Source of the DNA: a virus
Lineage: Duplodnaviria > Caudoviricetes
DNA length: 64,000 nucleotides
Virus record (IMG/VR): IMGVR_UViG_2671180244_000004
Coordinates: 69,202-133,201 of that record
Strand: one strand, 5' to 3'
How positions within the stretch are numbered: the stretch's first letter is position 1; every line of letters starts with the position of its first letter. This document shows positions 1 through 64,000 of the stretch, piece by piece. The notes under the pieces were generated by a model. It had not been told where the DNA came from. It made no database searches and saw nothing but the letters and a program-made list of their open reading frames with translations. Both the position numbers and the translations under genes were made by a program.

Positions 1-1299
1 TTACAAAATGCATTACTCCTCTATCCTCAGCTATTGAATGATGATCATGTCAAAGAAACCATTAAGAATAAGAAAAAGAGTCTTGTTAAAGACGCAAAAT
101 CAGGCAAGCTGCAGGTTGAAAAGTCCAAGTACACATATCTATGCCCTGATTTATACGCATTTTGCGAAAAACTGTTTCTCGGTATCGATAAGCCAAGTGG
201 ATTATTGAATGGCAGCAATGTCTATTGTTCGTTATATGACGAAGGAGAAATTGACGTTCTTCGCTCCCCTCACCTTTATAGAGAACATGGGATAAGAAAT
301 AATGTGAGAAGTAAGTTGTTAGAAGAATGGTTTATTACTAAAGGAGTTTATACAAGCGTGCATGATCCAATCTCAAAGTTGTTGCAGTTTGACAATGATG
401 GAGATAAAGCACTTATCATATCAGATCCCCACTTTGTTGAAATTGCAAAGAGACATGTAACCGACATCGTTCCCCTTTATTATGAAATGGGTGTTGCAAA
501 CAAACAGATGATTAACAGTGAAAATCTCTATGAATCTCTAACAAATGCCTATGCAGTTAATATTGGCGAGTATAGTAACAATATAACGAAGATTTGGAAC
601 AGTTCTTCAGTTAATATTGATGTTATCAAATGGCTATGCGCTGAAAATAACTTCGCTATTGACTATGCAAAGACGTTGTTTATGCCTACAAGACCAGAAA
701 ATGTTGACAAACAAATTAAAAATTACATAAAAGACAAAGTACCTTTCTTTTTTGTTCATGCTAAAGATAAGGATATCTCTTCTGTGCAGCCTATTAATGA
801 GAGTACAGTAAATAAACTAGAAGAAATCATTCCAACTGATAGGATTAATTTCAAGGCTGTTGCTGGACATTTCGACTACAATTTTCTGTTGAAAAACAAA
901 CGCATTAAAGAAGATGAAGAATTGGTTAATGAATACATAAAGCTTGATCGCAATAAAAAATGGCTTACTAATAATGAAGAAACTAAACCAAATCAGAAAT
1001 TATACGTGTATAAGCTCATTAGAGAAAAGCTGCTTGAAATAAACAGTGTTGAACAGTATGTGGTGGATGTTCTTGTAAAACATCTATATAAGAAGAAAAG
1101 CAGATACAAGGCCACCTTGTGGGAATGTTTTGGCGATGTGATTCTATCCAATCTCCAAAATAATTTAAAATCACACATGCCATGCCAGAAATGCGGCGTT
1201 ATGATTAAAACATCTTCACGAAAAACCAAGTACTGTGTAAAGTGTGCAAAGGTAGAAAAAAACACTTTAAATAAAAAATACTATCATTTAGGAAAATAG
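1..1299 (+). CDS. yonO: Phage single-subunit RNA polymerase YonO-like (C-terminal part; frame open from window start)
   Basis: DxDGD catalytic motif (LQFDNDGD), C-terminal CxxC..CxxC, located before HU as in SPbeta. Confidence 0.85.
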
Positions 1300-1312
1300 A
1301 AAGTGTCTTGAG

Positions 1313-1393
1313 CCTTAGAGCCACAAGGGATACAGCGTTTTTGTGCAAAATAATCTCTAATAAAAAGTGGCTTCGACCTTACAGCCACAAGGG
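1313..1393 (+). repeat. Pair of 17-bp direct repeats CCTTA(G/C)AGCCACAAGGG
   Basis: Copies at 1313-1329 and 1377-1393, 64 bp apart. Confidence 0.75.
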
Positions 1394-1522
1394 TTTAGAC
1401 CCCTTTTGGAGATAATCGTCATAAGGGAGGTAAAAAGCAAATATCCAAATTAAAAAGGTTAGTATATCTCCCCTCCCCATTTTTTAAAATACAAATAACA
1501 TACATAAAACGGAGGAATTATA

Positions 1523-1798
1523 ATGAATAAAACAGAATTAGTATCAGCGGTGGTTGAAGCAACAGGATTAGCAAAGAAGGAAGTTGTAACAGTTGTTGAA
1601 GCAACATTAGATGCAATTGAATCTACTCTTAAAGAAGAAGGCCAAGTTAAGATCGCTGGGTTTGGCACATTTGAAGTAGCTACTCGTGCTGCACGCAAGG
1701 GTCGCAACCCTCAAACAGGTGAAGAAATTGAAATTCCTGAAACTAAAGCACCGAAGTTTAAAGCTGCTAAAGCCCTTAAAGATGCTGTAAAAGGTTAA
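1523..1798 (+). CDS. yonN: HU family DNA-binding protein
   Basis: MNKTELV...GFGTF...RKGRNPQTGE HU signature; GGAGG RBS. Confidence 0.95.
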   Translation: MNKTELVSAVVEATGLAKKEVVTVVEATLDAIESTLKEEGQVKIAGFGTFEVATRAARKGRNPQTGEEIEIPETKAPKFKAAKALKDAVKG

Positions 1799-1861
1799 TT
1801 TATTTATTTAAATACCATATATAGACCATCTTGGTTTTTAAGTTGAATGGCTTATGTCTTC

Positions 1862-3089
1862 CACGAAGAGGTAGGAGTCTTCGTGATCGACTAATGATTA
1901 TTAATAGAATAATAGTCATTAGTGGGTTGACTACCCTGTACAACTTTATTCTCCAAACTGTCTCACTCCCTTTCTTAAGATTGGTCTGGCTCTGTTTATA
2001 GGAGATGGCTACTCCTGAGTCGGATAATATTCATTTACATAGGTTTGGACTCCCCCTCTTCAATTTATACCAAATGAATATTATCGGGCTTGTAATGCCA
2101 ATAAGTCTTCACGCTCAAATGCGACTGTATCCTAGCAGGGGCTTATTATAGGAGGCGTTTCGCTCGAAAATTAAAACTAATTGCGGTGTTGAGCTTCGGC
2201 CTTCACTTAAGGTGATTGGATGCGTCCGATCTTCTTTTAAACTATATTTTCCCAAGCATGTACCTTCTCACACAAGGTAAAGAAAAACCATGCAGAATAA
2301 GAGACTGGCGATCTACACGCAATGTATGTAGATAAGGGCGTGTGACCTGACAAGCGCAACAGAATTTGTCTCAGGAAAGGTTTATTATGGGTCTTACCTT
2401 TCTTTTACTTAATATGATTGATTTCTATAGTGCATAACACTCGGTATCTAAGATGCCATGTCTTATGACAGAGTAGCTATTAATCAATCAATGTTTGATT
2501 TCACTTGAGTAACTTGCTTCACTGAGTGACTTGCACTTGGTATTGGTACATATAAGAAAAATTATTTTCATATAAAAGGAGGATTATGTATGGATAGAAC
2601 AAAACAAGAAGCTTTTAATGAATTAGTCACCTCGCTTTGCAAACAATGTCAGGAACATGGATTTACATTAAAAGAGCTAGAGCGTATTCCGTCATTGATT
2701 AAAGATTTTTATTATAGCAACTCCACACCTTACAAGGCTAAAGCTAATTAAACCAAAGATGTACACTTGTCCATGAGGTTTTTAGTGAAAAGACCATCAA
2801 GTAGCGATGGTTTCTCCGCTGGCGGGGAGTTAAAATACGTGCCAGAAAGTGTGTTCCACTAGCTACTATCCTATCGGCTTACTTAGAGTCTGCTGACTAC
2901 AAAGGTTTCTATCGCTGAACCCATAATCAGCGTACCTCCCTATCAAATAAAGATGGGGTTATTTTAGTTAGTAAATTCCTTCGGGTGTTTCCCCAGCACC
3001 CTTCCGACATTTCTTCTTTATTGCTTCTTTTCAATCTCTCCTTTTTCGGGTGTTCCAGTGTGTCGGCATTGGGCATCCGAAGGAATTTA
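1862..3089 (+). ncRNA. Putative structured non-coding RNA region (multiple hairpins)
   Basis: Stems at 1862-1885, 1890-1923, 2017-2091 and 2972-3089 with G-U pairs on the + strand; C/U-rich loops. Confidence 0.45.
2590..2751 (+). CDS. Small hypothetical protein, 53 aa (MDRTKQEAFNELVTSLCKQCQEHG...)
   Basis: Strong RBS AAAGGAGG; below the ORF-track size cutoff. Confidence 0.65.
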   Translation: MDRTKQEAFNELVTSLCKQCQEHGFTLKELERIPSLIKDFYYSNSTPYKAKAN

Positions 3090-3131
3090 TTCGGTTTAAA
3101 TAAAAATTACATATATTTTGGAGGTTTTATA

Positions 3132-3323
3132 ATGGCAAGTAAACAGACTGTCACTGTTGATTTAAAAGGTATTTTTGATATGGACGTTATGGAAGTTGTT
3201 GAGCAAACTAGAGAATCTGAAAAAAATCCGTATGACCTAAAAGAAATTTTATCTAAATTTAACGGAAAACAGGTAAGTATCTCCATCAAAGAAGTTAATG
3301 AGCTTCCTGTTAAGTATGAGTAA
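3132..3323 (+). CDS. yonK: YonK family protein (63 aa)
   Basis: MASKQTVTVDLKG..., GGAGG RBS, size and synteny. Confidence 0.8.
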   Translation: MASKQTVTVDLKGIFDMDVMEVVEQTRESEKNPYDLKEILSKFNGKQVSISIKEVNELPVKYE

Positions 3324-3337
3324 AGGTTGGTGAATTA

Positions 3338-4558
3338 ATGATTGATCCAATTAAATTGAAACGTCACTCTGATGAAAATTTGAAGCAGTGGAAACTTCGG
3401 ATTTGCGAGAACTATAAGGAATATGGTCTTAGTAACTGGAATGAAGTCGCTGATGTGATTAACAAGGAAACTGGTGACAAAAAAGGTGAATCGGCTTATC
3501 GTAAATGGTTTACTAACTTCAATGAAGGTCGTGACTATCAAAAAGAAGTTGTCGCTGAAGAAAACGGAGCAATTGTTGAACTTGAACTGAAGAAAATTGA
3601 AGTGATGGAAGAACGGAAAAAGCTTCAAGCTATGAAGAATGAAATCCACAAAAAAACGAGGATCAAAGGCAGAAATGAATTAATGTACGAACATGTTACT
3701 GCTGCTATTGAGAATCAACCTTCTCTCCCTCTCCCCTCTTTCAAAGTATTACAACCCAACCACAAACAAAGAGCTGCGATCTTAGGTTTTGGAGACGAGC
3801 ACTTTGGTAAAGAATTCAAAAGTTTGAATAATGAATACAACGAACAAATCTACCTTGAAAGAATGGCTCAGCTATTAAGTGACACGGTTGAATGTATTCA
3901 AAAAGAGTCCTTAAATGAACTCGTGGTCTTAAATGGTGCTGATAGTGTTGAAGGTATGGCTTTACGTGTTTCTCAATTAACGCCTTTGCAATATGGCTTT
4001 ATGGATCAAGTAATTAAATATTCACGTTACAAAGTTGAGTGGCTAAAAGAGCTATCTAAATATGTGAAGATTAAATACATACATATCCCCTCTGCTAACC
4101 ACACAGAACTAAGACTACATGGGACAAGTCGTGGTGAAATGCCTAAAGAAGATGTTGAACGCATTATTGCAACATACATTCATGACATGCTACAAGAAAA
4201 CAATCGAATTGAAGTACCGCTTTATGATGATGGCATTGTTGATTTTAATTTACTAGAGTTTGAGATTGTTGCTTGTCATGGACATCAGATTAAGAATAAA
4301 AAGAATGCTATACGTGATCTTTCACAGCTGAAAAGAAAATTCTATGACTATATGTATATTTCACATTTCCATCATGGGAACATGCTGACTGTTGGTGAAG
4401 CAGCTGGTCATAACGTACAAGTGATCCAACTCCCTTCTGTGATGGGATCAGATGAGTATAGTGACAGCTTAATGACTGGTGCAAAAGCTGGTGCTAACCT
4501 AACGATATTCGAATCTGGCAAAGGAAGAACAATTCAGTACGATTACATACTTAATTAA
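3338..4558 (+). CDS. yonJ: Metallophosphoesterase-domain protein, YonJ-like
   Basis: GDEHFG, ANH, HGH and SHFHH calcineurin-like motifs; synteny. Confidence 0.8.
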   Translation: MIDPIKLKRHSDENLKQWKLRICENYKEYGLSNWNEVADVINKETGDKKGESAYRKWFTNFNEGRDYQKEVVAEENGAIVELELKKIEVMEERKKLQAMKNEIHKKTRIKGRNELMYEHVTAAIENQPSLPLPSFKVLQPNHKQRAAILGFGDEHFGKEFKSLNNEYNEQIYLERMAQLLSDTVECIQKESLNELVVLNGADSVEGMALRVSQLTPLQYGFMDQVIKYSRYKVEWLKELSKYVKIKYIHIPSANHTELRLHGTSRGEMPKEDVERIIATYIHDMLQENNRIEVPLYDDGIVDFNLLEFEIVACHGHQIKNKKNAIRDLSQLKRKFYDYMYISHFHHGNMLTVGEAAGHNVQVIQLPSVMGSDEYSDSLMTGAKAGANLTIFESGKGRTIQYDYILN

Positions 4559-4602
4559 TCATTACTTATAGGGTTGCGACCAATCGCTACAAAGGAGAAA
4601 AA

Positions 4603-4992
4603 ATGAAAACTATTGAATTTGTCAAAAAAAGTATCGCTGATACAATTCTTGAAATCGAGCATAAGTTCAATGAAAAGAAACTTCCGTATGTAGAGATTAA
4701 AACATTAGTTAAATCTGCAAAAGAATTTGCTTCAGTATTAAATCCCTCTTTAAATGTTGAGCAAAGAATGAAGCATTCTGATTTTCTCAATGCAACTTTA
4801 GAAAAGCTATGTAAAATTGAAATTGATCTACAAATCTCTATAGCAAATTCCCTATCAAAAAAAGATTATAAGGCTCACTTTGCCCTCTCTAATACTTATA
4901 AAGATGTCGTTGAACTTAAAAAACAACTTTATGTACCTATTGTCTTTGAAACTGGTGGATGGAGTAAGTGTAATTTAGTTAGTTTGCTATAA
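4603..4992 (+). CDS. Hypothetical phage protein
   Basis: AAAGGAG RBS, 129-aa ORF. Confidence 0.7.
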   Translation: MKTIEFVKKSIADTILEIEHKFNEKKLPYVEIKTLVKSAKEFASVLNPSLNVEQRMKHSDFLNATLEKLCKIEIDLQISIANSLSKKDYKAHFALSNTYKDVVELKKQLYVPIVFETGGWSKCNLVSLL

Positions 4993-5031
4993 AACTTTGA
5001 TTTTAACTTAAACTTATGATGAGGATGATGA

Positions 5032-5619
5032 ATGATGATTGAGAACCAAAGCAAAGACCATATTGAATTCTTGCGTGAACACTTGGGAATTCTAACTAGA
5101 CTAAAGGAAACTGGATATAGATGTGACCGTGAAATCAATGATGTTCTATCAAAATTACATGGAATTGTTTTTAAACAAAAACCTACCATTAGATTAGGTG
5201 ACAATAGCTTTGTCTCCAATGGAGGAAAAGCAACAGATAAGCTCCGATTTGGTTTAGTGGACTCTGAATTAAATAAGAGGTTTAGGGAAGCACAGCCAGC
5301 ATTGGCACAAGTTAATGCTAAAGATGACAGAGGCAAAGGTAAAACCACTATTCTTTTCAATTGCTGCTACGATGATAGTGCGTTGATTGTGGTGGGAAAT
5401 TTAACTATCGCTAAATTATATCGTGAATTATACCGAGTTCTTCTTGAGAAAAATGGTGTTTTTCAGCTCAAAGGAACAGCTGAATACATTCTAACAGTTG
5501 ATCAGCTTAATGGTAGAAAAGGCAACGCTTATATTGATGAATCCGTCAGTGAAAAACAACTACAGATTATCAAAGAGAATCAAAATATTGAAATTTTAGG
5601 CGGATTCTATACTGCTTAA
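5032..5619 (+). CDS. Hypothetical protein with P-loop-like motif (YonH position)
   Basis: RGKGKTT and YIDE motifs; synteny. Confidence 0.6.
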   Translation: MMIENQSKDHIEFLREHLGILTRLKETGYRCDREINDVLSKLHGIVFKQKPTIRLGDNSFVSNGGKATDKLRFGLVDSELNKRFREAQPALAQVNAKDDRGKGKTTILFNCCYDDSALIVVGNLTIAKLYRELYRVLLEKNGVFQLKGTAEYILTVDQLNGRKGNAYIDESVSEKQLQIIKENQNIEILGGFYTA

Positions 5620-5695
5620 ACACATTTTTAGAGCGCCTAGTTGATCTGGGCGTTTCGTAAGATGTGTTTTTATTTTTTATTGGAGGTGAGCAAAA

Positions 5696-6619
5696 ATGGC
5701 AGTTAGTAAATTGACATGCACGTGCTGCGGAAAAGAGCAAAGTACAATACAATTCTATAAATCTGAGTCACCCTTTAACAAAAACTCAGGGAAAATAAGT
5801 GTTTGTAAATCATGTTTACAGCAAGAATTCAAAAAGTCACCTGAAGACATTAAACACGTACAGAGTATCTTTCGAATGATTGACAGACCATTCATCTATG
5901 ATATTTGGATGTCTTCTCAAGAAGAGGCTAAATTAAAGAGTAAAAGTAATCAATTGAATGTTTTTGGTACTTATATGAAGAACATCGGTATGAAGGATTT
6001 CATTGCTAAGAATTGGTCAGACAGTGAATACGACGCAGAAGAACAAGACGAGTACACTAAACAGCTCTTGTTATCAAAAAGTGATAGTGATATATCCGAA
6101 CAAGATATTCAAGAATTGATTCACTTTTGGGGACGTGGTTTAGATTATGAAGACTACGTTTGGCTTCAAAATGAATATGTCGACTTTACTAATCGCTACG
6201 AATGCGACTCTAAAGGTATGGAGCTATTAATAAGTCAGATATGTATGACAATGCTTGACATTAGAAAACGCAGAGAAAATGGAGAAAAAGTTGACCAACA
6301 GCAGAAAACACTACAAGACCTACTCGGCTCAAGTAACCTAAAGCCTGTTCAAGAAACTGGAGCAAACGGGGCTGAACAAGAAACTTTCGGGACACTTCTT
6401 AAAAAATATGAGAATGAAAGACCTGTTCCTGAACCTGAAGAACGATGGAAAGACCCTGATAAAATTTCAAAATACATAAAGGTTTTCTTTTTAGGACATC
6501 TATCTCGTATGTTAGGCGTTAATAATAAGTATGCGGATGAATATTGGGAAGAAATCGATCAGCTTACAGTAAATGAACCAATTGAAGAAGATGAGGAAAA
6601 TTCTGATGGCCTCAATTAA
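5696..6619 (+). CDS. yonG: YonG-like protein, putative terminase small subunit
   Basis: N-terminal Zn finger (CTCC..CKSC); directly upstream of and overlapping the terminase large subunit. Confidence 0.7.
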
Positions 6620-8375
6620 CAACTTCAAACCAGATAGCCACAAAAGAACCAAAGGTATAAACATTTTTAAAAAGACAAGACACTTTGAAAAGAAAACAAA
6701 GTCTGAAAGATTGATGGAAGGTATTGGAGTTTGGGCATCATTTTATAGAGCCAATCCTCATCGCTTTGTCAGAGAGTATTTAGGTATCACTCTGAAGTTG
6801 TTCCAATGTATCTTGATCTATATGATGGTTCATAATCACTATCTTATGTATCTTGCGAGTCGAGGTCAGGGAAAAACTTGGCTAACCTCAGTGTACTGTT
6901 GTGTTCAGGCTATCCTATTCCCTGGCACAAAAATTGTTATTGCCTCTGGGACTAAAGGTCAAGCAAGAGAAGTTATTGAAAAAATAGACGATCTAAGGAA
7001 AGAATCGATAAACCTGAAACGTGAAATATCTGACCTGAGAACTTCTTCTAACGATGCTAGAGTTGAGTTTCATAACGGAAGTTGGATTAAAGTTGTTGCT
7101 TCGAATGATGGGGCACGTTCGAAAAGGGCTAACCTTTTAATTGTTGACGAATTCCGAATGGTTGATTTCGAAATCATTAGTAAAGTTTTGAGGAAATTTT
7201 TAACCGCCCCCCGCTCCCCTCGTTATCTCGAAAAAGAAGAATATCAACATCTAAAGGAACGAAACAAAGAAATATACCTCTCCTCATGTTGGTACAAAGT
7301 TCACTGGTCTTACAATAGGTTTTTAACTTACTTTAATGCAATGATGAAGGGTTCACAGTATTTCGTATGCGGGCTACCATATCAAATCGCTATTAAAGAA
7401 GGCCTTTTAGATAAAGATCAAGTTAAGGATGAAATGTCTGAAGAGGATTTCGATTCTGTTGGTTGGTCAATGGAGATGGAAGCACTGTGGTTTGGTGAAT
7501 CAGAAAAAGCATATTTCAAGTATGAAGATTTAGAGAAAAACAGAAAATTGGCCTCTCCCCTATTCCCTCAAGATTATTATTCTTTGATTAAAGACTCCAA
7601 TTTTAAATATGAGCCGAAAAAACCTGGTGAGATAAGACTTGTATCAAATGATATTGCTACAATCGCTGGCAAAGAAAATGATGCGAGCGTCTATACTGTA
7701 TTTAGATTGTTACCTAATGCTACTGGTTTTGATAGACACATTGTATATATGGAAAGCTTGGTTGGTGGACATACAGGTACACAAGCAACAAGAATACGGC
7801 AATTACAAGAAGACTTCGAATGTGACTATATCGTTTTAGACACTCAAAACGCTGGAATTGGTGTTTATGACGCACTTTGCCAACCTCTTTATGATAAAGA
7901 AAGAGCGAAAGAATACGAGCCTATTTCTTGTATAAATGACGATAAACTAGCAGATCGTTGTACATATCAACATGCCAGCAAAATCATATATAGTATTAAA
8001 GCTTATGGTCAATTGAACAGCGAAATAGCAGTCTTGTTAAAGGATGGATTTAAAAGAGGAAAAATCAAAATGCCTGTTAGTGAAAATGAAGGCAAAGAGT
8101 ACATGAAAAAATTCAAAGGATATGACTCATTGCCTGAAGAAACTAAAGCTAAGTTTATATCAAGTTATGCTCAGATAACATTGCTTATCAACGAAATGAT
8201 TAACCTTGAAGCTGAGTATGCAGACAACGGACAGGTCAAGTTAAGGGAGCCTAAAAGTAAAAGAAAAGACAGATATAGCTCTGTTGCCTACGGGAATTAT
8301 ATCGCTTCTTTACTTGAACGAAATATGAACAAGAAACATGATTTTGACGAAGAAGATGATTTAGTATATTTCTAA
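6606..8375 (+). CDS. yonF: Terminase large subunit
   Basis: ASRGQGKT Walker A, LLIVDE Walker B, C-terminal nuclease acidic motifs (SNDIA, RKDRYS). Confidence 0.92.
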
Positions 8376-8393
8376 AAGAATTGAGGTGAAAAA

Positions 8394-9920
8394 GTGGCAA
8401 AAAAGATCAAACAAGTGGAAATCGAAACTGAAGAACATAAGCAAATGCTGAATGATCTTGAAACATATGCATCTACCTTTGCTACAGGTTTTGTTTCAAA
8501 CTTGTTCTCCAAAGGAATTATAAATGATGTAACAGCTGAACAGCTAAAAGACTATTTCTCTTCTCCTGATGAACATCAAGAAGACATCGAGGATTTAGCC
8601 AACTATTTTTATGTATCCACTGCGGAAATTCATCAGCTTTTTGAACTCATTGAAGCTCTACCTACATTGAATTTCAAAATAGATTCCTTTGAAAACCCTG
8701 AGGCTTCAGAGAGCCATGTTAAAACCATAAAAAAAGTATTACATAAGAATAAGCACAAGCGATTAACTCGGGATTTGATGAAACAAACAGCTGCTTCTGG
8801 CACTTTAATTGGTATTTGGCTAGGTGATAAAAAATCCCCCTACCCCTTCATCTTCGATGGATTGAAATATGTGCAGCCCTCTTATCGTAGAAATGGCGAA
8901 TGGGTATGCACGTTGGATATGAGTTTTTTTGACGGTATTTCAGATAATGATGCCCACCGCAAAGACCTCATTTCGAATTTCCACCCCTATATTACATATC
9001 AAGATTATCAAAACTTCAAAAAAGATACCGTTCAGTATAAATTTAAAGAGCTTCCTCAACATAGAACATTTTGTCTTAGAACTGGGACTCTTAAGAGAAA
9101 TCAAGGTTTAGGTACATCTTGGGTTGCTCCTGGTCTATATGATGTTCTACATAAGAAAAAACTTAAAGATGTTGAACAATCCATTGCGAATAAAATCATT
9201 AATGCGGTTGCAGTATTGACAATTGGTACGGATAAAAATAATGGAGATTACAGTAACCAAAAACTTCCTAAGCCTATCAAACAAAAGATTCACTCGGGAG
9301 TAAAGCAAGCACTAGAGAAAAACCAAACTGACGGTGTAACTGTCGTTTCCATCCCAGATTATGCAAGCTTAGACTTTCCTGATGTTAAAACTGACGGGTT
9401 GGATGGCAAAAAATTCGATCATATAAACAACGACATTCAATCTGCATATGGTCTTTCTGGCTCTATGTTAAATGGTGAAGGTGGTAACTATGCAACTTCT
9501 TCATTGAATTTAGACACCTTCTATAAGCGTATTGGAGTTCTTTTAGAAGACATTGAACAAGAAGTGTATCAGAAGCTGTTTAATTTAATTTTGCCGAAGA
9601 GCCAAAGTGACAATTACTATATTGTATATGACAAAGAGAAACCGTTGACTCTCAAAGAGAAGGTTGACTTACTGTTGAAATTAAACGATAAAGGCTGGTC
9701 GATTAAACATGTAGTCGACAATATCCCTGGAGTGTCGTGGGAATCATATTTAGATCAAACACTTCATGAAACAGAAACATTACAACTGCAAGATAAAATC
9801 AAGCCATACCAAACATCATATACATTCTCAGGTAACGATCCAGGGAATATTTCTGATGACACTTCGACTAATGAAAACACTTTAAAATCAAAATCATCAG
9901 ACGGGAACAACACTCCATAG
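8394..9920 (+). CDS. yonE: Portal protein
   Basis: 508 aa after terminase; SPbeta synteny. Confidence 0.8.
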   Translation: MAKKIKQVEIETEEHKQMLNDLETYASTFATGFVSNLFSKGIINDVTAEQLKDYFSSPDEHQEDIEDLANYFYVSTAEIHQLFELIEALPTLNFKIDSFENPEASESHVKTIKKVLHKNKHKRLTRDLMKQTAASGTLIGIWLGDKKSPYPFIFDGLKYVQPSYRRNGEWVCTLDMSFFDGISDNDAHRKDLISNFHPYITYQDYQNFKKDTVQYKFKELPQHRTFCLRTGTLKRNQGLGTSWVAPGLYDVLHKKKLKDVEQSIANKIINAVAVLTIGTDKNNGDYSNQKLPKPIKQKIHSGVKQALEKNQTDGVTVVSIPDYASLDFPDVKTDGLDGKKFDHINNDIQSAYGLSGSMLNGEGGNYATSSLNLDTFYKRIGVLLEDIEQEVYQKLFNLILPKSQSDNYYIVYDKEKPLTLKEKVDLLLKLNDKGWSIKHVVDNIPGVSWESYLDQTLHETETLQLQDKIKPYQTSYTFSGNDPGNISDDTSTNENTLKSKSSDGNNTP

Positions 9921-9957
9921 CTCTCCCCTTTTTGTCTTTGGAAGGAGGTGAAAATAC

Positions 9958-11379
9958 TTGAAAGACAAACAAAAGAAAATTGATTATAAACTTCAATTGA
10001 ATGAAATTAAGGCAAGCGATGATCCATCCAAATTATCTTGCACATTTGTCATTTTTGATTTTGAAAAGTCTCATAATAATACAGTAATTTCAAAAGAAGT
10101 AGCTCTTGAAACAGCCACTACGATTATCAATAAGCCAATTGTAGCAAAATACAATGAGGTTGATTCCATTGGAACAGCAACTGATTCATTTGGGTCTCAC
10201 GAGATGTATTTAAGCACTGATAAACACGGTGATTTAGAGGTGAAGATGGATACCGCAGCAATCGGTGTTTTCACAAGTGAGGGCTACATCATGGAAATGG
10301 TAGGCTCTAACGGAGAAAAGACTGAAGTGCTCGCTGCTGATGCCATTCTATGGAGATCACGTTTTAAAGATGCTTGTGATCTGCTTTTAGAGTGGAATTC
10401 CAGAGGTATAAATGTAAATACGAGTTGCGAACTACTTTATTCAAATTACACATTTAAAGATGGTATTGAATATCTTGAATCGCCTGTTTACTTAGAAGGT
10501 CATGCTATTTTGAACTCTGAAAAACGTGGAGATCAAGACATTGTTTTCCCTGCATATGATTCAAGCAAACTATTGAGTTTTAATGAAAAAAATAAATTTG
10601 AAAAGCTTATTGCACAGGCAATTATCAATGAAAAGGAAGGTGAAAATGTGAGTTTCAAGAAAGTGTTTGAGTTATCCCATGATGATGTTAGATCACTGTT
10701 ATACTCCAAGCTAGATCCAGAATTAGGTGAGAATGTTCACTCATATATTTGTGATGTTTATGAAAATTACTTTGTCGTTAACATCGAAGATTACAACGCA
10801 AAGACAGACTCATACTATAAGTACAATTACACAAAAAATGATGACGTTATCGACATCCAATTCGACTCTAAACAAGAAGTGTTCCTTAAGAGAAATTGGG
10901 AAGAAGTTACTCCAGAAGAAGTCACGAATCAGCTTAATGCAAAAGATCAACAAATCAGTGATTTAACTACTAAACTGTCTGCTAAAGAAGATTTAGAATC
11001 TAAATTCAATAGCGCAAGCGAAAAACTAGTACAGCTTAATCAAACGGTTGAAGAGTTAGCCCCTTTTAAAGAGCAATATGAGAAGGTTCAATTCGAAGCT
11101 CGTTTAAACGAAAAAAGTGAGCATTTCAAAGCCAAATTTAATGCATTGAATGCTTCGGATAAGTTTGAGACTGATGAAGTTCAAACACTTCTATCAGAAG
11201 TAGCGAAACAGGATGAGAATTCTGACAAAGCTCTGTTGCAGTTGAATTCTATTCTAGTTGATTTAGTTTCCACTAATATCTCCCCTACCGAGATCCCCCC
11301 TCTTAGAGAACAATCCAGTATTCGTAAAGAGTTAATTCCAAAAGACGATTCATTTGAAGCAAGATATTTTATTAAATAA
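9958..11379 (+). CDS. yonD: Prohead protease/scaffold-like protein
   Basis: Protease-like N-terminus, coiled-coil C-terminus; synteny. Confidence 0.7.
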   Translation: MKDKQKKIDYKLQLNEIKASDDPSKLSCTFVIFDFEKSHNNTVISKEVALETATTIINKPIVAKYNEVDSIGTATDSFGSHEMYLSTDKHGDLEVKMDTAAIGVFTSEGYIMEMVGSNGEKTEVLAADAILWRSRFKDACDLLLEWNSRGINVNTSCELLYSNYTFKDGIEYLESPVYLEGHAILNSEKRGDQDIVFPAYDSSKLLSFNEKNKFEKLIAQAIINEKEGENVSFKKVFELSHDDVRSLLYSKLDPELGENVHSYICDVYENYFVVNIEDYNAKTDSYYKYNYTKNDDVIDIQFDSKQEVFLKRNWEEVTPEEVTNQLNAKDQQISDLTTKLSAKEDLESKFNSASEKLVQLNQTVEELAPFKEQYEKVQFEARLNEKSEHFKAKFNALNASDKFETDEVQTLLSEVAKQDENSDKALLQLNSILVDLVSTNISPTEIPPLREQSSIRKELIPKDDSFEARYFIK

Positions 11380-11396
11380 ATGGAGGCAAAATTAAA

Positions 11397-11933
11397 ATGG
11401 CAACAAAACTTCAAAAAGCTATTACTGAAGTAGGTAAACATACTACTGGCAATTTAAATTCATTAAAAATTAAAACAGTGGCGCATGGCGCTAAAGTGTC
11501 TGGTTCTGATATTGATAATTTCACATTGGTGGAACTAGGATTCAATTCAGACGGAGATCGTATTGCGAAAAAATTGTCTGATAAGACGAAAAAAGCTTAT
11601 TTGATTGCGACTCCAGAAACTCGTTACATGGGTGAGTCACTAAGAGACTTTTACAATGGTGACGGCGAACGTGCAAGAATTGTTATTTTAGAGCCCGCTT
11701 ATACTCGCTTCGATGTTTCGGCATTCACGCTTAACACTGGTCAAACTGAAGTTAAACGTGGACAAGTAGCCCATTTCGACATTGCAACGGATAAATATAT
11801 TCTGAGTGATGCTGCAGCACCGCATGAAGACTATGAAGGCTCTTCAGCTAAATTCCTAGTAGTCAATGGTGAAGATGACCTTAGTTATACGATGGGTCAA
11901 AAACTTGTTCGACTTGAAGTAATTGAAGCTTAA
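11397..11933 (+). CDS. yonC: Capsid-associated (decoration-like) protein
   Basis: 178 aa preceding major capsid; synteny. Confidence 0.7.
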   Translation: MATKLQKAITEVGKHTTGNLNSLKIKTVAHGAKVSGSDIDNFTLVELGFNSDGDRIAKKLSDKTKKAYLIATPETRYMGESLRDFYNGDGERARIVILEPAYTRFDVSAFTLNTGQTEVKRGQVAHFDIATDKYILSDAAAPHEDYEGSSAKFLVVNGEDDLSYTMGQKLVRLEVIEA

Positions 11934-11974
11934 GTAATTACATACAAAAATTTCTCAATAAAAGGAGCATTTTA

Positions 11975-12988
11975 ATGTTTGATAATGTAAAAGTTAGAGG
12001 CCTATTCAGCCGTGTTCTAAACAACCAAATGGAGCAAAAGGATGAATCGGATATCAAAGAATGTATTAAAAAAGTATTTGGTGATGGCACAGTAAATCCT
12101 GACCCTTCAATGTTACATCAATTCAACAATTTGGTTGTTGAACAAGCAGATGCCATTGCAAAGCCTAAAGTTACAGAGTTGTTTAAGCTTTTTGCTGATA
12201 CTGACCAAGAAAAACCAGGAACGCTCAAACAACTTAAAATTCCGAAGAAAAACAAAGCTAAATTTGTATGGTCTGCATCTGGTTCAGGCGTAGATTTAGT
12301 TCGTGTTGAAGGTCGTGAGTCCATTACTGCAGTGCCACAAACACTTTCTACAGGATTCTACTACGAACCTCTAGATCTCGTTGCGGACACTGTTGTTGCT
12401 TTTGATAAGCTTGTTAATGACATTGCTGACGCAAAGGTTCGTCTATATTTAGATAAAATTCACGAATTAACCGCTTCGGCAGTTAGCTCTGGAAAAATCC
12501 CTGCAAAGAACGTACAAACTGGATCCAACCTAACTATTCAAAAATATAGTGAGTTAGCTTCTGTTCTTCAACGTTATGGAGGTCGCCCGGTATTTATTGC
12601 AGATTCATTGCTTATTGACTATTTTGCTAATCAACAAGGGACTGATCCGAAATACGTCAATCTCCTTTCTGACAAAATCAAAGAGGAGCTTCTTACAGCA
12701 CTAAACCCATCTACAATCGGAAGAACTACAGCTGTTAACTTGATTAACCCATTCACTGATGAAACAAATACAAAAGTTGAGTTGCCGGTAAATAAAGGGT
12801 ACATGTTTGCTGGCGGAGTCTCACAAAAACCATTTTCTGTTGTGGAATATGGTGGTTTAAAACAAATGACTGAACAAGATATTGAAGACGAGCGAGTAAA
12901 AATGAAAATCACTCAATCTGCTTCTCTCGTTCTACTTTTCGGCGAAGCTATCGGCATCATCGAAGAACAGGCAGCAGTATCCATTTAA
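11975..12988 (+). CDS. yonB: Major capsid protein
   Basis: 337 aa, position and similarity to SPbeta YonB. Confidence 0.8.
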   Translation: MFDNVKVRGLFSRVLNNQMEQKDESDIKECIKKVFGDGTVNPDPSMLHQFNNLVVEQADAIAKPKVTELFKLFADTDQEKPGTLKQLKIPKKNKAKFVWSASGSGVDLVRVEGRESITAVPQTLSTGFYYEPLDLVADTVVAFDKLVNDIADAKVRLYLDKIHELTASAVSSGKIPAKNVQTGSNLTIQKYSELASVLQRYGGRPVFIADSLLIDYFANQQGTDPKYVNLLSDKIKEELLTALNPSTIGRTTAVNLINPFTDETNTKVELPVNKGYMFAGGVSQKPFSVVEYGGLKQMTEQDIEDERVKMKITQSASLVLLFGEAIGIIEEQAAVSI

Positions 12989-13024
12989 TTTAAGTTAAAA
13001 AGGATTAATTAGGAGGAATATTAA

Positions 13025-13495
13025 TTGACGGAAAAAGTTAAATTAGCACGTTATAGAAATACATCATACTTTGTAGGATACACCGGTGACGGTGCAAATA
13101 AACAATATACTTGGACAGGAAGTAAAAATGGAAAAGTCGATGTCAAAGAAGTCCCAAGAGAACTAGTTGATTGGTTAACTATGAGTAGCGTATGTTTTGA
13201 CAAAGGTGAATTGGTTTTGATTGAGGAAAATGAGGAATCAAAAGAAATTACAGACTCTATTAATGATGTTGAGACTTATGTTAATAACACTCATACCAAA
13301 GAAGAGATTGAAGCTATGATTAAGTCGAGTACTGCTGCTCAGCTCAAGAAACAATTGACCGAGATCACTGTGGAAGCTGAAAAGCAATTTGTAATAGATG
13401 TTGCATCAGAATTCAGTGATGATATCGCTAAAGGCAAACTTACAGTTTTAGCTGACTGGATGGGTGTAGAAGACAGTTCTATTCTTTTTGATTAG
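13025..13495 (+). CDS. yonA: YonA-like virion protein
   Basis: Synteny; AGGAGG RBS with TTG start. Confidence 0.65.
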
Positions 13496-13505
13496 GTGGT
13501 AATTT

Positions 13506-13907
13506 ATGAATACTACATATGATCAAATTTGGCAATGTTTCTTAGATAATTGCAAAACCTCTGATATAAACCTCCCTACTGATGACGAAGGTATTTACTC
13601 TCAAATCAAGAATGCCTCCCTTCTCTTCAATAATCGGTTTAGAGATAATCGAATTAAGTGTGACAATGATACAGAGACTGTAGATCGTCTTCTAAATGAA
13701 GATGATCTGCTTATCTTGGGGAATTACATACGTTTGGTGTTTTTAAAAAATGAATTAACCTCTTATTCGAGTATATGGCAACCCTTCTCCAAAGACATTG
13801 GGGCAACTCATCTTTCAGCTCAGATTAAAGCACTTGAATCCCAGGTGAATGAGCAGCAAAGAACAATTGACAAAATAATTTTTAATACGGAGGTAGATTT
13901 CGTATGA
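13506..13907 (+). CDS. yomZ: Putative head-tail adaptor
   Basis: Synteny, size. Confidence 0.6.
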   Translation: MNTTYDQIWQCFLDNCKTSDINLPTDDEGIYSQIKNASLLFNNRFRDNRIKCDNDTETVDRLLNEDDLLILGNYIRLVFLKNELTSYSSIWQPFSKDIGATHLSAQIKALESQVNEQQRTIDKIIFNTEVDFV

Positions 13908-14140
13908 GATTATATGTAAACGATCAATTGTATTCTAGCTGCGTACCAATTAACGAACACCTTACTAGACTAAGTAAGAAAAATAATTCAGTGCTATACA
14001 AACTGGAAGAATTTCTAGATAAAAAATTGATTGCCGATCCCTCTTTGTCTGAAATTAGAGACATTATTTTATCAGTAAGTGGTGATATCGTACGTTTGGA
14101 AAATTCTATTGTTTGTGGTGATCATGATGAGGAACTTTAA
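13904..14140 (+). CDS. Small phage protein (YomY position)
   Basis: ATGA overlap with upstream gene; synteny. Confidence 0.6.
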   Translation: MRLYVNDQLYSSCVPINEHLTRLSKKNNSVLYKLEEFLDKKLIADPSLSEIRDIILSVSGDIVRLENSIVCGDHDEEL

Positions 14141-14771
14141 AAATTATCATAAATTTAATCCTAATCAGAAGATTTCTTTTGATGGACAGAGTATTTTCGA
14201 ACGTGGACTAGAAGGATTTCAAGGTGAAGATGTTTTTATTGACGGTATTTCCGTGAAATGTCTGATTCAATCTAAATCAAATGATGGATTGTTTAGATAC
14301 ATATTAGCTAAACCTGATGAGATTAAATTGGGTAGTGTTGTTGAATGGGATATCGGCAAATGGTTGATTGTAACACAACCCAGTGACAATAAGATTTACA
14401 AAAAAGCAGAAATGCGACTGTGCAACAGTTCAATCAAATTATCTTCAGGTGACATATATGTAGATACAGGTAAAATCAATGAAATCACTGGAAAACCAAT
14501 AAAAAAACTTGTTCCTGGTGAAAGCATTGAAATCCCTTCCGTGTTTGAGAGAACTGTTTCAGTTAATGGCTCTGATCAACCTATCAATCTTCCTGATGGC
14601 CAAGCTCACATCACTCTCCCCTACTCAACTAATCCTCAATTAAAAATTGGGTTAAAAACGCAATTTTATTCAGAAGAGTATATTGTCCACGATATTGATT
14701 ATTCAAAAGTGATTAATGGCGTAGGTACTATTAAGCTCATTGCAAAAAAGAAAGTCAGTGATGCCAAATGA
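14127..14771 (+). CDS. yomX: Putative head closure/neck protein
   Basis: Synteny, beta-rich. Confidence 0.6.
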   Translation: MRNFKNYHKFNPNQKISFDGQSIFERGLEGFQGEDVFIDGISVKCLIQSKSNDGLFRYILAKPDEIKLGSVVEWDIGKWLIVTQPSDNKIYKKAEMRLCNSSIKLSSGDIYVDTGKINEITGKPIKKLVPGESIEIPSVFERTVSVNGSDQPINLPDGQAHITLPYSTNPQLKIGLKTQFYSEEYIVHDIDYSKVINGVGTIKLIAKKKVSDAK

Positions 14772-15283
14772 GTATGATGGTTCAAGAAATGACTGAGTTG
14801 TTTAATAGAGCATGGCAGGATAACGATCTAAATCGTCTTCTCTACTATAAAGACACCCCCCTCTCCCCTAATCTTCCTAATGTACAAGAGTTGAATAATT
14901 ATTTTGAATCAACTCCCGATGAACAAACTCCAATATTCAAGACAATCTTCAAAAGGGCTGCTAAAACAAGCGATCTAACTGATGACAAGCCTATTTGTAG
15001 AGTGTGTATTTATTTTGGCCTCTCTTCACCGCTCCCTCCGCATTTAAGTGAAAAAGTTTTAGAGCGAGATTTGCATTTTGATGTATACACTCACATTGAC
15101 ACATTCGAAGAAAACGAATTTAGAAGTCTTAAAATTATAGACAGACTTTCAAAGCTGTACTTAGGGAAGAATGTTGCTGGTTATGGGAAAACGCAGTTTG
15201 TAAGAGGGCAGCCAATCGCCAATCCTCCAAATGGTTACACTGGATACAAATTGATTTTAAAGATCGGTGGGCAAAAATGGTGA
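14768..15283 (+). CDS. yomW: Putative tail completion protein
   Basis: Synteny. Confidence 0.6.
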   Translation: MSMMVQEMTELFNRAWQDNDLNRLLYYKDTPLSPNLPNVQELNNYFESTPDEQTPIFKTIFKRAAKTSDLTDDKPICRVCIYFGLSSPLPPHLSEKVLERDLHFDVYTHIDTFEENEFRSLKIIDRLSKLYLGKNVAGYGKTQFVRGQPIANPPNGYTGYKLILKIGGQKW

Positions 15284-16005
15284 TCTCATTTAATCTTGAT
15301 TATTTAATCACTGGGCAGCCTATTAAAACTCCGTATGGCGAGTGTTCTTTTATAAAGATTAAAGATTATCCGCAATTCTACACCCATTTAGCTTTGTTCA
15401 AAATGTCCAAGAAAGAGATCATTTATAACTATAGCAAGAAAGAAAACAATCAATATGGTGAGTTAGACGATTTAATTGCTGAGTTAAAAACGATGACACT
15501 ATTTGAAATAACTGGTGAGCTTGAAAACTTCAAAGAAGCATATGAATCAGTCTTTAGTTACATGTTCGGGAAAAACATTTTAGAGGATATTTCTGAAGAT
15601 GACTTCAACGATATTAGAAATTTGATTTTAAAAATGTGTGTTCTCAAAGAAGAGAAAATCAGTTCTAACCCAGAAATACAAAGAGCAAACGAACGAAGTC
15701 GTAGGGTAAAACAAGCAGATTCGGGCAACGTTGAACTAGCTGACATTATAGACAGTGTTGCAATCGGTGCGAATACTCCTATTCATGTTATCAATGAGGG
15801 ATCGATGTATCAGTTATATAGGCTGTATTATCGACTGGCACAATTTAAGAATTACGAAACCACTACTCTGTTTGCAACGGTAAGCCCAGAAGCTGGTAAA
15901 AATATTGAAAGTTGGAGTAAGTCTATTGACTTATTTGAGGAAGAAAAACACTACATGAGTAGAGAAAGCTTCTTTAATTCAACTAAAGGTTTCGCACAAG
16001 GATGA
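15277..16005 (+). CDS. yomV: YomV-like protein
   Basis: Synteny, size. Confidence 0.6.
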   Translation: MVISFNLDYLITGQPIKTPYGECSFIKIKDYPQFYTHLALFKMSKKEIIYNYSKKENNQYGELDDLIAELKTMTLFEITGELENFKEAYESVFSYMFGKNILEDISEDDFNDIRNLILKMCVLKEEKISSNPEIQRANERSRRVKQADSGNVELADIIDSVAIGANTPIHVINEGSMYQLYRLYYRLAQFKNYETTTLFATVSPEAGKNIESWSKSIDLFEEEKHYMSRESFFNSTKGFAQG

Positions 16006-16048
16006 TGCATTGCATCGTCTTTTTTTATTTTTAAGGAGGAATACATTA

Positions 16049-16840
16049 ATGAAAATGGTAATTCAAGACACAGCTGATGTTTATTTCAAACGTAAATCTG
16101 ATGGACATACTGTGTTTACAACTGAAGCTCAATTAGCTTCCCTATCTGGAGCTATCTCCGAGGAAAAGCTATACGCTGGAATCGGCAACAAACCTGTCTA
16201 TATTCTCAAGACTCAAAAAGAACTTACCCTATCTGTTAGGAATGCTTTGTTTGACCTTGAGTTCTTAGCGATGTCACAAGGTGAAGGTGTCCGAGAGGAT
16301 GTCAGTGTTAAACTATTTGATCGTGAACACAGTATTAAAGTTACGGAAGACAATAGTGTTGAATTAAAAGGAAAGACTCTTGCGGATCACATGGTTACTT
16401 TTTACAACAAAAAGAATCAGACATATCAAGTCATTTCTAGCAGCGATGGAAAATACACGTTGCCAACTGCGTTTGTATCTCCGAAGGAAACTGTTACCGC
16501 AGTATTCCATGTTGAAAAAATGGGTAGAAGTATGAATATCAAGGCCTCTCGCTTTTCTGAGAGATATGAAGTTGAATATAGAACAATTGCTTACAATCCA
16601 GAAACTGAGCAAGTCTATTCTGATATCATTATTCAGTTCCCTAACGTATCTCCTTCAGGAGAATTCGAGCTGTCTTTAGAAAACGGTCAGGCGTTAACTC
16701 CAGAGTTCAAATTCGAAGCGCTTGCTGATATGGACACTGATAATATGGCTGTGATTTCAGAAATTCCACGTGATCAATCAGAGAATAAAACTCCTACTCA
16801 GCCAGACGAAGGTTCTACCGATGGTGATCTAGGAGAATAA
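16049..16840 (+). CDS. yomU: Major tail (tube) protein, YomU-like
   Basis: AAGGAGG RBS before ATG 16049; tail-tube-like sequence; synteny. Confidence 0.7.
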   Translation: MKMVIQDTADVYFKRKSDGHTVFTTEAQLASLSGAISEEKLYAGIGNKPVYILKTQKELTLSVRNALFDLEFLAMSQGEGVREDVSVKLFDREHSIKVTEDNSVELKGKTLADHMVTFYNKKNQTYQVISSSDGKYTLPTAFVSPKETVTAVFHVEKMGRSMNIKASRFSERYEVEYRTIAYNPETEQVYSDIIIQFPNVSPSGEFELSLENGQALTPEFKFEALADMDTDNMAVISEIPRDQSENKTPTQPDEGSTDGDLGE

Positions 16841-16858
16841 TTAAAGGAGGTTATATTA

Positions 16859-17434
16859 TTGTCTGACTTTTTAAACCAGTCAAACGGACGATATACATCA
16901 TCTAAAGATGACGGGAATGGCAACCCTATCACCTCTGTTGAAGTGAACAACAAGAAGCCAATTGATGTAACTCTATCAAATGAAAAAATTTCTGTAGAAG
17001 TTTCTAACACATCTTCCGTTCCAGTTGTTATTAGAAATACAATCCCAATTAAAACAACTGTTCAAAAGGGTTATAAAGAAGCGCTACTTGCCGAAAATGT
17101 AGATATCACAAGTGGAGAGTCATCTGTATACACACTTGATTTGGTAGATGATTTTGGCTTGTTTAATACATATGGAGTTTCATTGTTAACAGCGCAAGAA
17201 GATGAATTAGGTAAGGTTGATTGTGCAATTTATGCAACCCCAAAAGTTAACTCCCAATTTTCTCCTTCTTCCCAAAGCGATAACACCATATTATTCAAAG
17301 ACTCTACACTTACAAAAGACTCCCCTCTTTCTAAATCGATTCCTTTCAGATCGCCTAAGATTTCAATTGTTGTCAAAGCGAGTGGAAATGTTGATTTAAC
17401 AGGCTTAACTTTAGCTGTCTGGGGTATGGATTGA
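16859..17434 (+). CDS. Putative tail-associated structural protein
   Basis: Strong RBS; beta-rich; tail module. Confidence 0.6.
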   Translation: MSDFLNQSNGRYTSSKDDGNGNPITSVEVNNKKPIDVTLSNEKISVEVSNTSSVPVVIRNTIPIKTTVQKGYKEALLAENVDITSGESSVYTLDLVDDFGLFNTYGVSLLTAQEDELGKVDCAIYATPKVNSQFSPSSQSDNTILFKDSTLTKDSPLSKSIPFRSPKISIVVKASGNVDLTGLTLAVWGMD

Positions 17435-17475
17435 ATTATTTATGAGGAGGTCTCCCCTCCTCTTTTTTATAAGGA

Positions 17476-17841
17476 GTGATTATTATAGCAGAAGATACAG
17501 CTCCTATTGTCGTAATTCCTGATCGTGCATCATTTGTTTTTCATGAGAAGTCAGTCTCCCCTTCTGATGGTGAGCCATTTGAAGTTAAACACTACCAAAA
17601 ACTAGCTATCACCATCACTGGGACATCTACTTCAAGGAAAATTTCGTTTGTCGGCTTAACGAATGATGATCAGGAAATTGAATTAGGAGGTACTCAGTTA
17701 AGTGATTACCGAATAGCAACTGGAACAGAAGGAATTAACGAGGCTTGGGAATTCTCAATTTTCCCTTTTAAAAAAGTGTTTTTTAAATTGGATGAAGTAA
17801 CTGATGGTGATGTTACCGTTTATGGGGAGGTATCCACCTAA
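17476..17841 (+). CDS. YomS/XepA-like jelly-roll protein
   Basis: ITITGTSTSRKISF motif recalls YomS/XepA; synteny. Confidence 0.6.
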   Translation: MIIIAEDTAPIVVIPDRASFVFHEKSVSPSDGEPFEVKHYQKLAITITGTSTSRKISFVGLTNDDQEIELGGTQLSDYRIATGTEGINEAWEFSIFPFKKVFFKLDEVTDGDVTVYGEVST

Positions 17842-18929
17842 TGCTCGACTCCAATATTAAAGGTCTCTTCAAAAAAATCGAATATCAACTTGCTAATTTA
17901 AAGGGTTTGTTTACTAAAAATGAAAAGCAAATGCTCGATAGCATCAAGGTGTTCAAAGAGGAAAATGATCAATTTAAAGAAGATCAAACCTTTTTGTTAA
18001 ATGATCACATTAATAATAATGAAAACCCGCACAATGTAACAAAAGAACAGATTGGTCTATCAAACGTTTTGAATAAGGAACAGGCGACTAAAGAAGAGTT
18101 TAGTGAGCATTCAAATAATCACGAGATACATGTTACACAATCTCAGAAAGATGAGTGGTCGATCAAAGAGACAGTTGATGGCTCTCAAGAAAAAGCTGAT
18201 AAAGCCCTTGATGATGCAGCTAAGTTGCTATCACTCCATAAAAATGAACTGGGTATACATACTTCATTGGAAGAAAAACAGCATTGGAACGGGTATTCAA
18301 ACCTTATTAACGAACTGGATCAAACTTTGCAAAATTCTCAGTTATATAGAATTACAACTGCTAATGGATATGCGACACAGATACAAAATTCAGTTGATAT
18401 ATTTACGCTAAAAACTGGAGTCTACTTTGGGAAAAGTCTTGTTAATTCGCCTATTTCTACTGATGAAGATATATTTGTCATCGTTTTTGAAAAAGATGAA
18501 AACACCAAAAGTATTAATGTGGTAAGGCTGAACGATGGGGAAATGTGGACTTCAGCAACACAGAATCAAATTAACTCTGAATGGGTAAAAGCCATTTCAT
18601 TAAATGATTATAAGAGAAAATGGACAAACACAACCTTAATCAACGGAGCAGTCACTAATCCTCTTTATCCATTAAAACACAGTTTAAATACTTTGGATAA
18701 TTCACTTGATATACAAGGAACATTCACAGCTTCGGTTGGCACTACTATTGCAGCATTGTCTTACTATCCTTCTCAGAATATCGACTTTACTGGAGCAACA
18801 ATTGGATCCATCGGTATAGCTCGCATGACATTGAAAACAAATGGTGAGTTGGTTTATACAGGTTTGAATTCTAGTGACAATACTAAAGTCGAAAGAATAT
18901 CTTTGAATGAAAATATAAAGCTTACATGA
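17841..18929 (+). CDS. Tail fibre-like protein (YomR/XkdV-like)
   Basis: NPHNVTKEQIGLSNVLN fibre repeat and knob-like C-terminus. Confidence 0.7.
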   Translation: MLDSNIKGLFKKIEYQLANLKGLFTKNEKQMLDSIKVFKEENDQFKEDQTFLLNDHINNNENPHNVTKEQIGLSNVLNKEQATKEEFSEHSNNHEIHVTQSQKDEWSIKETVDGSQEKADKALDDAAKLLSLHKNELGIHTSLEEKQHWNGYSNLINELDQTLQNSQLYRITTANGYATQIQNSVDIFTLKTGVYFGKSLVNSPISTDEDIFVIVFEKDENTKSINVVRLNDGEMWTSATQNQINSEWVKAISLNDYKRKWTNTTLINGAVTNPLYPLKHSLNTLDNSLDIQGTFTASVGTTIAALSYYPSQNIDFTGATIGSIGIARMTLKTNGELVYTGLNSSDNTKVERISLNENIKLT

Positions 18930-18941
18930 AGAGGCACAGCA

Positions 18942-19217
18942 ATGAAAACAATATTTTATTATGATGAAAACTTTGTTTACTCAAGACAGTATGACTATTT
19001 TGAAGGAGAAATTTTGCCAGAAATGAGCACAGATATCGCCCCTCCCCAATCACTTTATTTAGGAAAATTTGATCCTAAGAAAAAACAGTGGAATGAATCT
19101 GCTTCTCAGGAGTATAAAGATTCATTGCAAGTCGAGCTTAAACCTCCTGAAATTAACTTGGTTAAACAGCAAGTATCCGATCTTTATTATTTGATTGCGA
19201 TGGGAGGAGGAATTTAA
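18942..19217 (+). CDS. Tail fibre assembly protein (YomQ-like)
   Basis: STDIAPP...FDPKKKQWNE motif. Confidence 0.65.
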   Translation: MKTIFYYDENFVYSRQYDYFEGEILPEMSTDIAPPQSLYLGKFDPKKKQWNESASQEYKDSLQVELKPPEINLVKQQVSDLYYLIAMGGGI

Positions 19218-19373
19218 ATGAATACTGAGTTTGACTGGTATAAAGTAATTAAAGGTTTTTACGATGATGGACTTTGGACTAAAGAGAGAGTGTACAACAC
19301 TGTGGGCGCAGGAAGAATCACGCCTGAACAGTATGAAGAAATCACAGGAGAAAAATATACTCCACCACAATAA
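19218..19373 (+). CDS. XkdX family protein (51 aa)
   Basis: GRITPEQYEEITGE motif; GGAGG RBS; not in ORF track. Confidence 0.85.
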   Translation: MNTEFDWYKVIKGFYDDGLWTKERVYNTVGAGRITPEQYEEITGEKYTPPQ

Positions 19374-19387
19374 AATAAGAATTTTAT
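19370..19387. repeat. Palindromic ATAAAA-N6-TTTTAT site (also 41132-41149 and 56745-56762; variants 4989-5006 and 21571-21588)
   Basis: Same 6-bp arms and 6-bp spacer recur at gene or module ends. Confidence 0.55.
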
Positions 19388-19648
19388 TGAAATAGAAGGT
19401 TTAACTTGAACGTTCTTGCTAACTTTGTTGATGTGTCAGAGGACATTTTACTTTTGAAGGGTTTCTGCAAAGAATCTCTTAAAGGAAAATTAAAATGGCT
19501 TTTCTTTTTATACCCTTTGTGTCTATTAGCAGTGACACTGTTAAAGCTCACTTCCCTTGTTTATTCAATAAAACACAATAAATATTCTAAAAAACGCTAA
19601 CACCTCTCCCCTATTTGAGGTGTTTTTATTTTAATCATAAGGAGAGAT

Positions 19649-20131
19649 ATGATGACAACACAAAAATTAACACTTGATCACATTAAAGATGGGAATAAAA
19701 AATACGATGAGAAAGTCAAGGTTCAGTTAGATGAAAAGTTTCATGTACATATCTACCCTAACTTTGATCCAGTTAAGATTACTCAAATGATCAAAATGGC
19801 TTTGGAAGATGCAGCTGAAATTGAGTCGAATAAAAAGATTAAACACAAACTTAATTTCGTTGATCTTTTAAACATTTATACAATCCTCACCTTCAGTGAT
19901 ATCGCTAATATCCCACAAGGAATCACATCGAAAGTTAACTTAATGAGTGAATTGGTTAAGTCCCCATACTATCAAATAATCAACGATTCTTTTCCTAAAG
20001 AGAGTTTCGAAAGCATTGATGAGAAATTGCGTTCAATGACAGAAGGTATGATCAAAACTCAAGAGGCACTTACTGATAAAGCGAACGAAGAAATCTTGAA
20101 AAAAGTTGAAAAACTAAATGCTGAAGCATAA
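19649..20131 (+). CDS. yomO: YomO-like protein (possible tail assembly chaperone)
   Basis: Synteny, size. Confidence 0.55.
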   Translation: MMTTQKLTLDHIKDGNKKYDEKVKVQLDEKFHVHIYPNFDPVKITQMIKMALEDAAEIESNKKIKHKLNFVDLLNIYTILTFSDIANIPQGITSKVNLMSELVKSPYYQIINDSFPKESFESIDEKLRSMTEGMIKTQEALTDKANEEILKKVEKLNAEA

Positions 20132-20553
20132 TGGCCAAAAATCATAAGGGATTAGCCGCTATGCTTGAAAAAGCAGCTTTAAAAGCCTTGCAGACTGGCA
20201 GTCATACAAAAGAGCTCTTAGTCAAAACAGGTCAAGAGCAAGTCCAAACAGTTGTATATGATTCATATAGTCCAGTGGAATATAACCGAACTGGTGAGTT
20301 AAAGGCTTATTTTGTTGTAGCTAATGAATCAAATGGAATCTCACTAGACAACGTAAGAGCAGACGATGGACGAGATGTTGCAACAGTTGTTGAGACTGGT
20401 GAAGGATACCAATTCCCTGACGAATATGGTTATGGCTATGGTGAGCCTCGTCCTTTTATGGGCAACACTGCTGAAAAGCTCAAACACAGTGGTGAATTAG
20501 TGGAAGCTGCTATGAAAGATGTTCGCAAGGCTGGTTACAAGACAATCAAATAG
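20131..20553 (+). CDS. yomN: YomN-like tail completion-type protein
   Basis: YNRTGEL...PRPFM motif; synteny. Confidence 0.6.
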   Translation: MAKNHKGLAAMLEKAALKALQTGSHTKELLVKTGQEQVQTVVYDSYSPVEYNRTGELKAYFVVANESNGISLDNVRADDGRDVATVVETGEGYQFPDEYGYGYGEPRPFMGNTAEKLKHSGELVEAAMKDVRKAGYKTIK

Positions 20554-20572
20554 CCTGGCGGTGAATTTAAAA

Positions 20573-21574
20573 ATGAGTAAAGAAATTGAACAAAATATGC
20601 TCCGCAAAAGAGCACAGAAGCTCCCTGAAGTTACAGATGATATGTGGTCACAGGTCGATCAAGAACATCGAGACCTGGTTTCAGAGTTTCTAGATGCCAA
20701 CTCATTCAGGGATAAAACTAAAAAACAGTATCATTCTACACTACGTCAGTTTTTCTGGTGGGTACATACATCATTAAACGGCAAGAAGCTATACAAGATC
20801 ACTAAAAGAGATTTTATACGATACCAGAGCTTCTTGAAAAATCGTGGAATGTCTTCAAGTGGCATTGCACTAAAAAAAGCTTCTGTGTCTTCTCTTAACA
20901 ACTATCTTGAAAACATAGTGGCTGAAGACGATCCGAACTATAAGACTTTTCGAAACTTCACTCGCGGCCTCCCTGCTATACCTAAAACGGTGACTTATGA
21001 AAAAGTTAAAGTAACATACGATGATTACAAATTAATGATGGACACTCTAGAAGAAGATGAAAACTATCTTGGGATGGCATGGCTAGCCACTGCATTTAAT
21101 GTTGGTGGTCGTAGAGCAGAGTTAGTCCAGTTTAAAACAGAAATACTAGACTATCCTTTAAGTCAAGGTCAATCATATGTTATGAGTCATAAAGTGTTCG
21201 GAAAAGGCAGAGGCGAAGGGAAAGTTTTAGAATACATGGTGAATTTAGAGGCACTTAAGTACATGAGAATATGGCATGAGAAACGTGGATATGATCATGA
21301 GTACATCTTCACCACTCAATATGGCGGCGAGCCTAAGCAAATCTCAGAGTCGTGGGCAGATTATTTTTGTTCAGATGTACTTTCGGACATTCTCGGCAGA
21401 CGAATCAACCCTCACCTATTTAAAGCCTCTTGTATTACCTACCTTCTCGAAGTGAAAAAGATCAAGTTGGAATTGGTTAGTAAATACATTGCTCACCATA
21501 AAGATGTATCAACTACAATCAAACATTACGATTTAAGAAACTTCGAAGAAGAAAAGAATCAAATCTTCGTTTGA
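20573..21574 (+). CDS. yomM: Tyrosine recombinase family protein
   Basis: GGRRAE, PHLFKAS (HxxR changed to HxxK), AHH and KHY catalytic-region motifs. Confidence 0.85.
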   Translation: MSKEIEQNMLRKRAQKLPEVTDDMWSQVDQEHRDLVSEFLDANSFRDKTKKQYHSTLRQFFWWVHTSLNGKKLYKITKRDFIRYQSFLKNRGMSSSGIALKKASVSSLNNYLENIVAEDDPNYKTFRNFTRGLPAIPKTVTYEKVKVTYDDYKLMMDTLEEDENYLGMAWLATAFNVGGRRAELVQFKTEILDYPLSQGQSYVMSHKVFGKGRGEGKVLEYMVNLEALKYMRIWHEKRGYDHEYIFTTQYGGEPKQISESWADYFCSDVLSDILGRRINPHLFKASCITYLLEVKKIKLELVSKYIAHHKDVSTTIKHYDLRNFEEEKNQIFV

Positions 21575-21713
21575 AATCCCTCTTTTATTCAGAATCAAGA
21601 TCCTTCTTATGAGGGATTTTGCTTATGATTGAAGTAAAATGTAAAAAAAGAAGGTAATTTATCCTATCATGTCGAAATGTTCTTATATAGAATAATGATA
21701 GGAGAGAAAAAAG

Positions 21714-22214
21714 TTGCATTCCATTGGTATTAGAGTTTTAACCAAAAGAAAAGAATCAAAAGGGAAAATATTTTTTGCAGTAATCGAGATCGAGAATGGC
21801 AATCTAAATTTAATTAGAACATCCAGTATTACAATTCCAGCCTCTCTAGAAGTTCCAGAACAGTTGGCATATATAAGAACGAATCTTCTAGCACTAATGA
21901 AAGAATTTAACGTTAAATTCGCTGGGTTAAGAATTGTTGAGGGATCTGCGAACACTCAAATTTCATACCGGAAAAATATTGAGGGAGTTATCCAAGAGCT
22001 TTTTGCAAATAGTGAGATTAAAGCTTATGATCTATTGCTAATTAATAAATTCGCAAGAATATTTAGCAAAAGTACTGCTGAAATAAAAAGCGTAATCGAA
22101 GGCGAACTTGATTTTGCTGGCATCTCGAAAGAAGAGTGGAAATCGCATCCTAAAGAAATTAGAGAAAGCATTCTGGCTAGCCTTTCAATTGTCTCATGGG
22201 GGGAAGCTGTATGA
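21714..22214 (+). CDS. RuvC/RNase H-fold-like protein, first catalytic Asp apparently replaced
   Basis: SIGIR beta1, FAVIE, GLRIVE, EGVIQ pattern resembles RuvC-like resolvases. Confidence 0.55.
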   Translation: MHSIGIRVLTKRKESKGKIFFAVIEIENGNLNLIRTSSITIPASLEVPEQLAYIRTNLLALMKEFNVKFAGLRIVEGSANTQISYRKNIEGVIQELFANSEIKAYDLLLINKFARIFSKSTAEIKSVIEGELDFAGISKEEWKSHPKEIRESILASLSIVSWGEAV

Positions 22215-23263
22215 TAACTTATACTGACACTATTTTAAAACTAGAGCTCAAAAAAGAAATTGGGGTTGAGGGTAGAAACTCAACTGTTCATATAGCTTAT
22301 GACCCTCAGCTAGATACCGATTTAGTAATAAAGAAAATAAGTAAAACTGATTTCACAAAAGTTGAGGAATATTTCACCGAAGCTCAAATGCTTTATTTTA
22401 CACAGCACCCCAATATAATGCCAGTAAAGTATGCCTCACAGGATGAGCAAAATGTATATATTGCGATGGAATTTATGGAAAAAGGTTCTCTTAACAGCCT
22501 TATAGAAGAGCGCTTCTTAACACCTAGGGAAATAATTAAAATATCTTTAGAATTCCTTTCTGGTATACACTTTATGCATGCAAAGAAACTTGTGCACTTT
22601 GACATAAAACCAACAAACATCTTAATTAACAATGCTAACAAAGCGATCGTAACTGATTTTGGTACAAGTAAATATTTAAATGATTTTGGTTTAGCAAGAC
22701 CTGATAAATTATACAGTCTACACATCCCTCCAGAAAAATTCGATTTTGGGCACTTCTCATTCTTTAGTGACATTTACCAGGCCGGTCTTACAATATATAG
22801 AATGTGCAATGGCAACAAATTTTTCATCGAACAGCTAACAGACTTGAACCTAAAAAATGCAGAAGAACTTGCTGATGCTATTTCTTCCAACAAGTTTCCT
22901 AATAAGAAAATGTTTCTTCCGCATATTCCAAAAGAATTAAGAAATATTATAATTAAATCACTTTCGATAAATGTTGAGAATAGATACCAAAGTGTTTTGG
23001 AAATGATGAATGATCTTGCTAAACTTGAAAATAAGTTAGATTGGGGTTACAATGAAACAACAAACACACATTCGATTGTTTCGTATAAAACAGAAAACCA
23101 CATATCAGAAGTTACTATTCTAAGAAGTGAATTAGGTGAATGGTATACTGAAGGGTATAAAATAAGACTAGTCGATGGCAAACGAACAAAAATACATAAA
23201 TTCTTTATTAAAAATTTAAAAACCAGGCAAGAAGCTTTTGAAGCAGTCTTCAAAATTCTTTAA
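22211..23263 (+). CDS. Hanks-type Ser/Thr protein kinase
   Basis: VIKK, HFDIKPTN, DFG, PPE and SDIYQAG motifs; ATGA overlap with upstream gene. Confidence 0.93.
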   Translation: MITYTDTILKLELKKEIGVEGRNSTVHIAYDPQLDTDLVIKKISKTDFTKVEEYFTEAQMLYFTQHPNIMPVKYASQDEQNVYIAMEFMEKGSLNSLIEERFLTPREIIKISLEFLSGIHFMHAKKLVHFDIKPTNILINNANKAIVTDFGTSKYLNDFGLARPDKLYSLHIPPEKFDFGHFSFFSDIYQAGLTIYRMCNGNKFFIEQLTDLNLKNAEELADAISSNKFPNKKMFLPHIPKELRNIIIKSLSINVENRYQSVLEMMNDLAKLENKLDWGYNETTNTHSIVSYKTENHISEVTILRSELGEWYTEGYKIRLVDGKRTKIHKFFIKNLKTRQEAFEAVFKIL

Positions 23264-23286
23264 TTCAAGAAAGGTGGGAATGAGTC

Positions 23287-23469
23287 ATGGGTTTTGAACT
23301 CAAATTGAATACTAAGAAAAACAATACAGCTCCATACCCCCTTTGCACCTTGAAAGAAAGATTGATTAAAGATAAAGCAGTAGATATGAGGAATAATTAC
23401 CGAATAATTGATTTGGAAAATGGTTTTGTTAAAGTAGTACCAATTGATGAAAATAAATTAGTTAGATAA
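23287..23469 (+). CDS. Small hypothetical protein (60 aa)
   Basis: AAAGGTGG RBS; followed by a terminator-like hairpin. Confidence 0.55.
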   Translation: MGFELKLNTKKNNTAPYPLCTLKERLIKDKAVDMRNNYRIIDLENGFVKVVPIDENKLVR

Positions 23470-23552
23470 ACCTCACTTAACATGGGGTTTTTCTATGTCA
23501 TCATTTAACAACTTTCCCCTGCTGCCGATAATTCTGTTGAGGTGGTAAAGGA

Positions 23553-24071
23553 ATGAGTTGGTACCCGTTCAAAAATTTTAGGGAAAAGAAAGCTGCTATA
23601 AAAAAGTTTAAAAACGAAGAGTTCAACAAAGCAAATCTTAGGAATAACTTAGTGAGCATGAAAACAAATGTGTTCGTTGAATATTTAGAATTTCACTTCT
23701 CTCTCGATGGACAGAAGTATCGATCTTATAGAAGTAAGCTTCGAGTAATAAATTCACTTGAAGAAGAAGTGCTGCTGATAGCCATTTCGAGAATTAAGGG
23801 GTTTGAAAAGGTATATGAAACTAAGTATATTACTTTCTATGTCGGTGCTATTCTCACAGCTGTAATACAAGTATTAACAACATTCGGCAATTTGTTTCCT
23901 GGTTACACTATTGTTGTTAGCCTTATTGTTATGGCTTTTTCCATTTTAACATTAAAGTTATTTTTAAATTTAATGATTAAGGATAAAAAATTCATAGCTG
24001 TGCTTATCTCATTTAGAGATTTATTAGAGAAAACTCTAGACAGAAAGAACCTGCTAGATGAAAGTGATTAA
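23553..24071 (+). CDS. Two-TM membrane protein, paralogue 1
   Basis: Two hydrophobic segments in the C-terminal half; GAGGTGG RBS. Confidence 0.75.
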   Translation: MSWYPFKNFREKKAAIKKFKNEEFNKANLRNNLVSMKTNVFVEYLEFHFSLDGQKYRSYRSKLRVINSLEEEVLLIAISRIKGFEKVYETKYITFYVGAILTAVIQVLTTFGNLFPGYTIVVSLIVMAFSILTLKLFLNLMIKDKKFIAVLISFRDLLEKTLDRKNLLDESD

Positions 24072-24177
24072 TTTCTCTCTCCCCTATTTCCACATGAAGA
24101 TTTCTATGTATTATAAATTATGATCACACTCAAAATTGCTGTCTTTCTTCCGATATTATCCATGAGGTGGTAAAGGA

Positions 24178-24723
24178 ATGCTATTTAAGTTATTGGAAAA
24201 AATATATGAAAAGAAATTCGAAAGGGAGATAGCTGATTTCAAGGACGAGGATTTCAATGCATACAACCTGAAACGTAATTTGGTAACCATGAGTTCAGTG
24301 TCTCTTACTAACTATTTAACACTCCATTTCCCAAGAAATGGGCAGGGGTATTCTAAACATAAAAGAAAATTTGAAAAAATTAAATCATTGGATCAAGAAG
24401 ATATATCGGCTGCAATTGCAAGAATGGATAGGATCAATCATGTTAATGATCAGAAGAGATTCTTCTTCTTTATTGGAGCGCTGTTTACAATTATCGCTAC
24501 TGTAATAGCTACTATTCTTAGAAAAATAAAATTCGATCCTGATGCATCCAATTTAGAAATTGTTGCAACTATCTCTATGGTATACACTATCCCCATTATT
24601 ATTTATCTGATGTTTTCATGGGCTGTGATAATGGACAGCTTAAACAAAGCAACAGTTAATTATTTTAAGGACTTGCTTATCCTTGCAAGAGATGAGAAAA
24701 AGAATGATATTGAAATTGATTAG
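24178..24723 (+). CDS. Two-TM membrane protein, paralogue 2
   Basis: Shares FN..NL..NLV.M and YL..HF...GQ.Y motifs and an identical RBS block with 23553. Confidence 0.75.
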   Translation: MLFKLLEKIYEKKFEREIADFKDEDFNAYNLKRNLVTMSSVSLTNYLTLHFPRNGQGYSKHKRKFEKIKSLDQEDISAAIARMDRINHVNDQKRFFFFIGALFTIIATVIATILRKIKFDPDASNLEIVATISMVYTIPIIIYLMFSWAVIMDSLNKATVNYFKDLLILARDEKKNDIEID

Positions 24724-24785
24724 ATGCTCCCCTGCCCTTTTTATTCATACGGTTTTTCTTCATCCCAAATTGCAGTTTTACAAAG

Positions 24786-25014
24786 GGAGTAGTTTTAAAC
24801 GGCACTCTATCAGTATGACAGGAACACTATGCCGGTCATCACTATCATTTAAAATGAGGGTATTCAGCTGCCTAAGTTGAACTTAGGGACATATATAAAT
24901 CCACTCTCATTTAAAATGATAGTGGAAAAGTCCACTTTCCGAATACTGTCGTTTTAAACTACGGTATTATATTTAGAGTGAAATAGATTCTGGTGTCATT
25001 TTAAATGACACCAG
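24786..25014. repeat. Array of six short palindromes (core TCATTTWAAATGA / GTTTTAAAC)
   Basis: Units at about 24786, 24840, 24871, 24901, 24942 and 24990. Confidence 0.8.
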
Positions 25015-25106
25015 CTTCACGATTAAGAATGAGTATCCCCTGCCCTGTTCCTCTGAATTGGGGATCATGGTATACTATAGGAAAAATATACTGGTGGTGG
25101 GAATGA

Positions 25107-25733
25107 GTGGGTTGGTGGATAACACTTGCTGTAGTACTCATTGTTTGTTGGTTTTTAATCAAACTAGACATGTTTGCTGATAAAGAAAAGATTAAAGAAG
25201 ATAACATAAGAAAAAATTTTCTAAGCCATGGCATTAAATCTGATGTGTCATGTATAGACCAAGATTTCAGAAGGAAAATTGTTCTCGATGAAGCAAATAA
25301 TCAATTTGTTATTTATGAAATGTTTGATGGAAATCGAATAGAAGAACAGCAAGTTTCATTTGAGAAAATTATTAAATCTGAAATCTTCTTTGATGATAAT
25401 GCAGTAACTAAGGTATCTAGAGGTGGACAGGTTTCAGGTGCATTAGTTGGTGGTCTTGTTGGTGGCGGGGTAGGTGCTCTCATTGGAGGTTTATCTTCTA
25501 GTACTACTCAAACAAAGACTTTTAAAAGTATTGACTTAAAATTAACAGTCGAAGACTTTAAAAATCCTATTGTGAAATTCCCTTTCATGCCAACAAAAAA
25601 TGAAATTGGATTTGAATTAATTAATGGTCTCAAAGCTGAAGATCCAAAAGTTAAACTAGCCCTACAAAATGCGGAAAAATGGCAAGGGATACTTGAGGTT
25701 GCTATTAGGAAAGCAAGTAGAGTCGCTCATTGA
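25107..25733 (+). CDS. Membrane-anchored glycine-zipper protein (YomJ-like position; possible superinfection immunity)
   Basis: N-terminal TM helix, GALVGGLVGGGVGALIGG; TGnTATACT extended -10 upstream. Confidence 0.6.
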   Translation: MGWWITLAVVLIVCWFLIKLDMFADKEKIKEDNIRKNFLSHGIKSDVSCIDQDFRRKIVLDEANNQFVIYEMFDGNRIEEQQVSFEKIIKSEIFFDDNAVTKVSRGGQVSGALVGGLVGGGVGALIGGLSSSTTQTKTFKSIDLKLTVEDFKNPIVKFPFMPTKNEIGFELINGLKAEDPKVKLALQNAEKWQGILEVAIRKASRVAH

Positions 25734-25749
25734 TTTGGGCGACTCTTTA

Positions 25750-25977
25750 TTAATTATTTAAACGGCTTTCTACTTCAAACATTCTTTTATTCAACAGCTC
25801 TGTTTTATTTTCCACATTCTGCAGCTGTTTCAAATGGGCTTTTATGTCTCTAGGTTCATTCTCCTCAATGCGTCTTAAGGACTCTTCAATTCCGTCCAAT
25901 CTTTTGTTAACAGTTTCAAATCCGTCGCTTACTTCTTTACGCATCTCTTGAATTGCTTTTAAAATTTGATTTTCCAC
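25750..25977 (-). CDS. Small coiled-coil protein
   Basis: GAGGTG RBS, heptad pattern. Confidence 0.65.
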   Translation of the reverse strand: MENQILKAIQEMRKEVSDGFETVNKRLDGIEESLRRIEENEPRDIKAHLKQLQNVENKTELLNKRMFEVESRLNN

Positions 25978-26024
25978 TTTGTTTCACCTCTCCGCTAATT
26001 ATAGCATCATTGCAATGCTTTTGT

Positions 26025-26240
26025 TTAAGACTCTTCCCTTACAAACTCAACAACCTCTTGAATAGCGCAATCTAAATAATCACATATTTTGTGAATTACC
26101 GTTAATGCAACATACTCATTCTTATTTAATTTTGCAACCGTTGCGGGAGCAATCCCTAAATCAGCTTTCAAATCAGCAGTTGTTTTATCTTTTAGTACGA
26201 GTGTGATTTTTAAAGGTTTGTAACTTAATTTGGATTCCAT
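26025..26240 (-). CDS. XRE/Cro-C1-type HTH regulator
   Basis: LSYKPL...ATVAKLNKNEYV...ICDYLDC HTH_26-like pattern. Confidence 0.85.
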   Translation of the reverse strand: MESKLSYKPLKITLVLKDKTTADLKADLGIAPATVAKLNKNEYVALTVIHKICDYLDCAIQEVVEFVREES

Positions 26241-26331
26241 TCGTATACCTCTCTATTCGCTTTCTTGAATTAATAATAACACATGTTAGTTTGATTATAA
26301 ACAAACTTAAAAATAAATTCAAAAATATGTA

Positions 26332-26360
26332 TTGACTACTTATTCACGTTAGCTTATCAT
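26332..26360 (+). promoter_or_regulatory. SigA-type promoter overlapped by putative operator repeats
   Basis: TTGACT-17-TATCAT; TTCACGAAAGCGAA at 26364 with inverted near-copy at 26256. Confidence 0.6.
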
Positions 26361-26494
26361 TAATTCACGAAAGCGAAAAATTATTCACAAAAACTTAAAC
26401 AATGGAGGATTATATGAAACATTTGCAGTTTGGGTAACTGGGGAAGCCTATTACCTAGGCTAAACAAAAGAAATCGCTGTTAGGAGGAGCAGAA

Positions 26495-26731
26495 ATGTCA
26501 GTTAACAATGTTACTGGGACTATATTGTTAGACGTTTCAAAAAATGTTGATTCTAATAAAGAGGAATTGGCTATCTTGGAGTCTTACTACTCTATTTCAG
26601 AAGAAAGAGTACAACTAGACGAATTATTACTCGTGCACAAGAATGGCAAAAAATTAGGAACTGTAAAGGTACATAACGTTAGTATTTCTTGGAATAATTT
26701 TAATGGGGGAATGAAAAATGAATCAATTTGA
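26495..26731 (+). CDS. Hypothetical protein
   Basis: AGGAGG RBS. Confidence 0.7.
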   Translation: MSVNNVTGTILLDVSKNVDSNKEELAILESYYSISEERVQLDELLLVHKNGKKLGTVKVHNVSISWNNFNGGMKNESI

Positions 26732-27416
26732 AAGAGCTTTTGATTATAAAGGGAATAATGTAAGAACGTTTATGAGAGATGAAGAAACTTGGTTTGTTGC
26801 AAGGGATGTATGTAACATATTAGAAATCGGCAATCCGAGTCAAGCACTGAGTCGTCTAGATGATGATGAAAAAGCTGATATCATTTTAAATGATGGCAGA
26901 CAAAAAAGAGAGTTTGCTACGATTAATGAACCAGGTCTCTATACATTAATCTTGAGCAGTCGTAAACCAGAAGCGAAGCAATTTAAGAGATGGATTACGC
27001 ATGATGTACTGCCAGCAATTCGTAAAAACGGAATGTATATCTCGGAAGATGCTACAAGAGAACAGAAACTATTCAACTACGATTTATTAGAAGAGACTTT
27101 CCGTAACTGCGGGATTGAAAATCTGCATGATCTTTATAAGGAATGCGTGGATTATTACAAAGAAAATAGAATCCGATTAGATTATAAAAGAAGCTCAAAA
27201 CATCGAAGAAACGATAAGAAAAAGTCACTGTCAGATTCTCGAATTGAGATGATGAAGAAGATTGAAAATGTACTCCAAGAACGAGAATTGAATTATAAGC
27301 AATCTCTTAATTTTGCCTTTGTATCAGTTGTATCTGAATTATTGAAGATAATTGCTCTTGATATTAAGTCAATAAAACATAACAAAACTAGAGGGAAGTT
27401 GGCTCAAGCTAGATGA
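26718..27416 (+). CDS. BRO-N domain (antirepressor-like) protein
   Basis: WFVARDVC, INEPGLY, SRKPEAKQFKRWITHDVLPAIRKNG BRO-N signature. Confidence 0.92.
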   Translation: MNQFERAFDYKGNNVRTFMRDEETWFVARDVCNILEIGNPSQALSRLDDDEKADIILNDGRQKREFATINEPGLYTLILSSRKPEAKQFKRWITHDVLPAIRKNGMYISEDATREQKLFNYDLLEETFRNCGIENLHDLYKECVDYYKENRIRLDYKRSSKHRRNDKKKSLSDSRIEMMKKIENVLQERELNYKQSLNFAFVSVVSELLKIIALDIKSIKHNKTRGKLAQAR

Positions 27417-27625
27417 GCAAGTTTGTTAATCCCGTCATATTAGATGTAGTTGCAATGGTTGAACAGACTTCTTCATCACAACAGACAGCTGATTTATCTA
27501 CTGATCATCTCTTAGCAAAATTTAACGATATACTTGAAATTGTTCTGGTGAATAGACATGGAGAAACTCTCAAACTAGAAGCATATGAGTTGAACTATGA
27601 AGTGAACAAATCAGAAGAAGTATAA
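27413..27625 (+). CDS. Hypothetical protein, weak paralogue of 26495
   Basis: VILDV...EIVLVNRHG versus ILLDV...ELLLVHKNG; ATGA overlap. Confidence 0.6.
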   Translation: MSKFVNPVILDVVAMVEQTSSSQQTADLSTDHLLAKFNDILEIVLVNRHGETLKLEAYELNYEVNKSEEV

Positions 27626-27634
27626 ATCTTAGAA

Positions 27635-27663
27635 AGGACTCCATCGATTGCGGAGTCCTTTTT
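27635..27663 (+). terminator. Intrinsic terminator
   Basis: AAGGACTCC..GGAGTCCTT stem followed by T run. Confidence 0.75.
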
Positions 27664-27713
27664 GATTCCCCCTCTTCTATTTCCGATAGCTTAGAAAGGA
27701 TGTGAGCAATTAA

Positions 27714-30700
27714 TTGAGCGAACAACTAAAAATATTCGTTACTCCTGTAGCTGACACATCTTCACAAACAACTGAAAACCTAAACAGGCAAATCAGTCAG
27801 CTACAGACTAAACTAAATTCACTTGAATTAAAAACGAACATCGATAACAATACGTTAAAGGCTTTAAAAGAGTTCACTGCTGCAATGGACAAATATCAGT
27901 CCAATTTGAAAAACTACAATGATACTGTAAAAGAAACCACTAAGATTACTCAACACCTTAATGGTAATGTTACAAAGGTCACTCAGGAACATAAGCGTAG
28001 TGGCGAAATTATCCAGAGGACAACCGAGAAAATTAAAGAGCAAACTAAAGAAACAAATAATTTAGCAAATGCTCAACAAAAACTTGGTCAAGTTGTTAAA
28101 AATACTGAGAGAATGAATGCTCAAGGTAAAGTTACTGGTTCTACTCAGAAAAATCGTGATGGTTACAAGGATTATACATACAATCTCGATGAAAAAGGAA
28201 ATGTAAAAAACTCAACTGTTTCCACAAATTTCGAGAAAAAAAGAAAAGATATCGAAGCGTTAAATGTCTCTCTGCAGAGACTTCGTGAGCAAGGTATTTT
28301 ATCTGATACTACCCTCTCCTCTCTCGGTCGTAAAATCAACCTTGCTCAATCCTCAGCTCAAATTGAGTCCCTCAAACAAAAAATTCGCACATTGGATGAC
28401 AAGTCGTCTGCTGTAGCAAAAAATAATGAACTGAAACAAACGATTGCGCTGTACCAACGACAAGCGCAGCTCAATGCAAACAATTTAACGAGTAAGTACG
28501 GCAATAACTTGAGCAATCAAAGTAAGGCGCAGATTCAAGAATACCTTCTTGCTGTTACTCAGCTTACATCTAAAACTCCTGCTCTATCTTCAAAAATTAA
28601 AGACCTCAATATGCAGTTTAGAGAGCTTTCATCTTCAATTCAAAACTCAACCCAAAGAGCAACATCATTCGGTCAACAATTGGGCGATGCTTTTAGTCGT
28701 ATTCCTGCTTATTTGCTTTCAGGTTCTATATTTTATGGAGCTATTACAGCTTTAAAAAATATAACTCAGCAAGCGGTTGAGATTGATACTCTAATGACAA
28801 ATATCCGAAGAGTCATGGATTTGCCAGATTACAAATTCAATGAGCTCCTTCAAACTTCATTAGATTTAAGTAATGAATTATCAAACAAAGTATCAGATGT
28901 TCTTGAAATTACGGGAAGTTTTGGTCGAATGGGCTTTCAGGCAGATGAGCTTTCCGATTTAACCAAAACAGCGCAAGTTTTGCAGAATATTTCTGATTTA
29001 ACTGCAACTGATACAGTAAATTCACTTACTGCTGCTATGCTCAACTTCAATATTTCCGCAAAAGACTCTATCCAAATTGCTGATAAGTTGAATGAAGTTG
29101 ACAATAATTTTAGTATAAGCACACTCGACATGGCTAATTCGATAAGAAAAGCTGGAAGTACCGCTTCCACCTTCGGTGTTGAATTGAATGACTTAATCGG
29201 CTATACAGCAGCCATTGGAAGCACAACACGTGAAAGTGGAAATATAGTCGGTAAACGAATTGCTGACTTTAAATCTCTTCTGATTGACTTGGAACTCCTA
29301 ACGTATAGACGAGGACAACAAGGGGCAAGCGTAATTGCAGCCTGAACGACTGAGCGAAGAGACACTATTTGTGAAGCGACAGTCTGAACTTCTATGGAAA
29401 CATAGAGAGTGTGGTTGAAGTGCCGCACCGCCATTTTTTAATGGTCAGTAACCTTTAAGGTGAAGTAACAGAATCGAACTCGTTAAAAACCATATTTGCA
29501 AGAATTGGTAATAACAGAAGCTCCATTAAAGCCTTAGATCAAATTGGTATCTCTGTGCAAACAGCAGCTGGTGAAGCAAAAACTTCAAGTCAGTTAATTG
29601 ACGAAGTAGCAGAAAAATGGGATAGCTTATCTGATGCCCAAAAGCAAAACACATCGATTGGTGTTGCGGGTATTTATCAACTATCTAGATTTAACGCCCT
29701 ATTGAATAACTACTCAATCTATCAAGATGCAGCAAACACGTCTGCAAACTCAATGGGTTCGGCATGGAAAGAGCAAGAAAAGTATGCAGACAGTTTACAG
29801 GCAAGGATAAACAGACTTCAAAATACGGTAACTGAATTTGCTGTTGCAGCAAGTGATGCTTTTATTTCAGACGGTCTTATCGCCTCCACTGAAGCACTAG
29901 GGAATTTCATGGGATTAACGACTGGGCTAGTTAAGAACATCGGTTTCCTCGCCCCTGCTTTTGGTACAGCCACAGTCGCCACATTATTGTTTTCTAACGC
30001 TTTAAGAACTACAGCTATGCAGAGTGGTTCTCAAATATGGAACCTCCTCAAGAACCTCCCTCTTACATTGCAAACATATTCAGCAGGTGCGGGATTAGCA
30101 ACAACTGCAAATAGAGTGCTTTCTCTCTCTTTTGCTACGCTTGGCAAAGCCGCTAGATCAGTAGGATTGTTTTTAGCTGGAGCAGCACTGCCTATTGCGG
30201 GATTTGCTGCATTGGGGTTTGTTGTTGAGAAATTAATTAGCGCATATTCTGATGCCAAAAAAGCTCAAGAAGAATTTGAAACAGCGCAGAAAACTTCGGT
30301 AGAGGCTTGGACTACGAACAAAGAAGCTACTCAAGGGTTAATTGATAAGTATAAAGAGCTTCGTAAAGCAAAAGAAGAAAACCAACTAACGCCTGAAAAA
30401 GAACAAGAATACTTATCTGTCTCACAACAGTTAGCAGCAACATTCCCTAACCTAGTTGAAGGATACGATGCTCAAGGTAATGCCATCATCAAAAACAATG
30501 AAGCCTTAAAAGAGGCAATTAAATATACTGAAGAGATGGCAAACTTCAATAAACGTGATCTGAAAGATAATGCAACTTCCAACTTTGAAGATCAAATTAA
30601 AAAGTTAAAAGAATTAAACAAAGAAATGGAAGCTAATAAAGCGTTAGCTGATAACTATAAAGAGGGTTCAAGTTGGATTACAAGACTCTTCGAAAACCCC

Positions 30701-33700
30701 TTTGCTGACGATGGCGACTATGTAAAAGAAGGATACAAGTACGAACAAGAAGCTTTACGTGCGAAACAATCCATTGTTAGTGCAAATGCAGAGATTCAAG
30801 CTTCAGTATTAGATGTAATCAGTGCGTTTAACTCCATTGATATTAACCCTAATATTAAAAAATCCATAACTGACATTCTGAATACAATGGACTTTAGCAA
30901 GTTGAGTCCTGATCAACTCAAGAGCTTTTCGCAACAAGTAGCTGTCATTATGGACTCGCTCCAAAAATCACTAAACAATGGCAATGGTTCGGAATTTGAT
31001 AAGCAAACAGCATCACTAAAATCACTCATTACTGAATTTTCAGATGGAAAAGTAAAAGTTGATGACTTAAACCTCTCCTACTCTACTCTTAAAGATTCGT
31101 TAGATCAGGCTAAAAATTCTGGCGATTCAGCAAAAGTCACCTGGAATGAAAATGGTGAAGGTGTAGATGAGTTAGGTGAATCAGTTGGGAATCTATCTGA
31201 TAAGCTTAAAGAAGTTAAAGGTGACATTGAAGCTACTGTAGATGTATTGAACCAATTGGTGAAGTCTGGTCAAACAACAGCAGCAATGGAAGCTTTGCAA
31301 GGTGAAGTATATGATGACTTAGCTGACCAGATGTCTCCTCTCAATGATCTGTTAGAGAAAATGGCTGAAGGTAAAGCTATATCAGCTTCAGAAGCAATGA
31401 AGCTTATACAGAAAGAAAAAGGTTTATCAGAAGCTATCTCCGTTGAAAATGGCGTTGTGAAAATTAATCGTGATGCAGTTGTAAAGTTAAGAAACGTTAA
31501 GCTTAAAGCATACAACGACATGCAACAATCGGTTAAACAAGACCTGCTTAATCAAGCTAATGCAACTGCTAAAAAGATTAAAAACTATGGTTTAGAAGTA
31601 AAAACAATCCAAACTGTGGCCGATGCCCAATCTAATTTAGCTTCATTAAAGAAGAAGATTGATGACGGTGGAGCTAGAAACCCTACTGAACTGTTAGAGA
31701 TGGATAAGGAATATGGTGAAATGTCAGATATCACAAGTCAGCTCGAAGACTTGGATAAGATGTCTGAATTGGTAAACTCCTCATTAACTGAAGTCGGTAC
31801 ATCTTATGAAACAATGTCGGACTCAGCTGACAAAGCCTCAAAATCAACGAAAGATTCAATCTATGTTGCAGACAAATATAAAGAAGCATTAGAGCGAGTC
31901 AATAAACAAATTGAAGAACAAAATAGAAAGACTAACGACTATCCTAAATGGTCACAGAAATATCGCGACTCTATTAAGAAGGAAATCAAGGCGTTAGAAC
32001 GAAAAGAAAAACTTCTTAAGAGTCAGATTAAGCTTCTTAAAGAACAGATTAAATCTGGATACATTGCTCAAACGGGTATTGTTGACTCTTCTTCATCTTA
32101 CTCCCCTTCCAGCTCTTCATATTCTGCTTCAGGTGGTTCTTACTCAGGGAAATATTCAAATGTCATCAATCAAGCTGCTTCAAAATACAATGTTCCTGCC
32201 GCTCTTATTGCTGCGGTTATAAAGCAAGAGTCTAACTTTAACCCCAATGCTCGTTCACATGCAGGCGCAACAGGATTAATGCAACTTATGCCAGCTACAG
32301 CAAAAGGCCTTGGAGTTAAAAATTCTAGAGATCCTTATCAAAACGTAATGGGCGGTACTAAGTATCTTAAACAAATGCTTGATAAGTTTGGTTCGATTGA
32401 AAAAGCATTGGCTGCTTATAATGCAGGGCCTGGCAATGTAACGAAATATGGTGGCATCCCTCCTTTTAGTGAAACTAAGAATTACGTTAAAAAAGTAAAT
32501 AGTTACTTTAAACAAATGGGTGGAACACTGTCTTCTAGTGGTGGATCGGCTGCTGGTTACTATGACTCAATGAGAAGAACATCTCACTTTGGTCAGCAAG
32601 AAAAAGGATTACGCTCTGCTCCTCATAAAGGTTTAGACTTAGCTGCTAAATCTGGCACTCCAATCAAATCGCTTAAATCAGGTAAAGTCCTCACTGCTGC
32701 ATACTCTAAATCAGCTGGTTATTGGGTTGTTGTTCAACAAGATGACGGCACAGTTGCTAAGTACATGCACATGCAAAAAGGACTCAAAGTTAAAGCTGGG
32801 CAAAAGGTTCAAGCTGGTCAAACTCTTGGTAAAATGGGAAGCACTGGTCACTCTACAGGTACTCACCTTCATATGCAAATCGAAAAGAATGGCAAAGCGA
32901 TTGACCCAGAAGCATATATGCAGCAAATTGGCTCTGATTTGTCTAGCTCTGAAGCTGAACGCCAACAAGCTATTTCACAAGCTAAATCTGACTTACTGGG
33001 ACTTGAAGGCGACCTATCTTCAGTTAAAGACCAAATTCAAGATTTGCAATACGAGCTAGTTCAATCTAAGCTTGATGAATTCGAAAAGCGTAAATCTGAT
33101 TTAGAGTTGAAAGTTGCTCAAAACCAATCTAAAGCCAGTCGTTACCTCAACGACAGCGCACAGTTTAGAAAATATACAAATGAGCAACGTAAAGCGGTTG
33201 AAGCGCAACAAAAGATTCAGAATCAAAAAGTAAGTTGGATTAACAAAGAGCTAAAGCAAAATAAGCAATTAAACGCTGCTCAACGTGATCAATTACGTGA
33301 AGAATTAAAGCAAGCTAAACTTGACCTCATCAGCATCAAAGATCAGGTTTATGAGTTACAGGCTACTATTGTTCAATCTAAAACTGATCAAATTCTTAAT
33401 AACATTGATAAGTCAGTCAAAAAGACTGAATCAAAGCTTAAGAACGTCGACATTAAGATCCAAACAACTGAAGAAGACAAAGATAAAGTTAAGTACTATA
33501 GTCAGCAAATCAAGCTGATTCAGCAACAGCAAAAAGAAGCTGCTAAGTACATCAAAGAGTTAGAAAAGCAAAAGAAAGCAGCTAAGGGTTTCCCTGAAAT
33601 CCAAAAACAAATATCGGACGAAATATCTTCTTGGAAAGATAAGCAAAAGGATTTCAATCTAGAGCTATATCAAACCAAGAAAAGCATTAAAGATATTTAC

Positions 33701-34768
33701 AAGTCACTAGCAGATGAAGTCGTCTCTATCTATAAAGAGATGTACGAAAAAATGCGTGATATTGAGTTAGAAGCCCATCGTAAAGCCACTCAAAACATCA
33801 TTGACGGCATTGACAAAGAAGATGATGAAGCTAAGTTCCAAAAGGATTTAAAGGATCGCCAGGAAAGCATTCAAAAGCTTTTAGATCAGATAAATCAATA
33901 TGCGCTCGATGACTCTGAGTTCGGTAAATCCAAAGTCAAAGAACTCACTGAACAGACGCAAAAAGAACAACTTGATTTAGATCAATTCCTCAAAGATCGT
34001 GAAAACTCCAAACGTAAAGAAGCTCTGCAAGATCAGCTTGAAAAAGATGAGAAATCAATCAACACAAAATATGATGATCTTGTAAATGATGAGCGTGGGT
34101 TCAAGGATCTAGAAGGAAAATTGATGAATGGTAAGATTAGTGATATCAATAAACAGCTTTCTGAGTTTACTAAATTCATCAATTCAAATATGGAGTCAAT
34201 CGGTAAGTCTATCTCTAACAATTTGATCGATAAGCTAAAAGAGGCTTCAAATGCTCTTGGTGTTGTCGTTAAGGGAAATACAACAGGTAAAAAGGTAGCC
34301 GCTTTTGACACTGGTGGTTACACAGGCACTGGCTTAGGTAGTGGCAAATTAGCTGTACTCCATGATAAAGAGCTAGTTCTTAACAAGACTGACACTGAAA
34401 ATATGCTTAAAGCTGTCGAAACAGTTAGAGACATCAGTCAAAATGATGTGCCATTTACTCCGAAATGGGGTTCTGGACAAAAACTAAGTTCAGTGATCTC
34501 TACAGTTCCAACCGAAGTTAAAATGGCTGGTGCGAATATTGTTAAAAGTGCTGCGTCAGCTATTAGCATTATTCCTAGTGCGATCACCAAGCTTACAAAA
34601 GCTCCACAGTCTTCTGTAAACAGTACAGATAACAACGTAGGTAATATTGGTGAATTGCATTTCCATATTGAAAACATGTATGGTGACCAGAATACAGTAG
34701 ATAAGTTTTCTGATACTGTTATAAAGAAAATCACTAACTATACCAAACAGAATTATGGAAGTTTATAA
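27714..34768 (+). CDS. cwlP: Tape measure protein with SLT and M23 peptidase domains; exons 27714-29252 and 29477-34768 (about 2276 aa spliced)
   Basis: Splicing restores RESGNIVG|[11 protein letters not shown]; IKQESNF..GLMQLMP (SLT) and HKGLD..HLH (M23) motifs. Confidence 0.92.
29253..29476 (+). ncRNA. Group I self-splicing intron (224 nt, no homing endonuclease ORF)
   Basis: 5' exon ends in U with P1 AGUCGGU/GCUGACU; terminal G; P3 UCUCUUC/GAAGAGA; P7 GACUG/CAGUC; P9 with GAAA loop; removal restores the reading frame. Confidence 0.92.
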
Positions 34769-34813
34769 AGAGCCTAGTTGTTAGGCTCTTACTTTGTTTT
34801 AAAAGGTGATTGA

Positions 34814-35605
34814 ATGATTAGAGAAAGTCAATATTTTATTTTTAACCATATAAGATCAACTGACATGGGTGTAGCCAATGTGAATACTGACGGTGGTTTA
34901 CAAGAAGAAAACTTTTTAGCAGGAAAGACAGTTAACGAGACTTTTATAAAAGGTCGGTCAGAGCCCATTGTTGACAGTATTACCTATGAGCCATATGAAG
35001 TTTCATTGAATTTCTATGTAGATCAGAATATCAAAGAGAGTTTCTATAAAAATAGGAATTTGACTCAAAAGAAACTCAGAGAAATTGCAAGTTGGTTAAG
35101 TGTTACAGATTACTCCCCTCTCGCATTTAGCACAAATTTAGATATTATATATTATGCAATGCCTGTGAATCCGATCGATCTAATTCATAACTGTTCTGAA
35201 GATGGGTACGTTCGGCTAACTATGAAAGTGCTCCCTTTTAAATTCGGAGTTAAGGTAGCCTCCCCCTGGATAGATCCTTCAAGACATCAAGGTAATATTA
35301 TTAAACTAGACAATAAAGGTGATCTTGATGTGCCTCTTTCAATGGAAATTAAAAAAATAGGTGATGGAGATATTAAAATCACAAACCTCAGTTCATATAG
35401 AAGTCCGTTTTCCTTTGATGAGTTAATGGATAATGAAATTGTAAAAGTTGATGCAGTTAAGGAAATCTTGGAATCGAGTGTTTCTGGCTATGAATGCTAT
35501 GAACAGTCTAATGAAAATTTTATTGTGCTTGGTAAGGGGCAAAATCGAATTAAAGTCGAAGGATCTTGTTTGATTAGATTTAATTATCGCTTTAAATATT
35601 TCTAG
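34814..35605 (+). CDS. yomH: Distal tail (Dit-like) protein
   Basis: Follows TMP; LDNKGD and LGKGQNRI motifs. Confidence 0.75.
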   Translation: MIRESQYFIFNHIRSTDMGVANVNTDGGLQEENFLAGKTVNETFIKGRSEPIVDSITYEPYEVSLNFYVDQNIKESFYKNRNLTQKKLREIASWLSVTDYSPLAFSTNLDIIYYAMPVNPIDLIHNCSEDGYVRLTMKVLPFKFGVKVASPWIDPSRHQGNIIKLDNKGDLDVPLSMEIKKIGDGDIKITNLSSYRSPFSFDELMDNEIVKVDAVKEILESSVSGYECYEQSNENFIVLGKGQNRIKVEGSCLIRFNYRFKYF

Positions 35606-35620
35606 GAGGTGAAGCTTCCG

Positions 35621-38314
35621 TTGAATTTAGGAGAATTCACTTTCAAACCAGGTAAACTTAGACTTGAATTGTGCAAAACGAATAAAAAGAAAATAGCTAA
35701 CATAGTGGATTTCTCAAATGCATCTGTAAACTTGAATCATGCTGCCATTAACGACTTAACTTTTAATATACCTCTCAAATCCAGGTATGGTGATGAAATT
35801 AAAACAAATCATGTCACTAAGCTAATTAAGGAATGGTACTTAATCAAAGCAACTTTCTTGAACCGTACAGAATACTATGTAATTGACAGTATTACGGATT
35901 CCAGTAGCCAAGAGAAAGATGATATTCAGATTAATTGCCAGCTAACTCCTTACATGCTTCACAAATCTAAAATCCTGCAGTACGAAGGCATTTCTAAGAA
36001 TTTAAAAGAGATTGGCGAAGTTTGTTTAAATGAAACGGGTTGGACTGTTGGTGAAATCGATGATACTTTCAATGAAAAAAGGCGTTCGTTTTCAATCAGC
36101 TCAATGACATCAAGATATGATTTTTTAAAGAATATCTGCGAAACATTTGATGCAACCCCAGTTTTCGATACCGTCAAAAACACAGTGTCATTTTACAAAA
36201 GTGATGAAATCTCAAAGTTTAAAGGCGTTAAAATTTCTTCTCATAACTTTATGATCGATATGACAGACACACGGAGTATGGAAGATGTCGTGACCAGACT
36301 CCATGTAACTGGAAAAGATGGCATTGTGATCAATTCAGTTAATCCAACAGGTCAAGGCTACTTGGATGACTTCAGCTTCTTTTTAAGTCCCTTTCAGCGT
36401 GATGAAAATAGGATTGTAATTAAGAAAAGTGATTATATGAGCAATGAACTGTGTCATGCTTTGTTAGACTACAATGAAATGGTGGATAAAGAGGCTGAAG
36501 CATTTAAACGTTTGTTGAATGAAAAAAAACAGGCTGAAGCCAATAAGACCACCCAGGAAAATGAGCTATATGTGCTGAAAAATTTAGAATTACAACAAAT
36601 TTTGGATCGAATTGAAGTAGTTAAAGAAACCAATGGTGATACTAAGGATTTAATCAAACAAAGGGATTTAAAATTAAGTCAGGTTGATTCTAAAAAAAGT
36701 GAAATTACCCAAAGTGAAACAAAAATTAATTCATTAAACAATGAAGTTGCAGCTTTGAAGGATCGATTAGATATGCCCACTTTTTTGGGAAATACACTGT
36801 TTAACGAGTTGATTCCGTTTATTCATAAAGGTGAATGGACTAATGACAACATTTTTGATGAAACGGAGCTATATGAAAAAAGCTATGAAGAGCTAGAGAA
36901 ACGGAAATCCCCTCCTATCGACATTAAGACAAACATAGTTAACCTATATAATGCAGTAAGTGAAAAAGATTATTGGGATAGGATTTCATTAGGTGACATA
37001 ATTAGAATTCAAAACAAAGAATTTGGCACTGAGTATAGAGCTACTTTAGCTGGGATGAGCTTGAATTTTGATGATTCTACTATTTCTGTAACACTCACAA
37101 ATGGCAAAAAACCAAAAAGCATTGAACAAGAATGGTCAGATATGCTCTATAGAAATAAAAAGGCTTCGACTGAGTTCAACACTCGTAAAATTGATTATGA
37201 TCGGCTTACTACCAATTACAACGCACGCAATGATCGTATTCCTATCCCTCCCTCTCCTCCAACCATCGGAGTAAAATCTATAACTCACAAAGTAAATGAG
37301 AATGGTTCTGTTGATATTTCGGTATCGTGGAACTATCCAACGTCTGATGAGGATAAATACAATATAGATGGTTTCATTGTACATTGTTATCCTGATACAT
37401 CTTCAGACACCTATTTATTCGGTGCCTCACTAGCTAAAGAACAACGAATTTCTGTTAGATATGATAAGCGAATAGCTACCTTTACTTCACAAGTTCCAAC
37501 AAAATATTTCACCTTTGGAGTACAGTCATACAGAAACGTTGAAACTTCAATTAGTTCAAATGGGGTTTTATTATCTGATATAGTTCAACCACAAGCTCCA
37601 AGTGAGAATCCTTACAGGCCATCTAACACTGTTGAGGTTAAAGGAAAAGTAAATGGATTGTATCAGATTTCTACGAATGAAAAACCTGCCAACCCTGACG
37701 TTGGTACCATTTGGATTGATCCAGCGAACAATAAGTCTGAACTATACGATGGAGAACAATGGATTGTTCAATCTGCTGGTAGCGCAGACTCGTTAAACGG
37801 GATCACTCATGCATTACATGAAGAGCCTAATACTATACCAGTTAGAGATGATAACGGTGTGATTTCAGCATCTATTTCGGGTAGCGCATCTAAGTTAGGT
37901 GAGTATACAGACCAAGACTTTATTTTAAAGACAGATAAAGATGCACCAAATGGAGTTGCAGCATTAGATGCTAACGGAAAAATTAAGTCGACCAATCTTC
38001 AGCAAATTAATTATGTTGGTACATATATCGGCAACGGGACTCAAAACAGGGCAATCCCTCTCCCCTTCACCCCCTCTCTAGTTAAGGTTAAATCAACAGT
38101 TCAAAATGATCCTGCATTAGCTATTGTAAGCACAAGTGGTGGTTATACGGAGGAAATTTCCGGATCAAATATCTATTTTAAAGGAATGAATAATCTTCCT
38201 GACAACACAAATGGTCGACTTGTTGACATGGGATTTATGATAGGTTCTGATTCTACGTTTAAAGGTAACAAACAGGGAGTTACGTACTATTTCGAAGCTT
38301 ATAGAAATCTATAA
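35621..38314 (+). CDS. yomG: Tail hub/Tal-like minor structural protein
   Basis: VTRLHVTGKDG prophage tail-endopeptidase-like motif; synteny. Confidence 0.75.
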   Translation: MNLGEFTFKPGKLRLELCKTNKKKIANIVDFSNASVNLNHAAINDLTFNIPLKSRYGDEIKTNHVTKLIKEWYLIKATFLNRTEYYVIDSITDSSSQEKDDIQINCQLTPYMLHKSKILQYEGISKNLKEIGEVCLNETGWTVGEIDDTFNEKRRSFSISSMTSRYDFLKNICETFDATPVFDTVKNTVSFYKSDEISKFKGVKISSHNFMIDMTDTRSMEDVVTRLHVTGKDGIVINSVNPTGQGYLDDFSFFLSPFQRDENRIVIKKSDYMSNELCHALLDYNEMVDKEAEAFKRLLNEKKQAEANKTTQENELYVLKNLELQQILDRIEVVKETNGDTKDLIKQRDLKLSQVDSKKSEITQSETKINSLNNEVAALKDRLDMPTFLGNTLFNELIPFIHKGEWTNDNIFDETELYEKSYEELEKRKSPPIDIKTNIVNLYNAVSEKDYWDRISLGDIIRIQNKEFGTEYRATLAGMSLNFDDSTISVTLTNGKKPKSIEQEWSDMLYRNKKASTEFNTRKIDYDRLTTNYNARNDRIPIPPSPPTIGVKSITHKVNENGSVDISVSWNYPTSDEDKYNIDGFIVHCYPDTSSDTYLFGASLAKEQRISVRYDKRIATFTSQVPTKYFTFGVQSYRNVETSISSNGVLLSDIVQPQAPSENPYRPSNTVEVKGKVNGLYQISTNEKPANPDVGTIWIDPANNKSELYDGEQWIVQSAGSADSLNGITHALHEEPNTIPVRDDNGVISASISGSASKLGEYTDQDFILKTDKDAPNGVAALDANGKIKSTNLQQINYVGTYIGNGTQNRAIPLPFTPSLVKVKSTVQNDPALAIVSTSGGYTEEISGSNIYFKGMNNLPDNTNGRLVDMGFMIGSDSTFKGNKQGVTYYFEAYRNL

Positions 38315-38331
38315 GAAAGGAGTGAATCTGA

Positions 38332-39147
38332 ATGGATTTTCCAAAACTCTATAATGACCCTATCTTGTACAATAAAAGAAAAAATACATATGATGATCCT
38401 TATATGAGCTACGATGAAACCCACTCAGTTCTTAATGGACGAATATTTCTAACCGAAAATCCTAATCGTGAAAACAGAGTTGTCATAAGTGGTGGAAATA
38501 CTGAGTGGAAAGAAATCGAAGATGGTGAATTAGAAGATGACTGTTATCGTGTTGATTACATGATGGGAGTTGTCTTTTTTAATTCCTCTAACGAAGGAAA
38601 AGAACTACAAGTTAAGTATGTGGGTGAAGGTGCTCACTTCTTCCCTGCTGCACGTATTTGGATTAAACGTTCAGGTAATACAGTCGTTGAGACACTTCAA
38701 GGACTAATTGATGAAGCTGAAGATTGTATCATTCGTATGAATGAGAGAATTTTAGAATGTGAACGTGTCATCAAACGCTGCATTGAAATAACTGAATGGT
38801 GTAGAGCGATTACATCTAACTATGAATATGTCGTAGAGAATACAAAAAAAGAATATAAGCCACTTGTCAATACTTACACTGAATTGCTAGACACCTATCC
38901 TAACCCTCTTGTTGGATGGACTGTTACAGTCAGAGATTCTGGAATTGTCTACAGATGGGATGGATTTGATTGGATCAATATAAGCATTTCTGAAGAATTC
39001 GATGGCTATGATGTTATCACGTGTTTTAACGAACCACACAATATTAAAAGAGTTTGGTTCAGAATTAATAAACCGCCTGAAAAAAGACGGATCAAACCTT
39101 CTGTTGATATTCCTGACGCTGGATTGATTTGGTTTCGTAAAGGCTGA
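38332..39147 (+). CDS. yomF: YomF-like tail protein
   Basis: Synteny, size. Confidence 0.65.
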   Translation: MDFPKLYNDPILYNKRKNTYDDPYMSYDETHSVLNGRIFLTENPNRENRVVISGGNTEWKEIEDGELEDDCYRVDYMMGVVFFNSSNEGKELQVKYVGEGAHFFPAARIWIKRSGNTVVETLQGLIDEAEDCIIRMNERILECERVIKRCIEITEWCRAITSNYEYVVENTKKEYKPLVNTYTELLDTYPNPLVGWTVTVRDSGIVYRWDGFDWINISISEEFDGYDVITCFNEPHNIKRVWFRINKPPEKRRIKPSVDIPDAGLIWFRKG

Positions 39148-39161
39148 ATAAGGAGGAACTT

Positions 39162-41123
39162 ATGGCTCTTGAAAAAGACTTGATTCCTGTAAATACTATG
39201 GGGATCAAAGATGAAGACACAGGAGAATGGATTCCATTAGATGCTGTGGCGCTTAGGTCTCATACTGATAGATTAACAGTTGATGATATTAGAAAAATAT
39301 ATGAGGAAATTTATAAAGATATTACTAAAGTTGATAACACCGTTATATCTAAATTCAAAGAAATAATGGACGCTATTGGAGATATCAGTTCCTTTTCGAC
39401 TGGCGATAATCTAATTGATAAGATAAAGAACACTCTGACTCAGTTCATTGTTAATATCATTGACTATGGTGGTATTGGAGACGGTAAATTCGATAATAAA
39501 CCTATCTTTGAAAACCTCTCAAATGGCAAGATGCCTGTTTTTCTTCCCCATGGAATATTCTTCACTACTGCCCTTCCCGAAGTAAGTGTGTTTGGATTTG
39601 GCGAGCTAATAGTTAACAATGAAAGAATACCTATTGACTCTAATATCCCTCAAAAAGTTTACAACAATATCGTTTCAAGTTCAGAGTTAGATGGATTCGA
39701 TTTTGAAGGGCAGCGCTATTTAAACTTCATAATCGGTCAAAACGCTGGTAAAAAATTAGGGAAGTCAAGTCGTGGTAATGTAGCAGTTGGACATAACTCA
39801 ATGTCTAAAGGCACAACTAACGCAAGATCAACGGCAGTTGGTAAGATGACGCTTCAGAATGTTTCCGACTCTTACGCTTCAGATGCTTTTGGATCAGATG
39901 CGCTAGGGCAAGGAAGTTTTAGCAATAGAAACACTGGTATCGGGTCAAACTCCCTTAAATGGGCTGGAATAACTGATGCTATCGAGACAAAACATGATTA
40001 TTGGCTTGAAAAAGGCGCAGAAAATTTTATCAACAGATACTTTTTAAGTAAGTGGCCTACAATTTGGGCGGATTTACTAGGATCAGAAAATGTTCCAAGT
40101 CCATATCTCTATCCGAGAACAAGCGATGAAATAAAAGAGAATGTTGGCGTGGGGCGCAATTCTTTAGTACATCTGATTAAAGGTCTTGATAATACTGCTG
40201 TAGGCTACAACTCTCAAGCTCACAATACTATCGGAAATGAAAACACATCATTAGGAGCTAGATCTCTAAGAGACAACCTTAAAGGTGAGCATAATACCGC
40301 AATTGGGAATCTGTCTATGGCGAACAACCTTTCTGGAAGTGATAATGTTGCTTTAGGTGCAAACACTCTTCAACAATCAGTTCACGCTTCAAATAACACT
40401 GTTGTTGGTTTTGGGGCAATGCACTTTTTTAAGGATAACAATACTTCTCCAAATGGTGAAAAAGGGAAACGTAACACAGCCATCGGTACACAAGCAATGC
40501 AAGACAGTGAAGACACAAGCTTTAGTACGTTTGTGGGCTCCTATGCAGGGCAAAATGTTAAAGGTGATGCTAACACTGGTGTCGGATCTGCTACCATGCA
40601 GAATTTAACCACTGGCGAAAGAAATACATCTATCGGACAAAACACTGGATTGTCGATTATCAAAGGAAGTAACAATACTAATATCGGCTATACAGCGGGG
40701 CCTGATGGTGACTTCAGCAATACTACCTCAATTGGAACTAACGCACATGCTCAGGGTAATAACCAAATTCAAATTGGTACATCTGATGAAACTGTATACA
40801 CTTTTAAACCTGTGCAGCAACGATCTGACATGAGAGATAAAACAAGTATAAGAAGTACTCAACTTGGATTAGATTTTGTTAATAAGTTGAAACCAGTAGA
40901 TTACAAGTACATTTCTGGGCAATCTTCTCGTTATCATCATGGTGTAATTGCACAGGATATCGAAAAACTTAAAGATTACGAATTTGGTGGCTTAGACCAT
41001 TCTGCAATTAACGGAGGAAACGATGTTTATACTGTTGCATACACAGAATTCATCGCTCCTTTAATTAAAGCTGTTCAAGAACTTTCTAAGAAAGTCGAAG
41101 AATTGGAAACGAAGCCAAAATAA
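39162..41123 (+). CDS. Tail spike/receptor-binding protein with beta-helix repeats and C-terminal S74 chaperone
   Basis: NIIDYGGIGDG start, many NTAVGxxA repeats, SDMRDK...GVIAQD...YTEFIAPLIKAVQEL. Confidence 0.8.
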   Translation: MALEKDLIPVNTMGIKDEDTGEWIPLDAVALRSHTDRLTVDDIRKIYEEIYKDITKVDNTVISKFKEIMDAIGDISSFSTGDNLIDKIKNTLTQFIVNIIDYGGIGDGKFDNKPIFENLSNGKMPVFLPHGIFFTTALPEVSVFGFGELIVNNERIPIDSNIPQKVYNNIVSSSELDGFDFEGQRYLNFIIGQNAGKKLGKSSRGNVAVGHNSMSKGTTNARSTAVGKMTLQNVSDSYASDAFGSDALGQGSFSNRNTGIGSNSLKWAGITDAIETKHDYWLEKGAENFINRYFLSKWPTIWADLLGSENVPSPYLYPRTSDEIKENVGVGRNSLVHLIKGLDNTAVGYNSQAHNTIGNENTSLGARSLRDNLKGEHNTAIGNLSMANNLSGSDNVALGANTLQQSVHASNNTVVGFGAMHFFKDNNTSPNGEKGKRNTAIGTQAMQDSEDTSFSTFVGSYAGQNVKGDANTGVGSATMQNLTTGERNTSIGQNTGLSIIKGSNNTNIGYTAGPDGDFSNTTSIGTNAHAQGNNQIQIGTSDETVYTFKPVQQRSDMRDKTSIRSTQLGLDFVNKLKPVDYKYISGQSSRYHHGVIAQDIEKLKDYEFGGLDHSAINGGNDVYTVAYTEFIAPLIKAVQELSKKVEELETKPK

Positions 41124-41266
41124 CTTTCAAGATAAAACTATGATTTTATAGGAATATATTCAATACATAACAGAGAAAGACAGAGCATGCCATACGTGAG
41201 AACGAGAGAGTTGGGTTATCCCCTGCTCTCTTTTTGTGCTCTAAAAATTAACTGGAGGAATTTAAT

Positions 41267-42619
41267 TTGAGAATTACGCAAAGTTTGCTCACCCCCAACA
41301 AATACTCTAGACCTCAAACCGCATTAAAATCGGTCAAAGCTGTTGTAATTCACTGGGTTGCTAATCCAGGTTCATCCGCAGAAGGAAACCGCAACTTCTT
41401 CAATAATCGTAAAAGTGGCACTTCTGGGTTTGGCTCAGCGCATTACATTGTAGAAGGCACAAAAGTAATTCAATGTTTGCCGAATAGTGAGCTGGCCTAT
41501 CATGTTGGTTCGAATGTTTACACAGCAAGTGCGCTTAGAAACTTAAGCTCTTATCCGAACAACTGCACTATCGGTATTGAAATGACTCACCCTGATTGGA
41601 CTGGTAAGCCCGATGCTACAACCTATAAAACAACTGTAGAGTTAGCTACCTCCCTTCTTAAAACTTATGGGCTAAAATCTGAAAATCTGTGGACACATAA
41701 CCAAGTAGTAGGATGGAAAGACTGCCATCGTTATTACACTAACACCCCTAGTGCATGGGTTCAATTTGTCAGTGATGTTAATAAAGCTTTAACAGGTAAA
41801 ACTGTAACTATTCCAACACCGAAGCCATCAGACAAAAATGACCTTGAGTTAGTTGAAGCTTACGGTCTTGGTGATAAAGGTGCAAAAGTTAAAGAAATTC
41901 AGTCTAATCTAATTAAGCTTGGCTATAAATTGCCTAAATACGGTGCGGACTCCCACTTTGGTGATGAAACTGTTGCTGCTGTGAAGGCATTCCAAAAAGC
42001 AAACAAGCTAGCAGTAGATGGAATCGCTGGGAAAGCGACTCTTGCTAAGATCAAAGAGTTGTTAACTAAATCTAAAGCCCCTTCTTCCTCTAAGTCTAAC
42101 TCTTCTAAAGCAAGTGGCTCTCTAAAATCTAAAGTAGACGGTCTTCGATTTTATGCTAAAGCTTCATGGGATGATAAAGATGTTGTCAGTACTGTAAATA
42201 AAGGTATTGGCTTCCCTACTGTTGTCGAAAAAGTAAAAGTTGGTACGGCATACCAATATAAAGTGAAAAACTCAAAAGGTGCAACGTTTTATATCACTGC
42301 TTCAGATAAGTATGTTGAAGTAACAGGCACAGTTAAAGCATCTACTCCTGCTAAGACCGCTTCAAAGCCAAAACAGAGCTCTAAAAGTTCATCAATTAAA
42401 TCTGTTGGGAAAATCAAAATTATCGGCGTGTCAGGTGCTGCTTTTATTATGGATAAACCTGATCGCAATTCAGCCAAGAATCTAGACACCATCGCATTAG
42501 GTAAAACAATTGAAATTTCTGGATCTGTTAAAGGTAGTAACAATCCTAAAGGTTACTGGGAAGTAATTCACGAGGGTAAACGTGCTTACATTTCAGGACA
42601 ATATGGCAGTAAAGTATAA
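41267..42619 (+). CDS. Endolysin, N-acetylmuramoyl-L-alanine amidase with PG-binding domain
   Basis: VIHW, SAHYIV, AYHVG, IGIE amidase_2 motifs; AFQKANKLAVDGIAG PG_binding_1. Confidence 0.9.
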   Translation: MRITQSLLTPNKYSRPQTALKSVKAVVIHWVANPGSSAEGNRNFFNNRKSGTSGFGSAHYIVEGTKVIQCLPNSELAYHVGSNVYTASALRNLSSYPNNCTIGIEMTHPDWTGKPDATTYKTTVELATSLLKTYGLKSENLWTHNQVVGWKDCHRYYTNTPSAWVQFVSDVNKALTGKTVTIPTPKPSDKNDLELVEAYGLGDKGAKVKEIQSNLIKLGYKLPKYGADSHFGDETVAAVKAFQKANKLAVDGIAGKATLAKIKELLTKSKAPSSSKSNSSKASGSLKSKVDGLRFYAKASWDDKDVVSTVNKGIGFPTVVEKVKVGTAYQYKVKNSKGATFYITASDKYVEVTGTVKASTPAKTASKPKQSSKSSSIKSVGKIKIIGVSGAAFIMDKPDRNSAKNLDTIALGKTIEISGSVKGSNNPKGYWEVIHEGKRAYISGQYGSKV

Positions 42620-42727
42620 CTAAATTAATATAGATTTTTGTGGATTTACAAATATCCATGAAAATTTATGAAAATCAACTTCAGGGAGGTGAACTAAAAT
42701 CACCTCCTTCTCTAAGGCTGGTGTCAA

Positions 42728-43117
42728 ATGGAAAGTAATGACGTTCATGTTCGTATAAGCTTGCTTGAAGAAAAATCAAATCAGCAAGCAATTCAAATTG
42801 TTAAGCTAGAAGATAAAACAAATACACTCAACAGAATTGAAATGATATGCGAACAACAACTTGAATTTAATAAAGAATCTCAAAAGCAATCGAAAGAGTT
42901 AACTTCAACACTCATTGAAATGAGTAATAATTTAAAAAACCTCAATAAATCTTATGAAAAATTAGATACACGGGTTGAAACTCTTGAACGAAGTGATTCA
43001 ACAAGAAAGATAGATCCTTCGCAGTTTACCAAAGATATTTTTTATAAGATTCTTCCCTCAGTAGCTACAACGATAATCGGAGCATATTTGCTATACCATT
43101 TCGGAATTAATAAATAA
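42728..43117 (+). CDS. Coiled-coil plus C-terminal TM lysis accessory protein (XhlA/BhlA-type)
   Basis: Architecture and position between endolysin and holin. Confidence 0.6.
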   Translation: MESNDVHVRISLLEEKSNQQAIQIVKLEDKTNTLNRIEMICEQQLEFNKESQKQSKELTSTLIEMSNNLKNLNKSYEKLDTRVETLERSDSTRKIDPSQFTKDIFYKILPSVATTIIGAYLLYHFGINK

Positions 43118-43130
43118 GGAGCTTGATGTA

Positions 43131-43382
43131 ATGAAAATTAACTGGAAAGTACGTTTAAAAAAGAAAACATTTTGGGTGTCAATCCTCTCAGCCATCCTTT
43201 TATTCGTTCAAATGATCGCTGAGGCATTCGGTTATGACTTAACAGGATTTGGCGATGATCTAACTGTAAAATTTAATGCACTTCTCACATTCTTATCCAT
43301 TGTCGGTATTGTAGATGACCCAACTACTAAAGGTGTATCTGACAGTGATCAAGCTTTAGAATATGACGAGCCTAGAAAATAA
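43131..43382 (+). CDS. Phage holin (phi LC3 family)
   Basis: MKINWKVRLKKKTFW...DPTTKGVSDS. Confidence 0.9.
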   Translation: MKINWKVRLKKKTFWVSILSAILLFVQMIAEAFGYDLTGFGDDLTVKFNALLTFLSIVGIVDDPTTKGVSDSDQALEYDEPRK

Positions 43383-43648
43383 TGAATACAGTCAACATTA
43401 AGTATTCGCCATACCCAAATAAATTCAGTGAAGCCCACATTAATGCTGAGGGTGAGGAGAAAGTTCTAACTCTGTTGTTAGACGAAGTTGAAGTTCCCCA
43501 AGCTGATGAAGAAAGTGAACCAGCCATCTTCCCCGTTCTCAAGATTTCACTCTCTGAAGGCTTGGGCAACGAAGACATTTTAAGGATGGAAAAAGAAGAT
43601 GCTAAAGCATTTCTTCAAGTTTTAAAAGATATGATTAAACAAATGTGA
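43382..43648 (+). CDS. Hypothetical acidic protein
   Basis: Coupled to holin stop; followed by terminator. Confidence 0.6.
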   Translation: MNTVNIKYSPYPNKFSEAHINAEGEEKVLTLLLDEVEVPQADEESEPAIFPVLKISLSEGLGNEDILRMEKEDAKAFLQVLKDMIKQM

Positions 43649-43694
43649 GAGGGGTAATCCCTCTCTTTTTTTCATTTTTAATGGAGGTTAAATT

Positions 43695-43979
43695 ATGCGA
43701 TTAGGATCTGGATACAAAGGCTCTTTAAAACTAGAGTCAACAAACATTGAGAACTTCGATATTGTCCCTCCAGAATCACAAGGTTCGAATAGACCGACAC
43801 AGTTTTATAAATTTCAATTTCGCAATGACCAAGATTGCACTGTTTCTATAAATCACGGAGAACCGATTTTCATCAGGTCTGGGGATGGCTTTTCAATGGA
43901 TCATATAGACACTCCTATCTTTAGCTTTGTAATCAAAGAAAAAGGAATTCAGTATAACTTTGCTGGTGCTCACACATGA
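43695..43979 (+). CDS. Small beta-rich phage protein
   Basis: GGAGG RBS; first gene of the post-lysis module. Confidence 0.7.
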   Translation: MRLGSGYKGSLKLESTNIENFDIVPPESQGSNRPTQFYKFQFRNDQDCTVSINHGEPIFIRSGDGFSMDHIDTPIFSFVIKEKGIQYNFAGAHT

Positions 43980-44233
43980 GTTTTTTTAATCCTAGGTTAA
44001 ACAAGGGAATATCACTGAAATGGTCTTTTGAATATACACCTGACGAGAACGAGCGACTGATCTCGTTTATTGAAGTTCCAGATTACGACCCAACTAAAGA
44101 TCAACTTGCAGTTATTGTTGGAGGAGTTGAGTGCTCCCCTTCCTCTTATGTAAAAACCGATAAAAACAACATAACCTTCAATAACCCAGTTGATACGAAT
44201 TTGTTCGAGATCATGGTGAGATGTTTTGGATAG
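43976..44233 (+). CDS. Small beta-rich protein
   Basis: ATGA overlap; resembles the C-terminal region (VYKNGV..DY) of the next gene. Confidence 0.6.
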   Translation: MSFFNPRLNKGISLKWSFEYTPDENERLISFIEVPDYDPTKDQLAVIVGGVECSPSSYVKTDKNNITFNNPVDTNLFEIMVRCFG

Positions 44234-44248
44234 AAATGAGGTGATAAT

Positions 44249-46351
44249 TTGAATTTAATCTTACAGACCATACAACACATAGCTGGAAAAGAAGCAATCC
44301 TCGTTGTTGAAAATAAGGCAAAGCTTATAAATGGACAAGAAGGAGCTATCTATGCTGTTTTAAGCGATGAATCCCAATCAAATAAACCAACTCTTTATAT
44401 TTTTAAAGAAGGTCAATTTGAGCTTGTTAGTGGATCGCTTGCCGATGATGCAGAACTAAGTTTTCTTGACCTAATTGATACGCCTGCTTCATACGAAGGT
44501 TCTGCGAATAAGTGGATCAAGATAAATCCAAGTGGTACTGGACTTATATTTGCAGATGCTCCGCAAGGTGGCGGTTCAGTCGGCGATGCATCTTCTGTCG
44601 TGTTCACCCCTACTGAGCAAATCGAATCTGATAATGTACAAACAGCTATTGAGGAAATGGACTTCAAAAAAGCTCCTGTTGATAGTCCTGTATTTGAGGG
44701 CGTAGTCCAATTACCTGAAACAACTTCCATTGGAAATGTTAAACCTAAAGAAATTGCTTACTTACAAGGGTTAACAGGCAATGTCGAAAACAGGTTAAAA
44801 ACTACAGCAGAAGACATCAGAACAGTTAATGATTCTATTGATCAACTTGAGATAAAAAGTCATATACACAGCAACAAGCAAGTGATTGATAAATTTACTG
44901 AGCAAAACGGCAACCTGATGTATGGCAACTCAAAAGTGGCTTCAGGAGATATGCAAAAATCAATCTATGATGTTGATGGCGATGATATTGTTGACTTCGC
45001 AAAATCACTTTCGGGACAAGTTGTATCAATCGATGAGATTAATAACTTATTAGGGGTTACTGGCAATATCCAGGATCAAATTAATGGAATTACTACTGGG
45101 GTTCAATTTAAAGGTGAGTTTGATACATATTCAGCTGCTATGCAAGCTTTCCCCGCACCTCAGCGTGGGTATTGGATTTTCGTAAAAAGTGATTCAAACC
45201 ACAGTGGAAGTAAAACGCAGTACATTTATAGCGGAGATATTTGGGTATATGCAGGTGGTGCTTCTTCCATAAATGATGCCACATCAACAGTCAAAGGTGG
45301 CATTGTATTAAGTGGTGATTTGACAGGTACAGCTTCCCTCCCCCAATTAGTTAAAAATGGCGTTGAAGCTGGAACATATGTTAACCCCACTGTCACTGTC
45401 GATGACAAGGGAAGAGTTTCAAGTATAGCCAATGGCCAATCAACTGCTATTAATGACAATATCGTTGATAAGGTGTCTACATGGTCAAGCGAAAAAATTA
45501 ATGATTCCTTAGATTCGAAGTCTAATATTAATCACACTCATACAAACTTGCACGACCCTGCTATGCTGGGTACAGTTTTAGTTGATGAATCAAGTATCGG
45601 CAACAATAAAGTGCTTGCATATAACGAAGGCACTGAAAGACTGAATTACATACCTGTCGAAAGCAGTTCGGTGTTTGTCGGCATGAAGAAAATCACTGGA
45701 AACTATGAGTTGATTGCTGGAGGGTATACGAAACTTGCAGTAGATGAAACTGGCAAAAAGATCACAATCACTTCAATCAACAGCGGCGGGATTAAATATC
45801 GTTATGAATCATTGCCTAATGATCGATCTATCCCTGTTAAGTTGTTTAATGTACCAGAATATGAAAACAACAATGACACAATGATGGTTTACAAAAACGG
45901 AGTGCTTCAATCAAAGCAAATGGATTACATAGAGAAATCAAATAAATCCATTGAATTTATTAAAGAAATTCCAGTTGATGATCACATTGTTTTTATTGCT
46001 ATGTCAGGAGGCAGAGGCGGTGTGCCTACGTTAAGCGAGATTAATGAGACTGTTGCATTGCTACCCAATGAAACGAAAACCATCTCATTAGATGCATGGT
46101 TCGACAAGTATGATATCAGAACCATTTACGCAAAAGATGAGAACAAGAATTTAATATCAATTTCTATTTTTGACAAATCTTCAAATGGAGACATTGTGTA
46201 TCAGAGCTTGAAGTCAGATTCAATTTACGATATCGCAAATATTCCCTGTCAGGATAAAGATGGTACACAGAAAATGCATGTTCAATTGATCAATCACAGT
46301 CAGAACAATGCTCAAGTAACTTTAAAAATCAAAACAACAAACTTACTATAG
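44249..46351 (+). CDS. Fibre-like structural protein (700 aa)
   Basis: Fibre repeats LIDTPASYEG, GDMQKSIYDVDGD, DATSTVKG and AGTY...TVDDKGRV. Confidence 0.7.
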   Translation: MNLILQTIQHIAGKEAILVVENKAKLINGQEGAIYAVLSDESQSNKPTLYIFKEGQFELVSGSLADDAELSFLDLIDTPASYEGSANKWIKINPSGTGLIFADAPQGGGSVGDASSVVFTPTEQIESDNVQTAIEEMDFKKAPVDSPVFEGVVQLPETTSIGNVKPKEIAYLQGLTGNVENRLKTTAEDIRTVNDSIDQLEIKSHIHSNKQVIDKFTEQNGNLMYGNSKVASGDMQKSIYDVDGDDIVDFAKSLSGQVVSIDEINNLLGVTGNIQDQINGITTGVQFKGEFDTYSAAMQAFPAPQRGYWIFVKSDSNHSGSKTQYIYSGDIWVYAGGASSINDATSTVKGGIVLSGDLTGTASLPQLVKNGVEAGTYVNPTVTVDDKGRVSSIANGQSTAINDNIVDKVSTWSSEKINDSLDSKSNINHTHTNLHDPAMLGTVLVDESSIGNNKVLAYNEGTERLNYIPVESSSVFVGMKKITGNYELIAGGYTKLAVDETGKKITITSINSGGIKYRYESLPNDRSIPVKLFNVPEYENNNDTMMVYKNGVLQSKQMDYIEKSNKSIEFIKEIPVDDHIVFIAMSGGRGGVPTLSEINETVALLPNETKTISLDAWFDKYDIRTIYAKDENKNLISISIFDKSSNGDIVYQSLKSDSIYDIANIPCQDKDGTQKMHVQLINHSQNNAQVTLKIKTTNLL

Positions 46352-46361
46352 GAGGTTATTT

Positions 46362-47210
46362 ATGGGATACATATTTACAACAGGGGCTTGTCTTAAAAGC
46401 GACCTGTACTCAGTGATTAGGAACTCTTTAATTAACGCTGGATGGGAAAACAAATCCTCTAACGCAACTTCTGATTATGATGTCTTTTATTCTACTGGAG
46501 AATCAGGAGATAAAAAACTTGTATTTCAGATGAGGGCTACTGATTTAACAGATAAAAACTCAGTTATTACAACTGATTATTGTGCAGCTTCGTTGAGATT
46601 GATTGAATCATACACCCCTGGTTCAACTGGTGCTGCCGGAACTGTAGGTAGACCTAGTGAGCCATGGAAATATTTCATGGTTTCTCCCACTACTGGATTG
46701 CTATCTAAAGATACTACAATGAATTATCGTATTAATGTTAATAAAAACAGACTGATCATTGTTATTGAGAGTCCTTCTGCAACGGGAGTTGGGTGTGTTT
46801 TAAATTACATCGGTCTTCCTGACGAAATCTATGCGGATGAACCAGACAGCAGAGGTTTAATTTATGCTACAACAGCAAGAGCAGATGTTGCTAGTAATGT
46901 GCTTATTTCGAATTCACCTGTAAACATTGCTTCTGCAACATCTGCTACAGTCAGACCAATTATAGTAAACCTTTCACCAAAGAATCCAAATACTCAAGGA
47001 CTTTACATGTTGTCTGAGTTTTACTACGGAAATACAAGTGAAGGCACTCGTGGCAAACTCACTGGAATTTATGGGTTGCCGAATGATAATGTGCTACATG
47101 GAAGTATTATAGAGGACGGTTCTAGACAATACTTTGTAATTGTACCTGGTGTTCTTTCTAGTAATTCTTTCGGCTCTGCAGCTATAGCAATTGAAGTCAC
47201 TGGGTATTAA
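46362..47210 (+). CDS. Putative virion protein, paralogue A (282 aa)
   Basis: Shared K.DLY..I...L..AGW.N.SS....DYDV.YSTGE.G motif. Confidence 0.7.
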   Translation: MGYIFTTGACLKSDLYSVIRNSLINAGWENKSSNATSDYDVFYSTGESGDKKLVFQMRATDLTDKNSVITTDYCAASLRLIESYTPGSTGAAGTVGRPSEPWKYFMVSPTTGLLSKDTTMNYRINVNKNRLIIVIESPSATGVGCVLNYIGLPDEIYADEPDSRGLIYATTARADVASNVLISNSPVNIASATSATVRPIIVNLSPKNPNTQGLYMLSEFYYGNTSEGTRGKLTGIYGLPNDNVLHGSIIEDGSRQYFVIVPGVLSSNSFGSAAIAIEVTGY

Positions 47211-47212
47211 TT

Positions 47213-48067
47213 ATGAGCGTTGTGTTCAAGAAGGAAACTATTAAGAAAAAGAATCTTTATAATCGTATTATATCCTTATTAATCGATGCTGGATGGACTA
47301 ATGTTGCATCGAACCCCAGTACAGATTTTGATGTTATGTATTCCACTGGTGAGACTGGTAAAGAAAGTATCTATTTTAATATTCGTCCTTTCGCTAGTGC
47401 AGTTACTTCCCCTTCTGCTTCAACGAATTTTTCATCAACGGACTATACTTATTTTTCCTTCCGATTATGTAAGGAGTATACTCCTTCTAATAATCCAATG
47501 AGTTCTGGAACTTTCAAAAGAAATGAAGCTTGGAATATTGTCTTTATAACAACTGCTGCAACGCTTAATCCAGAAACTGACTTGTCATTGTATTACTCTG
47601 TAAATAGGGATCGGATAGTTTTCACTGTCGTCCCTCCCACTATCTTGAGATCAAATGCCAGCATATGCTATTTCGGAAAGCCTGTTATTCATGGTAAAAC
47701 AGCCAAAAATGTGAATTGTCTTTATGCTACTTCAGCAAATTCGTTAACTACTGGAAAAGCATTAATAGACGATCAAGCAGATTATCCCCAAGCCGCTTCT
47801 TACTTATTAAGCACCTTTATGAGTGACAACCTGACTAACATTTTTGGCACTATGTTTATTAGCCCAATCGCTTTTGGTGATAGCCTAGAAGGTGTGAGAG
47901 GTTATTTAGATGGACTGTATGCTATAAAACCAGACATTGGGATGTTAGATGGAGATGTTTACATTGACTCTAAGACAAAGAAAAAATATATGGTTTTCTA
48001 TACTTTTTTCACAACTAACAGAACAACTTCTTTTCCGTCAAACTATATTGGAATTGAGGTGGAATAA
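47213..48067 (+). CDS. Putative virion protein, paralogue B (284 aa)
   Basis: Same N-terminal and EG.RG.L.G.Y motifs. Confidence 0.7.
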   Translation: MSVVFKKETIKKKNLYNRIISLLIDAGWTNVASNPSTDFDVMYSTGETGKESIYFNIRPFASAVTSPSASTNFSSTDYTYFSFRLCKEYTPSNNPMSSGTFKRNEAWNIVFITTAATLNPETDLSLYYSVNRDRIVFTVVPPTILRSNASICYFGKPVIHGKTAKNVNCLYATSANSLTTGKALIDDQADYPQAASYLLSTFMSDNLTNIFGTMFISPIAFGDSLEGVRGYLDGLYAIKPDIGMLDGDVYIDSKTKKKYMVFYTFFTTNRTTSFPSNYIGIEVE

Positions 48068-48342
48068 TGGATAAGTTAAAAGGCTTTGTAATGAGTTCGA
48101 CTCTTTATGGACAAAGAAAGCCATCATATACTAATGTCAAAATCATTTCTTCTGTGCCTGTTGTTGGATTAAGGGACTCGAATTTTGAGAAACAAGTTAT
48201 TGTTTCAGATCCGTATGCAATTAAATCTGCAAAAAAGAAAACTGATATTAGAAAAGGATTCGTTTTGGGTGCTGGAACATCCATGAATTCTCCTAGACAA
48301 ACGCCTTTAGAACATAGTTGGACTAAGGGGATGAAGAATTAA
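48067..48342 (+). CDS. Small basic hypothetical protein
   Basis: Stop/start overlaps on both sides. Confidence 0.6.
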   Translation: MDKLKGFVMSSTLYGQRKPSYTNVKIISSVPVVGLRDSNFEKQVIVSDPYAIKSAKKKTDIRKGFVLGAGTSMNSPRQTPLEHSWTKGMKN

Positions 48343-49191
48343 TGTCTGATACAATTTTCAATAAAATAACTGTTTTAAAGAAAGATTTATATAGCAAACT
48401 AAAGCAAATCATGCTTGAATCAGGGTGGCAGAATATTTCTAGCCGTCCATCAACTGACTATGATGTAATGTTTTCGAACGGTGAAGATGGAAAGAAGGAA
48501 ATTTATTTTCAGATGAGGGATATTGCTAGTACGACTGCAGGCTCATCCACGACATTTTCAAATACAAATTCACGATTTTTCTCAATGAGATTATCAGGTA
48601 GGTATCTGCCTGGATCTTCTGGTGTTGCTGGAACATTTTCAAAAAATAGTGATACATGGAAAGCTGTAGCGATAACTTATCAATCAGAAATCCTTCCTAA
48701 TCAGCCAATCGAACTTTATTACAGCTGCAATAAGGACAGACTTATCTTCTTGACTGACTATTCTCTGTCGCTTACACTACCATCTACATTGAATTACATA
48801 GGTGTTCCCGTAACTTTCGCAGATGAACATGAGTGGAGTTCTTGTGTATTTGCATCTAGCATCGGAAGTGGCAGACGTTTATATGTAACTGACATCAAAA
48901 ATGATTATTCAGTAACTGCGCCAATCACTTACTTGACCTACTTAGGGTTAGGTAGTAAGAATAAAATCGGTGAAAAAATATTGATGAGTAATGTTATTTA
49001 CGGTAGTACAAGCGAAGGATTAAAGGGTACAATACCTGAAGTTTTCTCGTTCGGTTCTACAGATGGACTTGTTAATGGAGACCTAATTAGAAATGAAGAA
49101 AAAGCATATAAAATTTTTTGAAACAACTCCTGGCACTTCAACAATTTATTCCTCATTTATTTCAAAATTTATCGCAATTAGAGTTCAATAA
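48342..49191 (+). pseudogene. Paralogue C, frameshifted in T6 run at 49114-49119 (282 aa if one T is removed)
   Basis: Shifted frame reads FETTPGTSTIYSSFISKFIAIRVQ*, matching the paralogue C-termini. Confidence 0.75.
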
Positions 49192-49242
49192 ACAAAACCC
49201 CTCCTCAAATTGAGCAGGGGTATTTTTTTCGTTTTATCAAAT

Positions 49243-49372
49243 AAAAAAAAGACATTCCATAAACGTGGACAGTTGTTGGAATGTCTTTTTTGTTTAGCCT
49301 AGGCTATTGCACTAGCCCAAGCTCATTCCACCTCAAAGGAGGTGAAAAATATGAAGCTATCCACTATTATAA
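49243..49372 (-). ncRNA. Putative small RNA with anti-Shine-Dalgarno tract
   Basis: TTGTTT-17-TATAAT promoter (49405 to 49377), internal hairpins, terminator at about 49243-49292. Confidence 0.4.
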
Positions 49373-49548
49373 TTAAATTATACCTTATAACAGTTCAGTA
49401 AACAAATAAATTCTAAATCTGGATTTCACTTTTATATGCCAAAAAGGTGTCCACAGAATAATCCGTGAACACCTTCTAGCCCTTCTTCATTAAGAAGAAG
49501 AAATCCTATGAGAACTTATAATGCATCAGAAATCATTTTAAGTCAACA

Positions 49549-50817
49549 TTAACTTTTATGACCGCCCGTTAAATTAGCTCTGTATAATGCAGTACCGCCT
49601 TTAGTATATGATATAGCCCTCAGTAGCGATTTCGATCCGTATTTATTTCTAATACCATCCATAACGTACCCAAGCTGTCTTTTTTTCTCTAATCCTCTTT
49701 CATCAAATAAAGTTAGCTGCTGATTAGCATCTTCTTCAATTTTACTTAATGTTACTGAAACACTTCTAACAGTCTTATGTTGATAAAAAGTGTTAAACAA
49801 CTCAATACAGGTGTTATAGATGTCCATAGTTATATTAGTTGGGCTTTCAATTGTCTTGCTTCTGTGGAACCCTCCGCCATATTCTTCTTTGCTATATCCG
49901 ATACCTAAGCTAATCGTTCTCCCAACTTTATTATGATCTCGTGTTCTTTTAGCAACCTCTTCACATATTTCGAGAATCACTGCTTTGATTTCTTCTTTTG
50001 TCGTGTAGTCTCTGAGTAGTATCTGACTTTTTCCGAAACTAACTTGACCTTGTAACACTGGGGCACCTATCTCAGATAAGTCTATACCCCAAGCATGGTG
50101 ATAAATCTGATTCCCCATTACTCCGAATTTCTTTTCTAAGGATTCAAGTGAATATTTAGCTAATGCACCAACTGTGTATATGCCCATTCGATTCAAGTTT
50201 TGTTCCATTCGTCTCCCAATTCCCCACATTTTAGAGATTGGTCTAACTGGCCATAGCTTCTCTGGAATGTCTTCATATCTCCATCTAACTATACCGTTCG
50301 GTGCTTTCTTACTTTCTAAATCCAAAGCAAGTTTACTGATCAGCATATTATCACCAATTCCAATTGTACAAGGCAAGCCAAATTCCCGCATGATAGCATC
50401 CTGTATATGCTCTGCTATTTCTTCAACACTGTTCCACATTCTCATAACACCATCAACTTTTAAAAAGGATTCATCTATGGAGTAAGTGTGAACATCACAT
50501 TCTGGCACATAGCGATAAAACAATTGTGTGATTTTTGTTGAAACGTTTATAAAAGTGTCCATTTTGGGATTAACAATATGAATTCTTGAATCATTCGGAA
50601 TTTCAAATAGCCTTGAGCCAGTTTTAATTTTGAAATTTTGCTTGAGTTTAGGGCTTGCTGCTAACACGACACTCCCCTGTCTCTCTGTGCTGCCCACTAC
50701 AGCTAAATAGCACTCTAGTGGATCTAAACCCATCATAACTGCTGAAATGGAAGCGTAAAAAGATTTCATGTCTACACACAGAATCTTGTGACGTGGAAAC
50801 TTGGTGTAATCAACCAT
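49549..50817 (-). CDS. uvrX: Y-family DNA polymerase UvrX
   Basis: CVDMKSFYAS and YSIDESF motifs. Confidence 0.93.
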   Translation of the reverse strand: MVDYTKFPRHKILCVDMKSFYASISAVMMGLDPLECYLAVVGSTERQGSVVLAASPKLKQNFKIKTGSRLFEIPNDSRIHIVNPKMDTFINVSTKITQLFYRYVPECDVHTYSIDESFLKVDGVMRMWNSVEEIAEHIQDAIMREFGLPCTIGIGDNMLISKLALDLESKKAPNGIVRWRYEDIPEKLWPVRPISKMWGIGRRMEQNLNRMGIYTVGALAKYSLESLEKKFGVMGNQIYHHAWGIDLSEIGAPVLQGQVSFGKSQILLRDYTTKEEIKAVILEICEEVAKRTRDHNKVGRTISLGIGYSKEEYGGGFHRSKTIESPTNITMDIYNTCIELFNTFYQHKTVRSVSVTLSKIEEDANQQLTLFDERGLEKKRQLGYVMDGIRNKYGSKSLLRAISYTKGGTALYRANLTGGHKS

Positions 50818-51139
50818 AAGAAACACCCACTATGTCATCTAACAAAACAAAGTGAATATCATCTGACATATCCTTTATATGTAGCATCTTCTTTTCGTAA
50901 TTGATGTATTGTGTGAAACCTTTAAGTTGATTGACAACTCCTGAATCATAAATTGAAAAAATTAATGGGTTGTTAACACTCATTGCGTAAGCAATTGTTG
51001 CTTCAAACTCTTCTGCTTGTTGTTCATCTATAATTGGTTTATCTGTTTTTTTCGTTTCTGCTAAATCATGCTTAAGTCGTGCAACATGCTCAGGTAACAT
51101 CATAGCTGTCCATTTAATCGTACCTCTGTCTCTAAGCAT
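50810..51139 (-). CDS. yolD: YolD-like protein
   Basis: MLRDRGTIKWTAMMLPEH signature. Confidence 0.93.
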   Translation of the reverse strand: MLRDRGTIKWTAMMLPEHVARLKHDLAETKKTDKPIIDEQQAEEFEATIAYAMSVNNPLIFSIYDSGVVNQLKGFTQYINYEKKMLHIKDMSDDIHFVLLDDIVGVSYG

Positions 51140-51173
51140 TTAATCACTCCTTCTTGAATGATTAAATAGTAAC

Positions 51174-51217
51174 AGAACAAACGTTCTTTATCAATGTGTT
51201 TTAAGAACTTTTGTTCG
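51174..51217. promoter_or_regulatory. Two LexA (SOS) boxes
   Basis: AGAACAAACGTTCT (51174-51187) and AGAACTTTTGTTCG (51204-51217) match GAAC-N4-GTTC. Confidence 0.85.
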
Positions 51218-51287
51218 ATGTAAATAATGGTATACAAAATCTATCCTTCTGTTACAATTTATGTATAGCGTTGAGGAGGTCGACACT

Positions 51288-52304
51288 GTGTCATTAACAA
51301 GCAGAATAAAAAGCAATAAAGAATTTAGAGATATTATTTCAACAGTAGCACCATTAAAAGAAGATTACACCACTCTCAGTGGTAAAACACCCTTTTCAAA
51401 AGAATATACCTGTTTAGTTGAGAGTAATCTGCCACATGCTGGAGATTCCAGTTTAGTTGGTGTAGCTTTTGATTATTTAGCAAGATTTAGAATTGGTCAA
51501 ATCATAAACAACACTGATGCGGGACAATACTTAGCTGCTTTAAGTGGTATTAGAAAGCTTCAGCGAAAAACTTTAGACTTCAAGCTTAAAGATGAGTATT
51601 ATCTCCCCCTTCACACTGCTGTTTATGATTTTATAAAAAACAAAGAGGCAATATCTGACGGAATACTGTTAGTTGCTCTTAGATTAGGTAAATTAGAACA
51701 ATTTTTTAGAATGAGAGTGTCTAAAGATTTTGATAAGAATGAGTTTTTAACTATTCAACGATCAGAAATGCTTATTCCTGATTTAAAAGAATTAATGGCT
51801 GTTTTCGAAGAAAAGTTTATATCTAGTGGTATTGTTAATAAGAAAAGTGAGGTTGTTTTCAATCCCAACTTTGGAATAAGTTCTTTTTTAGTGGACGGTG
51901 CGGATGCTGACATTATTATTGATGGCGTTTTATACGATTTTAAAACCACAGGAAACTTTAAGTATGACTCTAAAGATAGTCTTCAACTAAGCGGCTACTT
52001 CTTGCTTAATCGAATTCTTCGAGAGATAGAAGACAACCACTTAATTATTGGCAGCTTAAATTATGATAAAATTAGTTTCAATAAGGTTTGCTTATATAAA
52101 GCGAGATTTGGCGAGTTCGAGTACTATGATTTTAATGTGATCAAAAAAGAATTATTAGACGATACTGTTATAAATTTAGCTGGATATTTTGATAATAATC
52201 CTGGCAGGCTTAATAATATTTTTTTAGCTGCCCCTTTTGCTGATGAAGAAGGCTACAGAAATGCCATAAAAAAAATAGCTAATAAAAATAAGACACCCTT
52301 ATAG
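51288..52304 (+). CDS. PD-(D/E)XK nuclease-like protein
   Basis: GADADIIIDGVLYDFKTT...QLSGY motif; GAGGAGG RBS with GTG start. Confidence 0.65.
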   Translation: MSLTSRIKSNKEFRDIISTVAPLKEDYTTLSGKTPFSKEYTCLVESNLPHAGDSSLVGVAFDYLARFRIGQIINNTDAGQYLAALSGIRKLQRKTLDFKLKDEYYLPLHTAVYDFIKNKEAISDGILLVALRLGKLEQFFRMRVSKDFDKNEFLTIQRSEMLIPDLKELMAVFEEKFISSGIVNKKSEVVFNPNFGISSFLVDGADADIIIDGVLYDFKTTGNFKYDSKDSLQLSGYFLLNRILREIEDNHLIIGSLNYDKISFNKVCLYKARFGEFEYYDFNVIKKELLDDTVINLAGYFDNNPGRLNNIFLAAPFADEEGYRNAIKKIANKNKTPL

Positions 52305-52313
52305 ATGGTGTCT

Positions 52314-52883
52314 TTATTCTCTTTCCTTTAACATTTTTAAAAGGTCGTCACTAAGTTGAATATCAATATCTTCTGTATCACTATCTTCATCATCATCTTG
52401 AACAACAAATAACCCTTCAATAAATTCAGTAAATGTATCAGCAATCAGGAACAGATCCTGGTCTCTATCTCTAAGTTCATGATCCCAAAAATAAATTTTC
52501 CCTTGATTTATTTCACTAACATCTAAACAAATCAGGTCTCCGCCGTCTGCGTCTGCGATAGGAATTATTTGTTCTGGCAATTGTTCTTTATATGTTTTTA
52601 TGGCTTCTCGTATATCATAATCATTCTGCTCCAACCCATAAAACAATTCGACTGGCACTGATTCACCAACTAACCACACTGGTTTTTCTCTTAGATATGT
52701 ATATACATTGTCCTCAATCCAACATTCCCCGTATTCATTAACAAAACTTTTATAATCAGAAGAAATATGATATCCGTTTTCTTCTTCTATCTTATTCATT
52801 TCGTTTAATGAGTTATTTGTTTTGGTTGATCTAATATCAATAGTGTATTGATCAAGTTTGTCTTTAATCCGTTTAAAACTCAT
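52314..52883 (-). CDS. SMI1/KNR4 (SUKH) immunity protein
   Basis: IPIADADGGDLICLD...GKIYFWDHE...IADTFTEFI. Confidence 0.9.
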   Translation of the reverse strand: MSFKRIKDKLDQYTIDIRSTKTNNSLNEMNKIEEENGYHISSDYKSFVNEYGECWIEDNVYTYLREKPVWLVGESVPVELFYGLEQNDYDIREAIKTYKEQLPEQIIPIADADGGDLICLDVSEINQGKIYFWDHELRDRDQDLFLIADTFTEFIEGLFVVQDDDEDSDTEDIDIQLSDDLLKMLKERE

Positions 52884-52884
52884 T

Positions 52885-54648
52885 TTAATAGCCTCCTCTT
52901 AAGTCTGATGCGGCACCAATATGTGGTACATTTTTATGTAAGTCAGTCGGAACAAGCTGTATTGTTTTATTATCTAAATGATGAGGAGTTAACTTCACTT
53001 TTGCAAGCCATTGTTTCGCCTCATGTTGAGATTTAAACCCAAACTGTTTTTTTAATTTTTTATAAACCAAGCTAAAATCAGATTTTTCACCAGTCAATTT
53101 CCCCTCTTTAAAATGAAGTCGACCCTTTTCCCAAGGAGTAAAATTTGGGCGATTATCTATAAATTCTACTGGTTTTCCTCCAGTAACGGCCTTTACTTTT
53201 GGGTTATCTGAATACCATTTTCCGTTACCTGGCACACCTTCCCATCGTCCATTTGATCTCGGAAGACGAGTTCTTGGGTTTTTTATTCCTTCAGCCAGCA
53301 TTACTAAACGTTCTTTTAAAGAAGCTCCATCTACTACATTATAAGGAACATTTGAAATCCCTGCTAGTTGATGCTTTGGCGAATAAGGAAGCAAGTCGTA
53401 TATGGAAATGTTAGCAAAATGCTTAGTTTTATTCACACCGCTTATAACCGCTGTTTTCGTTGTTGATACGCCAGTTTTAGAAACAGACCCTAAACCTTTT
53501 GTTCCAAATATAGAAGTAGCAATGGTGCCTGTTGCATAGCTCACCCAATGCGCTCTCGAATAAGAGTCACCGTTTACCATATCTCTTTCATAGGAGTCTG
53601 AAATCGATTTTCCAATCGCTTTCGATGTTTCAATTGGATGAGAAATAGCTGTCACAACTGATTCTACAGCCCCACCAGGGTCAGCGACAAGATCATATAT
53701 TCCGATCACTGTTTCTTTTGCTACATCGTATATACCAACTGCTGCGCCTTTTACACCATCAATAAAGACACTTGATGCTTCTTCCTGTGCTTTGATTTGG
53801 AGCAGCTGGCTGTAATACATTTTTTGATCGTAAGAAAGATTTTCATATCCAATTTCATCTACAATCTCAAAGTATTTCGCTTCTGATATACACGAAGGAT
53901 CATTGAGCTTTTCTTTCAATTCTTTGATTCTTCGTTTCTCTTTTTCTTCTTTTTTCACTTTTAAATATGCTTTCACCTGTGCATCGATTTTATCATGATT
54001 CTTGTACACATCTGTCTCATGAAATGCCTTTGCATCATAATACATGGGCTGAGCGTTCTTACCTTGTCCTGTAGCAGCCATCATTTTTGAATAAAAAGTT
54101 TCAAGATGTTTTTCAATCGCTTCTGACTTTGCGTATTCTGTTTTTAGATCATGGTCTATTTTATGTAATGCCTCAATCGCATCTTTTCTTTCTTCGTTCG
54201 CATCATCTAAATGCTCATCTACCTCTTTGCTGGAAAACGTCTGCAATTCAATTAGATCACTGACATCGTCAAAAATAGCCGTAAGGGCTTCTTTTTGTTC
54301 CTTAACCATATCTTTATTGTTCTGAATGCCTTGCTTCAATTGAGCGTCTAAGAAGTGCTCATCAATAAATGTACTACCGCCTAATGATTCATCATCAAGC
54401 TTTCCTTTCACTCCATCTAAAAAAGCTTTTTGCATATCGATAAAATCAAGATAAGAATCCGTGTAAAGTGCAAGATCATTATAAAAAGCTTTGATATTAT
54501 CTGCACCTTTTCCAGTAAACTCATCACCTAAATTAGCCACGCCTTGCAATGCTTTTTTTAAGTCTGTTATTTCTTCCCTAAGCTGTTGATATACCTTCGA
54601 TCTCTTCTCTACAGCTGATATTAGGGAAGGAGCATCTAATATTTTCAT
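52885..54648 (-). CDS. LXG-domain T7SS toxin with pre-toxin domain and C-terminal HNH/EndoVII-type nuclease (YokI-like)
   Basis: FTGKGADNIKAFY LXG domain; LTPHH...QLVP..LH..VPH.G toxin domain. Confidence 0.9.
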   Translation of the reverse strand: MKILDAPSLISAVEKRSKVYQQLREEITDLKKALQGVANLGDEFTGKGADNIKAFYNDLALYTDSYLDFIDMQKAFLDGVKGKLDDESLGGSTFIDEHFLDAQLKQGIQNNKDMVKEQKEALTAIFDDVSDLIELQTFSSKEVDEHLDDANEERKDAIEALHKIDHDLKTEYAKSEAIEKHLETFYSKMMAATGQGKNAQPMYYDAKAFHETDVYKNHDKIDAQVKAYLKVKKEEKEKRRIKELKEKLNDPSCISEAKYFEIVDEIGYENLSYDQKMYYSQLLQIKAQEEASSVFIDGVKGAAVGIYDVAKETVIGIYDLVADPGGAVESVVTAISHPIETSKAIGKSISDSYERDMVNGDSYSRAHWVSYATGTIATSIFGTKGLGSVSKTGVSTTKTAVISGVNKTKHFANISIYDLLPYSPKHQLAGISNVPYNVVDGASLKERLVMLAEGIKNPRTRLPRSNGRWEGVPGNGKWYSDNPKVKAVTGGKPVEFIDNRPNFTPWEKGRLHFKEGKLTGEKSDFSLVYKKLKKQFGFKSQHEAKQWLAKVKLTPHHLDNKTIQLVPTDLHKNVPHIGAASDLRGGY

Positions 54649-54737
54649 ATAAAAAAGACTCCTTTTATGGAATATTCTTTTACTAGAATACCATAAGGAG
54701 CCTTATACTTTAATCCATTTTATCTAATTTTAACCAT

Positions 54738-54872
54738 TCAACCTCCAGAGCTTCCTCTTGATGCAACTGTTTGGATATCATCTTGTAGAGGTTGAATCAA
54801 ACCATTTGTAAAGAAAAGTGTACCTAGTGCAACTACAGCTATTGATAATGTTATAAAAATAGACTTTTTCAT
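54738..54872 (-). CDS. phr: Phr signalling pro-peptide (44 aa; predicted mature peptide near SRGSS)
   Basis: MKKSIFITLSIAVVALGTLFFTNG...VASRGSSGG; starts immediately after the rap stop; not in ORF track. Confidence 0.85.
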   Translation of the reverse strand: MKKSIFITLSIAVVALGTLFFTNGLIQPLQDDIQTVASRGSSGG

Positions 54873-55982
54873 TTAATTCACTCCTTTTCCCACATACTGG
54901 CTTGCACGTAAGGCTCTTTTATAGTAATCCAATGATTGTTGCAGCAAGCCTATTCTCTCTAAACATTTCGCCACATCAACTAAGATTTCCTCTAAATCAA
55001 CCCACACTCCTTTTTCTTCAAGTTCAGAGCACAGGGTGGTAATATTATTTATTTGAGACTCAGTAACATCATAAGCAAGCTCTTTTAATAATTTAAATTT
55101 AATCTGAAAGATTTCATGTCCAACTTGTTCAGATAAACTATACCCTTGGTCAATTAATTCTATTGCTTCTTTACTTTGAGTGGAAATTTCAACTCTAGAT
55201 AATTCGTACAAACATCTCAATTTCAATAAATCTTGGTTTTCAATTTCTCTGTAGCTCAAGGTACGTCTATATAGTTTAGCAGCATCTGAGTAATTGCCTT
55301 TTTTACTTTCCAAAAATCCCATATTGTAATACAGGTGTATGATTAAGTGATTATCGTCTATATTTTTAATCATTCCCTCTGCTTCATTAAAGAGGTCACT
55401 TGCATCATCATATTTAAATTGATCTATTAAGTTTAGTGCGTGAAGCAACCTACAGTTGATTTGTCTTTTTACATAAGTTTCATGTGCATTAAAAGTATCT
55501 GAAGCGATTTGAGCATGATATTTAGATAGGAAAGTCATTTTCATATCATAGAATAGAACAGCTAATTTATAATGAAATTCTGCTTTTTCTATTTCATCAT
55601 CAACATAAGCTAACTTCTTTTCAGCAATTCTAAAATAACTTAGTGCCTTATCATAATCTTGCAAATACTCATGATATATCCCATTATAAAAGTAAAAGTA
55701 ATATGACATGAGTTTATTTGTTTTTTCTTCTTTTTCATCTGGGGCGTTTCTCTCAAAGAACGGCTTGCCTAAATTTCTGCTAATATTCTGAAGTTTTAGT
55801 TTAAGTCTAAAGCTCAATAGTTGATAATACAAAAGAATGTCCTGATTTTCTTCCATCGATTCAATAGCACTGTCTATATCATCTTGCATTTCAATAGCTG
55901 CTGATAAATCCCCTTTTTGTATGGCAAGATTCCAAGTGTTCAACATGTTTCCTACCTCTTGAGAGGCAATTAACCTTGTCAT
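54873..55982 (-). CDS. rap: Rap family TPR regulator
   Basis: IASQEVGNMLNTW, MEENQDILLYYQLL, EIEKAEFHYKLA. Confidence 0.92.
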   Translation of the reverse strand: MTRLIASQEVGNMLNTWNLAIQKGDLSAAIEMQDDIDSAIESMEENQDILLYYQLLSFRLKLKLQNISRNLGKPFFERNAPDEKEEKTNKLMSYYFYFYNGIYHEYLQDYDKALSYFRIAEKKLAYVDDEIEKAEFHYKLAVLFYDMKMTFLSKYHAQIASDTFNAHETYVKRQINCRLLHALNLIDQFKYDDASDLFNEAEGMIKNIDDNHLIIHLYYNMGFLESKKGNYSDAAKLYRRTLSYREIENQDLLKLRCLYELSRVEISTQSKEAIELIDQGYSLSEQVGHEIFQIKFKLLKELAYDVTESQINNITTLCSELEEKGVWVDLEEILVDVAKCLERIGLLQQSLDYYKRALRASQYVGKGVN

Positions 55983-56196
55983 CCCGTTACCCCCTTGTAA
56001 ACAATTCCTTTGCATAATTTTAACATGATATTTACAACATATGTAAAGTTGTGTTGCTCATTTTAAAAGTTTTCGGTATACCGCAATCGAGGTGTTTTAC
56101 TTGGTTTGCTGTGCTTGAATAATCAATGAGACAACATTTTGAACAGATCATTTTAATTTAAACAAAAAAGGATGCTTTTTTCGCATCCTTCAACCT

Positions 56197-56619
56197 TTAG
56201 AAACTATCGATTTCAACTATTATTTCTCTTTCACCGAAATATGGAGAATACATTAAGTAATATCTATCTCTTACTTTAACATCAAAGTGCACTTTGTTTG
56301 TCTTTTTGTCAACCAATAAAGATTCATCATCTTTATTTGCGAAGTAATAAGGGTACTCTTTTCCTTCATCATCTTTCAACTTGAAATCTCCAGGTGTAAG
56401 GCTCAGTCTCTCTTCTTCTAATTCAAATGTAAGAACGTAGTCATTTTTAACATGCATAAACTCATTAGCCATGGTTTTGTATGCCCTGCTTACTCTAAAA
56501 GATTTTCCATCCACTTGAATTAACTCATTTAATTGGTGAACTTCAGGTTCTCCCTTGTTCAGTTTCATTCCCATTTCTATATTAATGCCGTATTTTTTAA
56601 ATTTAAAATTCTTTTCCAA
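56197..56619 (-). CDS. Hypothetical protein (DUF4352-like beta-sandwich)
   Basis: DFKLKDDEGKEY motif; GGGAGG RBS with TTG start. Confidence 0.5.
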   Translation of the reverse strand: MEKNFKFKKYGINIEMGMKLNKGEPEVHQLNELIQVDGKSFRVSRAYKTMANEFMHVKNDYVLTFELEEERLSLTPGDFKLKDDEGKEYPYYFANKDDESLLVDKKTNKVHFDVKVRDRYYLMYSPYFGEREIIVEIDSF

Positions 56620-56845
56620 CGAATTCCCTCCCTTATCCTTTGTAATAAGATGAATACAATATGACTAACTAAAGAATTTGTTTTGCTAACTTCAAGAATT
56701 ATAACAAAAAATCATTGTCGTTTGTTGAGATCTTGGATATTTAGATAAAAGATATGTTTTATGTAGAATGTATAGCCATATGCAGACACCCATTTAACCT
56801 CAATTCTAAATATGGCTATACATTTTAATTTAATCTAACCTATGT

Positions 56846-57211
56846 TCAGTTTATAAAGTGTTTGTGCTTTACTCCATGTTCCTCGAAAACTTTTCTGGTG
56901 TACGGTGGCGAAAATCCATAATCACGATAAATCTTTTTCAAGCTCATATCTTTGTTAAAATGCAGATCATATAACTTTTCAAAATGAATTGCTCGTTTTC
57001 TTTTCGATAACTCAGTGAACGAAAGCTTGTCCACCTTCTGAGATTTAAATAAATCTAAAATAACCCAATCAGGAATATTCAACTCCTCAGACATTTCCCT
57101 AACAGTTTTCCACTGTTTGAAATGCAGTTCCTTTATGGCCTCAAACTTATCCAAATGCAGTTCCCACGTATAGTTGTAAGCAACCTCATGTTTCGGTAAC
57201 GAGAGAAACAC
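56846..57211 (-). CDS. Tandem HTH-like protein next to the att junction (possibly 5'-truncated)
   Basis: Two LHF..(W/D).(T/S)(V/L)..(M/I) repeats; frame open back to the junction; no clear RBS. Confidence 0.55.
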   Translation of the reverse strand: MFLSLPKHEVAYNYTWELHLDKFEAIKELHFKQWKTVREMSEELNIPDWVILDLFKSQKVDKLSFTELSKRKRAIHFEKLYDLHFNKDMSLKKIYRDYGFSPPYTRKVFEEHGVKHKHFIN

Positions 57212-57225
57212 ATTAGCATAAAAAC

Positions 57226-57789
57226 CTAAACTGTGTTCTTTACTAGGGTATCAATCGCTTCTTTCCCAAAATCCTTTTCGCCTCCGCGGGCAAGAGAATA
57301 GGCTTCGTCGATGAACAAAATGCCGCCTAGTGATTTTTTAATTAAGTCTCTTGTTTTTTGAGCAGTATGACCGATGTACTCCCCGACTAGATCTCCGCGT
57401 TCCGCTTCAATTAAGTGACCCTTTGAAAGGACATTCATTTCAAAGAAAAGCTTCCCGACAAGTCTTGCAACCGTCGTTTTCCCTGTGCCTGGATTCCCTT
57501 TGAACATCATATGAAGCGCTTGTTTACCTACCTTTAACCCTTGTTCCTGCCTTTTTTGATTGACAAAGATCCAAGCATAAATCTCTTTTATGTTTCGTTT
57601 CATTTCATCCATACCGACTAGGCTGTTCATTTCACGCTCTATTTCCCGTAAGATGCTGTGTTTTGCCTCATTTTTCTGCAAGGCTTCTAGGTATTCTGCC
57701 TCTGAATCTGCATCAACCAATACTTGCTTTTGTCCGTTAAGTATAATATTGATTTGGCCGTTGTTTTTATATGTGACAGCTCGCTCCAA
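57226..57789 (-). pseudogene. spoVK: 5' part of spoVK (AAA+ ATPase) interrupted by the prophage
   Basis: LERAVTYKNNG..GNPGTGKTT..FIDEAY..EAIDTLVK then NTV* instead of the expected HMED... Confidence 0.93.
57230..57250. other. Prophage attachment junction (approximate)
   Basis: SpoVK similarity ends at the GTA AAG codons (57238-57243). Confidence 0.7.
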
Positions 57790-58109
57790 CGTATTCACCT
57801 CTCGCTCTTCTCTCTTTATTCTATTCGGGTGGAGCTGTAATCGTGACAATCGCCCGCTTAAGCCCAAGTTTGCTGTCAAAATGACCCGAGATACAGAATA
57901 TTGTAGGGATTTCTGCGGTTTCCCAGGAAATGATGTGCTATTTCCATTGTATTCATCCCATTTAGGCGGACAAACCAACAATTTGTTTTTTCTTAGAAAA
58001 ATGTAGCTTTCTCATCACAAATTGTGCAGAAAAGAGTCTCAATGATTTCCGCATTTTGTACAGGCAATTTTTCTATTTTCTCATAAAATAAAGACGAGGT
58101 GATGAATAG

Positions 58110-58868
58110 ATGGTGAAAATTTTTATTGATCCTGGCCATGGAGGAACAGATTCTGGAGCTGCTGTTAATGGACTTTTGGAGAAAAATATCACACTGCAAA
58201 TCGCGATTTTATTGAGAGATATGTTGATTAGTGATTATGATGACGTTTCCGTCCGCTTAAGTCGTTCAATTGATCAATCCGTTACTTTGGCCCAGCGTAC
58301 AAATGCGGCAAACAGCTGGGGAGCTGACTATTTCGTGTCTATTCATGTTAATGCAGGCGGGGGCACAGGTTTTGAAAGCTATGTGTATCCTGGCGTTTCA
58401 GCACCGACCACCACGTATCGCAATGCCCTTCATGATGAAATTGTTCGCTCGGTGGATTTTGCCAACCGTGGCAAGAAAACAGCGAACTTCCACGTTCTTC
58501 GAGAAACTTCAATGCCCGCTATTTTAACAGAGAATGGTTTCATTGATACGACAGCTGATGCAAATAAGCTCCGCAACGCAACCTTCCTTCAAGGCATCGC
58601 TCGCGCTCATGCCACTGGATTAGAGAAAGCCTTTCAGCTGAAAAAAAAAGCAAGTAATCTTTATAAAGTACAGGCTGGAGCTTTCAAGGTGAAAGCCAAT
58701 GCAGATGAATTAGCAGCCACGCTGAAATCAAAAGGCTTTGACGCCTTTGTTGTATTAGAGGGAGGTATGTTCCGAGTACAAGCCGGAGCTTTTCGTACAA
58801 AGCAAAATGCGGATGACCTCGTCGCAAGATTGAAACAGGCCGGTCACGACGCATTCGTTTTCCAATAA
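58110..58868 (+). CDS. cwlC: Sporulation N-acetylmuramoyl-L-alanine amidase
   Basis: IFIDPGHGG amidase_3 plus two SPOR repeats; synteny. Confidence 0.92.
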   Translation: MVKIFIDPGHGGTDSGAAVNGLLEKNITLQIAILLRDMLISDYDDVSVRLSRSIDQSVTLAQRTNAANSWGADYFVSIHVNAGGGTGFESYVYPGVSAPTTTYRNALHDEIVRSVDFANRGKKTANFHVLRETSMPAILTENGFIDTTADANKLRNATFLQGIARAHATGLEKAFQLKKKASNLYKVQAGAFKVKANADELAATLKSKGFDAFVVLEGGMFRVQAGAFRTKQNADDLVARLKQAGHDAFVFQ

Positions 58869-58934
58869 CTGAAGCTGTTATAACGAAATAAACCGGCTCA
58901 AGTCTGCTGCTGAGCCGGTTTATGATTGATTCCT

Positions 58935-59552
58935 TTATGCTAAAATGTTCACGACAAATTGAGACCACGTTTCAAGTCGATCGAAGTATTCAGGCTTTTT
59001 CAAATCGGATGCTTTCATCCATTTTCCTGATATTTGATCTGTTTCTTTCACTTCTACATGAGCATCTGGAGATAATTCAAGCGCTGATAACAGTCCAATG
59101 TGCACACGGCCGACACTGTTGTCATCATCATTAATTAAACCAAGGGTTTTCATCTCAAGTTTGTCTTCTTCTTGAATAGAAAGTTCCTCGTCTAGTTCAC
59201 GATCCGTATTTTCTTTTAGAATTTCAGCAAAGTTTTTGCCTTCGATGAAATTCATGTGACCACCAAAGCCAAGAGATAACTTATGATGCAATCGAGTCTC
59301 TCCCCCGCCTTGAAGCCTTTCATATACATACACTTCGTCCTCACGCTTAATCACGACATAAGGAATCGGCTGCTTGAAGTCAGGATTTTCTTCCGCATCG
59401 CCTCTTCGCATCTGCTTGAAGTGCTCTTCGATTTCTTTCATAATGGTGTTGATTGTTTTCTCTTCACTATTCACACCATTAAACGCAAGCGTTTCGTTTT
59501 GGAATACGCGTGTGCGCGGTGCAACTAGTATGATTTCATCCATTTTTCCCAT
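58935..59552 (-). CDS. ymaB: NUDIX-like protein YmaB
   Basis: MGKMDEIILVAPR, KQPIPY, GFGGH; synteny. Confidence 0.9.
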   Translation of the reverse strand: MGKMDEIILVAPRTRVFQNETLAFNGVNSEEKTINTIMKEIEEHFKQMRRGDAEENPDFKQPIPYVVIKREDEVYVYERLQGGGETRLHHKLSLGFGGHMNFIEGKNFAEILKENTDRELDEELSIQEEDKLEMKTLGLINDDDNSVGRVHIGLLSALELSPDAHVEVKETDQISGKWMKASDLKKPEYFDRLETWSQFVVNILA

Positions 59553-59636
59553 GTTCTTTAACCTCCAGTATGTAACGCATTGTATGAAATGGCAAAAAGC
59601 CAAAACGAGTGATGCGTTTTGACTTTTACGCCTTAC

Positions 59637-60617
59637 CTATGATTCATCTCCAAAGAAGAAGTCGTCATCTTTTAACGGCTCAACCGTCGCTTTTTTGTAG
59701 CCATTCCCTTTCATTGAGAAGAAGTCATGCGACTTTGTTTTTGTATTGAGTCCGTTCAATACAATTGGATTGATCTCTTCTTCTTCAAAGTAAGGGGCAA
59801 ATCCAAGGTTCATTAACGCTTTATTGGCATTGTAACGAATGAACTTTTTCACATCATGCGATAAATTGACTTGGTCATATATATCTTCCGTGTAATGAAG
59901 TTCATTTTCATAAAGCTCGTTCAAGAGGTCAATCGAGAAATCGTACAGCTCTTTTTGCACGTCAGGTGTTTGTTTGTTGTAAATTTCTTGTGCTAATAAT
60001 CCAACGTACACACCGTGAATCGCTTCATCACGCAAAATCAAGTTGATGATTTCACCGCTTTGCATGAGCTTTCCTTGTCCATAGAAATAAAGCGGGTAAT
60101 AAAAACCACTGTAAAATAGGAAGCTTTCTAAATAAACAGAAGCAACCATTGCTTTAAAGAGGGAAATCGGATCATCCTTTTGAATCGAACGGTATAAACT
60201 GACAATCATATCTGCTTTCTTTTGCAAGAATTTATTCTTCTTGACCCATTCAAACACTTCACTGATCGTTTCAGTTGGTGCGAGTGTCATGAAGATATTT
60301 GAGTATGATTTCGCATGTACCGCATTTTCCATCATCGCCATAAAGTTTAATACCGCTTTACGCTGATGGCCTTCTACATGTTCAGCCACAATCGGCATCC
60401 CTGTATTTCCTTGTTCTGTATCAAGTAAAGTCAATCCAGCAAGTACCTTCATGTACGTATCTCGCTCTTTTTCACCTAAATATTTCCATGTCAAGAGGTC
60501 CCCGTTTAAGGAAATCTCTTCAGGAAGCCAGAACTGCTTCACATTTTGGTTGTAAAACATTTGTGTAAAATCGTCTTCGTGTTTTGACCAGTTGGCTGCA
60601 TCATAAATTTTTGTCAC
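59637..60617 (-). CDS. nrdF: Ribonucleotide reductase class Ib beta subunit
   Basis: [22 protein letters not shown]. Confidence 0.97.
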
Positions 60618-60634
60618 GTTAAACTCTCCTTTAA

Positions 60635-63101
<2,467 letters not shown>

Positions 63102-63133
63102 CTAGTTTTTAGTATTGTTGATCATTTCGTTAT

Positions 63134-63181
63134 TCACTATATATAGTATACTATGTTTTTTCAAAACACAATATATAGATG
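63134..63181. promoter_or_regulatory. Tandem NrdR boxes
   Basis: TCACTATATATAGTAT (63134) and ACACAATATATAGATG (63166), 32 bp apart, upstream of nrdI. Confidence 0.8.
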
Positions 63182-63354
63182 TTCGAAACGAAAAAAATCA
63201 ACCAACCCGGCCGAACATTCATAGCCGAACTCGTACGTTCAAATAAATAGAGCAGAACAGGATCTAAAAATAGACTGCTCTACTCTCTATTCAACTGAAA
63301 CCGAAATCTATCATAACACGAAAAAAAATCGCTTAGTAGACTAGACTTTTTGTT

Positions 63355-63567
63355 TTATTTTTTGTAGGCATCGCACTGTAAATCTTCTGATACTTCTGTA
63401 ATTTCCACTTCAACACCTAATTCTTTTAGCACCGCTTCAAGCGCAGAGACGATTGAAGCTTCTCTGACTAATTCTTTCCCATTTACAGAAACGCTTGTTC
63501 CATATTCAAAACAGGAGTCGTCTTCACAAGTTTGTTCCCAATGATTAATTTTAATTTTGTGTGTCAT
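63355..63567 (-). CDS. ymzA: YmzA-like protein
   Basis: Synteny; WEQTCEDDSCFEYGT. Confidence 0.75.
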   Translation of the reverse strand: MTHKIKINHWEQTCEDDSCFEYGTSVSVNGKELVREASIVSALEAVLKELGVEVEITEVSEDLQCDAYKK

Positions 63568-63646
63568 GAACTCATCCTTTTCTGTCTAGATGTCTGATGC
63601 ATGATTATAGTGTAGCGACTTCACATTCATTTGTAAATTTACGTGC

Positions 63647-63976
63647 TTACTCTTCCACAGAATCGTCATCATCATAATCTTCGTCCCACTCATCTATGTA
63701 TTTTGTTTTAATAAGGGTCAGTTCTCCCTCTTTTTCATCAAACCGGTACACATGTACTTCATCATCTTTCACAACAGCAAAGTGATTATTTTTTAGTGCA
63801 ACAGCTGATTGTAATAGGCCATCTATATGTCCATGATCATCTTGATTAGAATAGTTATGCCAGCTTTCCTGTCTCGATTCAATGTTTGAAATGGCGCATG
63901 ATCCAAATAAGACAACAATCCCAACTAGTAGAAGGATCACTCTAATCCTTCTTAATTCAAGCTCTGCATTTTCCAT
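63647..63976 (-). CDS. ymzC: YmzC-like protein
   Basis: ELRRIR..LFGSC..NHF; synteny. Confidence 0.75.
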   Translation of the reverse strand: MENAELELRRIRVILLLVGIVVLFGSCAISNIESRQESWHNYSNQDDHGHIDGLLQSAVALKNNHFAVVKDDEVHVYRFDEKEGELTLIKTKYIDEWDEDYDDDDSVEE

Positions 63977-64000
63977 ATCGCTTCCCTCACCTTTCTTCAT

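What the first reader, a model, noticed from the sequence alone, without database searches (positions are those of the whole stretch)
21714..23263. RuvC-fold protein plus Ser/Thr kinase operon: candidate undescribed prophage defence or toxin-antitoxin system
Seen: two translationally coupled genes (ATGA overlap) inserted after the yomM terminator. The second is an intact non-RD Hanks kinase (HFDIKPTN, DFG) with no TM segment and an extra C-terminal domain of about 80 aa. The first resembles the RuvC/RNase H fold but has GIR where active resolvases have GID. Known: stand-alone kinases such as staphylococcal Stk2 cause abortive infection, and prophage hotspots carry defence genes. Inference: the RuvC-like partner senses nucleic acid structures or inhibits the kinase, which triggers growth arrest on infection. 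I do not recognise the pair as a named system.
Basis: partly seen in the sequence, partly recalled or inferred. Interest (0 to 1): 0.75.

Follow-up and report, generated by a model that had tools for sequence, protein, structure and literature searches.

The report
Bacillus prophage copy of Stk kinase cassette
This SPbeta-like Bacillus prophage carries a three-gene cassette (a RuvC-shaped protein without the nuclease's key residue, a protein kinase and a tiny basic protein) related to the kinase locus that lets Shiga-toxin phage 933W lysogens abort infection by a rival phage, so it is probably an anti-phage system whose two partner genes have never been studied.

Summary
Gene A (21714-22214, RuvC fold, GIR in place of GID) overlaps gene B (22211-23263, intact non-RD Hanks kinase with an extra C-terminal domain) by ATGA. 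Both sit behind the yomM terminator.

The pair is not unrecognised. B is 42% identical to Stk of phage 933W, and A is 30% identical to the gene just upstream of stk. Citing papers describe Stk as an HK97-triggered exclusion/abortive-infection kinase.

The A-B order is fixed in both directions:
- 17 of 17 genomic loci found with A have the kinase next to it.
- 45 of 45 viral contigs with a family kinase have A directly upstream.
- The same 41 phage records hold both genes.
- A small ORF follows the kinase in 63 of 64 loci.

A has a confident RuvC fold (Z 18.1), but the first catalytic Asp is Arg in 109 of 111 relatives.

Best reading (0.65): a Bacillus member of the Stk phage-exclusion cassette. 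The roles of A and C are inferred only.

This scan reached the same three-gene conclusion earlier on 933W-type prophages in other genomes.

The parts
21596..21621 (+). Terminator-like hairpin after the yomM homologue. It forms the upstream boundary of the cassette.
   Evidence: Found by the terminator scan. It matches the stem_loop annotated after yomM in SPBc2.
21622..21713 (+). Intergenic leader with the presumed cassette promoter and the SD of gene A. A possible -10 (TAGAAT, 21688-21693) was read by eye, not by a tool.
   Evidence: AGGAG lies 9 nt before the TTG start. RNA-library contigs of two studies begin at 21701 and 21707, which is a weak hint only. The consensus scan listed no promoter here.
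21714..22214 (+). Gene A: 166-aa RuvC-fold protein without the first catalytic Asp. It is a relative of 933W L0083 (ST933Wp23).
   Evidence: PHROG 3875, E 2e-24. 30% identical to 933W p23, E 2e-19. AF2 pLDDT 93.8. Z 18.1 to T. thermophilus RuvC. R7 in 109 of 111 relatives.
22211..23263 (+). Gene B: 350-aa Hanks-type kinase (non-RD) with a C-terminal beta/alpha domain. It is a relative of 933W Stk.
   Evidence: Pkinase, E 5e-38. PHROG 2361, E 6e-72. 42% identical to 933W Stk. Catalytic residues are invariant in 70 relatives. Model pLDDT 90.7.
23287..23469 (+). Gene C: 60-aa basic protein (pI 9.5), the conserved third gene of the cassette.
   Evidence: ORF and SD. A homologue lies directly after the kinase in 22 loci by profile. 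A small ORF lies in the same position in 63 of 64 loci.
23468..23490 (+). Terminator-like hairpin overlapping the stop of gene C. It forms the downstream boundary.
   Evidence: Terminator scan.

Best explanation
The stretch is a self-contained three-gene accessory operon (A-B-C, bounded by two hairpin terminators) in the variable slot after yomM of an SPbeta-like prophage. It is a Bacillus member of the cassette that holds stk in Shiga-toxin phage 933W.

By homology (inferred), the kinase B is the effector. It stays largely silent in the uninfected lysogen, is switched on by a component of a superinfecting phage, and phosphorylates cellular and/or phage proteins so that the infection aborts.

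A is a RuvC-derived pseudo-nuclease with Arg in place of the first metal-binding Asp. C is a tiny basic protein. Both are obligatory partners. I infer that they are regulatory subunits: A as the sensor or scaffold that couples the trigger to the kinase, and C as a small inhibitor or adaptor.

Shown here: the gene anatomy, the homology to the 933W genes, the fold and residue changes of A, the intact catalytic set of B, and the fixed A-B-C order across phyla.

Not shown: any binding, any trigger, any phenotype in Bacillus.
For: Homology to the 933W cassette:
- B is 42% identical to 933W Stk over 296 aa (E 2e-77).
- A is 30% identical to the gene directly upstream of stk (E 2e-19).
- The gene order in 933W is A, stk, a 54-aa ORF, then a terminator.

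Known function of Stk: it is described as activated on HK97 infection, involved in phage exclusion, with little activity in uninfected cells (passage in PMC3681748). It is described as an Abi that blocks HK97 (passage in PMC6356687).

Obligatory linkage:
- 17 of 17 genomic loci found with A hold the kinase directly downstream. 15 are intact, one is frameshifted and one is a remnant.
- 45 of 45 viral contigs with a family kinase (>=347 bits) hold A directly upstream, and 0 of 4 with weak kinases do.
- In the phage collection, 41 records hold A and the same 41, by organism tally, hold a kinase of >=40% identity. The other 23 kinase records (24-30% identity) have no A.

Coupling:
- The A-B gap is -8 to +16 nt in 64 loci, and 32 of them overlap.
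- A 46-86 aa ORF starts -11 to +53 nt after the kinase stop in 63 of 64 loci.
- A and B distances correlate (Mantel r 0.84, 0 of 2000 permutations, 47 loci). This shows co-inheritance only.

State of the two enzymes:
- B keeps K41, E57, H129, D131, K133, N136, DFG, D187 and R258 in all 70 aligned relatives.
- A has the RuvC fold (Z 18.1, rmsd 2.9, 150 aligned). At the GID position it has R in 109 and S in 2 of 111 relatives.

Context:
- It is prophage cargo. It is absent from the 14 other SPbeta-like records that share the yomM terminator and present in SPbetaL6 and SPbetaL7.
- Elsewhere it lies behind Peptidase_S24 repressor-like genes (L039, L045), next to an integrase (L045) and next to a LlaJI-like restriction enzyme (L013).

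RNA: one 1691-nt contig of an RNA library spans A, B and the start of C without a break (21701-23375, 92% identical).
Against: - No function was tested for this cassette or for any Gram-positive member.
- The 933W evidence was seen only in citing passages. Neither Friedman 2011 nor Tyler and Friedman 2004 is held, so I cannot say whether stk alone sufficed in their experiments. If it did, A and C may be dispensable for exclusion.
- Unlike 933W, the cassette here is not in the repressor operon. It lies in the late/tail region on the late-gene strand, so expression in the lysogen is not established. The RNA-library contig may be DNA carry-over and comes from a 92%-identical relative.
- PADLOC has no model for A or C. 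It matches B only at kinase-domain level, to mad6 and PD-T4-6.
- C is not detectably similar to the 933W small ORF. The small-protein groups of different phyla are not significantly alike (hhalign P 0.003-0.5).
- No fused A-B form was found (weak evidence).
- The A family is not consistently basic (median pI 6.3), which speaks against a conserved DNA-sensor role.
Confidence: 0.65

Rival explanations
1. The cassette is a kinase-toxin addiction or toxin-antitoxin-like module. B is a growth-arresting kinase toxin held in check by a labile partner (C or A). The module stabilises the prophage, or fires when host gene expression is shut off, without a specific phage trigger.
For: - The small genes are tightly coupled, with overlapping or abutting reading frames.
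- C is small, basic and fast-evolving, as many antitoxins are.
- Two degenerate cassettes have lost the kinase but kept A and C (L010 remnant, L008 frameshift). This pattern is expected if the kinase is the costly part.
Against: - Citing papers describe 933W Stk as activated specifically by HK97 infection.
- There is no antitoxin-type DNA-binding domain in A or C.
- A three-gene order with the putative antitoxin last is unusual (established knowledge, not tested).
- This reading overlaps with abortive infection rather than excluding it.
Confidence: 0.13
2. The kinase serves the prophage's own development, not defence. It could be a host-takeover or anti-defence kinase made during lytic growth, as described for the phage T7 kinase. 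It could instead be a lysis-lysogeny regulator like the Pf kinase-kinase-phosphatase module.
For: - In this prophage the cassette lies among late/tail genes on their strand, between yomM and the tape-measure region, not beside a repressor.
- Phage kinases with such roles exist (titles and abstracts of PMC13645617 and PMC11341870 in the listing).
Against: - The cassette has its own hairpin terminators on both sides.
- It is absent from most SPbeta-like phages, so it is not part of the conserved developmental programme.
- In 933W and phi24B, stk is reported as pRM-controlled and expressed in stable lysogeny, and unchanged on induction (passages in PMC3430580 and PMC4651098).
- In two viral contigs it follows a Peptidase_S24 repressor-like gene on the same strand.
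Confidence: 0.14
3. Gene A is an ordinary, active phage Holliday-junction resolvase, as the PHROG and RefSeq labels say, and merely lies beside the kinase.
For: - The PHROG 3875 label is 'RuvC-like Holliday junction resolvase'.
- RefSeq and phi24B name it the same way ('res').
- It has the full RuvC fold.
Against: - The first catalytic Asp is never present: R in 109 and S in 2 of 111 relatives.
- Pfam RuvC does not reach its cut-off. The window protein gives no hit, and a relative scores 21.2 against a cut-off of 22.2 bits.
- The gene is found only with this kinase: 17 of 17 and 45 of 45 loci.
- In 933W it lies in the lysogen-expressed immunity operon, where a resolvase has no obvious task.
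Confidence: 0.03

Closest known systems
Stk cassette of Shiga-toxin phage 933W (L0083 / ST933Wp23, stk / ST933Wp22, 54-aa ORF ST933Wp21). Stk is the HK97-triggered exclusion kinase of Friedman et al. 2011 and Tyler and Friedman 2004. Both papers were seen only as citations.
   Same: - The three positions are the same and in the same order.
- The kinase is 42% identical and the RuvC-like gene 30% identical.
- The A-B reading frames overlap in both.
- A small basic ORF follows the kinase in both, and a terminator follows that.
- Both are carried by a temperate phage.
   Different: - The host phylum and phage type differ: an SPbeta-like siphovirus of Bacillus against a lambdoid phage of E. coli.
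- The slot differs: after yomM in the late region with its own terminators here, against the cI/pRM operon.
- There is no DUF3024 gene here.
- The small proteins are not detectably similar.
- The kinase C-terminal domains did not align beyond residue 293.
- No experiment exists for this member.
PD-T4-6 (single-gene Ser/Thr kinase defence in PADLOC-DB) and mad6 of the MADS system
   Same: The Hanks kinase domain matches their profiles: mad6 E 5e-41, PD-T4-6 E 2e-36, over residues 9-282. 933W Stk matches them equally.
   Different: - The matches cover the kinase domain only.
- These systems, as modelled in PADLOC, have no RuvC-like or small partner. A and C hit nothing.
- mad6 is a 659-position profile from a multi-gene system.
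Staphylococcal Stk2 abortive-infection kinase (Depardieu et al. 2016; seen only in a reference list)
   Same: It is a stand-alone cytoplasmic Hanks kinase that causes abortive infection when a phage protein triggers it (recalled from the literature).
   Different: - No sequence comparison with Stk2 was made here.
- As far as I recall, Stk2 is described without RuvC-like or small partner genes.
Bacterial RuvC Holliday-junction resolvase (PF02075; PDB 4ld0, 6lw3)
   Same: - The fold matches over the whole length: Z 18.1, rmsd 2.9, 150 of 158 residues aligned; Z 17.4 to P. aeruginosa RuvC. Foldseek gives E 8e-8.
- The N-terminal G-I-x strand and the G-V helix motif align.
   Different: - Identity is 8-12%.
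- Arg replaces the first catalytic Asp in 109 of 111 relatives.
- The residue at the end of strand 4 is always Arg or Lys.
- The family has its own invariant R86, E90 and E95.
- It is not consistently basic.
- It always lies beside the kinase.

Membership tests
933W-type Stk cassette | Kinase homologous to 933W Stk | tested here: met
   42% identity over 296 aa, E 2e-77. Both proteins match PHROG 2361 (RefSeq label).
933W-type Stk cassette | L0083-like RuvC-fold gene directly upstream, with coupled reading frames | tested here: met
   30% identity, E 2e-19. The overlap is ATGA here and 7 nt in 933W.
933W-type Stk cassette | Small ORF directly after the kinase | tested here: inconclusive
   The position, size (60 against 54 aa) and basic charge are shared. 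There is no sequence similarity. hhalign between the Firmicutes-type and 933W-type groups gives P 0.019.
933W-type Stk cassette | Location in the repressor (cI/pRM) operon, expressed in the lysogen | tested here: not met
   Here the cassette follows yomM and a terminator, with no repressor beside it. Expression in the lysogen is not known. There is only an RNA-library contig from a relative.
933W-type Stk cassette | Kinase activated by a superinfecting phage, giving exclusion or abortive infection | not testable with these tools
   For 933W this is known only from citing passages. It needs a phage challenge in Bacillus.
Hanks-type (eukaryotic-like) protein kinases, PF00069 | Pfam score above the gathering threshold and the catalytic residues (VAIK Lys, alphaC Glu, HxDxKxxN, DFG, APE-like, alphaF Asp) | tested here: met
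   131.3 bits against a cut-off of 31.7. K41, E57, H129, D131, K133, N136, D149-F-G151, D187 and R258 are invariant, and P174 and E175 are at >=90%, in 70 sequences. The kinase domain scores Z 30 to JAK2 JH1, tied within 1 Z with CaMKII and Aurora-A.
RuvC Holliday-junction resolvases, PF02075 | RuvC/RNase H-like fold over the whole protein | tested here: met
   pLDDT 93.8. Z 18.1 and 17.4 to two RuvC structures. Foldseek E 8e-8.
RuvC Holliday-junction resolvases, PF02075 | Catalytic acidic residues, beginning with the Asp of the N-terminal G-I-D motif | tested here: not met
   Global hhalign puts R7 on the Asp of GID. Position 7 is R in 109 and S in 2 of 111 relatives, never D or E. The counterpart of the second residue (Glu) is ambiguous: R/K73 by the local alignment, E76 by the global one.
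RuvC Holliday-junction resolvases, PF02075 | Pfam gathering score | tested here: not met
   The window protein has no PF02075 hit at E<=0.1. The Sphingobacterium relative reaches 21.2 bits against a cut-off of 22.2.
PD-T4-6 (PADLOC) | Match to a PD-T4-6 kinase profile as a single-gene system | tested here: inconclusive
   The best PD-T4-6 profile gives E 2e-36 over 264 of 327 positions. PADLOC's own thresholds and system rules were not run. The gene is never alone.
Type II toxin-antitoxin systems | Toxin neutralised by a cognate labile antitoxin, usually with a DNA-binding domain that autoregulates the operon | not testable with these tools
   No antitoxin-type domain was found in A or C. Neutralisation needs an experiment.

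The most novel reading that the evidence does not exclude
The known 'single-gene' Stk defence is in fact an obligate tripartite machine conserved from Bacillota and Bacteroidota to Proteobacteria.

In this reading a catalytically dead RuvC dimer acts as the sensor. It is either a decoy for phage proteins that target junction-resolving enzymes or a reader of phage recombination intermediates. It brings two kinase molecules together for activation through the invariant activation-loop Tyr168. The tiny basic protein C holds the kinase off until infection.

This would be a new way of wiring a pseudo-nuclease to a eukaryotic-like kinase in bacterial immunity. It would be directly testable in B. subtilis.
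Probability: 0.3. Interest if true: 0.7.

Novelty: new member of a known kind. Interest (0 to 1): 0.5.

Why it matters
Stk of phage 933W is one of the oldest examples of a eukaryotic-like kinase used for phage exclusion, and it is treated as a single gene.

This window shows the same cassette in an SPbeta-like Bacillus prophage. Together with the related loci, it shows that the kinase never travels without a RuvC-shaped pseudo-nuclease, and almost never without a tiny basic protein.

If these partners are the sensor and the brake of the kinase, they explain how such a dangerous enzyme is kept silent and how it recognises infection.

A Bacillus subtilis-compatible member makes this easy to test genetically, away from a pathogen background.

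It also shows that current annotation ('RuvC-like Holliday junction resolvase', 'res') is probably misleading. Defence finders would report only a lone PD-T4-6-like kinase.

Tried and rejected
I tried no other route to a complex.

I had meant to use it to ask whether kinases found by sequence have A beside them.

The search for related loci with the 111-sequence alignment A2 failed for lack of a conserved stretch. The closer alignment A1 was used instead (2 loci).

A profile of A against PDB sequences found nothing at E<=10. Only fold comparison shows the RuvC relation.

A search for longer, fused forms of A found none. The tool itself calls this weak evidence.

An iterated profile search for the small protein C did not extend beyond the 22 Firmicutes-type loci. 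Profile-profile comparisons between the five small-protein groups gave P 0.003-0.5, so homology of C across phyla is not shown. A recurring R-x(n)-P-[YF] pattern and a C-terminal aromatic were seen by eye only.

The automatic pick of the small ORF is wrong in two loci. In L008 it took the frameshifted kinase tail; the true C is at 4472-4672. In L035 the profile hit is at 4055-4264.

The ESM Atlas gave no usable hit for residues 272-350. Foldseek's top rows (AMPK alpha, CaMKII holoenzyme) have long alignments of 380-470 columns that may include a regulatory domain. Their rmsd of about 23 means nothing can be concluded, and VIA rows span only residues 5-276.

The promoter scan listed no site in the leader 21622-21713.

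RNA runs X1 and X3 gave only short contigs, and parts without cover mean nothing.

Papers:
- Friedman et al. 2011 (by DOI), Plunkett et al. 1999 and Tyler and Friedman 2004 are not held.
- The detail that HK97 gp53 is the trigger is recalled, not seen.
- PMC3342100 holds none of the terms stk, kinase or resolvase.
- Searches that found no paper describing the RuvC-like partner or a three-gene Stk system. The library lacks most subscription journals, and I did not ask for supplements, so this is not proof that it is unpublished.
Full report
**What is there**

The window is the right half of a 133-kb IMG/VR provirus record of the SPbeta type.

- The gene before the finding is 86% identical to SPBc2 YomM.
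- The hairpin at 21596-21621 matches the stem-loop annotated after yomM in SPBc2 and in 13 other SPbeta-like records.
- Gene A follows (21714-22214, TTG start with AGGAG 9 nt upstream, 166 aa).
- Gene B (22211-23263, 350 aa) overlaps A as ATGA.
- None of the three proteins has a hydrophobic segment.

The unit is therefore a three-gene operon between two terminator-like hairpins.

**The kinase**

B matches Pfam Pkinase (131 bits, cut-off 31.7, residues 12-260) and PHROG 2361 'serine-threonine kinase' (E 6e-72).

In an alignment of 70 relatives the following are invariant: the VAIK lysine (K41), the alphaC Glu (E57), H129-x-D131-x-K133-x-x-N136, D149-F-G151, D187 and R258. P174-E175 are above 90%.

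- The glycine-rich loop is atypical but fixed (E20-G21-x-N23-S24 invariant).
- One activation-loop tyrosine (Y168) is invariant.

The AlphaFold2 model (pLDDT 90.7) shows a kinase domain up to about residue 276, then a separate domain of six short strands and a terminal helix (279-349).

The kinase domain aligns best with JAK-family tyrosine-kinase domains (Z 30.0, rmsd 2.2, 263 residues). CaMKII and Aurora-A lie within one Z unit, so this does not settle substrate specificity. The C-terminal domain was not tested on its own.

**The RuvC-like protein**

A has no Pfam or PADLOC match but matches PHROG 3875 'RuvC-like Holliday junction resolvase' (E 2e-24).

A profile search of 1.84 billion representatives found 362 relatives at E<=1e-3. 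Nearly all are stand-alone proteins of about 150-175 aa.

The model built on 111 of them is confident (pLDDT 93.8, pTM 0.90). It superposes on bacterial RuvC over its whole length:

- T. thermophilus RuvC: Z 18.1, rmsd 2.9, 150 residues.
- P. aeruginosa RuvC: Z 17.4.
- Foldseek: E 8e-8.
- Viral RuvC-type resolvases follow in BFVD.

At sequence level the link is faint:

- The Pfam RuvC model reaches 21.2 bits (cut-off 22.2) on the Sphingobacterium relative.
- hhalign against five genomic RuvC proteins gives P 7e-4 locally.

The global alignment puts G5-I6-R7 on RuvC's G-I-D. Across the 111 relatives:

| Position | Residues |
|---|---|
| 7 | R 109, S 2; never acidic |
| 73 (end of strand 4) | R 89, K 22 |
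| 76 | E 108 |
| 151 | E 107, D 4 |
| G5, R86, E90, E95 | invariant |

Which residue corresponds to RuvC's catalytic Glu is ambiguous (R/K73 or E76). I could not inspect coordinates.

The first metal-binding Asp is certainly gone, so canonical RuvC catalysis is unlikely. The family's median pI is 6.3 (range 4.5-9.6), against 8.0-9.6 for the five RuvC proteins.

**The link to a known system**

A tblastn of A against 50,697 phage records found 41 records:

- SPbetaL6 and SPbetaL7 (73% identity).
- 39 Stx or Escherichia phages, including 933W (30% identity over 72% of A).

In 933W the hit is ST933Wp23 (L0083), the gene directly upstream of stk. It lies in the operon cI - DUF3024 - L0083 - stk - 54-aa ORF - tM.

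- A against L0083: 30% identity, E 2e-19.
- B against Stk: 42% identity over 296 aa, E 2e-77.
- The two small ORFs are not alike.

What the literature says about Stk:

- It is described as an abortive-infection system blocking HK97 (passage in PMC6356687).
- stk is reported to be under pRM control and expressed in stable lysogeny (passage in PMC3430580).
- stk and 'res' (the phi24B name of A) are among the genes unchanged on induction (passage in PMC4651098).
- The primary papers are not held.

**Linkage of the three genes**

Starting from A, a scan of one genome per species found 17 loci: 9 Bacillota, 7 Bacteroidota and 1 alphaproteobacterial MAG. All 17 have the kinase directly downstream. 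Fifteen are intact, L008 is in two frames and L010 is only a remnant.

Starting from the kinase, a scan of IMG/VR found 49 loci. Of these, 45 have a kinase scoring at least 347 bits on the family profile, and all 45 have A directly upstream on the same strand. The other four have weak kinases (38-54 bits) and no A.

In the phage collection, the 41 records with A and the 41 with a kinase of >=40% identity have identical organism tallies. The 23 further kinase records (24-30% identity) have no A. The listings showed 40 of 41 and 60 of 64 rows.

Over 64 loci (L010 dropped for lack of a start):

- The A-B gap is -8 to +16 nt, and 32 are overlaps.
- An ORF of 46-86 aa begins -11 to +53 nt after the kinase stop in 63 loci. 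The 64th is cut by the contig end but holds a partial C.

The C of this window has profile-detectable homologues in 22 loci, all Bacillota-type plus one Bacteroidales. The small ORFs of the other groups are equally basic (pI about 10) but not significantly similar.

Pairwise distances of A and B correlate (Mantel r 0.84, 0 of 2000 permutations, 47 non-identical loci chosen by hand). This shows co-inheritance, not interaction.

**Context**

The cassette is cargo.

- Fourteen SPbeta-like records share only the yomM end and terminator with this window. SPBc2 has yomL, yomK and yomJ in the slot.
- Of 20 neighbouring ORFs scanned in 12 other loci:
  - two are Peptidase_S24 repressor-like genes upstream on the same strand (L039, L045);
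  - one is a tyrosine integrase (L045);
  - one is a serine resolvase (L009);
  - one is a LlaJI-like restriction enzyme (L013);
  - three are HNH endonucleases, and a fourth match is below the Pfam cut-off;
  - one is a ParB-methylase;
  - one is a helicase;
  - one is a baseplate protein;
  - one has only sub-threshold HTH matches;
  - seven have no family.

**Expression**

One contig of an RNA library (run X2; 1691 nt, 127 differences) covers 21701-23375 without a break. It spans A, B and the first 89 nt of C. It begins 13 nt before the A start, with adapter letters beyond. A contig of run X3 begins at 21707. This fits one transcript starting near 21700, behind a TAGAAT that I read by eye at 21688-21693. 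Contigs cannot prove transcription, and the source is a 92%-identical relative.

**Reading**

The best-supported explanation is that this is a Bacillus member of the Stk cassette and works as a phage-triggered kinase that aborts infection (confidence 0.65).

The effector role of B rests on its intact catalytic set and on homology to Stk. The roles of A (pseudo-nuclease sensor or scaffold) and C (small brake or adaptor) are inference from obligatory linkage only.

Rivals are a toxin-antitoxin-like addiction module (0.13), a kinase serving the prophage's own development or counter-defence (0.14), and an active resolvase that merely sits beside the kinase (0.03).

**Novelty**

The kinase defence is known, so the finding is a new member of a known kind.

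The searchable literature does not describe the fixed three-gene architecture or the dead-RuvC partner.

Earlier reports of this scan on 933W-type prophages in other genomes reached the same three-gene conclusion. I saw them after searches had given it independently.

This window adds a Gram-positive, SPbeta-borne member outside a repressor operon.

Noticed in passing
window 23553-24071 and 24178-24723: Two paralogous genes lie directly after the cassette (37% identity over 95 aa, E 2e-20). Each has a strongly hydrophobic C-terminal half and no Pfam, PADLOC or PHROG match. They may be further accessory or exclusion genes in the same variable slot.
   Followed up: partly
L001:3502-3843 (phage 933W, DUF3024 gene upstream of the cassette): The DUF3024 protein of the 933W immunity operon matches the PADLOC candidate defence model PDC-S43 over its full length (E 4e-41). 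It is absent from this window, so it looks like a separate passenger.
   Followed up: partly
L008:3391-4433 and L010:4560-4826: These are degenerate cassettes. The Desulfitobacterium MAG has the kinase in two frames. The uncultured Clostridium locus keeps A and C but only residues 23-109 of the kinase.
   Followed up: no
window 22211-23263, kinase residues 20-24 and 168: The family has a fixed atypical glycine-rich loop (E-G-x-N-S invariant) and an invariant activation-loop tyrosine. The nearest solved kinase domains are JAK tyrosine kinases, though tied with CaMKII and Aurora-A.
   Followed up: partly
L013:2310-3968: In Flavobacterium qiangtangense the cassette lies directly behind a LlaJI-like restriction endonuclease gene (E 3e-10). 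This suggests a defence-island setting outside prophages.
   Followed up: no
window 21701-23375: An RNA-library contig of a 92%-identical relative, from a run labelled fungus metagenome, spans A, B and the start of C. It ends in adapter letters at 21701. A second run's contig starts at 21707.
   Followed up: partly
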